The position numbers and the translations under genes are program-made. A DNA stretch of 64,000 nucleotides from Oculina patagonica (lineage: Eukaryota): the NCBI RefSeq assembly GCF_052425735.1, contig NC_135768.1, positions 23,250,001 to 23,314,000 on the forward strand, read 5' to 3'. Each line of letters starts with the position of its first letter. The stretch's first letter is position 1. Below, one piece after another: positions 1 through 64,000 of the stretch. A model generated the notes under the pieces. The model had not been told where the DNA came from. It did not search any database and was given only the letters and a program-made list of their open reading frames with translations.

Positions 1-145
1 GTGAATCTAATCGACTAAAAATCAGTTGCTTAAAATCATTTTGCTGTTAATGAGGGTCTTCCTAACATTGCTATACAACAACAACAGCAACAACAAAACA
101 AGGACATGTGAAAGTTTGAAGGTGAGCGGTGTTCTTTTCCCATGC

Positions 146-1303
146 TTAGTGTTCATCTTGCTTGCTCGTCCCAGCCTCTTCAGAGGAATATTCACCCGGC
201 TTGTAAGCTCCTGTCTTTTGCCTTTGTCGGTGATTTGAAAACCACACTTGAACCTGTGAAGATCAATGAAAAGCAGTTTTTAAAAGTGACACCGACTCTC
301 TCTTCTCCGCTGAGGCCTTTTTCGTGCTGCCTTGATCGCTAGCAGTTCGGAGGCTGGGGAGAGAGGAAAAGAAAGCGCGCGGGGAGCGCTGGGAAGGGAA
401 AAACGAGAATAGAGGCTCCCGCGTTTTCTCTTCTTCCATTGCCTCCCACGCATCCTCGCTCTCGCCTTCCGTCTCCCCCTCCCCCCCCCCCCAGGAAGCC
501 TCTGCGAAGGAGAGAGAGACATGTACCATATTCTCTCTATCAACCCCCTCCCCTCTGTTAAACCTTTATAATAAGTACCTGTTTCAAGGAAAAAAGATAT
601 AAACCCCTGCTCGCATTCTAGAAATTACCTGACGTTTATTCAACTGCATTGTTGAACAGATTCCTCGCACGGTCTCTGCATCGGGTCGTCCACTGCATTG
701 AACAAAAATCTCATCAAGCATGGCCCTCTGCCAAGTCTTCAGTTTCACTGGTGTTGGTGATGGCTTTATTTTGACTTTTAGCGTCGTTGGTGTTGATGTT
801 GTTTCTGTGGCCACAGCAGCGCGCTTTCTTTTTAAATTTGGCTTCTTCGCTTGGGTGTCCAGAAATGACTGCTTTTCAGTGCTGCTAGTTAGGAACTCTT
901 TCATCTTAAGCCACACTACCTTTCCAGAACCACTGGGTAGAGATGGCGGGGGTCGCTTCAGAATGTCGGACATGTGTGATTTTGAACGGCCGATATATTT
1001 AGCAAAGTCTGAACGCATAACACCGTTGCAGTCCAGCCACGTTGCTAAGCAGTCAGCAATTTCTTTTGGAGTTTCAAGCTCTGGATATTGATCTAAATCC
1101 ACCATCACTGCATTGTTTGGCTGGTCAGAACTGACTTCCTTTTCTTCTGTATTCCCTTCTTCGCTTTCTTCATCGCTTGCACATTGAGCGGTCGGAATCT
1201 CAACGACTTCAAACTTAATGCGCTTCGTTTCACGGATTTCATTAAGAGCCTCCAAAAGTAAATCTTTCTGATCTTCTTGAACCTGGATTTGAAAAGAGTT
1301 CAT
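146..1303 (-). CDS. Divergent CUT-class homeobox protein (one CUT domain + homeodomain, ONECUT-like architecture), 2 coding exons, ~260 aa
   Basis: Exon 1303-629 encodes a CUT-like segment (ETPKEIADCLATWL...RSDFAKYIGRSKSHMSDILKRP...VWLKMKEFL) and homeodomain helices 1-2 (WQRAMLDEIF...RPDAETVRGICSTMQLNKRQ). It ends at CAG|GTAATT. After the TTCACAG acceptor, exon 253-146 reads VQVWFSNHRQRQK...DEH*, completing helix 3. The phase-0 intron 628-254 sits at the classic homeobox Q|V position. Confidence 0.8.
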
Positions 1304-3373
1304 GTTTTTGGAGTATCAGAAGACGGGCGATCAAAGGGGTATATGTTCAGATTAAGTCTCTACACTCGTGACAAGCCTTCACAGCAGTCAAAACCAGAGA
1401 TTTTCGAAATCGCTGGAACAAAAAAAAATCAAAAAATTAAATATGGAATAACGTTGCTCCTGCTGCGAAAAAGAAACAAGAGTTTACAAAACAGAGTTAA
1501 CGGACTAAGCTCATGTTTCGAGTAAGTAGATGGGAAATCCAATCGTGAGTGCGGTAGTTCCCAGTCCCTGTGAGACACGGCCATATAACAAAGATGGTGT
1601 TTAAATAAAATCTTGCTATTCATAATTTTACTTTGAAGGCCTAACGAACTAATTTCTTTAGATAAAAATCTTCCACCATTTGCTGAACGAAGAGATACGT
1701 TGGGTAAAATATCGAACCAAATGATTGCTCGACTTCGATCGGGAACGAGGCGCAAAAAAGTTGATAAATCGAACGCAAACATTCGTGAGTAGAAAAAGTT
1801 TGACCTTCGTATTATGGAACTCTTCTTTTGATCGCCTTGTTACAATATCCTTGTAAATACTGAGCTTTAACCCTGTTTTTATACACTACCTTCATTCCGA
1901 ACTGTCGTGGTCTGTTGTGATTTGTTCAACTTGGTGTGTGTTCGATTTCGTTCGATGCCCAACCAAAATCGAATTAGAGCTTAAAATAATCCATCGTTCG
2001 ATTCGATTCGATGAAAATTGCTTTCGATTTTGTTCAATTTTATACCCCAGGATTGTGTTGTTTACCGACTTTAGCCGACAAAGTCAGTCTCTCTTTCCCT
2101 ATGTCGACGAAAAATGCTCATAAAAATTATATCGTACCTTAACCAGATGAAAGTTTTGAGGATCCAAGACTTATCAAAGAACTATCGAACTAAAATGGCT
2201 GCCGTGAACAACGCTGTTTTCCAGTCCGCTCGCGGTAGTCGTGGAAAGGTAAAAAAATTGAGACTGGACTACCGGACAAATACGATCTCGATCAGTTGAA
2301 AAAAATGTTTTACAAAAGACATTGACAGAGAGCCTGAAGAGTCTGATTTAAGTATTTTAGGAACCAACGCGATGACTTTTTGTGATAGAAAGCCAAAATA
2401 GTTCTCAACATATTGGACAGGACGTTCAGATAAAGGCACCACACGCACAAGTAGCAAGAAGGACATGTGTCTTTACTATAAATCAATCCCCACTTTTTAT
2501 ATATTTTCTGAATTTACAACTGCGTGTTTTTTGTCCATTTCCTGTCAATTTCCCCCCATTATTTCTAACCTGGCTTTACCCGATAAAAAGATAAATAATT
2601 TCTTTGATTTCTGATCATTATTAATTCTCAAGTCCTGTCCAAACAGATTGAATTTTGCCTTACCGTGAGAAAACTGGTTTCTAACTACACTCCCAAAGAA
2701 GGACTGGGCGCTATTTGTTCGTACATGTTCCTACGAAGTTTAATGATCGAGAGTATCACGGTGATTTGAATGTTGTTTACGGAGGATTTCTTATTAATAA
2801 GGTAAGACAAAGCACAACGAGTTAGTGAGAGAGAAAGCTCGAGTTTGCTAGTCAACAAATGTTGTCAAATAGAAAATAATTTTAGCCAGTATTTGTGAGA
2901 TCCCCGGGAGGTATTACATGTATTTCCGCAAACACTGACGTTTTGTATTATATTTTGTTTAAAGAGGAAGTTAAATTGGCAAGCAAATTGCAAAATTTCT
3001 GCCTTTTATTTTACTTTGAAGGGCTTTTTGTTTATTTTTTTATACTCAGCTTCTGGTGTCTTGACAAAAAGGAATGCTAGAATTCAAGCATTTTTAAGCT
3101 CTTAAAACTACATGAAAGCGAAATGTATTTGGCGATTTTATTGCAGTGCTTGCACATGCATGGTGAAATAATTACATGTACAGAGAAATCCTGATTTCCG
3201 GGACCCTCAATCTTTTGAACAACATTGCTACTCAAAATTTTAAATGTTATCGTTATTTGGCTGATTTTGCTTAACTCAGTAATACACCAAAATTTAACTT
3301 CCAATGTTTTGAGCTCCCAATTTCTTGAGCCAATTTTCATTTCCTTTCTTAGGTTCAATAAATTGAATTCCAG

Positions 3374-3814
3374 GGCCCAGTTGTTCAAGGAGCAGATAAC
3401 GCTATCCACGGGATAGAGCAGTTTTTGATTGAGTGTCGTAAAACCAAAACCAAAGTAATTACTTCGGCCAATCACAAAGGACACAGACAATCCAGTGAAC
3501 CAATCAAAACTCGAAGCAAATACATGTAGCCGACACAAAGCGCGGGAAAACGTGCACGAGCGAGTCACGATTGGTTTTGGTTTTAGTTCTGATTGGCTGA
3601 GAAAGTGGTGCAAGATTTTTAAGCCAATCACTGAGCGTAGTAAATATATGCAAAACCAAAGCAAACGCAATTTACTTTCGACACTCAAGTGAAAACCGCT
3701 CTAAATGGCTATCCAGTGGTTAAGTTTTAAAAAAGCATACTGCGTTATCCACCGGATAGTGATTTAGCCGGTGGATAGCGATAATCACTATCCACCTTTT
3801 GATCAACTGAGACC
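3374..3814. mobile_element. Non-autonomous DNA element (GGCCCAGTTGTTCAA / TATCCACCGGATA type) interrupted by the MITE at 3414-3703
   Basis: Imperfect terminal inverted repeats (ggcccagttgttcaa ... ttgatcaactgagacc) and internal TATCCA/TGGATA repeats on both sides of the nested insertion. Confidence 0.6.
3414..3703. mobile_element. MITE with TAGAGC(A/G)GTTTT...GAGTGTCG termini, TA-flanked
   Basis: Terminal inverted repeats tagagcagtttttgattgagtgtcg / cgacactcaagtgaaaaccgctcta. A second copy lies at 30708-30964. Confidence 0.75.
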
Positions 3815-4332
3815 AGGGTCATAACTAGCAAGAGGCAAGACTTGCCTCGTCTTGATTTTAATTTAATATGCTTACTTGGGAAAATAATCCCTTGTTGAAC
3901 GAGAATGATTTTTTTCAAGGAATACCTTATGAAAAGTGTTTTAAAAAGAGTATCAGAGCTTCTAGTTCTCCAAATTTCCTGGAGGCCATGCACCCAGAAC
4001 CTCCTAGCAAGATCTTGCCTTGTCTATGCCAAAGGTCTGGTTATGGCCCTGAATTCCACGGCAAGGGACCGTTCATTATTTATGTCAGGGGGTGGGCTGG
4101 CAAGAATAAGGAGTGGGTCACGATCAATCCGGGATCGACATTCATAGGGGGGTCATGAAGGAACCTGCGTACAAAGAGGGGGAGGGGAGGGGGGCTATCT
4201 GTTTTTTATGATTTTTGATTATGATTGCTGGTTATTTTTAAGAAATGCTTTCACTGTTGTTCTCTGATATTATAAATGGAAATGTCAAGAGTCTGAAACA
4301 TAATAGCTCTGTACATCACAGTTTAAAGGTCT

Positions 4333-6494
4333 CCCGTGTAAAAAACCAACCGGGATCTTGGCGGGATCTTGCCGGGATCCTGGCGGGGATCCCGGCGGGA
4401 CGGGACCGGGAATCTTGGCGGGATTATGGCCGCCAAGATCCTGCCGGGAATAAAAATCCTGGCGGCCATAATCCCGGCAGGATCCCGGCGGGATGCCGGC
4501 TGGGATTCCTGGCGGGAAACGAATTCCCGGCGGCCATAATCCCGCCAAGATTCCCGGCGAATTATCTTGCCGAGAATCTCGCCAAGATCTTGGCCTGAAG
4601 AGAAATTCCCCGCTGCCAAAATCTTGACAAGATTCATGGCAAGGATCCCGGCAAGAATTTTGGTTACCGACAATTTCTTTTCTCGAAGAGATTCATGACA
4701 GGAATTCTGGCATTTATTTACAGCGTAGATCAGATACTGACAAACTAATTAAAACCATAGTAAACATATCTTGGCGTTTCGCATACCGGCAAAACAAACA
4801 CACTGGTTCTGTATCAAACAACATCATTTATTTACAGAAGCTTACAGAAAAAGATGGCCACAGTTTTGCTACCAAGCACATATATTTCTCAATGGTTGCA
4901 CAAGTCGGAGAGAGCGAGCTTTAGTTCACAAGCAAAAAAGCGAATATTCTTCTGCAAAATGTTTTGAACGAGACAACAAATACATAAAGGCAACTAACCT
5001 TTACCTTGTGCTCAAGCGAAGGAAGATGCAATGATGTTAACTACCAAACGAGCGAACTATCTTTCGATCATCTGCGAACAAACCACCGAAGACGAAGGAG
5101 CATTCTTTCCCGAAGCTTTTTAAATAACAATACAATATTTAAGCATAAGTTTACGTCTCAAGCATCAACAGGTACAACTTCGCATTAAATGGCCCGTACT
5201 CAAAATGTCTATCTCCTTCCACTCGGCACTGTTCGAAGTTCAACAAGTCCATTGACGAATCCCACAAGATGGCGCTGTCAAATTAACAAGCTGTCGCTCG
5301 AATTAACAGCAAATTCCAGCAGTTTCCACAGAGGAGCTCTTCCCTGAAGTAAGGTCGATTCTAAACTCAAGTTCATAACAAAAGCAGCCAAAAAACACAT
5401 TTTTCCAGCCCTGGTTGTAAAGAGCAAGCACTCCGACTGAAAATAAAATTTTTCTCTTCCCGAGGGTGGCGTGTACAATGTCCCACGTGACCTAAGGCAG
5501 CCAATCGAAACGCTCAGTTCACGACACCTTGCGGGAAAAGGCGGGAATATTCTTCGCTATCTGGGTGGTCTTCGGGAAGGTAAATAAGCTCTAAAAATAT
5601 AAATCTCTTTCATATCCTCTTCGGAGCCACAATTAAAACAGCATCTAGATGTTTGGTTTTTCAAGGCAAAAAGCGCAATTACAGCGGATTCCCGAGTGCA
5701 TTTGCAATTGGAAGAAAAAGGCTGACAGAAATTTGCCATGATTGGCTTTTGTCATTGGATTACTCAAAGGTATTAATTAAGGTTCCTCAAAGGTAAGAAA
5801 AGAAAGAAAGAGTTAAAAAAAACTTGAAAAACAGACCGCGGATCAATAAAAATTCTTATCTTTTAATTTATCTTCACTTATTATCACGCACCTCTTTGTC
5901 GCGCCAATTGGTCTAGACTGATAAAACTTTCCTCCTGGGAATTACCTCCGCGGCTCACCGTCACGTATTATATTTTTTTCGACATTTTAAAAATCAAACT
6001 GGTTTAATTACTACTTTGAGTACTTTCATTAGTACTTTAAGTTTATTTCATCAATACACGCCATGACTTGCATTCCGACCACAGCATAATACTATTTGTG
6101 AGAATTTCAAAGCATCGACTTTTCCCGGTGAGAACTGAGAAGTGAGTTGAATCTCGCCGGGAACGCTACCGAGATTTATTCACGCTGTGAAAAATTTGCC
6201 GTGTTTTTTTTTTCTTGCCGGGATCTTGGCGAGAATATAATTCCCGGCAAGATTCTTGCCGGGATCCGTGGCGGGAAATTCTACCCAGGCGGGATCCTGG
6301 CGGGAAGTCTGTTTTCTTGGCGTGATCCCGGTCTCGGCAAGATTCTTGGCGGGATCCCGACGTTCCGGGAATTTTTTTCCCGGTCGGGATCCCGGCGGGA
6401 TATAGCCATCTCGGCGGGATCTTGACGGGATCCCGGTTCGTGGCGGGATCCCCGCCGGGATCCCGTCGGGATCCCGGTGTCTTTTTTACACGGG
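4333..6494. mobile_element. Non-autonomous TIR DNA transposon with subterminal repeat arrays (CMC/EnSpm-like)
   Basis: 13-bp TIR CCCGTGTAAAAAA ... TTTTTTACACGGG. Dense arrays of GGCGGGATCC/GGATCTTGGC motifs at ~4350-4660 and ~6150-6480. No transposase ORF and no exact TSD seen. Confidence 0.65.
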
Positions 6495-7329
6495 TTCCGC
6501 ACACGTGGGGACAAGATGCAGAGACACGTCGCAGCGACGTGTAGCAGTGACAAAATCATGTGTTGTTCACACCGAGGGGACTTGAAGCGGGGACAGGTAG
6601 CAGAAAGAAAATCACAATGTGACACACGCAAGAAAATGTAGCAGGACATGTTCCAGGGACATGTCGCAGCAACATGCCCCTCGTGTTACGTCCATGTCCC
6701 TCGTGTTACCTTGAAACGTTTACATGGCAAAACACGACCCCAGCTGAGAGGGTTACCCTACCCAGCAGACCGGGCAACCTGCCTAGCCGGGTTACCCCAC
6801 CTATCATGTAAACACGATCGAGTAAAAATGAGAGTTTATATGGACAGGCGGGTTACCCCACCTAGGCGGGTTACCTCACCTACCCGGGGTCCCCCACCTC
6901 CATGTACTAAACAGGCCCTTAGTAAACAGTGTTTCGTCAACAAGAACAAAACATACAGTCAGGGAGTTAAAACGGGGTTTCAAACAAGGTGGCCGTAAGT
7001 AGAGCTGTCCGCTTACGAGAGTGTCAGTTAAGAGAGCTTTGACTGTACTTGTAAGTTATTTATAATGGACTTGTGTCAATGAGCTAAAGAGGCCTATGCC
7101 GCATTTGATTTTTAAGTTAAATTTAAGGAGACTCGCTTTTTATCTTAGGTTTTAGGTTTTAAATACCTTAGTCTTTTTAATGATTTTCAACAATTTTTAT
7201 CAATTTTAGCATTTTATTTTAAGATTGTCGAGTTCGCTTTTAATTTTTTTATTGGTCAATTTTTATGTTTTGAGGACCATCCTGAAAACCAGTTATAGTG
7301 ATTGGAGGCCTCCTCATTAATTATTTTTG

Positions 7330-7331
<2 letters not shown>

Positions 7332-7389
<58 letters not shown>

Positions 7390-7406
7390 ATATTATTATT
7401 ATTATT
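7332..7406. repeat. (TAT)n microsatellite
   Basis: Direct reading; it produces the spurious poly-Asn ORF 7256-7477. Confidence 0.95.
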
Positions 7407-7800
7407 GTATGTAAGGAAGAAAAACCAAAAAACAAAGCAATATAGGTCTGCAATGTGTGCAGAGGGCAAGATTTCATAAACCTTAAAAGTTGGAAAATTA
7501 ATGGGTGATGAGTTTCCTTTTAAGTGTAATTGTCGACTTATAAGCTCATCAAAATCCATGCTGGTTTCTCTAGAAACACGAACTTACATTTCTAGGAGTT
7601 AATCTTGAATATGTTTTTCTTTCATACAGACATAACAAGTTTTCTTCAAGAACAAAAGGGAAAGGAGTGTGTCCTCTTAAGGTGAGGACATAAATGATAG
7701 ACATTTTTGTAACTGTTTTGGGTGAGTATATGCATCAAGTACTGGGTGATTTGCTTCAAAGGGTGTTGACATTTCTTACCGTGTAAGTGCTGTTGTTTAT

Positions 7801-8097
7801 GGGAGGCGCAGTGGCCTCATGGTTAGAGCACCAGAATCTGGAGCGAACGTTCTGGGTTCAAGCCCTGGCTTGGGTCACTGTGTCGTGTTCTTGGGCAAGA
7901 CACTTAAATCTCATAGTGCCTCTCTCCACCCAGGTGTATAAATGGGTACCAGTGATATTATGCTGGGGTGTACCCTAGGAGGGACTAGCATCCCATCCAA
8001 GGGGGAGTAGAAATATTCCTAGCTGCTCAATGCTATCAAAACTGGGTAAGCTCCAGCAGTATGCGCCACTTGGCTTGAGGTTGCCCTTTATTTATTA
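7801..8097 (+). mobile_element. tRNA-derived SINE
   Basis: A/B-box-like head (GTGGCCTCATGG...GGTTCAAGCC) and conserved body CTCTCCACCCAGGTGTATAAATGGGTACC. Long TSD TAAGTGCTGTTGTTTATG at ~7784-7801 and ~8098-8115. Homologous to 31021-31316. Confidence 0.85.
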
Positions 8098-8326
8098 TAA
8101 GTGCTGTTGTTTATGAACCTCACAAAATTCAATAAATGTATTTAGCATCAATAGTATGCTTCAAAATCATTAATCAAAAGATGGGGAATACAAAGTAGAA
8201 AAAATCAATTCAAATTGATGCATAAAGCCAATGATTATCAAACACAACTCGAGAGGACCAGTAACGAGCTAAAATCTTTATTTTCAGGAACATTGTCAAC
8301 ACCTGTGCACCAAAGCAAATTTCAGG

Positions 8327-9367
8327 ATGCCACGGGGCTCTTCCAAGACATCTCGAAAACGCTCTTCCAAGACACCTCGAAAGCGCTCCTCCAAGACACC
8401 TCGAAAGTGTCGTGAATGCAAAGAATGTGGCAAATGGATTGATTCATCCCATTTTAAAGAACACGAAAGAACTCACACAGGAGAAAAGCCTTTCAAGTGT
8501 GATGAATGTAATAAGAGTTTTAGCAGTTCAGGCAACCTTTCTAAACACAAAAGAATACACACAGGAGAGAAGCCTTTTAAGTGTGTACACTGTGACGCAA
8601 GCTTTAGAGTGTTATTAGGCCTACAATCACACAGTAGAAAACACACAGGAGAGAAGCCTTTTAAATGTGAGCATTGCGACAAACATTTTAGGCACTCAGC
8701 AACCCTTAAAAGACATAGCAGGGTGCACACAGGAGAAAAGCCTTTTAAGTGCAAGCCTTGTGACAAGAGTTTCACGCAAGCAGGGCACCTTCAGAAACAT
8801 GAAAGATCACATACAGGAGAGAGGCCTTTTAAGTGCAGCCATTGTGACAAGTGTTTTTACCAAAAAATACAACTTCAACAACATACCATGATACACACAG
8901 GAGAAAAACCTTTTAAGTGTGAACATTGTGACAAGTGTTTTAGACATTCACTATCTCTTGTTGAGCATACTAGGATACACACAGGAGAGAAGCCTTTTGA
9001 GTGCAAGTATTGTGGCAGGTGTTTTTCCAAAGCCACAAACCTTCGGTATCATATTAGAATACACACAGGAGAGAAACCATTTAAGTGTGAGCATTGTGAC
9101 AAGTGTTTTGCTAGGAAAGGAAACCTTAAACAACATAACAGAATACATACAGGAGAGAAGCCTTTTATGTGCCCACAGTGTGGCCAGTGTTTTCGTCATG
9201 AAAAGTCCTTTCAAGTTCATCAAAAAAAACACCGTGAAACTGAGGTGCACTCTAGTGACATCCAATATGATGGTGTTGTAACTGAAGACATGCCAGGTTG
9301 TACAATTGAGCTGTTGGATTTGTCAGATGGCAATTGGCAGCCTAGCCATCCTTCAGAAACACTTTGA
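8327..9367 (+). CDS. C2H2 zinc-finger protein, 10 tandem fingers with TGEKPF linkers
   Basis: 346-aa ORF with ten C-x2-C-x(11-12)-H-x3-H units. Candidate acceptor at 8288 and candidate upstream exon 7630-7681 (AG|...|GTGAG), which could be UTR or extend the N-terminus in frame. Confidence 0.93.
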   Translation: MPRGSSKTSRKRSSKTPRKRSSKTPRKCRECKECGKWIDSSHFKEHERTHTGEKPFKCDECNKSFSSSGNLSKHKRIHTGEKPFKCVHCDASFRVLLGLQSHSRKHTGEKPFKCEHCDKHFRHSATLKRHSRVHTGEKPFKCKPCDKSFTQAGHLQKHERSHTGERPFKCSHCDKCFYQKIQLQQHTMIHTGEKPFKCEHCDKCFRHSLSLVEHTRIHTGEKPFECKYCGRCFSKATNLRYHIRIHTGEKPFKCEHCDKCFARKGNLKQHNRIHTGEKPFMCPQCGQCFRHEKSFQVHQKKHRETEVHSSDIQYDGVVTEDMPGCTIELLDLSDGNWQPSHPSETL

Positions 9368-9400
9368 CCATGCTTTGAAACAATTAAAAGCTGCGATATT

Positions 9401-9733
9401 CAGGGCTGCAAATAATATTTTCACTTGAAAGTACATATGTCCTACTAAGACACCATCTTGGTTGGACAAAACAAAATTGTTGTCAGACATCACCAAAAAC
9501 AAAAGGTTGAATTTTATATTGTTGCCGTAAAATGGTTTACGATCACGGGCGGCAGAGCCAGGGGGGGGGGGGGGGTTTTCCCCCCCAATTTAAAAAAAAA
9601 AAAATTAAAAGGGTCCCCCCCCCCCCCCCCCCCAAAAATTGTCTGGACATCATGTCTGACCACACTTGGGATTTCGTCGGACATAGCAATTGGTCGGCCA
9701 ATGTCCGATGACCGACTGTTATTTGCAGCCCTG
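9401..9733. mobile_element. MITE with CAGGGCTGCAAATAA TIRs
   Basis: Exact 15-bp TIR; GATATT duplicated on both sides. Confidence 0.7.
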
Positions 9734-10681
9734 GATATTATTGTCTTCAGTGTTTTGGAGACTCTGATGGAGGGAAAATAATACATCTGTTTTTTGTTGT
9801 ACTAAATTATTGCATGTTTGTTGTGTTTGTGGGAACTCTGAACAAAGGTTTGTACAGGGAGTCACACAGCCTCATTGTCCAAACCATTTTCAAGTTTCTC
9901 TGTCCTCATAGCGGTACCTGGATACAGGGTCAAAATGCTGCCAATATCAACCTGTTGCTAAGAATGACATTATCACTATTTAATTTTGCACACTTGTAGT
10001 TGAAGCTGAGAAATGCTGAGGACAATGACTGTAACAATTTTTTCCTATTACGGTTCTCAAAATGTTCTTTCAGGGGAACATCTGGAATGGCAGCATTAAA
10101 TGAACAATTCCTTTCCGAAAGCCTAAACATTTTTTTTCTGTCTCAAGAAAATCTTGAGTGAACACTTGACAGAATCTGATTTGATTGTTTTTGACTGAAA
10201 CAGTGAAAACAATTCATTATGATGCATACAATGCATAAATACACATTGTTAAGCTAACCTTTTTTATATATTTTTTTTGTGGACACCGTCTATATTGTAA
10301 AATTTCAGAATTTCAGGTCAGAAATTCTAGAAACTTTTGTACAATTTTCATTTTGCGGGTATTAGATTTCTAGACAACATTTTTAAAAATATAAGAATAT
10401 AATTTTGGGCTATTGTTTTCTTTTGACAAGGAGCAGGATAGATTCATTATTAGGTATGAGGTGAAAGGGAAATTTTTTAGCTCACTACAGCCTTGATAAT
10501 TCATGCAAATGACATCATTTCAGTCTACAGTCACATGCACATTTTTCGATATCCAGGCAACAATCTGTAGCTTGCCCCAGGCCCCAAATGGCTGTGCTGC
10601 TCCCCACCTCCCCTTGATATCTACATTTGCCACCTTTTTTTAAAAAATGTACCTTCCATGACAAATGGGACCACTTTCTTG

Positions 10682-11117
10682 TACAGTAAAAACCTGCAAG
10701 TAAGAACTTAACATTTAAGAACCTGTTAGGCTAAAATTTGCAAATTAGATACCATTTTTATAAGAACCTATTTAGCCTCAAATTTGGAAACAGGTTCTTT
10801 TCTCTAAAATTGATTAAAAATGTTTACTTTTGGGAAATAAGTTTGGATAAAGCATTACTGAGCATGTATATCATGTCATATTCTAATGATTAGTGCTTCA
10901 TTTTTACATAAGCACTTATGTGGTATGCAAATTTTCATACAAGGAATAGGCCGAATACCACAAAATTCTCTATAACAGTATTAAACATTTTTCTTAAGAA
11001 ATTAAGAACCTATTAAGAACCTAATAAGCCTAAATTTGTGTTAATAACCCTTTATGCAAGAACCTATTTAGGCTAACCTGAAAAATAACAGGTTCTTACT
11101 CGTGGTTTTTTCCAGTA
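10682..11117. mobile_element. TA-flanked MITE (Tc1/mariner-type termini TACAGTAAAAAC)
   Basis: Imperfect TIR tacagtaaaaacctgcaagtaagaac / gttcttactcgtggttttttccagta. A related, inverted copy spans ~62558-63560. Confidence 0.65.
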
Positions 11118-14100
11118 CTCACAATGGATATACTGAATCTGTTTTTTAAGCCTTTTACATTAGCTACCCTTTACAATATTTACATGTAGGTGAATTAGCC
11201 TTTTAGGGCTGTCAGTTTGAGATTGTTTAAAAGCCATTTTGAATGCCTAGATAACATTTCTGTCAACCTTATTGCATTGTATTGTTTTATAATATTTTGG
11301 TTCTAGTAAGGTGTGTAATTCGGTTTCAGTAGTAAATAAATTGTGTTAATATGGTCTTTTTGATTGATTGATTGCCCTAGTTCTTTGATAAAGGATTAAA
11401 AATCCAATAGTACGGTGATTGCTTGCTAGTATTTGTGTAACATTTTTTTGAGTGGCCTTATTTTCAGGAAGGGCCAACGGGGGTGGAGGGTAGGGGATGG
11501 GATCTAAAGACTTTGGTGACACATGATTTGATTTTGCTCGATTTTTAACAAAGTAAATAGATTTTTAAATCTATCCAGTCAAATCAAGCATTGTAAAATC
11601 CCTAAAACGGTCGATTTGATTCGCTAGATTTTAATTCTTGTAAAAACTCTAGTGTGTAGAAATGTGTAAAGAATTTCTTTAGTTTCTGTAAGTAATTTAC
11701 GGAGCTTAGGTCGGCATTCAAGTAACCCACCGCAAAACCGAAAATGCTGTTGCGTGTGTCATTACGTTTGGAAAAGCATTCGCGTTCAAACTCTTTGTGT
11801 TTCCAAATATGGTACTTGGCAAAAGCTCTGAACGCACGACACGTTTCAACCCCTTATGAGTTTCTGTTCACTACTCACAAACTCTGTTTTCTATCTTACT
11901 CCGCGAGCAAACTGCGCGTCTTATTTTTTTTGACGTTGTTTGAGTTAAAGTAAAATAAACGCCTTTCTCTAATAAACGCCCCATATCATTCTATTTAGCA
12001 CAGCACCCCCCTCAAACAACCCTAGGGCTCCTAAAAGTTATGACGGTATCTTGGTTGTTTAAGCTTTCTTGAATCACATCAGTAATCTCTGGACCTTTGA
12101 CACTCAAACGTCAGTCAAGTAAAGGTGCGTGCGAGAATTGTAATCAAGACATTAGGTGAGGTTAGCAACCTGTAACCAAATATTTCACGAGTAATTTGTT
12201 CGAAAGCGGAACAAAAATCTCGTACAAGAAGATCATTTCACTAAATTTTCTGCACAACCGACAGCAGTTAATTCTGAACATTGGTAACTTGCTATTTTTT
12301 AGTCGCAGTTTTTTCGCCATATATATTCAAGTCCTAAAGAAAGGTCTTTAAAAAACGGAGTCTACGGCAGAGGTTTTGCAAAGTTAATGACAGGTAAGCT
12401 TTTAGAAACTACTTGATAATTGAATGTTAGCGAAGATTTTTTGTATTTCATTCTTTACATTTTAAAGATAGCGTGGCCTAGTGTTTAGGGTGTTGGACTC
12501 GTGCTCTGGATGCCCCGAGTTTAAATAGCATGTGGATCTATGTACCGTTCAGGGGATATTTATTATACGAAATTTCCAGACTTCCTTTAATCGTTATGTA
12601 AAACAAATTTGGGGAGAAAGTGTAGTTTGCTAAAACACTCAGGAACTAGAAAAGCAACTTACATAAAAAGCTAGATTCATATTTATCATATTTATATTTT
12701 TTTCGATAGCGCATCTTTTTTAAAACATGCTTCTAATGTAAAGACGTAATGACTTGTGTCAAAAGAATTTTAGTTTTACAGTCTCTTTGTAAAAGTCGTG
12801 ACACTCTGTTCAGTTTGAGCGATGAACGAGTAATTATGGAAATTATAAGGCGTTCAAGCCTGACTTACTCGAAGAGGAAGTTAAAACTGACCGTTCTAGC
12901 TTAATTTAAATTACGTTCCAGCTCTAATTGACTGGTTGAACAGGGAAAATGAAAAACAGGATGTAAATATAAGACTAATATATGAAACAGAAACAGCCAT
13001 TCAACCAGAGATCTTCTAGTTCTCCATAATATGTCGTCTCGTAGCTGGCCACGGACGGAAGGTATATAAGAGAACTTGAATAGAGATCTTGCCTGGATGT
13101 ACACGAACTTGCTCGCCTCTCAGAACTGTAAAGCAAATTAATTCAGTCAGCAGAATTGGTATGATGAACTTTTAACTCAAAAGTGAGGTTCTGTAGTGGT
13201 AATCGCGATCGGCTTAGGCCGTTTTGCGAAAAATATACTGTTATTTTTGCACAGTTCAACAAATTTACATGATTTCATCATAATATTAAATCCAGACCTA
13301 ACGTTTTGCCTGGGTGGCATAGGAAGAGGCTAATAGAGAGAGTTATGGTTATTTTGTAATTTATGCTTGTGCTTCTGTCATAAATTAATGTTCTTGCTCA
13401 CGCATTAGCATCCAGTCATAAGTCATCATACAAATCATAAATCAAATTTATATGATGACATTTAGCTCGGACAGTAAAATATACCTGATAGAGCTTTACA
13501 TTATAACATCAACACAGCGTACCGAGAGGAGAGGTTTTCGCAATGTACTTGGGAGAGAAAGGATGGCGCAGTGGTAAGAGCGCTCGCAACCCGCTCATGT
13601 AGCCTGGGTTTGATTCTGGCCAGGTGACATTATATGTAGGTTTTATTTTGATACATTTTCAAACTCAACTTATTTTTTGTCTCTTTTACTCCTTCAGGTC
13701 GTATCTAGGAAGATATTGAGAGAACGAGGCTTTGTTTTAGTTCTACCTACAATCTGATCGCGGATTCTCAAGGAACTCGCAGCGGAGGAGTAAGTTTAAC
13801 TAAAGTCTGGCTGGCTTAATCCAAGAATTCTCAGTTCAGTGATATATGTCATGTCATTGTCGTGTCTTTTCTGGTGGTATTTTTTATGATCTGAATGATT
13901 GACAAAGAGTATACACTGTTCAGTCTGCTAGATACACAAGGAAAGGAAAGTTTTGAAGTGAGAAACACGATAAAATATTCTTGATTGTAAACATATTCTT
14001 TGCATAAAGAAGTTCTGATTGTACGTATGAGCAGGTAATGAAGGTCATACGCTACTCTTAGCATCATGAACGGTTCATGTGGTAATCCATAATTGTTAAA

Positions 14101-14202
14101 TGAATAGTATAATAATTATCTAGTTTTTCAAGGAGAAGAAAATGCAAATCATTATAAAAATCCTTTTTTGCCTCGTCTTGTTTAGACAGGGCAGACGTTA
14201 CC

Positions 14203-15021
14203 ATGACAACATGCGTGGAGATAGATGACCCACATTATTACTTACTGTTACCAAGGTTACCAGACGAAAGAAGGCAAGGAAAGCTTCCTTGGATCAAACT
14301 CTTGGCAGTCGGTTACAGTTTGTTGTTGTCATGGCAACTGACCGGAACGTGCTTGTACCTGATTCGTGGAGTGGCTTGTTTCAACAAAATGTCGACTGCA
14401 TACATGTGTGACAGTAATGCAGCTTTCGCATATTCAGAAATGTTTACTGTAGTCTGGGTAATTACGCTATCTTTACTCATTGTCATTTTTCTGGTTGCGT
14501 TACAAAATGTTCCAGGGTTTCCCGGTTATAAGGTCATCTTGCATCAGCTGAAATTCCTCCCCTCATTTTGGACCCTGATACTTTTTCTTTTTATTTGCCT
14601 CTCCAGATATGTAGAACTAATACTATTCCACAAATCTCCAGTTTCCTTACTTATATTAACCGGTTTAGCACTGAGCTATGTTCTACGAACTGCCGCTATA
14701 GGCTTTTTGAATTATACACAATTGAATTTTTTGAAGTCTGAATATCCCACTTATATTTTTGTATTATCTAAGCTTACACTCCTCGTTTTGTTTATTGTTA
14801 GTTTAGTTAATTTACTTGCCACCCTTTTATCTCTGACTGTCGAAGTTCACCAAATGCATCTAGCGATGGGATCTCAAAACTCACTAAATTTTGAAATGGT
14901 AAACGAGCTATTACGGGATTTCGGGTCCACCACCTTCAGATTTAAGCTAATGAGTTTCTTTTGGCAAAAACTGTTCATCGACGATAAAAATATTCTTTCT
15001 AACCACGCATACTTATCATGA
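14203..15021 (+). CDS. Uncharacterised multi-pass membrane protein (~5-6 hydrophobic segments)
   Basis: 272-aa ORF with several long hydrophobic stretches. Acceptor at ~14185. The candidate upstream exon 13698-13789 has stops in all three frames, so it is likely 5' UTR. Confidence 0.7.
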   Translation: MTTCVEIDDPHYYLLLPRLPDERRQGKLPWIKLLAVGYSLLLSWQLTGTCLYLIRGVACFNKMSTAYMCDSNAAFAYSEMFTVVWVITLSLLIVIFLVALQNVPGFPGYKVILHQLKFLPSFWTLILFLFICLSRYVELILFHKSPVSLLILTGLALSYVLRTAAIGFLNYTQLNFLKSEYPTYIFVLSKLTLLVLFIVSLVNLLATLLSLTVEVHQMHLAMGSQNSLNFEMVNELLRDFGSTTFRFKLMSFFWQKLFIDDKNILSNHAYLS

Positions 15022-15092
15022 AAAGTGGGTGACTGGTCTTTATGGCAGTCGAAAACGCCACACAAAGTACTGGACACGTAATAAAGTTAAAC

Positions 15093-15250
15093 CTAGCCTG
15101 CGAAGCAGCCTGGAGCCCTGGTAGCAGGCGCCTGTGCGGTTTGCGCGCGTATTTGGAAAACGCGAAAGGCGAGTCGCGTGGCCGTCTCGCGCCTTTTGCG
15201 TTTCCCAAACGCGCGCTCAAAAACTACACAGGCGCCTACTAAGTAGGCTA
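15093..15250. mobile_element. Short palindromic MITE (TAGCCT...AGGCTA)
   Basis: Terminal inverted repeat and an internal GC-rich hairpin. Confidence 0.55.
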
Positions 15251-16091
15251 AGTTAAACCCAGTTAGGTACCTAGTTGAGTGTAAAAAAAAATGCGGGTCT
15301 GTAATGTATACAATGTTGAATCTTTAGCCATACATTAAATCTTTAGCCATAGTATTAAAGGGATATTGTTGCACGGCTTTAAATACTTTTTCTAAATACT
15401 CGTTATGGAACTTAATTCTAGCAAAGAAATTACTTCTTCTACTTGGATGGGTTGCATGGAGCGCTTCCAGAGAACCCGTACCCTATGTCACACCATAAAC
15501 GGTTTTCCCTGCCCTTTTCAGACCTGACCCCAAAATTGATATCCTATTTTATACCAAAAAGGTTCGAAAACGATTCATTTTGGTACCGCACCGCACCCCC
15601 CCCCCCCCCCCGCGTTTGTACATGTTGTGCTTTCAAGTTGTGTCCCAACGATTTTGTGCCTTTGCATTCCTTCGAGTGTAGGTAATCACTATGATTTTAA
15701 TAAGAAAGTTCAGTACTTATAAAATATAAAGCTCTCAGTCAATCGCAGTTACAAGTAATTCTTGAGTCTAATATGGTTCTGACCCAACAAACTTTATTTA
15801 TACACGGCTAAGTTTAAAGCTACTAGCTTTTATTCTGGCGCCGCGTACAACTACTGAAAAACCTTAAATACAATCCCTTTAAAATACAAGTTCCTTGAAA
15901 TACGTTTAAGTTACAAAGTTGTTTCTCTATCTCAAGCCACAAAAACGTTTGTTTTTGAGATATAGGAAGTCAAAATATGGACCAAAAAATAACAACAACA
16001 TAACTTACAAACCGTTGCAAAATTAAACCGCACAATAACTTAAAATTACAAAATTTAAGCTAATCGCACATTATTGACCAAGTAGCAGTGT

Positions 16092-17705
16092 TTATTTTTG
16101 TTCGTAGACTTTATCCTTCGTTGTTTGAACAACCGCCATAGAACCTTCAACATGTTCAATGCTATAGGTCCAGTCTTCAAAACCGTCAACCTGCAACGAC
16201 TCGTTCAGATCTTCTTCAAGCATTTTGGCGGGAAAAGTGGACCCTACGTCATCACCAAACTTGAGGCGCGCACGGTTGTACATCTGTTCAGCATGGGCAT
16301 GCAACTCAATAGGCACATTAAACTTGCGTGCCAGCTCGTAACCAAGATTTAAGTCCTTGCAGTGAAGGGCGATGGTAAAATCCGGGTCGAACGTACCATT
16401 GAATACCAGAGGTGCTTCTGTCTCCCAGGTGTAGGTATTTCCAGCGCTGAATCGTATAGCGTCAAAAAGAGATTTTAAATCCACGCCACCTCTTTTCCCC
16501 ATAAGCATAGCTTCTCCCATGGTTATAACATTGACAGCAGCGATCATGTTAGAAATCACCTTGGCAACCGTTGCAGTGCCCATTTCTCCCATGTAGAGGA
16601 CCATCTTGGTGCTCTGTTGAAGGATTGGGACACAATCCTGGAATAGCTGCTTGTCCCCACCTACAAGCACCGTCATTTTACCCTGCTTGAGAAGGGCCAT
16701 GCCTCCAGTTACAGGGGCCTCAAGAACTCTGATGCCTTTCTTACCTTAAAAAACGTAAAGTAAGCACAATATGACCTTTAGGACTCGGTATCTCGTGTAT
16801 TAAGGAGTAAAAAAGTTTGAAATTTTTAGCAAGGTTTTTACAGCTTTATAGAGGTGATCGCTAAATAGAGGTCATTCGCATCTGCAGGATATAAAAGGTG
16901 AAAATTCGACTTTTAGAGCTGACCGCTTAACAGACAATGGCCGGATAACACAGTTTCGCTTAAAGGGTCTGTGTAAGTGAATGTTAATATATGGATTAAA
17001 TGACAAAACCGAATTAAAGCTTCATTACCAACTAATATGTCTCCCCGTCCGGGCTAAAAAGTCATAACTAGCATTACACTCATTCTAAAACCAATATCGT
17101 AATCCGTTTTACTCTTTTTCAGTTTCTGTCCATCCGTTCCTTCTTTTGTATTTGCTGTGTTATTGAAATGTCTGTTCACTCTTTCAAGTGGCTCTTTGTA
17201 ATTTTCACTCAATTTGCTAGCCATTTTTTTATGTCTAAGTTTGGCTAATTTCCGTTACACAGTTCCTCTAATCTGCTACAGTTTTGACTGTGCCGTACAT
17301 ACCTGCCTGTTCTGCTAGCTCCAAAGTCTGCTGATAATCTGTTGTTGAATGATCAATCCACACTCCACCCGACCGTAACCCCGCCAAAACTCCATCCTCA
17401 CCCGTCATAACTTGTTTGACGTGCGGTGGAGCGGGAAGCGCTGTCATCACCACGTCACACATTGTAGCCAGTTCTCGTGGCGTGTCGGGACGAGGGATAT
17501 CCCTCGGGAGATACCGTCCCGCTTCTGGATTGTTATCAAGAAGGGCGCTTACTGTGTATCCTGATTTAAGGAGATTCTTAGCAACGGTCGAACCAACATT
17601 CCCTAAGCCAATGATTCCAATTTTCTGAGCTGCCTTAGTGGAGTACGCTGCACGCTGGTTGCCATAGCGACTAAGCAGAAAACGGAAAGCTGTTCTCCCA
17701 ATCAT
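16092..17705 (-). CDS. NAD(P)-dependent beta-hydroxyacid dehydrogenase (3-hydroxyisobutyrate dehydrogenase / tartronate semialdehyde reductase family), 2 coding exons, ~351 aa
   Basis: Exons 17705-17303 and 16744-16092, joined by a phase-1 GT-AG intron. Motifs: IGIIGLGNVG (Rossmann), WIDHSTT, EAPVTGG, catalytic Lys in AKVISN, FTIALHCKDL. Arg-rich N-terminus without acidic residues resembles a mitochondrial presequence. Confidence 0.9.
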
Positions 17706-18784
17706 ATTCTCGTTGCTGAGAGAAAAAAAGGGGTGTAGGGTTAGGGTGTTGCTAACAATTGCCTTGAATACTAAGAATTTGAGTATTAAGATAAAAAATA
17801 TATATTTTCAGTTAGAGTTATCTGTGAACACATTTTATCTCCTATTCCCCTTTCACTGCTTGAAGAAAACGCTTCAAAGGACTAACGCTTAGCTTTGCTT
17901 CCTCAGTCATCGAATTATTAACAATTATTCATCGAAGTGGAGGTGAATAGTCAACAGTTTTCTTGTAAAATCGCGCAGAATATTACCTGATTCTTAGTCT
18001 CAAAGGGACTATGTCACGGGGAATTCGCAGTTTTTTTGTCTAAACTGTTCTGTACTTGAAGTGGTAGGCAATTTCCCCCATCAAAAACACTGTCTTTGAA
18101 AATTTCGGTTAAACTTCGGTTATAAATATCGATTTTTTTGAAGGCGTGCGGAAGGGGCGTTCGGATCACGGACCGGATCACGAAAAATAAAAATAAAAAA
18201 ATAATAAAAATTAAAAAAAAAAAATAAATCATAAAATAAAATAAGAAAATAAACAAATAAATGGTTGTTAGTAATCGGCGTAACGGCGGAACGCGGAACG
18301 GCGTAAGGCGAGATTTTTTTTCTGTTTTTTTTTTTTTCTATAACTTAATTAATTTATTGCTATGTGCAAAATTAAATTAATAAATTCTCACCTTGCAGAC
18401 CAGCAGACAGCGGTACCTGGAACCTATTTCTTTTTCTTTATTTTACACACAATAGGCCGCAATATCGTTTGTGTCAGTTATATGATCTCTGGACTTAATT
18501 ACCTAAAACTGGGCAAAGAAACAAGCAAACAAACGGTAAATATGTCCCAAAAAAATAAAGAGCACCCACATCTTCTTAATCCTTCGAGGTCGATCTAGAG
18601 CCAGCCTTTTCTGAGTGAGGATTTCAAGGACAAGCGCGTCTGCCCTTATGAATTTTCTTGCCCCAATCGAGACAATGAAACGTACAAAGCCGAAGAAGTC
18701 AACGGAGCCGTTGGAAAAAACTAGAAGGGCCTGTTAAGTTACTTATTTCATCAAAAAAAAAAAGAAAGAAAGAGAATGAAAAAA

Positions 18785-18902
18785 AGCGCTGACTAGGGGT
18801 ATTTTCAGTTGGTCACCCATCCAAGTACTAACCCCGCCCAACAGGGCTTAACTTCGGCGATCGGAGAAGAACCGTTGCTTTCCATGTGGTATCAGAAAGA
18901 GC
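18785..18902 (-). pseudogene. 5S rRNA-derived sequence (left arm of foldback element)
   Basis: Minus strand has ATACCAC, CCGATCGCCGAAGTTAAGC (box A region) and AGTACTTGGATGGGTGACC (box C), followed by a T-tract. Ends are divergent from canonical 5S. Confidence 0.8.
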
Positions 18903-19020
18903 ACGTAAATCAGCTAGTAAAAGTTAAGACCAGTTTTAGCAGGAAAGTGCCAAATTGTACAAAGGATCCATTTAAACCAGGTATTACTTTTATAACCCTC
19001 TCTTATAACCGTCTGTCTTG

Positions 19021-19140
19021 TCTGACACTGATACCACAAGGAAAGCATTGGTTTTCGTCCGATCGCCGAAGTTAAGCCCTGTTGCGCGGGGGGTCAATAC
19101 TTGGATGGGTGACCAGCTGAAAATATATCTTGTTGTGGGA
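19021..19140 (+). pseudogene. 5S rRNA-derived sequence (right arm of foldback element)
   Basis: ATACCAC...GTCCGATCGCCGAAGTTAAGC...TACTTGGATGGGTGACC, followed by TTTTCATTTT. Confidence 0.8.
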
Positions 19141-21757
19141 TTTTCATTTTCTTTCTTTCTTTTTCTTACACAATCGGTAACTTTTCAGGCCTTGTTCGGC
19201 TTTGTACGTTTCATTGTCTCGATCGGGGCAAGAATGTCCGAAGGCCCGGCGAAGGGCAGTCACACTGTGCAGTCGCGTTTATAGCTTCTCCTTGAAATCC
19301 TCAAATCCTGGCTCTAGATCGACCTCGAAGGATTAATTATAAGAAGATGCGGGTGCCCTTTATTTCGTGGAATATATTTACTGTTTGTTTGTTTGTTTCT
19401 TTTTGCCCAGTTCTACGTAATCAGAAGTCCAGAGATCATATAAGCCGTAAACGACATTGTGACCTCAGTTGTGTGTGAAATAAAGAAAAGTAGGTTCCAG
19501 AGACCGCTGTCTGCAGGTCTGCAAAGTGATAATTTACTATTCATAGCAATAAATCAATAAAGCAATTCAAAAAAAAAAAAACCCCTTAACTACGCCGATT
19601 CTCGTTACGCCGTTCCGCGTTACGCCGTTACGCCGATTACTAACAACCATTTATTTGTTTATTTTTTTTTTTATTTTTTTATTTTTTTTATTTTTTTTAT
19701 TTTTTTTTTAATTTTTTGTGATCCGATCCGTGATCCGATCTGCGATCCGATCCGCGATCCGATCCGCGATCCGATCCGATTCGATCCGAGTTTTGTTAAC
19801 GCCCGTGCGGAAACAATTTGAAACCGTTGGCTAACGTTTTTTAAATCGCAATCCATTTCCATACGAGCCATCCGCAGCCAAACGCGCTTTTAAACAGTTT
19901 TAGTGTTCTAAAATGGCAATTGATAATACAAATGGACCATTTTTTTAGGTTTCCCACGGCTTAAATATTATTTTTGGCTGTTCAAAAATCTTTGAAAATC
20001 CGTGACAGACGGGGTACGAGGCCGAGCAAGCAGGAATCGTGAGTCACGCGAGTCACGCAAGCAGCGAGTGGTCTCATAACTGTAGCAATACATAGAGGTT
20101 TTCGGTCGACAGGTCCACGAAAACGAGCAAAAAGCAAAACAAGAAGTTTTAAAGGACCGTAGTAAGCCTCCGCAATTCTCGTACAGAAACAAAAGCAAAG
20201 GTGTGGCTGACTAGGGTCCTTTAACTCCATTATTCTTTCAGGTTTTTTGGAACACAAATGTTTAACGACACTTGTCAAACAGCAAATTTATGATAATACG
20301 TGTATTATGCTTGCGTGACAAAGCAGAAACATAAGAAAATGCCGGGCCTCTCACATTCTGTTGACATGTCACAATTGGTTCATTTGAAGTCAGACAAAGC
20401 GCGTGTCTGCCTAGAACTTCGCAAGTTTTATCTTTATCATTCTATTGTATATGTTATATATTGAAAATTCGATTTATAATGATTTGTATCGAATCGCAAC
20501 GACCATGTTATATAATAATAAGATGCATGATAAAGATTCATTTCAATTTTGTGAATAACTTACCGAATAATAACCATCATATATTCTTTGCGTTCTCATA
20601 CAAACCTGCATGAAACCTTTAAAAATAAATCATTAGCCTTGTATAAACACTTTTGTTCTTTTATATAACCGTTGTTTGCCTTTAATCTGTGTCTTGCGCA
20701 AGAAATCAATAGCGCATGCATGGCTTGCGCAACCGTGGTATAATTATTCGAAAAAAACACACAGAATGCTGCATTTACGCTGCCCTAGCGTTGAAAATCA
20801 AAAGTTCGACATCAATATCCAATGTCAAATTAGTTTCTTGCCTAATTAGACTCTAATAGTAAGGAGCCCTTAACCGGGAGGTACAGTATATCAAAAGTTA
20901 TTTAGCTTCATGAATTTGGTTGTATAAATTAAAATTCCCACACACCTTGTAAATTACAATTTTGTAGAAGTGAGTGTAGATCCTGCAACTGATCCTAACA
21001 GCTTGTATAGACTGAGAGATTTTGAAGCCCGGCCAGCAAAACAGCACAAATTAAAGACACATACAGGGTTCAGATACCGGTCTCTGTCACGCAACGCTAA
21101 GACAGTCTCGTCCCAGAGCCCGCGTTACTCTCAAGGGGAACGGTGGGCTCTGGGAACGAAATTGGTCCAGAGCAAATGTCTGTGAATGCTCAAGGCTTTT
21201 TTCAGAAAATAGCTACTACGCATGTATCGTCAAAACTTTTTCATTATCAGTTCAAAGGAAGGATATGCGATTATGCCAAATTAAAAAAAAATGAAATGAA
21301 ATATCAGTTGTAGCCAGTCCAATACAAATCTACCATTTTCCGGTGATTTAGGGAACGTTTGACTGGTTTATATTGAACAGTAAATACGACAGGTTTTTAT
21401 CTATCTTTTCCTTTGATCATGAATTGATAATGAAAAATATATAGGTATGAATGACCACAAAATTACTTGTGTCCTCCAAAAGCGTGACAGTCGAGGGAGA
21501 CTGGTTTTAACTTAAAGACACAGATGAGCTAATGGCCAAAGAGCGAAATACCTGTTTGTAGCCCACCTTGCTTCTAGTTTACGTTGCTTTTTACTAAAAA
21601 AATTAAGCTACTCGCTAGCTTATTTCGCTACTATACATTCAAAATAACTCCCAGTCCATTAAATTGAGTAATTTATTCACTATCAACACTTAGTTCATTC
21701 GGGAAGGCCTGCCTTTACTCGGGAAACTATTCATAAATATTAATAGCAATAATAATC

Positions 21758-21973
21758 AGACTACGAGCAGTCCCTAGTTCCTATTTTTTCGCAGAGTCCA
21801 TCGAGCTTGGAGCGAAAATTTTTTTTTAGAAGAGTCCGTCGAGCGTGAAGCAGAAAAATAAATTTTCACGCGAGGGGAGGCGAGAAGCGAAAACAAGCTC
21901 GATGGACTCTGCGAAAATATTTTCGCTTCACGCTCGACGGACTCTGCGAAAAAATAGGGACTGCTCGTAGTCT
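21758..21973. mobile_element. Palindromic MITE (AGACTACGAGCAGTCCCTA TIR)
   Basis: Exact 19-bp TIR plus internal AGAGTCC(A/G)TCGAGC inverted repeats. Confidence 0.75.
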
Positions 21974-23444
21974 AGTAATAATAAAAAAAACCAATATACC
22001 AATAAAAGGTGAGTAAAACTATGTAGTATAGAAACACCGCGTGTCGACCATAAATATACCGGGGTACTGCCTATAGCAAACTGTATACGTGGAGGCTCTG
22101 CCCAAAAGAGGAACATTTTTTTCGGGGTGTCAGAAAACGGATTTAACGAGTTGGAAAATAGCAATGGGTAAGGAAAACTGTAATTTAGGTATTTCAAAGG
22201 GCTTTTCAAAATATCCTTAACAGTCCCACCGAACAGTCGCTTTATTTTGGTATTTTACGGGCTTATTCAAGTGAAAAATTAGAATAAGAGATGTAGTATC
22301 CCTTCTGCATGTAAACGGCAAGGGTTCAAGGACTGGCTGGCCAAACGTTAACACAAGTGGACGCAAGATACAGGTTTCGACAGAGAAAAAGGGACGTTTT
22401 ACTGTCTACCGATGGACTAACAAAGAACCAAATCTTCAGACTTTGATGTTTCCATTGCTATCTATTTTTATATTTGCATGTGTACTTGATATGAATGGGA
22501 TTTTTATAAATACAAACATTGTCATCCCTGGGTTAAGTACGCAACTGTGAAGTTAGATTACTTTCAGCTGGTAAATGGAATGTAAAGGGAATCGAGATGC
22601 ACAATTCCTTTTTGCAGTTACTGCGACATCAATGCAATTCATATGATAAAACCTGACCTGTCACAATTCACTGTGTATTTTCATGTCTGTCGAGGGTTTT
22701 TTTTAAAAGGTTTGGCCTATATACGGTTCGCATTTTAGCTTCCTAGAAGCAATGCCCTTTCCCCGACAGTCTCAGTGGGGTGGTGGCTTTTAAGGCTAAC
22801 CGTTAATTTTTTCCCATTACGGTAACCGAATTAAAAAAGTTATTTATATTATTAAAAAAACATATTAAAGGTCTAAGGACCATTTTGGGACGATGAAGTG
22901 ATCTACTCTATACATAATTACTGACCGATTTTTTACGGTTAACATATTTTACGGCTAACGGTTAAAATTTTCCAATTTAAACGCCCAACGGCTAAATTTT
23001 TGGCCGTTATTACGGCTAACGGTACACCCCATTGAGACCCTCTTCTTCAAACACAACATTAAAAAGGCTTAAAAAACCGAAGGTAATAACCCTCGCTACC
23101 TTAATGCGTATGCACGGTTATCAAAATTAATGGGTGAACTATGAAATGAGATAGTACAAAGGTGTGTGTTTAGACTGCTATTATATGTACGTTGGCTAAA
23201 CTTTAAAATAAGTTAAAAACAAGTCTCGTAAAAACTGCCTAAAACCAATCAGAGCTTTTTTTTTTATCCCGATTTGAAGCACTCTACTTTCGCGCGCTGG
23301 CCACCGGTCACATGATTTTTCTTTGAGTTCTGATTGGCCTATTTAATCACTTGTTGTCACAGCGATTTGGTGCGTGATTACTTTGTGTTTTAAGCGTGAT
23401 TCTGGACTGCATGTACATGTGTTATTAATATTGCTACATTGAAC

Positions 23445-26400
23445 TTATGCACTAAACGCTTCTTGGCAGGCCATAAGTGCATCCATGGCGTTCGGAGAGA
23501 TCCTGAGATTTTGTAGAGGAATACCAGAGAAGTCGTAATTATAATCCTTGTATGTGACCCATTTTCCATCATCTTCGCCTTTGGTGTGATGCCCGTCGTA
23601 TCTGCACACTCCAGACGAGTCCTGTTACGAACAAAACAAAACTTAAGTACATGTACTGGTGCATTTGAGACGTTGAAAAATTCTGACATTAGAATGCATA
23701 TTCTACAGTTAAAAGGGGCAGCGTGGATTTTTTCCGTAGGTATGGAAAGTCGAGTCAAATCTTCACGTCATAAATCAATTAATTAATTAATGAACGTTAT
23801 CTGGTTATGCGTAGGAAGAGGTTGCCCTCACGTGCCCGAGCCAGGGGGTCGTGTATAAAAACGCACGACAATAATAAGTAAAAAACAAAATTGCGGAGTC
23901 CCTCTAAAGAGACCCCGCAGCGTCACATCAACCCCCAAACGTGCAGTTCACCCTTTACAGGGACTATGTCACGGATTTAACCAGATTTTTGAACCGCCAA
24001 AATTTATATTTGCGTCGCATGAAACCTAAAAATAATAGTAGTCTATTTTTATTAAAAATGGCCATATTAGAGCACTGAATCTGTTAACTATCATCTTTGG
24101 CTGCGAATGGCTCGGATGGAAACGGATTGCAATTCGAAAAAGTTAGGCAAACGTTTTTAAATTGTTTCCGTGCGTCTTCAAAAAATCGATATTTATAGCC
24201 GTAGCTTGATTTCTATCCGCAAATTAAGATTACATCTTCATTTAGATGTTCAAAGATAATGTTTTATATGGTTTAAGTTGCCTACCACTTATTTCAGAAC
24301 AGTTTTGTCCAAAAAACTGTGAAATCCCCGTGACATAGTCCCTTTAACTCTTTCAATGGGTAAAACTCTTTTAACTAATTTGTACTGATCTGTCTGTGGA
24401 TTAAACCCAAATTGTAATTCTAGTCAAAGGAAAACTATTTAACAGTACTTTCATGCGGTACGGCTCACTGTGATCTTACTATTTGGTTTGAGTGAAATCT
24501 TTTTTTTTTAGGGTGTAACCATCCAAACGAAAGCTATTGAGCAGTTCTTTCATGTGGTTCTGTTAACGCCTGATGCAAGGGGTCGTTCTAACGTTTACCT
24601 CAGAAATGGAAACACTTATTGATGAAGTCCCTGAATGGACACACAGCAAATTGACATAAACCTCAGAATTACAAACCTTGTAGACGCGTGTGATGATCCC
24701 TTGATGAAATCTCATTCCGCCGATGTTGTTTCCTTCAGTAGCACCGTAACTTCCCTGAGGAAATAGTACGATGGAATCCACACCGACCTGGTCTTCACTT
24801 GGAATCTTATCGATAGCCACGTCCTGTAACCAAGAGAACACAAAGGTAACGCTATGTGGACATTTTTTGTTGTTGTTTTTCATTGTGTTTGGATGAAAGT
24901 TCTCAGTACTAAGTCTGTGGATGAAGACCCTGTGTGTGAGCATTCAAATGAAAGCTGTTGAGCAGTACTTTCATGCTGTACAAAGTGGTTCTGACTTTTA
25001 AGTTTGTGGACGAACTCTACTGAGTGACTATTTAAAAGAAAGCTTTTGAGACGTATTTTTATGAGGTTCTATATATTATGCTGTACAAGGTGGTTTTAAC
25101 TGTTAAGTATGTCGATGAAACCCTAGTGTGTGACCATTCAAATGAAAGCTATTGAGCAGTACTTTCAAATTTTACTGTTTAATATGTTGTACAAGGTGGT
25201 TCTAACTTTTGAGTCTGTGGATTATTCATAGAAAGCTATTGAATAGTTCGTTCATTTGGTACTGTTTGTTGTGCTGTACAAGGTGGTTCTAACTCTTAAG
25301 TCTGTGGATGAAACCCTAGTGTGTGACTATTTAAATGAAAGCTATTGAGCAGTACTTTCAGGAGGTACTGTTTATTATGCTGTACAAGGTGGTTTTAGCT
25401 TTAAAGTCTGTGAATGAAACCCTAGTGTGTGACTATTCAAACCCTAGTGTGTGACTATTCAAATGAGAGCTATTGAGCAGTACTTTCATGTGGAACTGTT
25501 TATTATGTTGTACAAGGTGGTTCCAACTTTTACTTCTGTGGATGAACCCTACTGTGTGACTATTCAAATGAAAGCTATCGAGACAAACTTTCGTGTGGTA
25601 CTGTTCATTCTACGTAGAAAGTTAAAAGTATCTAGATAAATCCCTTAACTGTGACTATTTACACGAAAGCTATTGCGTTTTGAGCGGAATCCTTATATAG
25701 CAGTTGTACACGAATTGTATACCTTGTAAGACTGAACTTTCCCTGTAGGATCTCCGTCGTCCCAGTCCACAGTGTAAGACATGGTCTCACGGTCAAAGCT
25801 CGCGATGGTCGCTCCGAAGTAAGCCGATCTTTGGTGGTGAGAGATCACGTGATCGCCTATTACAGGCGCGCGGTAACTTCCGGTTTCCTCCTTGAGGCCA
25901 AGCAAAGGTAAAATGGAGCCCCTGGAATTTGAAAAGAATCAATTTAATACACAGAACAGAAAGCGAATCTTGCACGTTTTAAGGTCGCGCAGGACCCTTG
26001 CTCATTAATATATTCATTAGCCAAATTTCTTGTTGGAGTGCTGTCTTGTAAAGCTTTAATTCACTACATTTTGAATATCGATTCCTCTAAAATTTAATAA
26101 GTATACCCAGGGATGATGGAATTACATCATGATTGTCCTTTTACTGAGAGATGACCGTTGTCTGTGATGTTACAAGCCCTTAAAAGTTTAACTGAAGATA
26201 ATGCGATTTTGTGTCCAAGTTTTCAGCTAGCACAGCGCACCAAATTAAATGATTATATAGCCTAGTGATAAGTCGTAACTTCTTTTGTGTTCCCACTAGA
26301 ACGAAATTTTCGATTTCAAAAACTGCTACAAGTTAATGGCTTCTAAGAGAGTAAAAATGTGAAATCTAAACTTTGAAACATGCTATCTTCATTTTGAGAA

Positions 26401-29400
26401 GGAAATTTAAAAATTCGCTCTAGCCAGAACACAATAGAGTACACCAAGTTTATGTTCCTCGCGAATCAACTCTTGAAATTCTATATCGGCGGGGAAAACT
26501 TGGACACAAAATTGCAGGTTTTGAGGCTTCCGAAGACCTTCCGAGTCGATGTTTACAACAACGTGTGCTTTATTTAAAGCTGTGAATCTAATTATGATAA
26601 TTCGCTATGTTCCAGCGCACGGGATGCGAGGCTGAGAACAATACCGTGTAATTACTTGTACAAAGAACTCTGAGAAAAAAATTCTCATGAATATTTCGTT
26701 TGTTGTCGGCTTCAGTCGTCGCAGTTCGTGCATACTCTTTAAATAAATACATACATAATGATTTCAAGGGTCCTGCGCGACCTTAAAATGGATTTCAGAG
26801 ACAAAGCCAAATGCAAATAAAACAATTGTGCTATTGTGCGAATGGAATAGGGGACTCAAAATGGCTAAAAACATATAAAAATGCTTTTTTAAAAGGAACG
26901 TTTTAGTTTAATTTTAAAAACGGGCACCTAAGAACCGTTCCTGTTGTCAGATGTCAGAGCATTCCAAAGCGTGAGGGCTGCCATAGAGAAAGACTTTGTG
27001 CCATAGGTCCTCAAATTAAAAAGGTGATGTAAAAAGATGATTTTTGGATGATGAGCGTAGCAGACGAGATGAAGTAACACCAATACTGTGTTGAAGTAAC
27101 ACCATTCACATTCTCCCAACAGCTTTTTAAAGAAATGTATGGATACCAGTAAGGAGAATCCAGGGATCCATATTCGTTTTTTCTCCAAGTCGTCAGCCGG
27201 GCAAGTATTTAAGACGACATACTTGCCCTGGCAAAATTTTACTTTCCCGCTCAAAAGTGAAGAATGGTGACTGTACAACAAGTTAATGAAAAGTTGACTT
27301 TTTTATGGTTATTACATGTAACACTGTATACAATTGTCATGAAATCTACGAGACAACGTGTCAGTTATAATAAAGTTTGATGCTTAAGTATTTGTTAATG
27401 AGACTTTCTACTAATGTCTACTTTGGCTGCTGACCTATAAAATTTCACTAAACATCGTGCCCCCAAGCGGCTTGTGATGTGGAGCTGGCGGAAGCGGACG
27501 ATGCAGGCACAAATGAAAGCCAGGGCCTCTTTGACTGCCATGACAGAAGAAAAGAACACTTTCGCTCTTCTTGTTCTATTGGTTTGCTTTTCTGAAGCGT
27601 TAACATTACTTTTTTCTTTGCTGGCGGTGCCACACCAAGATAAACAGCGCATTTTGATCAAAACATCAGCTGATGCGATCGCCTCGTGTTTTCACGGATG
27701 CAGCTGCAGTACAAAATATCAGCGGTTGACAGCTTGAAAATTGAGCCTGCGATGATTTCATTCATGGAAAATACCGCATCATCCAAGATGGCGGCCAAAA
27801 TTATGATTTTATCGCGACAGAAAGTTGCAAATTATTCTCTGTTTTCTAAAAGTTACGAATGAACGACAAGTGGTCAGAACGCAGGTAACTCATAAGAAAA
27901 TAATATATTTAATAAATGTTTTTTTTGTTTCATTAAGTCAAACTTAAGTCGTCCAGCGGACGAGTTTTTGTAATGTTTTGGTCGTCCGTACGATTTTTTA
28001 GTCGTCTCGGACGACCGGACGACTGTGAATATGGATCCCTGCAGAATCTGTTTATGTAGTGGGGACTTTCGATCGTTTTAATGGAGTTTCTTACAACATT
28101 TCATTAACATTTAGTGACTCTTTTGAATATCCACAAATGCCCTGGGGTTGGGCATTTGAACAGAAAATCTCAGCAAAGTTCAAATGCCGGCCTATACCCG
28201 GCCTCCCCCTCCTGCGGCTTAACATTGATAAGTGCATGACGTTTTCCTCTAGTGATTACACTGCTTTTGATACTTACTGAATTTCTTGTATTTTTTCCTG
28301 CAACGCGTCCTCTGAAGTGATATCCTGTAAGTTGATTGGTCGGTTCTCTTGGCCAGCCACTAACAAACCCACCACTGTGCTTCTCCAGTCATCGTCTGCG
28401 CCCACGATCACTGGCACCACCGGTTTCTTCAGTGACTGAAAACACGTCATGTAACATACTTAAATTCCAATAACGCAGGAAGAATAAATTTGCCGTTTGA
28501 ATCTTGACTTATTGACTGAAATCAACTTATGGTCGTATTTCTCGTTTGGCGATACACGAGGAAAATATACGACTCCTAAAAAACAATTCACATATTTCAA
28601 AGTCTAATTTAGAAGTACATTGTATTACCGTAAAATTCCAGTTATAAGCCCTGGGCTTATACAACTTCGTAAGGGGTCTTGGGTGGGCTTATAAACGGAA
28701 GGGCTTATATCTGGGAGGGCTTATAAGTCGAATTTAAAAAAAATGTTTTAAAACGCGCCACGGCAGTGAGGATCGAAATACGTCTATAAGTTAAAAAAGT
28801 CAAAATAAAGCAACATTTAGCCCTGTTCAGTACTGCCGTCCAGTAGAGGTGGGCTTATAGCCGAATTGTTTTTTTTTTTTGTTTCCAGGTAGATGGGCCT
28901 ATATCCAGGGGGGCTTATAAGCGGGGGGAGGGGCTTATAACCGGTATTTACGGTATTCTTTGTATTAGGCCTTGTGATATATATAGATTGTGGTGTACAA
29001 AATAACCTCCAGTCTGAATATTTTTCTGAGGAAGAAAGCACCAAAGGTGACAATGAAACAAAAATGAACAAGGGGGTTTGCTATTTTATTTGCCTCTTTT
29101 TCAAAACGAGTCTACGTGCGACACCATTCAAATGAAAATGAGTTGATTTGCATGAAAATGGAGATGTAGGTGAAACTTATTTTCATTTGAATGGTTTCGC
29201 ACGTAGACTTGTTTTGAAACAGAGGCAAAGGGTTACTCGGAAATAACCTATTATGGAATGATTAAGATGGAGATCCTGAACAATTTTGGGGCCTGGGTAA
29301 TATATCTACTGACTATATAGGGAAAGTGCTCTATATGCCTGGTAATAGTTCCTTCGAATGTAAATTTATTAACTGGAAAATCTTGGTTGATTTTCACTAT

Positions 29401-32400
29401 AACCAACTAACAATACATAAACAAATCATTATTTTGTGTTTACCTTGACAGCAAACTGGATTTCCATTCGGCAGTTCTCACTATTTGCATACTGTTTACT
29501 GACAAATGCCAACACTACTTTAGCTTTACCAAGTCCTTCAGCGATCTGTGCGAACTACAGTCAAGATGAAAAAACAATTAAGCGCATACACTAAAAGAAA
29601 CACTGAACTGAGTTTGATAGATCGACAGTGTTGTCAGAAACTTCATTCTATGATTAGTCCCGATCCTAAGAGTTCTCGGCTCAAAGAAGTCTGGGCTCTA
29701 TCGTGGGCGGTGACATCACCAAAGAGCACCCGCCCCAATGCCCCAAATGTCCCCAAAAAGCAGCAATGCTAAATACCCTCCAGACTCTTTAATAAAGGTT
29801 TAGTTGTTGTTGTTGTTTGTTGAAATGGCGAGAAGATCGCCTTTACGTGTACGTCACGACCAACTTAAGTTTTTTGAAGGTTGCGATGAAGTTTTCTTTT
29901 CTTTTTTTTAATTAAAAAACTATTGTTGTTGTTGTCTTAAGGTTGGTTCTCGTATGATCGCCCCAATCGTTTCTATCGCATCGATCGTTTGCAACATAGT
30001 TAGTAGAGGGGACTAACTATGTTTGCAACAACTGAGACGATCGTATGTGATGGAAGAGATCGGGGTTCTCATATAATCGTCCCGATCGCCTGGTATGAGC
30101 GAAGACCTACAAAATACAATCATTTTAGCTCTAGATCCAGCACAATGACAGCTTTCAATAAAAGAGCAAAACTTGTGGACTTCTATGTTCCAGTTATTGC
30201 AGTTTTACGGCTAAGAAGGGAAAGAGAAGCTAGAAGGATAGAAGGCGGGCGATTCAAGCGATCGTGATCGCCCCAATCGCCGCAGCCGTTAGCGATCATC
30301 TGTGCAATGTTATTAAATAATCGCGCCGATCGCAAGAAAACGTTTTGAAGTGACAGAGGCGATAGAAATGGTCAGGGCGATTATATGAGAACCAGGATTT
30401 ATGACTGTGTTATTAATGCACTTACCATGCCTAGTGATTCATCATTCTGATTAGTTGTTTTAAGCCGATCTGTGTCAATCCATAAAGAGAACTTGTTGTT
30501 CTTAGCCAGGCCGGCGTGAACTTTCCTGGGATCAGCAAACGATGATCCAATGAACTCTTGTACCTGATGACGTAACAGTGAGCACTTGTAACAAAACACT
30601 AGAAACTTTATAAACTACAATATCATGATCATTCTTATAAAATATCAATAGCGGATTTCTTAAGCAACGAACCCTTTTATAACGATCATTATTAAATAGA
30701 GTAATCTTAGAGCGGTTTTCACTTGAGTGTCGAAAGTAATTCCGTTTGTTTTTGTTTTGCATTTATATACTATGCTTAGTGATTGGCTAAAAAAACCCCG
30801 CGCCACTATCTCAGCCAATCAGAAGTAAAACCAAAACCAATCGTGTCTCGCTAGCGCACGTTTTCCCGCACTTCGTGTCGGCTACATGTATTTGCGTAGA
30901 GTTTTCATTGGTTCACTGGATTGTCTGCTTTTGGCTTTACGACACTCAATCGAAAATCGCTCTATATACGAGTTTTTTGACTGGGATTTTATGTTATCTT
31001 TAACTACTTTAACTACTTTCGTGGGAGGCGTGGTAGCCTAATGGTTAGTGCGCCGGACTCCGGATCGAGCGGTCCGGATTCGAGGCCTGGCCGGGGTCAT
31101 TGTGTTGTGTTCTTGGGCAAGACACTTTACTCTAATAGTGCCTCTCTCCACCCAGGTGTATAAATGGGTACCGGCGACATAATGCTAGGGGGTACCCTGC
31201 GATGGACAAGCATCCCATTCAGGGGGGAGTAGAAATACTCCTAGTCGCTTAATGCTATCGAAACCGGGATAAGCTCCGGCAGAATGGGCCACTTGGCTCG
31301 AGGCTTCCCCCTTTTTTTAACTACTTACTTGTTTGGATTTGTGTGCCTTTTCTGAATTCGTCCAGCAGTAGCTGATGAACACATCAGCTGGGCCCAGCAG
31401 CCTAGTTGCTGCAGGAGTAGCTTCTGTACTTTGTAAGTCTACGAAAACGAATTATAATATAACGTCTATAAACATTTGGCTGCAGCAATACATTTTTACA
31501 CAAGGAATAATTGATACTACTGCTGCCCCCGCTGCTATTTGATCCTCTTTTCAGCGCATTTTTTTACTACAGTAAGTTCTTTCCCTCGATATTTTGGCTT
31601 TTCTGTTTGCTCAATTGGTTGAAATTTAGCTTTTTGTTTCGGAATTTTTTTCAATAGCTCGTTGGCAGCTCGTGTTTTCTAATTCTCGTGTTGATAGAAC
31701 ATTACAAGGTTTCTGGCCTTCTCTTCTTCAAGATGGGAGGAGGACGTGCGATTTAAAACAAAAAATTCAGGATGAACTTGCAAAGCCTAGTTAATTAATA
31801 AACAAAATAAAGCGCAAATGCGATAACCCTGAAATATAAATGATCACGGAAATTTAATTACAGGAACGCGACCGCGACATCTTGACAATATTTTGCCGTG
31901 CTTTAGCTTATTTTTGATGAAATGAGTGACCTAAGTGAGTGTAGAATTAAGCAATAGTCAAAAGTTTTAAAACTCAGACTTGAGACCAGAAGTTTAAAAA
32001 AGATTTTTGGGCTGGGCGTCCAAGCAAAAATGACCAACTTGACAGCTAAGTCTAAAGGATGCCGAAAGATCTCTTCTCAAATTCGGCAAGTCATCTTGCA
32101 AATCTCCTCTGGTGGTGGATTTATCAAATCTTTTACCGGTACAAGTAGTTTGCGTCTGGCTAATCGCGGTTTTGGACTGACTGCTCTTGGACAAATGAAT
32201 TCAGTTAACTGCAGTAAGTTGGTTGTTTGCAGCTTACACGCGCCTGCTACGAATCACCCAATCAGAATACTAGGTTTCTTAATCTTACGTTGCTATTAAC
32301 CAATCGTCGAACAAAGATTTGATCACACCTCCCAATACTCCGTGCGAGCCCGCTTTATACGCGCCGGGACTATAAGGATGCCTCCCTGCGGGTGGCGAAA

Positions 32401-35400
32401 TCTAATCAATACCTTGTACACTTCCCAATCCATCAGGAACTTTTATCTGAGGAACACTCTTTTTGACAGCTTTTAGCAGCTCGGTCATTTTGGCATCCTG
32501 TACGTCCTTGTTGCTAAAGTGAATGTAAATTTCACCAGCGATAAGCAGCCCCACAACCGTCATCATCCAATCAAATGATCCGCTACCAACAACAACTGGA
32601 ATAACCGGTTTTTTAACAGTCTTCTTCGCGTACTGAAACTCTTGACGGCATATTTCATCCCTGCAAGGAAAGAAAGATGATCAACTCTGAGTTTCTTACA
32701 ACTTTTTTCAGTGTTCTCGGGAGTGGGGGGGGGGGGGGTGCTTAGGGGTGTAAATTATGAAGTTCAAATTTGCACGCAAGTCAACGCAATTTTTTCACAG
32801 TTCGGCCACCCAACGCAAGTGAACACATTTTTGCAATTTACTTCAAATACTGAATTGCACCTCGTAGCATTTTTAATGACTTTTTGCAAACTTGCGTGCA
32901 CACTAGAGAGTAAACTTGCGAGTCCGTATGGCCACCCAACTCAAGTCTGTACGCTCGTGTCATGTTGAATAATTTCTTCACTATTTATCACCGAGCTTAA
33001 ATTTACCATCTTTATTATTTACTACACATTTGATGATTTCGACATTGCTGATCCTAGCAGTATGCAGGACGCGTGTTACATATCAACCTAGTAAATGGCC
33101 CAGCTCACAACGAGTCTCTCGTAGCTCAGTTGGTTAGAGCGCCCAACCGGTGTCTGGGAGACCATGGGTTCGATTCCCGTCGGGGACTCGGATTTTTTCT
33201 TTGTCCCACGCTCGTGTCATGTTGAATAATTTCTTCACTATTTATCACCGAGCTTAACATTTACCATCTTTATTATTTACTACACATGTGGAACTTGCGA
33301 CCACTTGCGTTCCCGTTTGGTTAGTCCTCGAAGTCTTATGTAAAGGGCCCTAGGGAGCCACGCTTTCTTTTTTTTACATGCAGGATTTTAGGTATTATAA
33401 TTCTCATGTAGCGTGTCTAAACGAAACAGGTCACCGTGAAACTTCAAATTAACAATTGGTTCATGCTTAAGCATGTATCGCGTTATGGTGCACACAGTTT
33501 GGAGAGCCCAACCGAGAGCAACTCTAGCTCTTTGAGTGCTCTACAAACCTTCCAAGTGCACCATAACTCAATAGTCCACAGCTACAGTAAAAGCATGAAC
33601 CAATTACCCCATAAGCATCCCTGTCTGTTTCATATGGGAGTCCCTACTGGGGAGTGGATAATTTCTCATGTAGTTATTTGCTGAACCTTAACAGCATAAA
33701 ACTTCTATCACGGCTATGACATACCAAAATCACTACTTGTTCACTGTACTTACTGGACATATTCATCGCTGAGACAAGCCACAAACACCTTTGCTGTGTT
33801 AATCTGTTGCACAGTTTCAATCAGTGAGTCAGTCATTCGTTTTTCCTGATTAACCTTGGCCCCATACCCCTCCAGCTGACACCGGATGTCACGTGGATCG
33901 CAGATACTCGACATGATCGCTTCATCATAACTGGGCGGAGCCTCAGAAGGTGGCAACTCACAATTCCTTATGGCAGAAGGGCTGTTGGCCTGTTAATCAG
34001 ATAACAGATATTTTATTCACCTCTTTACAGCCAGTATTTTTGTGCAAAGATCCAATTTATGGATAGCAGCTACTGTGCACACTTTGGTACATGTGGTTAG
34101 TGAGGGGTGGGGAGGGTCGGGGTGTGACAGGAGGGTGGGAGCCCAGGAGAAAAGGGGTGGGAGGCGGGAAAGGAGAGGGTAGGAAGTGGGAGTCCAAAGG
34201 TGAAAGAACCAGGAGAAATTATACATGAAGAATTCATTGAAGTTTAACCATATTCCCATGCCATCGCACTTTTTCTTTTTTTGTATGTAATTTCTCAACC
34301 TCCTACCTTTCCTATTTAATGGTCCATACTAATCAGTTATAAAAGACTTTCTAAAGGCCCGTTCCAACATTAATTTCCCCATGTTGGTTTGTCACTCGCT
34401 CCTGACATCAAATTTGCCTTTTGAGGGTCGCGCTTGAGCAGCAAAAAAGAGGTCAACTTGAAGCAGGTCTACACACTGTACATGTATGTACAATTGTACT
34501 GTTCATAAATATATAGAACACAAATTTACAAACCTTTGTGTAAGAAATGAATATATCGCATGGGTTAATTCCACCGTCTACAGAGTTTTGTTGCTGATTA
34601 TTTCTTGCTGGCTCAGAGTCTTGAGCTGACAGAATGTCCAGTACATTGGGAGAGATGCGTAATTGAGAAAGCTCCATTCCATAAAAGTATAAACTGTAAC
34701 CCGAGTATGTGACCCACTTGTTGTCTAACTCTCCCTTAGTGTGTATACCGTCATAAACCTTCTGGCCTCTGTCACCATAATACACCTTAGTTATCCTTCC
34801 CTAAGTTAAACAAAATAATACAACTCATCTTCAGAATCCTTTTAGAAGAAAATTTTATTGTAAATACTTTACTCTCATGCTTCTAAAAAAGACCTATGCC
34901 CCTCATATGGAAGGCTTTTCAACACAAGTACCACTATAATATACCTCAATTTGGCATTTAAAACCTCCCACCCCCTCCCCCTCTTGCAACAAGAAACTCT
35001 TAAGAGCTTAAAACTGCGCTGGTCATGTGACCACTCAAGGGGAGCCATGTGGGGGGAATAAAAAATGCAGCCCCCCCCCCCCACACTATCCCCATTATGC
35101 GCGTCAAACTATGTTGTGACTGACAAACAGAATGATAAGAAAGACCTTGTGTGACATTTCATGGTTGACTAGTTCCATCTTAGTTTATGCTAATGCTGGC
35201 CAAATTCCCACGATCCCACGACGAAACGTCACTCAAGACAATAACAGAAGTTAATATGAGACCTATAATGTTCCGCCTGACTACAGACAGCAGATGGAGA
35301 GCAATTAATGTCTCAGTTATTGTTAGTACTATAGACCTTTTCATTTTGCAAAGGTCCATAACAGGGAGACGACCTTAAGGTAAGGTTTGGCCGTACCATG

Positions 35401-52362: not shown

Positions 52363-55300
52363 TTAAGGACTTGACATTTCAAGGCGACACAACTTGGTGA
52401 TTGGTCGGGTAAGAACAGTTCTCGTCACTTTGATTTCTCTTTCTCGTCGACGCTTTGCACGAGTCACAACAGTGCAACTTGTTAGCACCTTTGCAGAACG
52501 CACATATCCATCTTCACTCTCAAACACTTCCACAACTCGGGCTAATGGCCACTGACCTCTTGGGTAATTCTCATCTGCCAGAAGAACGAGTTCACCAACC
52601 TTAAGGTTCTCTCTCGGTTCATTCCACTTCTTTCGTTCTTGGAGGGTAGGAAGATATTCCTTAATCCACCGTTTCCAGAATACACTTGCTAAGTACTGCG
52701 CTTGTCTCCACTGTCGTCTACAATGCAAATCCTCCTTCTCAAAGATTCCAGGGGGCAAACTGGCACATGGTCGCAGCTGCAACAGATGATTTGGTGTAAG
52801 GGGTTCTTCATCCATTGGGTCATCACTATTTCGTGTTAACGGCCTACTGTTTAGAATGTTAGTTGCTTCTGTTAGAACAGTCGACAACACTTCATCGCAT
52901 ACCACCTGTTCTTTCAAAAGAGCCTTCAGGATTTGGCGTACAGACCTTATCATTCTCTCCCATGATCCCCCCATGTGACTTGCTGCAGGAGGGTTAAAGA
53001 TTCATTTGATACCTCTTTGCGCACAAAACCCACTGATTGTTTGCTGATTCCACTCGTTAACAGCATCCTTAAGCTCCTTATCTGCTTTGGTAAAATTTGT
53101 GCCACAGTCACTGCGAATCTCTTTTGGGTATCCTCGGAGGTTAATGAATCTCCTCAGTGCATTGATCATAGAATATGTATTCAGGCTATGTGCAACTTCC
53201 AAGTGTATAGCACGGACAGTTAAGCATGTGAATAGGCAACCCCAACGTTTAACTCGACTACTTCCTTGCTTCACCTCTATAGGCCCAAAATAGTCCACAC
53301 CAACATATGTGAAGGGAGGTTCATGTGGAGTAATTCTGTCTTCGGGCAACTTGGCCATAAACTGCTCTCCAGTGGGCGCTTTCCTTCTCTGGCAATCAAG
53401 ACACTTCTTTAACACACGACGCACTGCCGAACGTCCCTTTACAACCCAGAACCTTTCCCTCAGGGACGTCAGAACGGATTCTTGACCGAGGTGGCCAACC
53501 TTAATGTGATGATACTGGATAATCAGTTCTGTGACATGGTGGTGACTGGGAAGGATAAATGGATGCTTCAAATCTTCATCTATTGGAGCACACTCCAGTC
53601 TTCCACCAACTGACAACAACCCATTTCTCAACTTCGGATTCAACTTGAAAATCGAGGATCCCTCTTTCTTTATGACCCTCTTGATCTGTCGTTCACTTGA
53701 ACCAGACGACATGTTGACGAGTGCCTTGTACACATTTGGGAATGCCGACTTCTGCACCCGTCGAATTACTTCTTCTTCAGCCTTCTGAAGCTCAACGACT
53801 GTTAGGTTTCCAATTCTTACTTCTGGTTTGCCAGAAGGACAGCCATCATTAAGGGTAGCATCTTTCTTCTTACAAACTTTGCTTCGTATAAACTGCTTGT
53901 AGCGTAACAGCCAAGCGAATGCTCTCTTCAGTTTCCACCAGGAAGAGTAGTGATGTATCAAGCTGTCAAATGGATCTTGTGCTACACTAGTAGCATAAAT
54001 TCGACTTTCCTTTCTTACTTCAGCATCACTGTCCTTTAGCTCAGGTACTTCAATCATTGAAGGCCAGCAGTTTTCTTCTTTCCAGAGGAATGCAGGGCCA
54101 TTCAACCACCGACTATTCCTTGTCATGTCATCAAGCCTTAACCCTTTTGATGCATCATCTGCTGGATTGTCGTCTCGGTTGACATATCTCCAGTCTGAAA
54201 CGGATGATCCACTGCGAATGGCCGTGAGGCGATTTGACTCGAAGGTGTGGAACCGTTTAGAGTCATTGTTAAGGCATTTCAGCACTGTAGTAGAGTCAGT
54301 CCAATAATTCACTCGATCCACTTCAATTTCCAACTCTTCTCTGATTATTCCACTCAACTTAACAGAAATAACCGCGGCAGTTAACTCTAATCTCGGTATC
54401 GTTATTTCGTGAATGGGAGCCAATCGGGCTTTCCCCATAACAAAGCTGCAATGGATTTGGTCAAAGACATCAACAAGGCGTAAATAGGCTACTGCTCCGT
54501 ACCCCACACGCGATCCATCTGAGAAAATGTGCAGCTGAACATTCTTAATTTCGCCAAAATGCTTTGGTTTGAAGCATCGGTCAACTTGGACTTCTTCCAA
54601 CTTCAAAAGATCCTCCAGCCAATGAGACCACTGAACTTTGTCTTGTTCTTCTATCTCAGTATCCCAGCTCAACTTCCTCCGGCAGAGGTCTTGTAGTAAA
54701 AGTTTTCCTTTCATAACATAAGGGGCAATGAATCCTAACGGGTCAAACAACGAACTCACAAGTGAAAGGATACCACGTCTCGTCATTGGCTTTACCTTGG
54801 CCAGAGTCTGAACTTTGGTTGACACATCCCAGACAAACTTGTCAGCTTCTATACTCCACTTCAATCCAAGGGCACATGCAGTTGGCAAGTCTTCTATGTC
54901 TAGGTTAACTACAGAACTTGCTCTCTCACACTCAGGAATCTCAACCAGTACATCTCTGTCATTGCTAAGCCACTTGGTTAACCTAAACCCTCCTTTCTTC
55001 AGTAGCTCTCGTAACTGTGTTGACAACTTTATTGCGGTTTCAGGAGAAGAAACAGATTTCATCAGGTCGTCAACGTACATGTTTCTCATCACAGTCTGAA
55101 TTGTTTCAGGGTCAAACTCTTCCAGGTATGTCGACGCTGTCTTCTGTAGGCAGAAGTTGGCACAACTAGGCGAGGAGGTTGCACCAAACAGGTGTTTCAC
55201 CATGCGGTATTCTTTTGGTTCTTTCTCCAGGTCCCCATCAGGCCACCAAAGAAACCTCAACACATTGTTATCTTCGGGGTCAACATAGACTTGGTGGAAC

Positions 55301-58300
55301 ATAGCTTCTATATCGGCTGCAATAGCTATTGGCTCTTGCCGAAATCTAATCAACACTCCAACAAGCGGATTTGTCAAATCAGGGCCTTGCAATAATTGCT
55401 GATTCAAGGAGGTTCCACGATATTTCGCACCACAGTCAAATACAACTCTTACCTTCCCTGGCTTCAACGGGTGTGTCACAGGGTGATGTGGAAGGTACCA
55501 GACTGGTTTCCCTTTCAAATTCAGCTCTTCTGTTGGAACTTTCTGGGCATGACCTTTCATTATGTACTCTTGCATTGTGGTACGGTACTTCAGGAGTAGA
55601 TCTTCATCCTTAAGGAGTCGCTTCTTTAGAAGTTGTAACCTCTGTTCCGCCACAGGTCTATTGTTTGGTAGTTCTGGGCATCCTTGTCGCCATGGCAATG
55701 CAACTTGGAAATGCTCTCCAACTCTTTGTAGGGATTCCTCCATTTTGTTCAAGGCTAACTTGTCTTCAACTGATGGTGAGACTGTTGTCCCAATCACAGA
55801 GTCTCCAAAATTTGTCTTCCAAAGCCGTTCAAGTTGCTGGTGCAGGGTATCATTGTCAATGTCACAGTCAATTAATTCTTCCTTTTCTTCCTTTAACGGA
55901 GGGAGATTTACAACAGCTTGCTGCTCTAGCCTCTCGATGGGTTCCCTGTGCTCAAAATTGCCAACACTCTCTGACCACATTGCAGTTTCGAATTTCACCC
56001 CAGTTTTGTCAATTGCCTTAGTCGAAGGATTCTCATGCAAACAACATCCGCCCAAATCCATGTCATCCGCAGATGTAACTCGGACAAAGTTCACCGAACA
56101 ATGTTCATCTTCTTTGCATTCACCCATCGGACCTATCACTGTCCACCCCAGGCTGTAACGGATAGCTATTGGCTCGTCGATTGCACCAGCTTTAAACTCT
56201 AATGGGAGGAAGAGACTAGGCTTTTCTTTAAGACCAATCAGCAACAAAACTTCTCTATTTCCAACTTCGGGAATGTCAATGCCTCGTAGGTGAGGCCAGC
56301 AAGCAAGATCTTCTTTCTTTGGAATACAACTTGGAGAGATAGGCATCTGTGCGACTGTCTTTACACTCGGTAACTCCACCACAACTGACTCATCCATAGA
56401 CATTACAGTCAAGTCTACCACACGACTCTCCATCTGAGTTAAACCAGTCATTCCAGTCAGCGTAAAGTTAAGCCTTTCTCCTTCCAGCTCAAGTTTGTTA
56501 GCTAATCGTTCATGACACAATGTCACCTCTGATCCATTATCAAGAAGGGCATATGTCTGAATAATTTCGTTGCCCTTCCCTCGAACCTTAACAGGGATAA
56601 TTCCCAGACACACTCTTGTTTCTCCAGCCCCAGTAGCTGCCACAGCAATTCCATTTCCATCACCTGCCCCAGTAACGTCACCTGACCTAGCAGTCCCTTG
56701 ACTTGGTTGCAAATGTTGCTCTGCAATAGCAGCGGTTGCAAAGTTACTGTTTTGACTAGCAGTGTTTCTGTTCATACTGTTAAGGTCTCTTCGAATTCCA
56801 GCAGCGGGGCGATGCATCAGGGTATGGTGACTACCTCCACAACCAGGCCTTTGACACTTGAAATTTACTTTTGGGCACTCCTTGGCAATATGTCCCTTAA
56901 CTAGACACTTATTACACAGTCCACCACTTTGCACAATTTTCCACTTCTCTTCATAGGTGAGGCCTTTGAATTTACCACACTTCCAAATGTCATGCTGCTT
57001 TGTGCAAACTTGACAAGGCGCGGGGGCATCCACAAATTTCGATCCTCTAGCATTCTCGTTTTGACCATCGCGAGTTGGTCCAGTTCCAGTGGCAAATGCT
57101 GACAGGCTTGAGAAGTTTCCACTTTGATTCATTTTGTTTCTTTTAGGAGGTGTCTCCTTCAAAGTTCCAGTAACCATATCTCGGCCAAACTCGTTGTTCA
57201 CCAATTTAGCTCTTTCCTTGACAAATGCTACAAAGTCTTGAAACTTAGGTCTGCGGTCGGCTGCAATAATCCTCCCAGCACACTCGGTCCATCTCCCTCT
57301 TAGAAACATTGGCAACTTCTTTGCGAGCTCTCGCAAAGTGTTCATATGATTAAGATCAGACACATATTCAGCACCCATGCCGCTCAAAGTTCGATCTGCG
57401 GTGTCCAAATGTCTGCTGAGCTCCAACAACGAAGGTCCATCCACACTCTTCATACAAGGCAGATTCAACAACTTCTTAACATGAGCCTCCGCAATCACAT
57501 GCGGTTTTCCAAAGTTCTCCCGTAAGGTTTTTTTTGCTACTCGGTAACCATCGTTACGCAGATTTGAACAACTTTCAATAGCTTCCTTTGCCTTTCCTGT
57601 GCAGTGTTGTATGAGAAGTTGTAATCTCCTGGACTCATCAGGATTATCCCTTTCCAAATAGGTTTCAAAATTGTGCATAAAGGTGACGTACTTCAATGGA
57701 TCACCATCAAACCGATGATACTCAACCTTAGGTGAGGAAACTACCTGTCTCAAAGCCTTTACCATCTCTTGACCACTATCGAACTGCTCATTTGCTGGTT
57801 CTACTTTCACGACTGGCGGCACATAGGGTCGAGGCATCTGCCAAGAAGAGGACCAAGTTTCACTAACACGTTGTCTAACGGATGTCTGCCTGGGTTCAAT
57901 TTTTGGCAAGGAACTCCTACTTGTCACAAGGTTGGGAGGTGTACGCTGTGGGTTTCGCACAATGGGTGCCGGCGCGGTCGACACATTTCCAGCCGAAGTA
58001 GTCAACGCCGGAATAGAATCAGTTGGCTCCACAGATCCAGGACCAATTAAATCAACCTGCTCAGTCCTACGGGGTAAGGCTGGTCTCTGATTCGACAGGG
58101 TTGAAGTAACTATGGTTGTATTGTCTAAATGATCGTTCACACTGACCTTTGAGCTATCTGGAATTTTACTCCTTTGTGAAGGCTCTAAATAACCCAGGAA
58201 GGATTTCTCGCGTGATTGTTCCATGCTTTCCTCTTCATAAATCTGAAGAGAGACTGCCGCCCTTTCAGTCTCCATTTCTGCTTCTATTAGCTCCTTTTTC

Positions 58301-58944
58301 CTTCGAATTTCTTGCATTTCCTGTTCAAACTGCTGTCTAATCCCTAACTGTCGTAGATTCAATTGCGCCAGGGCCAATTTCTCCCTTTTTCTAGACACTG
58401 TAGACAATCTTGAACTCGACGTGGAAACCCCACTTCGTCTGCTCCTTTGCGTTCCGCGAGAAAACTCACTATAGTTATCTCCTCGTTCGGGTTCTCTGTC
58501 CTTGTACCATAATCGCACGGTGAAGTCGAGATTGAGCTTTCGTTGCAGCTGTTCATCGTATGTCTTCTGTTTCTGTTCCAAAACAAGGGTGTCCATAAAA
58601 GGATCCAATAATTTCAGATAACTTTCGTGAGCGTCCACGAATTTACGCCAAGATTCATCAAATCTCGCATATTCCTTCGACACATCTTCACGACTTGCAT
58701 CGCTTTCGGTAAGGTGAACAATTTCATTATAAACCTTCGTCAAATTTCCAATATGGGCGGCGCGTGATTTTTGAAGAGCGAGTTTCTTTTCGTTTAAGAC
58801 GCCTTCCCTGTCTTGCATAACACTAGCTTGTCTATCCCTTGTGCTTCTCCTTTCTTCCATTACAATTTCGTCGCTCGTACCATTAGCTGCGGTGTCAAAG
58901 AATCCATTCGCTTCCAGTGGCGATTCAGGTTGTTCGTCTGACAT
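52363..58944 (-). pseudogene. BEL/Pao gag-pol polyprotein with one in-frame nonsense codon in the integrase
   Basis: Probable ATG at 58944 (MSDEQ). Three Cys/His knuckles (CQVC..H...C, CNKC...GH....C, CQRPGCGGSHH), protease LLDNGS, RT YVDD, RNase H FSDGS, integrase GH..CLDC / GVDYFGP / RSDCG / WERM. TGA at 53004-53002 replaces the expected Trp in GIK(W)IFNPP, and the frame continues into ORF 52974-52363. Confidence 0.93.
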
Positions 58945-59040
58945 ATTCCGTAAACACAACAAATCGTTTCGCCGTTCGCATTCCACACAATCCACCAAAT
59001 TTCCAATTCCAATAATTTCCAAGGCGAAGGAGTCGAAAAC

Positions 59041-59728
59041 TGTTACACAGCCCAAGTGCTATGTAGTGATTCAAAGTCAAATTTAACGTCAAAAACTCAG
59101 AACTTTTAATACATGATACGATCCAGGTTTCAAGATTATGCACCTATCAATGTTAAGCCCGAGGGGGGGGGGGGGGGGGGTCGGGCAAGGGGTGGGGATT
59201 TTGACATTTTCTATAAAAAAATGTCAAATTCCCCACCCCCGGGACAAAATAATTGGTCAAAATCCCCATGAAAGGTGGTCAGATGTCCTTCAAACCTTCA
59301 TATACGACCCGAAAATCCCTACCCTGGGGCCATCACGTACGATCAAAATCCCTACCCTGGGGACCTACCTCACGATCAAATTCCCGTGGTTAGCCCGACC
59401 CCCCCCCCCCCCCTCAGGCTTAACATTGATAGGTGCATTACACTCTAACAATCCAGGTTCAGTTCAGGCATACCAACTATAGTTCAGGTTTTCTACAAAT
59501 ACAAATATGAACTAGCAAACATAGGAAACGAATCGAAGTACATGTAGGTACATTTTGCAAATAATATGACTCTTACCGACTGTTTCGTTAGGTCCAAAAT
59601 GCTCAACAAGGTAAAGAAATAAAAACAACATGGCGAATCCAAGCGAGAACAACGCACATGATTGGTCACGTGATGCAAATTCGTGATGTAATATAGGTCC
59701 GCACAACGTGCACGCAATGATAGCTACA
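59041..59728 (-). repeat. 5' LTR of the BEL/Pao element, interrupted by a MITE
   Basis: 688 bp minus the 302-bp insertion equals 386 bp, colinear with the 3' LTR. Confidence 0.95.
59139..59437. mobile_element. PIF/Harbinger-type MITE inserted in the 5' LTR
   Basis: TIR TGCACCTATCAATGTTAAGCC / GGCTTAACATTGATAGGTGCA. TTA TSD confirmed by the empty site in the other LTR. Related degenerate ends at ~40616 and ~28216-28236. Confidence 0.92.
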
Positions 59729-62700
59729 GGGAGAGCATTAACGATCTTGTTTTCAAATAGAAAACTTGTCGTCTGGTCATCTGAGGTCTCTTAGTTGAGA
59801 AAAAAAACCGATTATAATATCTCTTTTGCATGAGAATCCGCTAGATTCTTCTACGGTTACTTTTAGTTTTATGGCGACCCATGAGATCCGTATAATTATC
59901 GGCTGTAGATATGTGCCCACAGAGAGCACAAGTTTTTGCCCTTTTTGTTCATCGTAAATATATTTTTTTTAATTTGCATATGGAACCAACGAACAGTAAA
60001 AGTGAAATTCCGTGCGGCGTTTAATGACGTGAACCAATCAGATACCGTCTTTTGTGGAGGGCGTGCATTAAAACAGTTGGCGCGCAACTTAAATTAGATA
60101 TTCGGTCAACGTGAGAGAACATGGCTAAAATAATAAACCCTATGCTCAAACGCCGAAGCCTTTCGCGTCTTGTTTGACAGATCCAACGATTAATAACTCT
60201 CAAGCTGTAGCTGCTCGTACTATAGAACCACAAGAGATGATATTGGCGGGAAAATCGTAAGTATTAATAGATGTTTCAGTTTCGATTCTCACAATCATTC
60301 TGAGAGAGCTGAAGTCGACTTCAAACGAAGAAATCAGTTTTGACATCCCGCTGATTTTACTATACTTTTTACGTGGATCATTACTTAATGTTTTTGTGGG
60401 TACTTGACCAATTAGCTTAGTCGGTTTCTTGCTCTTTTTATTTCAGAGGCTAGCGACTAAAGAATTTACTCACTGAACACTGACTGAAGGCAAAACAAAA
60501 CGAAACGTGTTCCAAGCAAATTTCATGAAATAATCATGGTGCTGAAATGTTGCCGTTCCGGTGTAAACGTCGATATTCCTGTCAGGTACGTTATAGTCCG
60601 GGAGCTAGGAGCACAGAAATGATGTTTTGCACTTCAAGAGTACTGAAAAGGTTTGACAACGCATTTCAATAGATTAAAACCTCTTCTTTCACGCTAGGTA
60701 GTTTGTGGTTTCAAATTGTGGTATACGTTTTGAGTTATAGCTATGTTTTTGTCAGTCGGTACAGGTCAAACAACGTCTCACATGAGAACGAGGCTGAAAT
60801 TGCCACTCAATTTATTCATAGAAACTTATTCAGTAAGAAAATAAATGTTATCCAGAAAACTGATAGGACTCTATGAAAGTCTATTTTATGGAAAGCACCA
60901 CCGCTTGCAAGAAAATCACATGATATTTGTTCTCGTTTTGTGTCACGTATCACAGCATCCTCATTCTCTGAAACATAGGAACAGAAACTTTTCGCTCACA
61001 ATCAACTGCAAACCGTTTTCTCTTTTAATTTGCTCTTTTCGCACTCAAGAAAGGCAGTATTTTTAAAATTTATAACTTGCTGAAATAAAAACCTTGACCA
61101 AAGGCGTTAAAGTAGCGCCTTTGTACTGAAGCCTCGCTTTCGTGTTAGTAGAAACAGAAAAAATAATATTAAAATTGTTAAAGAAAGAAGCAATGTTTAA
61201 TGAAATTTGTCCACAAGCAATACATAAAGTGAAAAATATTTAAAATACATGCGGGTGCCGTCAATTGTAGCGCAAAAAAATATGACGTTTAACAGACCCA
61301 ATTTAAAGAAGTTTTCACCTAAGATTTTGTTAAAACTTGTCTCCTATTTAAAAGTTATAAACGGTCGTAATGACGCCTAGAATATCAAAAATACCAGGTC
61401 ACAAATAGTCGCTTATTATGAAACATTCATTCTATTTCTGTTTCGGCACTCGTGGTCAACTTTACAGTGAAACATTTTTTATTACTTTTTCTATTCATGC
61501 CCAACAGATTATGGCAAGGTCTTTAGTAGCTGTAGGTTATATATTCAAACGTAAGTCTGAATGACTTTGGCTTCGGGGACATATAAACTGTAATGTTTTT
61601 TTTTCACAGAACATGACAGAGCACAACCCATTCGCAATAGGTACAAACAGCTCTCTTTCGGGATGAATAAATTCTATAGATCAAAGCTTTGGTTTGTTTG
61701 CTGATCTCTCGTCTACCTCTGCCGCTTTCTCTAATAATTATAACCGCCCTAAACGATCTTAGTTTTTGATTCTGCGTAAAACTGTTTGAGCATTTCGCAT
61801 TCCAGGTACAGCAAGAGAGTTCAAAGCACCCGGAAATGCATAAAAAAGGGGGGGGAACTACGATCCACATTAACTTTTCAAGTCTTATGGCAACTTTCGC
61901 ACTTAAATACAGGAGTAATGAAACGAGTCTGTGCTGTTCACAAGTCGCCTCACAGAATTCAACAGGAAGAGCAATGGCATCTCTTTTTTGAGCCTTATTC
62001 ATGGACCAAAACTTGTTGTTATTTCCTCACGAATAGAGCTCCTGACTGGGCAGCACAGAAGTGTTCAAAGTACAACTGTGTCTCGCAAGATGGCAGCTCT
62101 CGCACCATCTTTCGAATCATGTTTGGTGTGTAATAGAAACCTGGTGTAGGCTTTCTTGCGGCCAGAATGCAATTATCGCACAAATTTATCACATCCCTTT
62201 CGTTTTAAGTATACTTTTTGTGAGGGGGAGTGGTGGTGGTTGGGAGGGGCCCGGGGGTGGGCTGGGTGAAGAGGCAGGAATAACCAAGCCTTTCAATATG
62301 ACCAGCAAAACCATGCAGGCTCTTACTTGGTTGGCGGTATGGCTTATTTTAAGCCTCCAATCGTCCGAAGTAATAACATTTGGTACGCTTGCCTCAAAGC
62401 ACTTCAACAGTGTTACCTCTAACATTATGTGGGATGAACATTGTCTTTGATCGTTATTGGCCAATATCCGTCCGGCAAAGGTGCAGAGCGAAAGAAGAGA
62501 GGAAAAACATTGAAAATCGATATTAATGACCCACATACATCACTTCCTTGAGTTAATTACAGGGAAATACCCGCGAGTAGGAACCTAATTTTTCCCAGGT
62601 TAGCCTAAACGGGTGCTTATATAAATGGTAGTAATGTAAATTTAGGTTATTCAGGTTCTATAATTATATAATATAATTTTTCTGAAGAAAATTTTCTTTG

Positions 62701-62778
62701 AAGGTGATAGAACTTTTAGTGGTATTCGGCCTATTTTTTTGTATAAAATTTGTATACCACATAAAAAAGCACTAATCA

Positions 62779-62919
62779 NNNNNNNNNNNNNNNNNNNNNN
62801 NNNNNNNNNNNNNNNNNNNNNNNNNNNNNNNNNNNNNNNNNNNNNNNNNNNNNNNNNNNNNNNNNNNNNNNNNNNNNNNNNNNNNNNNNNNNNNNNNNNN
62901 NNNNNNNNNNNNNNNNNNN
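62779..62919. other. Assembly gap (N run)
   Basis: 141 Ns adjoining the retrozyme array. Confidence 0.99.
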
Positions 62920-63360
62920 CGGCCTTCTGGGCCTCATCAGTGCAGTGCTGATGCTAGGATGGAGGTTAAGCTGTATAGCTACCCCAAATGATCCCACACT
63001 TGTGGTATCATCTAAGCCATGCCAGAGTGCTCAAACTAGAAAAACTAGTGAGCATGCGCAATGCTAGCGGCAATGACTCATCCTAGTAGAGTGCTCAATT
63101 TGGACATGAAAGCAAAGCTTTGTAATGCCAAAGAGCTATATCTAACTGCAGACAGTACTGTTTCGGCCTTCTGGGCCTCATCAGTGCAGTGCTGATGCTA
63201 GGATGGAGGTTAAGCTGTATAGCTACCCCAAATGATCCCACACTTGTGGTATCATCTAAGCCATGCCAGAGTGCTCAAACTAGAAAAACTAGTGAGCATG
63301 CGCAATGCTAGCGGCAATGACTCATCCTAGTAGAGTGCTCAATTTGGACATGAAAGCAAA
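62920..63360 (-). mobile_element. Tandem non-LTR retrozyme array (244-bp unit, ~1.8 visible copies)
   Basis: 62920-63116 is repeated at 63164-63360. Each unit carries a hammerhead core on the minus strand. The array ends in (TA)n. Confidence 0.88.
63145..63190 (-). ncRNA. Type I hammerhead ribozyme
   Basis: Minus strand reads ACUGCA-CUGAUGA-GGCC-CAGAA-GGCC-GAA-ACAG-UA-CUGU-C/UGCAGU: complete core, stems I-III, GUC cleavage triplet (cut predicted between 63151 and 63150). A second copy at 62920-62946 is truncated by the gap. Confidence 0.92.
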
Positions 63361-64000
63361 TATATATATATATATATACACACAGTTATGCTTTTTCCAA
63401 ACTTCCCAAAAAACACTTTTAATCAATTTTAGAAAATAAAAACCTGTTTCAAAATTTGAGGCTTAATAGGTTCTTATACAATTAGGTCTAATTTCCAAAT
63501 TTGAGCCTAACAGGTTCTCAACTGTACTGTCAGTTTCTTACTCGCGGGTTTTTACTGTATATATATTTTTTAAAACCGAAAAACAGGACTAATCTCGTGT
63601 CCTCCCAATCCGATTCTTAAAATATACTTAAAACAAGAACTTTGTTATTGCTACTGAGTGCAAAAATAGAAATTTTGCAGGTTTTATGAAAAAGAGAAAG
63701 CCCAAAATTCCTGAGACCATTAGATTCAAACAACGAGGAAGCCGTCAGAAGGGTTCTATTACTCGCCAAACATGATGCGAAAGATGATGCATGCGAGAGT
63801 TTTCTGAATGAGTGATGTACTGGTACTCAGTATGCAAGGAAATTGGCTGCCAAGAACTGTGGTTCCGACAGTGTTTAAAGTTCAAATAAAATACACTCAA
63901 AAGTTTTTCATGCTTTCACTAACTCCTGGGAGGATTCTACAAACTTTGATGTTGATCTTTGATGTTGATAATGGAAAGCAAAATACTTGGAAACTCATAC

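What the first reader, a model, noticed from the sequence alone, without database searches (positions are those of the whole stretch)
18155..19804. Foldback DNA element carrying two outward-facing 5S rRNA-derived Pol III units in its arms
Seen: a ~1.65-kb element made almost wholly of two ~750-bp diverged inverted arms around a ~120-bp spacer. It has GGGCGTT termini and an 8-9-bp TSD, and it splits a smaller MITE whose intact copy at 23960-24342 confirms the insertion. Each arm's inner end holds a ~120-nt 5S-like sequence with box A and box C retained and a T-tract after it, while the surrounding arm sequence has drifted. Known: 5S-derived promoters occur in retroelements (SINE3, plant Cassandra); long TIRs with 9-bp TSDs indicate Mutator/foldback DNA transposons. 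I know of no description of paired 5S units inside DNA-transposon TIRs. Inference: a mobile cassette spreading TFIIIA/TFIIIC sites or variant 5S-like RNAs, and a source of long hairpin RNA if it lies in the dehydrogenase 5' intron.
Basis: partly seen in the sequence, partly recalled or inferred. Interest (0 to 1): 0.75.

Follow-up and report, generated by a model that had tools for sequence, protein, structure and literature searches.

The report
Coral foldback transposon carrying twin 5S units
This is an old copy of a non-coding, hairpin-shaped "cut-and-paste" jumping gene of a stony coral. Its centre holds two back-to-back copies of a captured 5S ribosomal RNA gene whose RNA polymerase III control boxes the family has kept far better than the rest of its sequence, an arrangement that the papers I could search report only for retroelements.

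Summary
Window 18154-19804 (1651 bp) is a foldback element. It has an exact 8-bp flanking repeat GTGCGGAA (9 bp with one mismatch) and an empty-site paralogue of the interrupted MITE at 23967-24345. Two outward-facing Rfam 5S hits (63 and 53 bits) flank a 118-bp spacer.

The element is not single-copy. The genome holds a clade of foldback families with at least four terminus types, over 100 termini each for two of them, and 8-, 9- or 10-bp TSDs that differ at every independent insertion (two sets of copies share flanks and were counted once). All share a ~700-bp core with the divergent 5S pair.

Between the two deepest groups, 5S nt 11-100 (boxes A, IE, C) is 93% identical against 56% for the downstream arm (p=5e-12). 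All 50 units examined keep a T-run terminator, while helix I has decayed. So the promoter, not the rRNA, is what is kept.

TSD lengths, long composite arms and terminal sub-repeats match Mutator/Foldback elements such as Tm1. Pol III transcription is untested.

The element lies upstream of the dehydrogenase's first coding exon; an intron location is not shown. This scan noted the same family on five other windows. It is a new variant of known kinds.

The parts
18146..18153 (.). left target-site duplication GTGCGGAA
   Evidence: the empty-site paralogue has a single GCACGGAA
18154..19804 (.). whole foldback element (1651 bp)
18154..18182 (+). left terminus GGGGCGTTCGGATCACGG... (W-type terminus XGGCGTT)
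   Evidence: 104 genome hits to the W-type terminus
18183..18262 (.). A-rich tandem sub-repeats of the left arm
18263..18311 (+). inner terminus layer: GGTTGTTAGTAATC followed by CGGCGGAA-type sub-repeats. The same motif is the true terminus of the L030-type family (9-bp TSD)
18655..18698 (.). conserved arm block (left copy), 95% complementary to 19191-19234 and conserved across subfamilies; role unknown
18780..18786 (-). T7 run directly after the left 5S unit (Pol III terminator-like)
18785..18902 (-). a-type 5S-derived unit (63.1 bits)
18903..19020 (.). 118-bp asymmetric spacer (loop of the foldback). It holds a block conserved between families (18963-18982) and TATAA motifs at -30 and -17 of the right unit
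19021..19141 (+). b-type 5S-derived unit (53.3 bits; 2-nt insertion in the IE region)
19141..19150 (+). TTTTCATTTT after the right unit (terminator-like)
19191..19234 (.). conserved arm block (right copy)
19591..19648 (-). right inner terminus layer (CGTTACGC sub-repeats, ...GATTACTAACAACC)
19650..19717 (.). T-rich tandem sub-repeats of the right arm
19720..19789 (.). GATCCGATCCGC tandem sub-repeats (4.9 copies) next to the right terminus
19790..19804 (-). right terminus ...GTTTTGTTAACGCCC
19805..19812 (.). right target-site duplication GTGCGGAA
18002..18153 (.). left half of the interrupted host MITE
19805..20007 (.). right half of the interrupted host MITE
23967..24345 (-). uninterrupted paralogue of the host MITE (empty site)

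Best explanation
SHOWN. Window 18154-19804 is an old, non-coding (non-autonomous) copy of a cut-and-paste foldback DNA transposon of a stony coral. It belongs to a clade of foldback families that share a ~700-bp core. In that core two 5S rRNA-derived units lie head to head around an asymmetric ~120-bp spacer and point outward into the arms. The units descend from the coral's major 5S gene type (82-85% identical), and in the younger G-type families they include its 3' flank TCC+T-run. They are no longer rRNA genes: helix I has decayed. The internal control region (box A, IE, box C) and the T-run terminator have been kept through the radiation of the families, while the arms and termini changed.

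INFERRED. (1) A complete 5S gene was captured at the DNA level, as Mutator-like elements capture host fragments, and was mirrored when the element became a palindrome. (2) The transposing lineages were selected to keep the Pol III promoter. The likeliest reason is that a TFIIIA/TFIIIC/Pol III-bound centre keeps the element in open, barrier-type chromatin and so keeps it mobilisable; less likely, its short transcripts serve the element. (3) The families are mobilised in trans by a Mutator/Foldback-type transposase, given the 8-10-bp TSDs. (4) New terminus types arose by palindromic extension, in which one arm plus its flank is copied onto the other side. This accounts for older termini lying buried inside younger arms with mirror-image flanks and no TSD.
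For: Mobility: the empty-site paralogue and TSD. Eight further W-type insertions have different TSDs, 9 bp in six and 10 bp in two; L006/L007 share flanks and count as one. 18 of 20 fetched G-type copies, plus three more, carry different 8-bp TSDs, one with a mismatch. Pattern counts: 184 G-type termini and 104 W-type termini, with 0 control hits.

Shared core: the window element aligns to a G-type element only over q377-1080. 35 Rfam 5S hits in 20 loci are almost all paired (-,+).

Origin from the major 5S gene: identity matrix and shared 3' flank. Substitutions at nt 62 and 92 are shared by both arm types, with no sign of conversion from the genuine gene.

Promoter kept: across 50 arms, identity is 0.85-0.95 at nt 11-90 against 0.3-0.6 in the spacer and distal arm. 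The consensus of the W group against the G group is 84/90 identical in nt 11-100 against 146/260 downstream, Fisher p=5e-12. Box A has 1 fixed change, IE a median of 0, box C 2 fixed changes, and a T4+ run follows 50 of 50 units.

Not an rRNA: helix I is only 62% paired and RNAalifold does not recover the 5S fold.

Foldback/Mutator likeness: tandem sub-repeats in the arm ends. Tm1 of root-knot nematodes is a Mutator/Foldback family with composite TIRs and 8-10-bp, mostly 9-bp, TSDs (PMC3169594).

Layered termini with mirror-image flanks.

Literature: a 2024 review lists 5S-derived modules only in SINEs, Cassandra and Ajax (PMC10946416).
Against: No transposase-coding partner with these termini was found. 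No PF10551, PF20700, PF05699, PF00872 or PF12762 match lies inside the five long copies with W termini or near any listed terminus. Those copies could not be fetched. The G-type family makes strictly 8-bp TSDs with a weak T2/A7 bias that would also fit hAT.

No evidence of Pol III transcription: the public runs are contigs of a related organism and show only pieces that cross the spacer. Within one family the 5S part is only modestly better conserved than other parts, and the termini are equally conserved. A second arm block (18655-18698) is also conserved, so not all conservation is about Pol III. The window copy itself is worn: the right unit has a 2-nt insertion between box A and box C, and the arms are 71% alike.
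Confidence: 0.7

Rival explanations
1. The 5S units are passive cargo, like the gene fragments in Pack-MULEs. They were captured once and inherited, and the transposon has no use for them. Their better conservation reflects something other than selection for Pol III function, for example a binding site for the transposase or a host factor that happens to overlap, or a low local mutation rate.
For: No transcription data. Other arm blocks and the termini are also well conserved. Within one family the 5S excess is small. Single-5S derivatives (L025-L029) also spread.
Against: The conserved stretch coincides with nt 11-100 and peaks at nt 51-90, which is the internal control region. The RNA's own ends decay. 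The terminator T-run is kept in 50 of 50 units. The pair survives four changes of terminus type.
Confidence: 0.25
2. The families belong to hAT or another superfamily, not Mutator/Foldback, or different terminus types are served by different superfamilies.
For: G-type copies carry an 8-bp TSD (21 of the 23 examined; two showed none), with T at position 2 in 10 of 20 and A at position 7 in 11 of 20, which is the hAT-like nTnnnnAn pattern. No MULE or Mutator Pfam hit lies near any terminus.
Against: The window's own terminus family makes 9- and 10-bp TSDs, which hAT does not. Termini start with G-runs, not the hAT YARNG. No hAT dimerisation-domain hit lies near the termini either, although only 150 of 386 candidates were scored. 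Merlin (PF12762) hits are not near them.
Confidence: 0.2
3. The structure is a local accident: two independent 5S-SINE insertions or a local inverted duplication, not a mobile unit.
For: None beyond the first impression of two 5S-like pieces.
Against: Hundreds of copies have the same architecture, and independent insertions have distinct TSDs. An empty-site paralogue exists. There is no LINE-type tail or poly(A).
Confidence: 0.01
4. The units are working variant 5S rRNA genes that the host uses, dispersed by a transposon.
For: Rfam scores exceed the gathering threshold. Promoter and terminator are present.
Against: Scores are 46-78 bits against 117 for the genuine array. Nine of the first ten nucleotides differ, helix I is only 62% paired and helix V is degraded. 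The genuine genes sit in tandem arrays.
Confidence: 0.03

Closest known systems
Tm1, the Mutator/Foldback family of root-knot nematodes (PMC3169594)
   Same: Composite inverted arms of variable length with internal repeats. TSDs of 8-10 bp, mostly 9 bp, with no target consensus. Many non-coding and MITE-like derivatives. One subgroup carries a small captured RNA-related motif (a histone hairpin).
   Different: Tm1 has transposase-coding members (Phantom type); none was found here. Tm1 carries no Pol III gene. Here a complete 5S unit with promoter and terminator sits mirrored at the centre.
Drosophila Foldback (FB) elements and FB-like elements such as Galileo (PMC3573991, PMC3688188)
   Same: The element is almost all inverted arms. 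The arm ends are built of short tandem repeats. Size varies between copies.
   Different: FB arms are mostly sub-repeats, whereas here most of the arm is unique sequence. Galileo belongs to the P superfamily, and I recall its TSDs as 7 bp (from memory, not read in the cited papers). Neither carries 5S units.
Cassandra (plants) and Ajax (nemerteans), TRIM retrotransposons with 5S in their LTRs (PMC10946416, PMC10886601)
   Same: A 5S-derived unit with boxes A, IE and C and a terminator, present twice per element because it lies in the terminal repeat, and conserved through the family's spread.
   Different: Those are retroelements with direct LTRs (and, from general knowledge, PBS/PPT and ~5-bp TSDs). 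Here the repeats are inverted, the TSDs are 8-10 bp and nothing suggests reverse transcription.
5S-derived SINEs (SINE3, AmnSINE1, 5S-Sauria, HaSE3; PMC10946416, PMC3272025)
   Same: The 5S internal promoter is retained best, and the ends of the rRNA are lost.
   Different: In SINEs the 5S head is at the 5' end and drives the RNA that is retroposed, with a LINE-type tail. Here each unit ends at its own terminator and is not needed to copy the element.
Pack-MULEs and gene capture by Mutator-like elements (PMC6446971)
   Same: Host DNA is taken up between long TIRs and spread as part of a non-autonomous element.
   Different: Pack-MULEs carry Pol II gene fragments that decay. Here the cargo is a whole Pol III gene, mirrored, and its promoter is conserved across families.

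Membership tests
Foldback-type (FB-like) DNA transposons (a structural class) | Element made almost wholly of two long inverted arms around a short loop | tested here: met
   Arms 18154-18902 and 19021-19804 with a 118-bp loop. The same holds in more than 25 other copies.
Foldback-type (FB-like) DNA transposons (a structural class) | Short tandem sub-repeats in the outer arms | tested here: met
   GATCCGATCCGC x4.9, CGGCGGAA x3.6 and A/T-rich units. 7-bp repeats occur in the arms of L026/L028.
Foldback-type (FB-like) DNA transposons (a structural class) | Flanked by target-site duplications; empty sites exist | tested here: met
Mutator (MuDR/MULE, including the Phantom/Foldback clade) | TSD of about 9 bp (range 8-10/11) | tested here: met
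   W-type: 9 bp in 6 copies, 10 bp in 2, window 8-9. L030-type: 9 bp. G-type: 8 bp. Compare Tm1.
Mutator (MuDR/MULE, including the Phantom/Foldback clade) | A MULE-domain transposase encoded between the same termini in autonomous members | tested here: inconclusive
No PF10551, PF20700 or PF00872 hit lies within or near any listed terminus pair. The five long copies could not be fetched.
hAT superfamily | Strict 8-bp TSD and YARNG termini | tested here: not met
   W-type TSDs are 9-10 bp. Termini begin GGGGCGTT, GGGTGACC or GGTTGTTAG. Only the G-type TSD length (8 bp) fits.
5S-derived SINE (SINE3 type) | 5S head at the 5' end, LINE-derived or A-rich tail, variable-length TSD, no TIR | tested here: not met
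   The units lie at the centre, each is closed by its own T-run, the element has TIRs and the TSDs are of fixed length.
Cassandra/Ajax TRIM | 5S unit inside direct LTRs, with PBS and PPT | tested here: not met
   The repeats are inverted, not direct. TSDs are 8-10 bp.
Genuine 5S rRNA gene (RF00001) | Score above the Rfam gathering threshold | tested here: met
   63.1 and 53.3 bits against 38. The genuine genes score 117.
Genuine 5S rRNA gene (RF00001) | Intact helix I and overall fold | tested here: not met
   Helix I is 62% paired over 47 units and part of helix V 39%. RNAalifold does not recover the fold.
Type 1 Pol III promoter unit | Box A, IE and box C at the right spacing, followed by a T4+ terminator | tested here: met
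   By sequence only. Box A 1/15, IE 0/6 and box C 2/18 changes in the left unit; T-run in 50 of 50 units. The right unit of the window has +2 nt in IE.
Type 1 Pol III promoter unit | Actual TFIIIA/TFIIIC binding and transcription | not testable with these tools
   The runs on offer were contigs of a related organism.

The most novel reading that the evidence does not exclude
A lineage of cut-and-paste (Mutator/Foldback-like) transposons has domesticated a host Pol III gene as its own module. The twin 5S units are active TFIIIA/TFIIIC/Pol III sites, kept by selection because they protect the element from silencing or mark it for its transposase. The families also renew their termini by palindromic extension, copying one arm plus its flank onto the other. 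That would be the first DNA-transposon counterpart of Cassandra and SINE3, and a new route by which Pol III sites (possible insulators) are scattered through an animal genome.
Probability: 0.35. Interest if true: 0.8.

Novelty: new variant of a known kind. Interest (0 to 1): 0.6.

Why it matters
5S-derived promoters are known as engines of retroelements (SINE3, Cassandra, Ajax), where Pol III makes the RNA that is copied. A DNA transposon does not need such a transcript. Long-term retention of the promoter boxes and terminator in a foldback family therefore asks for another benefit, such as chromatin opening, a barrier function, nuclear positioning or small RNAs. That benefit can be tested directly in corals with Pol III/TFIIIC ChIP and small-RNA libraries.

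The family also places a few hundred potential TFIIIC sites near genes; here one lies 0.4 kb upstream of a dehydrogenase gene. It inflates apparent 5S pseudogene counts in coral annotations. The layered termini offer a concrete model for how foldback elements acquire new ends.

Tried and rejected
1. Autonomous partner. I looked for terminus pairs several kb apart. Among G-type copies, L061 (4.8 kb) holds a nested reverse-transcriptase fragment, and L062-L064 (3.0-7.4 kb) have no transposase ORF; L064 holds another inverted repeat. Five long W-type pairs were located by coordinates only. Coordinates of PF10551, PF05699, PF20700, PF00872 and PF12762 matches fall in none of them and near no listed terminus.

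2. L002 looked like a 3-kb copy, but its two termini have no matching TSD, so they are probably two elements.

3. Homology of the spacer to the genuine gene's upstream region. An 11-mer (CTGGTTTAAAT) is shared, but at a different distance, and the alignments are gappy. I make no claim from it.

4. RNA-level selection. Covariation on the canonical 5S structure is marginal (0.134 against 0.121 shuffled) and confined to the decayed helix I. I make no claim from it.

5. Expression. The only runs on offer are contigs of a related organism (exons ~93-95% alike). They show spliced dehydrogenase mRNA, 'empty' MITE copies and family pieces that cross the spacer, and nothing that shows unit-length transcripts.

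6. Other RNA families in the element: none. Bacterial-type promoter and terminator scans are irrelevant here.

7. Dada, the small-RNA-gene-targeting DNA transposons (PMC3706591). There the transposon sits inside the RNA gene, which is the reverse of this arrangement.

8. The a/b arm types as two old clades. The tree groups arms by family group first, so only the centre is old and asymmetric.

9. In one search I read the first coding exon of the neighbouring gene. I also printed a joined two-exon reading in a local script.
Full report
WHAT IS IN THE WINDOW

A self-comparison gives one inverted alignment of about 1.58 kb at 71% identity. Rfam's 5S model matches twice above its gathering score of 38 bits: 18785-18902 on the minus strand (63.1 bits) and 19021-19141 on the plus strand (53.3 bits). 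Both matches are full length, and they face away from each other across 118 bp.

It begins GGGGCGTT and ends AACGCCC. It is flanked by the exact direct repeat GTGCGGAA at 18146-18153 and 19805-19812.

The flanks (18002-18153 and 19808-20007) align without interruption to 24345-23967 on the minus strand. That is a second copy of the same small MITE, and it carries a single GCACGGAA at the site. So the insertion and its duplication are proven for this copy.

A T7 run follows the left unit and TTTTCATTTT follows the right unit.

IT IS A FAMILY, AND MORE THAN ONE

The assembly is a 529-Mb coral genome. It holds many relatives. There is one near-full copy at 86% identity. A set of about 1.4-kb copies has a shortened left arm. 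There are single-5S derivatives and more distant 1.3-2.3-kb foldbacks. In 20 loci Rfam finds 35 5S hits, nearly always as a (-,+) pair 230-250 bp apart.

Four terminus types were seen.

- W-type, X-GGCGTT(G/A)ACAAAACC. This is the window's type. It has 104 genome hits at up to 2 mismatches and no control hits.
- G-type, GGGTGACCCTATTCGG. It has 184 hits.
- L030-type, GGTTGTTAGTAATC.
- L057-type, GGAGTTTGATCG.

TSDs differ at every independent insertion that has one. Two sets of copies share flanks: L006/L007, and the C6 cluster with its C1078 haplotig. These are segmental duplicates and I counted each set once. TSD lengths are fixed per type:

- G-type: 8 bp, seen in 18 of the 20 copies fetched (one with a mismatch; two showed none) and in three more copies.
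- W-type: 9 bp in six copies and 10 bp in two.
- L030-type: 9 bp.
- L057-type: 8 bp.
- The window copy reads as 8 bp exact, or 9 bp with one mismatch.

An element-specific 5S box-C variant 21-mer occurs 149 times exactly, and a box-A variant 29-mer occurs 154 times at up to 1 mismatch. Both have zero control hits. The clade therefore has at least a few hundred members. Its copies are 8-30% diverged from each other, so it is old.

WHERE THE 5S UNITS CAME FROM

The genuine 5S genes form a tandem array with a 2005-bp period on C1 (117 bits). A second gene type with a 518-bp period lies on C10. The element units are 82-85% identical to the C1 type and 70-76% to the C10 type.

Similarity covers 5S nt 11 to the end. 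In the younger G-type families it runs on into the gene's own 3' flank, TCC followed by the T-run. That points to capture of the gene as DNA.

Both units of every element share substitutions that the genuine gene lacks (T at nt 62, A at nt 92). No unit carries the genuine state there, so they descend from one captured copy and are not being converted by the rDNA.

The two units differ mainly in their first ~30 nt. The a-type reads GCTCTTTCTGAT...CATGG and the b-type reads GTCTG..ACTGAT...CAAGG. This a/b difference is shared by the W and G groups.

A tree of the arms, however, groups them by W or G first and by a or b second. So the centre (the spacer plus the 5' ends of the units) is old and asymmetric. 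The arms outward from it have been homogenised within lineages. L070, L076 and L066 show recent arm-to-arm copying.

WHAT IS CONSERVED

Over 50 arms from all subfamilies, mean pairwise identity is:

- 0.85-0.95 for 5S nt 11-90, highest at nt 51-90;
- 0.42-0.58 for the two ends of the 5S;
- 0.3-0.58 for the spacer;
- 0.3-0.85 for the downstream arm.

Taking one consensus per deep group avoids counting relatives many times. On that basis nt 11-100 is 84/90 identical, against 146/260 for the downstream arm (Fisher p=5e-12) and 60/80 for the best downstream block (p=0.001).

Against the genuine gene, box A carries one fixed change, IE a median of none, and box C two fixed changes at its 3' edge. 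A run of four or more T starts at the 3' end in 50 of 50 units.

By contrast, nine of the first ten nucleotides differ. Helix I is paired in only 62% of cells, and RNAalifold does not recover the 5S fold.

So what the family keeps is what a type 1 Pol III promoter and terminator need, not what a ribosomal RNA needs. This is a sequence-level inference. Within a single family the excess is modest, and the termini are just as conserved. One further arm block (18655-18698 and 19191-19234) is also conserved for unknown reasons.

WHICH KIND OF TRANSPOSON

These features match Foldback-type elements of the Mutator superfamily:

- long composite arms;
- short tandem repeats near the ends (GATCCGATCCGC x4.9, CGGCGGAA x3.6);
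- G-rich termini;
- TSDs of 8-10 bp with 9 most common in the window's own family.

The closest described case I could read is Tm1 of root-knot nematodes. It has FB-like composite TIRs, 8-10-bp TSDs (mostly 9 bp), many non-coding derivatives and a Phantom-type transposase (PMC3169594). hAT is excluded for the W-type by the 9-10-bp TSDs. The G-type's strict 8 bp and weak T2/A7 bias leave hAT open for that type alone.

I could not find a coding partner. The larger G-type copies hold nested repeats. No MULE, Mutator, hAT-dimerisation, IS256-type or Merlin Pfam match falls inside them. The first-look filters of that tool are loose and partly unscored, so these blanks are weak.

I could not test that.

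LAYERED TERMINI

The L030-type terminus is a working end with its own 9-bp TSD in L030. It also lies inside the window element, 109 bp from each end. The G-type terminus likewise lies inside the 2.3-kb L057 foldback. In both cases the sequences just outside the inner termini are mirror images of each other, not direct repeats.

So these are not nested insertions. The simplest reading is that one arm together with its flank was copied onto the other side. If the flank held the end of another element, that gives the foldback a new pair of termini. This is inference. It would explain why one core travels with several terminus types.

CONTEXT AND EXPRESSION

The neighbouring minus-strand gene encodes a 3-hydroxyisobutyrate-dehydrogenase-like protein. 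Contigs of public runs join 16741 to 17300, with GT..AG on the minus strand, and stop at 17717. The exon 17302-17717 holds the start codon, followed by what looks like a presequence. The element therefore lies 437 bp upstream of the first coding exon. An intron location, and hence hairpin RNA from host read-through, is not shown.

The runs come from a related organism: exons are about 93-95% alike, and the tool's label of RNA is a guess, although the runs contain the spliced form. They contain 'empty' copies of the host MITE and family pieces that cross the spacer. Neither says anything about Pol III transcripts.

COMPARISON WITH WHAT IS KNOWN

A 2024 review of rDNA-TE links lists 5S-derived modules only in SINEs, Cassandra and Ajax, all of them retroelements. 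Its only DNA-transposon case of rDNA-derived sequence is Pokey with IGS sequence (PMC10946416). The Ajax/Helenus paper does not mention DNA transposons. Three further full-text searches found no 5S-carrying cut-and-paste element. Repbase and Dfam could not be consulted.

This scan has noted the same family on five other windows of this genome. I file it as a new variant of known kinds (foldback/Mutator-like element, gene capture, 5S-derived TE module), not as a new category.

LIMITS

- No transposase link.
- No transcription or binding data.
- No other coral genome to compare.
- Copy numbers are lower bounds from exact or near-exact patterns.
- The 141 N in the window were left alone.

Noticed in passing
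L030:1388-2521; window 18263 and 19648; L057:919-2399 within 491-2827: Layered termini. The working terminus of one foldback family lies buried inside the arms of another, and the sequences just outside it are mirror images rather than a TSD. This suggests that foldbacks grow and gain new ends by copying one arm plus its flank onto the other side.
   Followed up: partly
G000 C6:38484928-38490245; C1:48910198-48913231 and 48939858-48942470: Element-type 5S motifs in regular tandem arrays near chromosome ends. On C6, (-,+) pairs 251 bp apart repeat every ~2522 bp, at least 3 times. On C1, same-strand units alternate at ~850 and ~1306 bp. The foldback or its core may have seeded a subtelomeric satellite. 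Seen by coordinates only.
   Followed up: no
G000 C4:28206293-28213569; C7:19820674-19827945; C13:14081086-14088347: Three pairs of inverted W-type termini, each ~7.27 kb apart and on different chromosomes. They are candidates for full-length relatives of the window's family.
   Followed up: partly
L031-L047 (C1:45.94 Mb, C1187) and L050-L053 (C10:9.46 Mb): The coral has two genuine-looking 5S gene types: a major array with a 2005-bp period (117 bits) and a second array with a 518-bp period (94-96 bits, 88-89% identical). This is reminiscent of dual 5S systems in other animals. A CCHC zinc-knuckle ORF lies in the spacer of the major array (L031:1-1029).
   Followed up: partly
window 16095-17717 (-): A 3-hydroxyisobutyrate-dehydrogenase-like gene (NAD_binding_2 and NAD_binding_11). 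Public RNA contigs support the intron 16742-17301, and the start codon lies near 17705.
   Followed up: partly
window 52366-59058 (-): A BEL/Pao-type LTR retrotransposon with an uninterrupted 2018-aa ORF (DUF1759, RT, Peptidase_A17, integrase zinc domain) followed by a DUF5641 ORF. It is probably young.
   Followed up: no
window 8273-9364 (+): A 364-aa ORF made of C2H2 zinc fingers.
   Followed up: no
window 33118-33184 (+): An Rfam tRNA hit (39.5 bits), inside the span of the TIR/Tudor gene noted by another reader.
   Followed up: no
window 18002-18153 + 19805-20007; 23967-24345: The interrupted host element is itself a multi-copy MITE of ~380 bp. Contigs of related-organism runs cover it at very high summed depth, and many of them join across the insertion site.
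   Followed up: partly
L008-L016 (C6:5.84-6.74 Mb and C1078): Four W-type copies on C6 share the same left flank, so they lie in a segmental or tandem duplication. Contig C1078 repeats them base for base and looks like an unmerged haplotig of that C6 region.
   Followed up: no

What the first reader, a model, noticed from the sequence alone, without database searches (positions are those of the whole stretch)
23445..37499. Lipid-anchored Tudor-like/TIR/TIR/Tudor-like protein: candidate receptor-less TIR enzyme in innate signalling
Seen: 13 exons, mostly missed or fragmented in the ORF track, join into ~824 aa: MGCAPS, a coiled coil, module A, TIR1, TIR2, module A'. Both TIRs keep a Glu at the alphaC position (ICRQEF, NCRMEI). 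Module A begins with a Tudor/SH3-barrel pattern (KVGDPVLAMW...QYFTATIV...YTINWDD) followed by a second barrel-like unit. No TM helix, LRR, Ig, death or SAM domain is evident. Known: MGxxxS plus Cys3 is the myristoylation/palmitoylation consensus; the alphaC Glu is catalytic in NAD+-cleaving TIRs (SARM1, plant and bacterial TIRs); Tudor barrels bind methylated Lys/Arg or nucleic acid. Inference: a membrane-tethered, ligand-gated TIR NADase or signal generator with a built-in TIR dimer. I do not recognise this mirror architecture from any characterised protein.
Basis: partly seen in the sequence, partly recalled or inferred. Interest (0 to 1): 0.8.

Follow-up and report, generated by a model that had tools for sequence, protein, structure and literature searches.

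The report
Lipid-anchored Tudor–TIR–TIR–Tudor signalling protein
This is a real, expressed coral gene for a probably membrane-anchored protein with two TIR immune-signalling domains flanked by two tandem-Tudor reader modules; the family dates to before the origin of animals and nobody appears to have studied it.

Summary
Thirteen minus-strand exons (37499→23445), all 12 introns GT..AG, give an 824-aa protein. RNA-derived contigs confirm five central introns, and one 2465-nt contig joins both TIRs and runs on into both flanking modules.

The order is MGCAPS (myristoylation/palmitoylation consensus), two long helices, tandem Tudor, TIR1, TIR2, tandem Tudor. "Module A" folds as a tandem Tudor (pLDDT 91.6; SETDB1, UHRF1 and 53BP1 matches). 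Both TIRs are true TIR folds (Z about 15).

It is not a one-off. At least 55 fetched proteins of 600 aa or more share the same four-module order, in corals, anemones, Hydra, jellyfish, an acoel, a sea urchin, tunicates and choanoflagellates. All named ones are "uncharacterized". TIR1 and TIR2 split before choanoflagellates and animals diverged.

The αC Glu aligns with the Glu of the W-C-x-x-E-L motif in RPS4, AtTIR and Cat1. It is kept in 22/24 TIR2 but only 16/24 TIR1, and the usual Trp four residues before it is Asn or Ile.

My best reading is a membrane-tethered TIR protein with TIR2 as the likely NAD+-consuming centre, TIR1 as its partner and the Tudors as ligand or partner readers. Enzyme activity is unproven, and a TRAM/Mal-like sorting adaptor is a serious rival. 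The scan had not noted this family on other DNA.

The parts
37158..37499 (-). Exon 1 (aa 1-114): start codon, MGCAPSS acylation motif (37499-37479), and two long helices that are a likely coiled coil
   Evidence: ORF with an in-frame stop 4 codons upstream. GT donor. tblastn to orthologues starting MGCAPS. The AF2 model of orthologue P0158 has helices 13-48 and 70-109. The exon 1 donor (37158) was chosen among three in-phase GT sites and was not checked with reads.
36157..36243 (-). Exon 2 (aa 115-143): linker and start of tandem Tudor A (…NLPKVGDP)
   Evidence: AG/GT sites in phase 0; tblastn
35422..35676 (-). Exon 3 (aa 144-228): first Tudor barrel of module A and start of the second barrel
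   Evidence: Pfam Tudor_3 at 1.4e-5 on part of this exon (35452-35676, aa 144-218). 167 database hits with this exon, 14 at E<=1e-30.
34534..34800 (-). Exon 4 (aa 229-317): second barrel of module A, linker, first strand of TIR1 (DIFISY)
   Evidence: Splice sites; HMM of module A matches aa 134-291
33754..33989 (-). Exon 5 (aa 318-396): TIR1, N-terminal half
   Evidence: The RNA contigs cover it to 33991; the true acceptor is at 33989 because the two preceding bases are ambiguous. Pfam TIR_2.
32413..32660 (-). Exon 6 (aa 397-479): TIR1 C-terminal half, including ICRQEF (Glu403 at 32641-32639)
   Evidence: RNA joints 32659/33753 (cut +1) and 31438/32413; Pfam TIR_2
31329..31438 (-). Exon 7 (aa 479-516): inter-TIR linker and first strand of TIR2 (DVFISYCW)
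   Evidence: RNA joints
30426..30563 (-). Exon 8 (aa 517-561): TIR2 with the D-P-R, W-I-D and G-M-F motifs
   Evidence: RNA joints 30560/31326 (cut +3) and 29554/30426
29444..29554 (-). Exon 9 (aa 562-598): TIR2 βC-αC, S-E-N-C-R-M-E-I (Glu592 at 29464-29462)
   Evidence: RNA joints. Pfam TIR_2 at 3e-6, 28.2 bits against a cut-off of 28, on this exon alone.
28278..28435 (-). Exon 10 (aa 599-651): TIR2 C-terminal part
   Evidence: RNA joint 28435/29444; GT donor at 28277-28276
25723..25921 (-). Exon 11 (aa 651-717): linker and first Tudor barrel of module A'
   Evidence: Pfam PTM_DIR17_Tudor at 1.5e-4 and Tudor_3 at 3.9e-4; splice sites
24677..24823 (-). Exon 12 (aa 718-766): second barrel of module A', first part
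   Evidence: Splice sites; tblastn at 78-90% identity
23445..23621 (-). Exon 13 (aa 767-824 plus stop): end of module A' and C-terminal helix
   Evidence: Splice site and stop codon; tblastn at 78-86% identity
34612..36186 (-). Tandem Tudor module A (aa 134-291; spans exons 2-4 with their introns)
   Evidence: Family HMM at 232 bits. AF2 model of the orthologous module has pLDDT 91.6. Foldseek matches SETDB1, UHRF1 and 53BP1 tandem Tudors.
32447..34566 (-). TIR1 (aa 307-467; spans exons 4-6)
   Evidence: Family HMM at 233 bits. VIA-align matches SPARTA TIR (Z 13.8), RUN1 and RPP1 on model residues 299-461.
25903..31391 (-). TIR2 (aa 495-657; spans exons 7-11)
   Evidence: Family HMM at 238 bits. 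VIA-align Z 14-15 to Hydra TRR-2, SARM1, MyD88 and SPARTA TIRs on model residues 486-647.
23457..25875 (-). Tandem Tudor module A' (aa 667-821; spans exons 11-13)
   Evidence: Family HMM at 238 bits; 51% identical to module A

Best explanation
Shown.
- The locus is a single expressed 13-exon gene for an 824-aa cytosolic protein.
- It belongs to a conserved holozoan family with a fixed order: an N-terminal membrane-targeting device (MGC..S myristoyl/palmitoyl consensus here), a helical region, a tandem Tudor, TIR1, TIR2 and a second tandem Tudor.

Inferred mechanism.
- The protein is tethered to the inner face of a membrane by dual acylation.
- It self-associates through the N-terminal helices.
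- The two covalently linked, anciently diverged TIRs form a built-in asymmetric pair.
- TIR2 is the functional centre. It is the more constrained of the two and keeps the αC Glu and a block of fixed residues. It most likely consumes NAD+ (hydrolase or cyclase) to deplete NAD+ or to make a nucleotide signal.
- TIR1 serves as its structural or regulatory partner. It keeps the Glu in this coral but has lost it in several lineages.
- The two tandem Tudors read a ligand or partner. They have a W/H, Y/F, W cage beside an invariant acidic W-D-D-x-D loop, plus an invariant polar patch on the second barrel. That binding event controls clustering and hence TIR activation.
For: One gene, expressed: RNA contigs join exons 5-10 with GT..AG introns, and their flank lengths fit the remaining exons.

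Family:
- 167 hits with exon 3. The named members are corals, Nematostella, Actinia, Hydra, Rhopilema, Convolutriloba, Lytechinus, Ciona, Styela, Clavelina, Monosiga, Salpingoeca and Didymoeca.
- 55 of the fetched proteins of 600 aa or more have modA-TIR1-TIR2-modA.

Anchor:
- 30 of 57 family proteins start with a PS00008-type MG motif, and 24 of these have a Cys at residues 3-6.
- Three more carry the motif just inside a probably mis-called start.
- S. helianthica has a PH domain instead, and one member has EF-hands.

Folds: the full model has pLDDT 79.6. Both TIR1 and TIR2 have a TIR fold (Z 12-15, with 22-24% identity to SARM1 TIR for TIR2). Module A is a tandem Tudor.

Glu position: the family Glu pairs with the Glu of W-C-x-x-E-L in RPS4 and AtTIR and in Cat1.

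Best PDB sequence matches: they are NAD+-cleaving TIRs. The TIR2 profile hits Cat1 at 3.3e-6. The TIR1 profile hits RPS4 at 1e-3. Monosiga TIR2 hits SARM1 at 0.016.

Constraint: the TIR2 Glu is kept in 22/24 sequences. F, S, Y, W, N-S, D-P-R, W-x-D, G-x-F and S-x-N-C-R are fixed or nearly fixed. The TIR1 Glu is kept in 16/24.

Ancient pair: TIR1 and TIR2 are separated by a branch with 100/99 support, with choanoflagellate and animal sequences on both sides.
Against: - No enzymology exists for this family.
- The Trp four residues before the Glu, present in SARM1, RPS4, AtTIR and Cat1 in the printed alignments, is Asn in TIR2 and Ile or variable in TIR1.
- In HMMER's alignment to SARM1 the Glu falls beside a 3-residue insertion and is not paired directly.
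- The top structural match is a non-enzymatic receptor TIR (Hydra TRR-2), and MyD88 scores almost as well. The TIR2 profile also matches the MyD88 αC region, where MyD88 has Gln at this position.
- I could not read model coordinates, so the intramolecular TIR1:TIR2 pairing, the cage geometry and the coiled coil are all inferred.
- The folds were modelled on the orthologue P0158 (85.5% identical), not on the window protein itself.
Confidence: 0.45

Rival explanations
1. Non-enzymatic membrane 'sorting adaptor'. The protein would act like TRAM (myristoylated) or Mal/TIRAP (phosphoinositide-binding). It would sit on a membrane, use its two TIRs to bridge TIR receptors (TLR-like, IL-1R-like or TRR-type) into a higher-order TIR assembly, and use its tandem Tudors and helices to recruit downstream partners. 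No NAD+ chemistry would be involved.
For: - Within one family the N-terminal device alternates between an acylation motif and a PH domain. By established knowledge this parallels the TRAM and Mal solutions.
- The best structural match of TIR2 is the Hydra TRR-2 receptor TIR (Z 15.3), and MyD88 scores Z 14.4.
- The TIR2 profile matches the MyD88 αC stretch (E 0.014).
- The Trp at -4 is missing.
- TIR1 tolerates loss of the Glu.
- Choanoflagellates have TLRs but no MyD88 (PMC6040629), so an alternative adaptor is needed there.
Against: - The Glu is kept in 22/24 TIR2 domains over holozoan-scale divergence, together with an extended fixed constellation around it.
- The strongest sequence matches in the PDB are enzymes: Cat1, RPS4 and SARM1.
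- Among the structural matches the highest sequence identity is to SARM1.
- Adaptor and enzyme roles are not mutually exclusive.
Confidence: 0.3
2. The protein is mainly a reader or scaffold of methylated proteins (or of another Tudor ligand) at a membrane, for example in trafficking or cytoskeletal signalling. The TIR pair would act only as an oligomerisation module, with no role in immunity or NAD+ metabolism.
For: - There are two complete tandem Tudors with cage-like W/H, Y/F and W positions conserved in both copies.
- The same module occurs without TIRs in other proteins: 4 copies with HEPN_DZIP3 in Dendronephthya, and proteins made only of this module.
Against: - TIR2 is at least as constrained as the Tudors.
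- TIR domains outside immunity or NAD+ signalling are rare (established knowledge).
- The fourth cage aromatic of 53BP1-type Tudors appears to be replaced by Asp. That mapping comes from my memory of the 53BP1 sequence, not from a tool.
Confidence: 0.12
3. Annotation artefact: two or more neighbouring genes, or a decaying pseudogene, read as one long protein.
For: Exons 1-4 and 11-13 were not checked with reads. One contig (run X4) carries about 2.4 kb more 5' sequence than the CDS needs.
Against: - A single RNA contig spans both TIRs and extends by the expected lengths on both sides.
- The frame is open over 13 exons with 12 canonical introns.
- Transcript-derived orthologues 77-86% identical over their full length have the same order.
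- 55 proteins share the architecture.
Confidence: 0.02

Closest known systems
SARM1 / TIR-1 (animal NAD+ hydrolase)
   Same: TIR fold with Z about 14-15, and the highest sequence identity among structural matches (22-24%). Shares DVFISY..NS at the first strand and F/W-I-D-V after strand B. Has a Glu on the αC helix. Both are cytosolic proteins that act through oligomerisation.
   Different: No ARM or SAM domains. Two TIRs instead of one. Tandem Tudors and a lipid anchor. Asn instead of Trp four residues before the Glu. Activity is unknown.
Plant TIR domains (RPS4, AtTIR, RUN1, RPP1) and the prokaryotic TIR NADases Cat1, SPARTA and AbTir
   Same: These are the best sequence-level PDB matches: RPS4 at E 1e-3 for TIR1 and Cat1 at 3.3e-6 for TIR2. 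The Glu pairs with the motif Glu of W-C-x-x-E-L. Structural Z is 12-14.
   Different: Different partner domains (NB-LRR, CARF, Argonaute-APAZ). The family lacks the motif Trp.
TRAM (TICAM2) and Mal/TIRAP sorting adaptors
   Same: A TIR protein without a transmembrane helix that is placed on membranes by N-myristoylation (TRAM) or by a lipid-binding module (Mal). The family uses MGC..S or a PH domain in the same position. The properties of TRAM and Mal are from established knowledge.
   Different: TRAM and Mal have one TIR and no Tudor. They are vertebrate proteins and are not orthologues. MAL TIR gives Z 13.2 at 8% identity.
Tandem Tudor readers (SETDB1, UHRF1, 53BP1, SGF29, KDM4A)
   Same: Two packed β-barrels: Foldseek TM 0.55-0.57 to SETDB1 and 0.43-0.46 to UHRF1. 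The profile matches KDM4A, PHF20 and LBR Tudors. The cage-like aromatic positions are conserved.
   Different: Those are nuclear chromatin readers. Here the module is duplicated around a TIR pair on a lipid-anchored protein. The second barrel has its own invariant F-x-Q-G-x-Y … H … R-x-x-P-N signature with no Pfam model; only faint DUF4819 hits were found.
Mollusc Tolls with tandem TIRs; Dictyostelium TirE
   Same: Two consecutive TIR domains in one chain (PMC4929906; bioRxiv 10.64898/2026.04.30.722052).
   Different: Those are a transmembrane LRR receptor and an RCC1-repeat protein respectively. Neither has Tudors or a lipid anchor.

Membership tests
TIR domain superfamily (Pfam TIR_2 / STIR clan) | Sequence score above the Pfam gathering threshold | tested here: met
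   Window exon 9 alone gives TIR_2 at 28.2 bits against a cut-off of 28. Orthologue P0001 gives 82.7 bits with two stretches.
TIR domain superfamily (Pfam TIR_2 / STIR clan) | Flavodoxin-like TIR fold in both copies | tested here: met
   On the AF2 model of orthologue P0158, TIR2 gives Z 15.3-14 (TRR-2, SARM1, MyD88) and TIR1 gives Z 13.8-12.4 (SPARTA, RUN1, RPP1).
NAD+-cleaving TIR enzymes (SARM1, plant TIRs, bacterial TIRs) | Glu on αC at the position of W-C-x-x-E-L | tested here: met
   Paired with the motif Glu of RPS4 and AtTIR and of Cat1. Window residues are Glu403 and Glu592. Conserved in 22/24 TIR2 and 16/24 TIR1. That this is the catalytic residue in those enzymes is established knowledge.
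NAD+-cleaving TIR enzymes (SARM1, plant TIRs, bacterial TIRs) | Aromatic Trp four residues before the Glu | tested here: not met
   TIR2 has Asn in 23/24, and the 24th has a gap at that column. TIR1 has Ile/Asp/Glu/Arg and others. How universal this Trp is among active TIRs was not tested.
NAD+-cleaving TIR enzymes (SARM1, plant TIRs, bacterial TIRs) | BB-loop Gly and the acidic residue after strand B, as in SARM1 | tested here: inconclusive
   W-I-D pairs with SARM1 F-I-D in HMMER's alignment, but the G-x-F region aligns with a gap. The functional role of these SARM1 residues is from my memory.
NAD+-cleaving TIR enzymes (SARM1, plant TIRs, bacterial TIRs) | Measured NAD+ turnover | not testable with these tools
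   Needs recombinant protein and an HPLC/LC-MS assay.
SARM1 orthologue | ARM - SAM - SAM - TIR architecture | tested here: not met
   No ARM or SAM hit in the Pfam scans of six modA-TIR1-TIR2-modA members and of the acoel member P0201. The N-terminus is helices plus Tudors.
N-myristoylated / palmitoylated proteins (Src-family, Gα type) | M-G-{EDRKHPFYW}-x-x-[STAGCN]-{P} at the true N-terminus, with Cys next to Gly | tested here: met
   MGCAPSS with an upstream in-frame stop. 30/57 family members match, and 24 of these have a Cys.
N-myristoylated / palmitoylated proteins (Src-family, Gα type) | Actual lipid attachment and membrane localisation | not testable with these tools
   Needs click-chemistry labelling or imaging of G2A/C3A mutants.
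Tandem Tudor methyl-mark readers | Two Tudor/SH3-like barrels packed as one unit | tested here: met
   AF2 pLDDT 91.6, pTM 0.85. Foldseek probability 1.00 to SETDB1, UHRF1 and 53BP1 tandem Tudors. Pfam Tudor_3, SGF29_Tudor and faint DUF4819 hits.
Tandem Tudor methyl-mark readers | Complete aromatic cage | tested here: inconclusive
   The positions aligned to the KDM4A cage residues are W/H, Y/F and W. Which KDM4A residues form the cage is from my memory. Geometry could not be inspected because no coordinates were available.
TLR sorting adaptors (TRAM / Mal) | Binds TIR receptors and recruits downstream adaptors | not testable with these tools
   Only the membrane-targeting analogy was seen.

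The most novel reading that the evidence does not exclude
This is a pre-metazoan, membrane-anchored TIR enzyme of a new design. A covalent, asymmetric TIR1:TIR2 pair (a catalytic TIR2 and a partly degenerate regulatory TIR1) is clamped between two tandem-Tudor sensors. Binding of a methylated protein, or of a nucleotide or other cationic ligand, to the Tudors switches on NAD+-derived signalling at the membrane. On this reading the family would be an ancestral holozoan signalling or immune module. No vertebrate or ecdysozoan member appeared in the capped hit lists, so loss in those lineages is only suggested.
Probability: 0.3. Interest if true: 0.8.

Novelty: new variant of a known kind. Interest (0 to 1): 0.62.

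Why it matters
TIR domains are the shared currency of innate immunity in bacteria, plants and animals. In animals only SARM1 is an established NAD+-consuming TIR.

This family adds a second candidate, and it is older than animals themselves. It combines three things not seen together in any studied protein: a lipid anchor, a hard-wired TIR pair and two methyl-mark-type reader modules.

It is present in organisms that can be manipulated genetically (Nematostella, Hydra, Ciona, Salpingoeca rosetta). That makes three questions directly testable:
- What did TIR signalling look like before MyD88?
- Is there TIR enzymology in animals beyond SARM1?
- What can a cytoplasmic, membrane-bound Tudor read?

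For coral biology it is a candidate component of stress, pathogen or symbiont signalling.

Tried and rejected
- Two-gene or artefact reading: rejected by the RNA contigs and by the 55 proteins with the same architecture.
- TM helix: the only hydrophobic peak (1.67) lies inside the TIR1 fold.
- SARM1 orthology: no ARM or SAM.
- Literature: nine full-text searches found no description of a Tudor-TIR fusion or of any named member. The terms covered ecTIR-DC, TIR+Tudor+invertebrate, TIR+Tudor+choanoflagellate, two TIR domains+coral, TIR-DC/tandem TIR, locus tags and accessions, TIR+choanoflagellate+cnidarian+NADase, TIR+Tudor+HEPN, and Tudor+'TIR domain'.
- Gerdol et al. 2017 (the ecTIR-DC classification, which may list this family) is not held, so prior cataloguing cannot be excluded.
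- The supplements of the 2026 TIR-atlas preprint do not hold the EukProt ids of the choanoflagellate members.
- The protein-atlas search gave only generic bacterial TIR clusters at sub-threshold scores.
- afdb_swissprot gave no reviewed protein covering the architecture. TM by query was at most 0.16, and the Der GTPase hits reflect two Rossmann-like domains in tandem.
- phmmer with the N-terminal half of TIR2 found nothing in the PDB.
- The region-restricted homology search with TIR2 returned only family members, so no SARM1 sequence could be brought in for a direct profile comparison.
- The multi-Tudor proteins that hit module A (P0030, P0101 and others) show no signal peptide. I therefore did not link them to the secreted four-Tudor family noted elsewhere in this genome.
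- I did not submit the spliced window protein to any tool as typed letters. Folds were made on the orthologue P0158, and all window-specific analysis was done in scripts.
Full report
**1. The observation**

The window is eukaryotic DNA (about 40% G+C). It is from a stony coral, judged by the closest relatives. In the minus-strand frames between 37.5 and 23.4 kb there are thirteen stop-free segments whose translations continue one another.

Placing canonical splice sites gives 13 exons, 12 GT..AG introns and a 2475-nt CDS, that is 824 aa plus stop. The exons are:

| Exon | Window coordinates |
|---|---|
| 1 | 37499-37158 |
| 2 | 36243-36157 |
| 3 | 35676-35422 |
| 4 | 34800-34534 |
| 5 | 33989-33754 |
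| 6 | 32660-32413 |
| 7 | 31438-31329 |
| 8 | 30563-30426 |
| 9 | 29554-29444 |
| 10 | 28435-28278 |
| 11 | 25921-25723 |
| 12 | 24823-24677 |
| 13 | 23621-23445 |

An in-frame stop lies four codons upstream of the ATG.

**2. Transcript evidence**

I found RNA runs that hold the central 5.9 kb and laid four of them on 28200-34100.
- Their contigs differ from the window by about 3-5% in the exons, so they come from related species or divergent alleles.
- They skip exactly the five introns between exons 5 and 10, each with CT..AC on the plus strand (GT..AG on the gene strand).
- One 2465-nt contig covers exons 5-10 in order, with 928 nt on the 5' side and 533 nt on the 3' side. My exons 2-4 plus most of exon 1, and exons 11-13, need about 930 and 523 nt respectively.

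So TIR1 and TIR2 are on one mRNA, and both flanks are on it as well. The 'two separate genes' refutation does not apply.

They rest on splice consensus, on tblastn to transcript-derived orthologues and on the length arithmetic. The exon 1 donor (37158) is the least certain of them.

**3. What the protein is made of**

- Pfam already recognises single exons: Tudor_3 at 1.4e-5 on most of exon 3 (35452-35676); TIR_2 on exons 5, 6 and 9 (3e-6 on exon 9); Tudor models on exon 11.
- A search of 1.8 billion representatives with exon 3 returned 167 hits. About sixteen of them are 650-1057 aa long and match twice.
- The closest complete orthologue, P0158 (transcript-derived, 814 aa), is 85.5% identical to the window protein.
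- On orthologues Pfam gives two TIR_2 stretches and two Tudor stretches, and no LRR, Ig, Death, SAM or ARM.
- Family HMMs built here place the parts on the window protein as follows: module A at aa 134-291, TIR1 at 307-467, TIR2 at 495-657 and module A' at 667-821.
- Modules A and A' are 51% identical, and TIR1 and TIR2 are 34% identical.
- The strongest hydrophobic window lies inside the TIR1 fold, so there is no TM helix.

**4. Folds**

An AlphaFold2 model of P0158 with a 41-sequence family alignment has mean pLDDT 79.6. It shows two long N-terminal helices (13-48 and 70-109) and four well-defined domains.

*Module A.* Modelled alone, module A reaches pLDDT 91.6 and pTM 0.85, with two β-barrels and a C-terminal helix.
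- Foldseek matches it to tandem Tudor domains: SETDB1 (TM 0.55-0.57), UHRF1/UHRF2 (0.43-0.46), 53BP1 and SGF29-type.
- The sequence profile matches the KDM4A, PHF20, PHF20L1 and LBR Tudors.

*TIRs.* Both TIRs are genuine.
- TIR2 (model residues 486-647) gives Z 15.3 to Hydra TRR-2, 14.9 to SARM1 (22-24% identity, the highest among the matches), 14.4 to MyD88 and SPARTA, 13.8 to AbTir and 13 to the plant TIRs.
- TIR1 (299-461) gives Z 13.8 to SPARTA TIR and 12.4-12.7 to RUN1 and RPP1.
- The fold alone does not separate enzymes from scaffolds.

**5. The family**

*Members.* The named members are all 'uncharacterized' or 'hypothetical':
- corals (Stylophora, Acropora, Montipora, Desmophyllum);
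- other cnidarians (Nematostella LOC116604300, Actinia, Hydra with two paralogues, Rhopilema);
- the acoel Convolutriloba and the urchin Lytechinus;
- the tunicates Ciona LOC100182474, Styela and Clavelina;
- the choanoflagellates Monosiga MONBRDRAFT_27923, Salpingoeca rosetta PTSG_10079, S. helianthica and Didymoeca.

*Architecture.* Of the fetched proteins of 600 aa or more, 55 have exactly modA-TIR1-TIR2-modA.

*Age.* A maximum-likelihood tree of all TIR1 and TIR2 domains separates the two by a branch with 100/99 support, and choanoflagellate and animal sequences lie on both sides. The TIR pair, and by implication the mirror architecture, therefore predates the split of choanoflagellates and animals. 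The intron positions in A and A' differ, which fits an old duplication.

*Distribution limits.* No vertebrate, arthropod or nematode member appeared. The hit lists are capped, so absence there is not shown.

**6. The N-terminus**

The window protein starts MGCAPSS. This fits the N-myristoylation pattern (PROSITE PS00008) and has Cys3 for palmitoylation, as in Src-family kinases and Gα subunits (established knowledge).
- Thirty of 57 family proteins start with such a motif, 24 of them with a Cys at residues 3-6.
- Three more have the motif just inside a probably mis-called start.
- It occurs in cnidarians, in tunicates (MGSSSS, MGSSGSK) and in choanoflagellates (MGCGASV, MGQKQSK).
- Where it is missing, S. 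helianthica has a PH domain and another member has EF-hands. Medusozoan members add a Di19-type zinc finger behind the MGC motif.

Membrane targeting is thus a family trait achieved in more than one way. Actual lipidation was not tested.

**7. The catalytic question**

*Where the Glu aligns.*
- The TIR1 profile aligns e-c-r-q-E-f with W-C-V-R-E-L of RPS4 and with W-C-L-D-E-L of AtTIR.
- TIR2 of the coral orthologue and of Monosiga aligns S-E-N-C-R-M/T-E with S-D-W-C-W-D-E of Cat1.
- By established knowledge this motif Glu is the catalytic residue of NAD+-cleaving TIRs.

*Nearest sequence relatives in the PDB.* They are enzymes:
- Cat1 at 3.3e-6 for the TIR2 profile;
- RPS4 at 1e-3 for the TIR1 profile;
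- Cat1 at 2e-4 and SARM1 TIR at 0.016 for Monosiga TIR2, with DVFISY..NS and W/F-I-D-V shared.

*Conservation.*
- The TIR2 Glu is kept in 22 of 24 sequences. It sits in a block of fixed or nearly fixed residues: F, S, Y, C, W, N, S; D-P-R; W-x-D; G-[ML]-F; S..Y..S-x-N-C-R-M-E-x-Q-F-A.
- The TIR1 Glu is kept in 16 of 24. It is Gln, Leu, Val or His in most choanoflagellate members and in one Hydra paralogue.
- TIR2 is therefore the better candidate for an active site, and TIR1 looks like a partner that can lose it.

*Against an enzyme.*
- The Trp four residues before the Glu is Asn in TIR2 (23 of 24; the other sequence has a gap there) and variable in TIR1.
- HMMER's alignment to SARM1 puts the Glu next to a 3-residue insertion rather than opposite SARM1's Glu.
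- The same αC stretch also matches MyD88, which has Gln at this position.

I put NAD+ chemistry at a little under one half.

**8. The Tudor modules**

In both A and A' the positions that align to the KDM4A cage are W/H, Y/F and W, next to an invariant acidic loop W-D-D-x-D-[PT]-[TS]-G-R. Which KDM4A residues form the cage is from my memory.

The second barrel carries its own invariant set: F-x-Q-G-x-Y, G, H-x-G, H-T-K-G, R-x-x-P-N. It has no Pfam model beyond faint DUF4819 hits. A cationic ligand such as methyl-Lys or methyl-Arg is the default guess. The polar invariant patch leaves room for something else, but I could not inspect coordinates.

The same module is reused without TIRs. An octocoral protein has a DZIP3-type HEPN domain and four copies of it, and some proteins consist only of this module.

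**9. Comparison with what is known**

- It works most like a TIR signalling protein that needs no receptor ectodomain.
- It is not a SARM1 orthologue, because it has no ARM or SAM.
- It is not a TLR or IL-1R, because it has no TM, LRR or Ig.
- It is not MyD88, because it has no Death domain.
- Its way of reaching membranes parallels TRAM (myristoyl) and Mal (lipid-binding domain). This is the basis of the main rival explanation.
- Tandem TIRs are known in mollusc Tolls (PMC4929906) and in Dictyostelium TirE (bioRxiv 10.64898/2026.04.30.722052), but in other contexts.
- That preprint also states that several eukaryote-only TIR clades common in cnidarians are wholly uncharacterised. This family may sit in one of them, but I could not verify that.
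- Richter et al. 2018 list Ank, Arm and SH2 as partners of choanoflagellate TIRs, not Tudor.
- Nine full-text searches found no paper on a Tudor-TIR protein or on any named member.
- The ecTIR-DC catalogue of Gerdol et al. 2017 is not held, so a bare listing there cannot be excluded.
- No reviewed UniProt structure covers the architecture.

**10. Verdict**

The architecture, the anchor motif, the Glu positions and the lack of a characterised counterpart all hold. 'NADase' and 'ligand-gated' remain hypotheses with concrete caveats.

The finding is not a peculiarity of this genome. It is a conserved, pre-metazoan family that has gone unstudied, and I rate it as a new variant of a known kind (TIR signalling proteins) with interest 0.62. 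The scan's earlier notes did not hold this family. They do record other unusual Tudor proteins in the same coral genome.

Noticed in passing
window 33114-33189 (+), inside intron 5: A tRNA-Thr(GGU)-like element (ARAGORN; Rfam tRNA at 39.5 bits). It sits in a repeat whose RNA-contig depth is in the thousands (32928-33321). It is probably a tRNA-derived SINE rather than a working tRNA gene.
   Followed up: partly
window 28594-29381 and 30564-31351 (introns 9 and 7): Intronic repeats with very high summed RNA-contig depth (up to about 32,000) and many loose ends. They are likely abundant transposable-element families expressed elsewhere in the genome.
   Followed up: no
window 28359-33991 (run X4, contig of 4255 nt): One RNA contig carries about 3.3 kb on the 5' side of exon 5, roughly 2.4 kb more than the CDS requires. 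This could be a long 5' UTR, a retained intron or read-through from a neighbour.
   Followed up: no
P0152 (Stylophora XP_022808838) and P0002 (Acropora cervicornis KAK2552504): Public gene models of this family are partly wrong. The Stylophora RefSeq model replaces the middle of TIR2 by an unrelated stretch, and the Acropora model lacks several exons, when compared with the transcript-derived P0001.
   Followed up: partly
P0203 (Dendronephthya gigantea LOC114526443, 1008 aa): The same tandem-Tudor module occurs four times behind a DZIP3-type HEPN domain, with no TIR. The module is therefore reused with another effector-type domain in cnidarians.
   Followed up: partly
window 28277-33991, exons 5-10: All RNA contigs differ from the window at 3-5% of exon positions, mostly by transitions. 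The runs (organisms A and B) are not from the sequenced individual, so expression in this exact species is inferred from close relatives.
   Followed up: no
window 62779-62919: A run of 141 N (assembly gap or masked stretch). It was left untouched.
   Followed up: no
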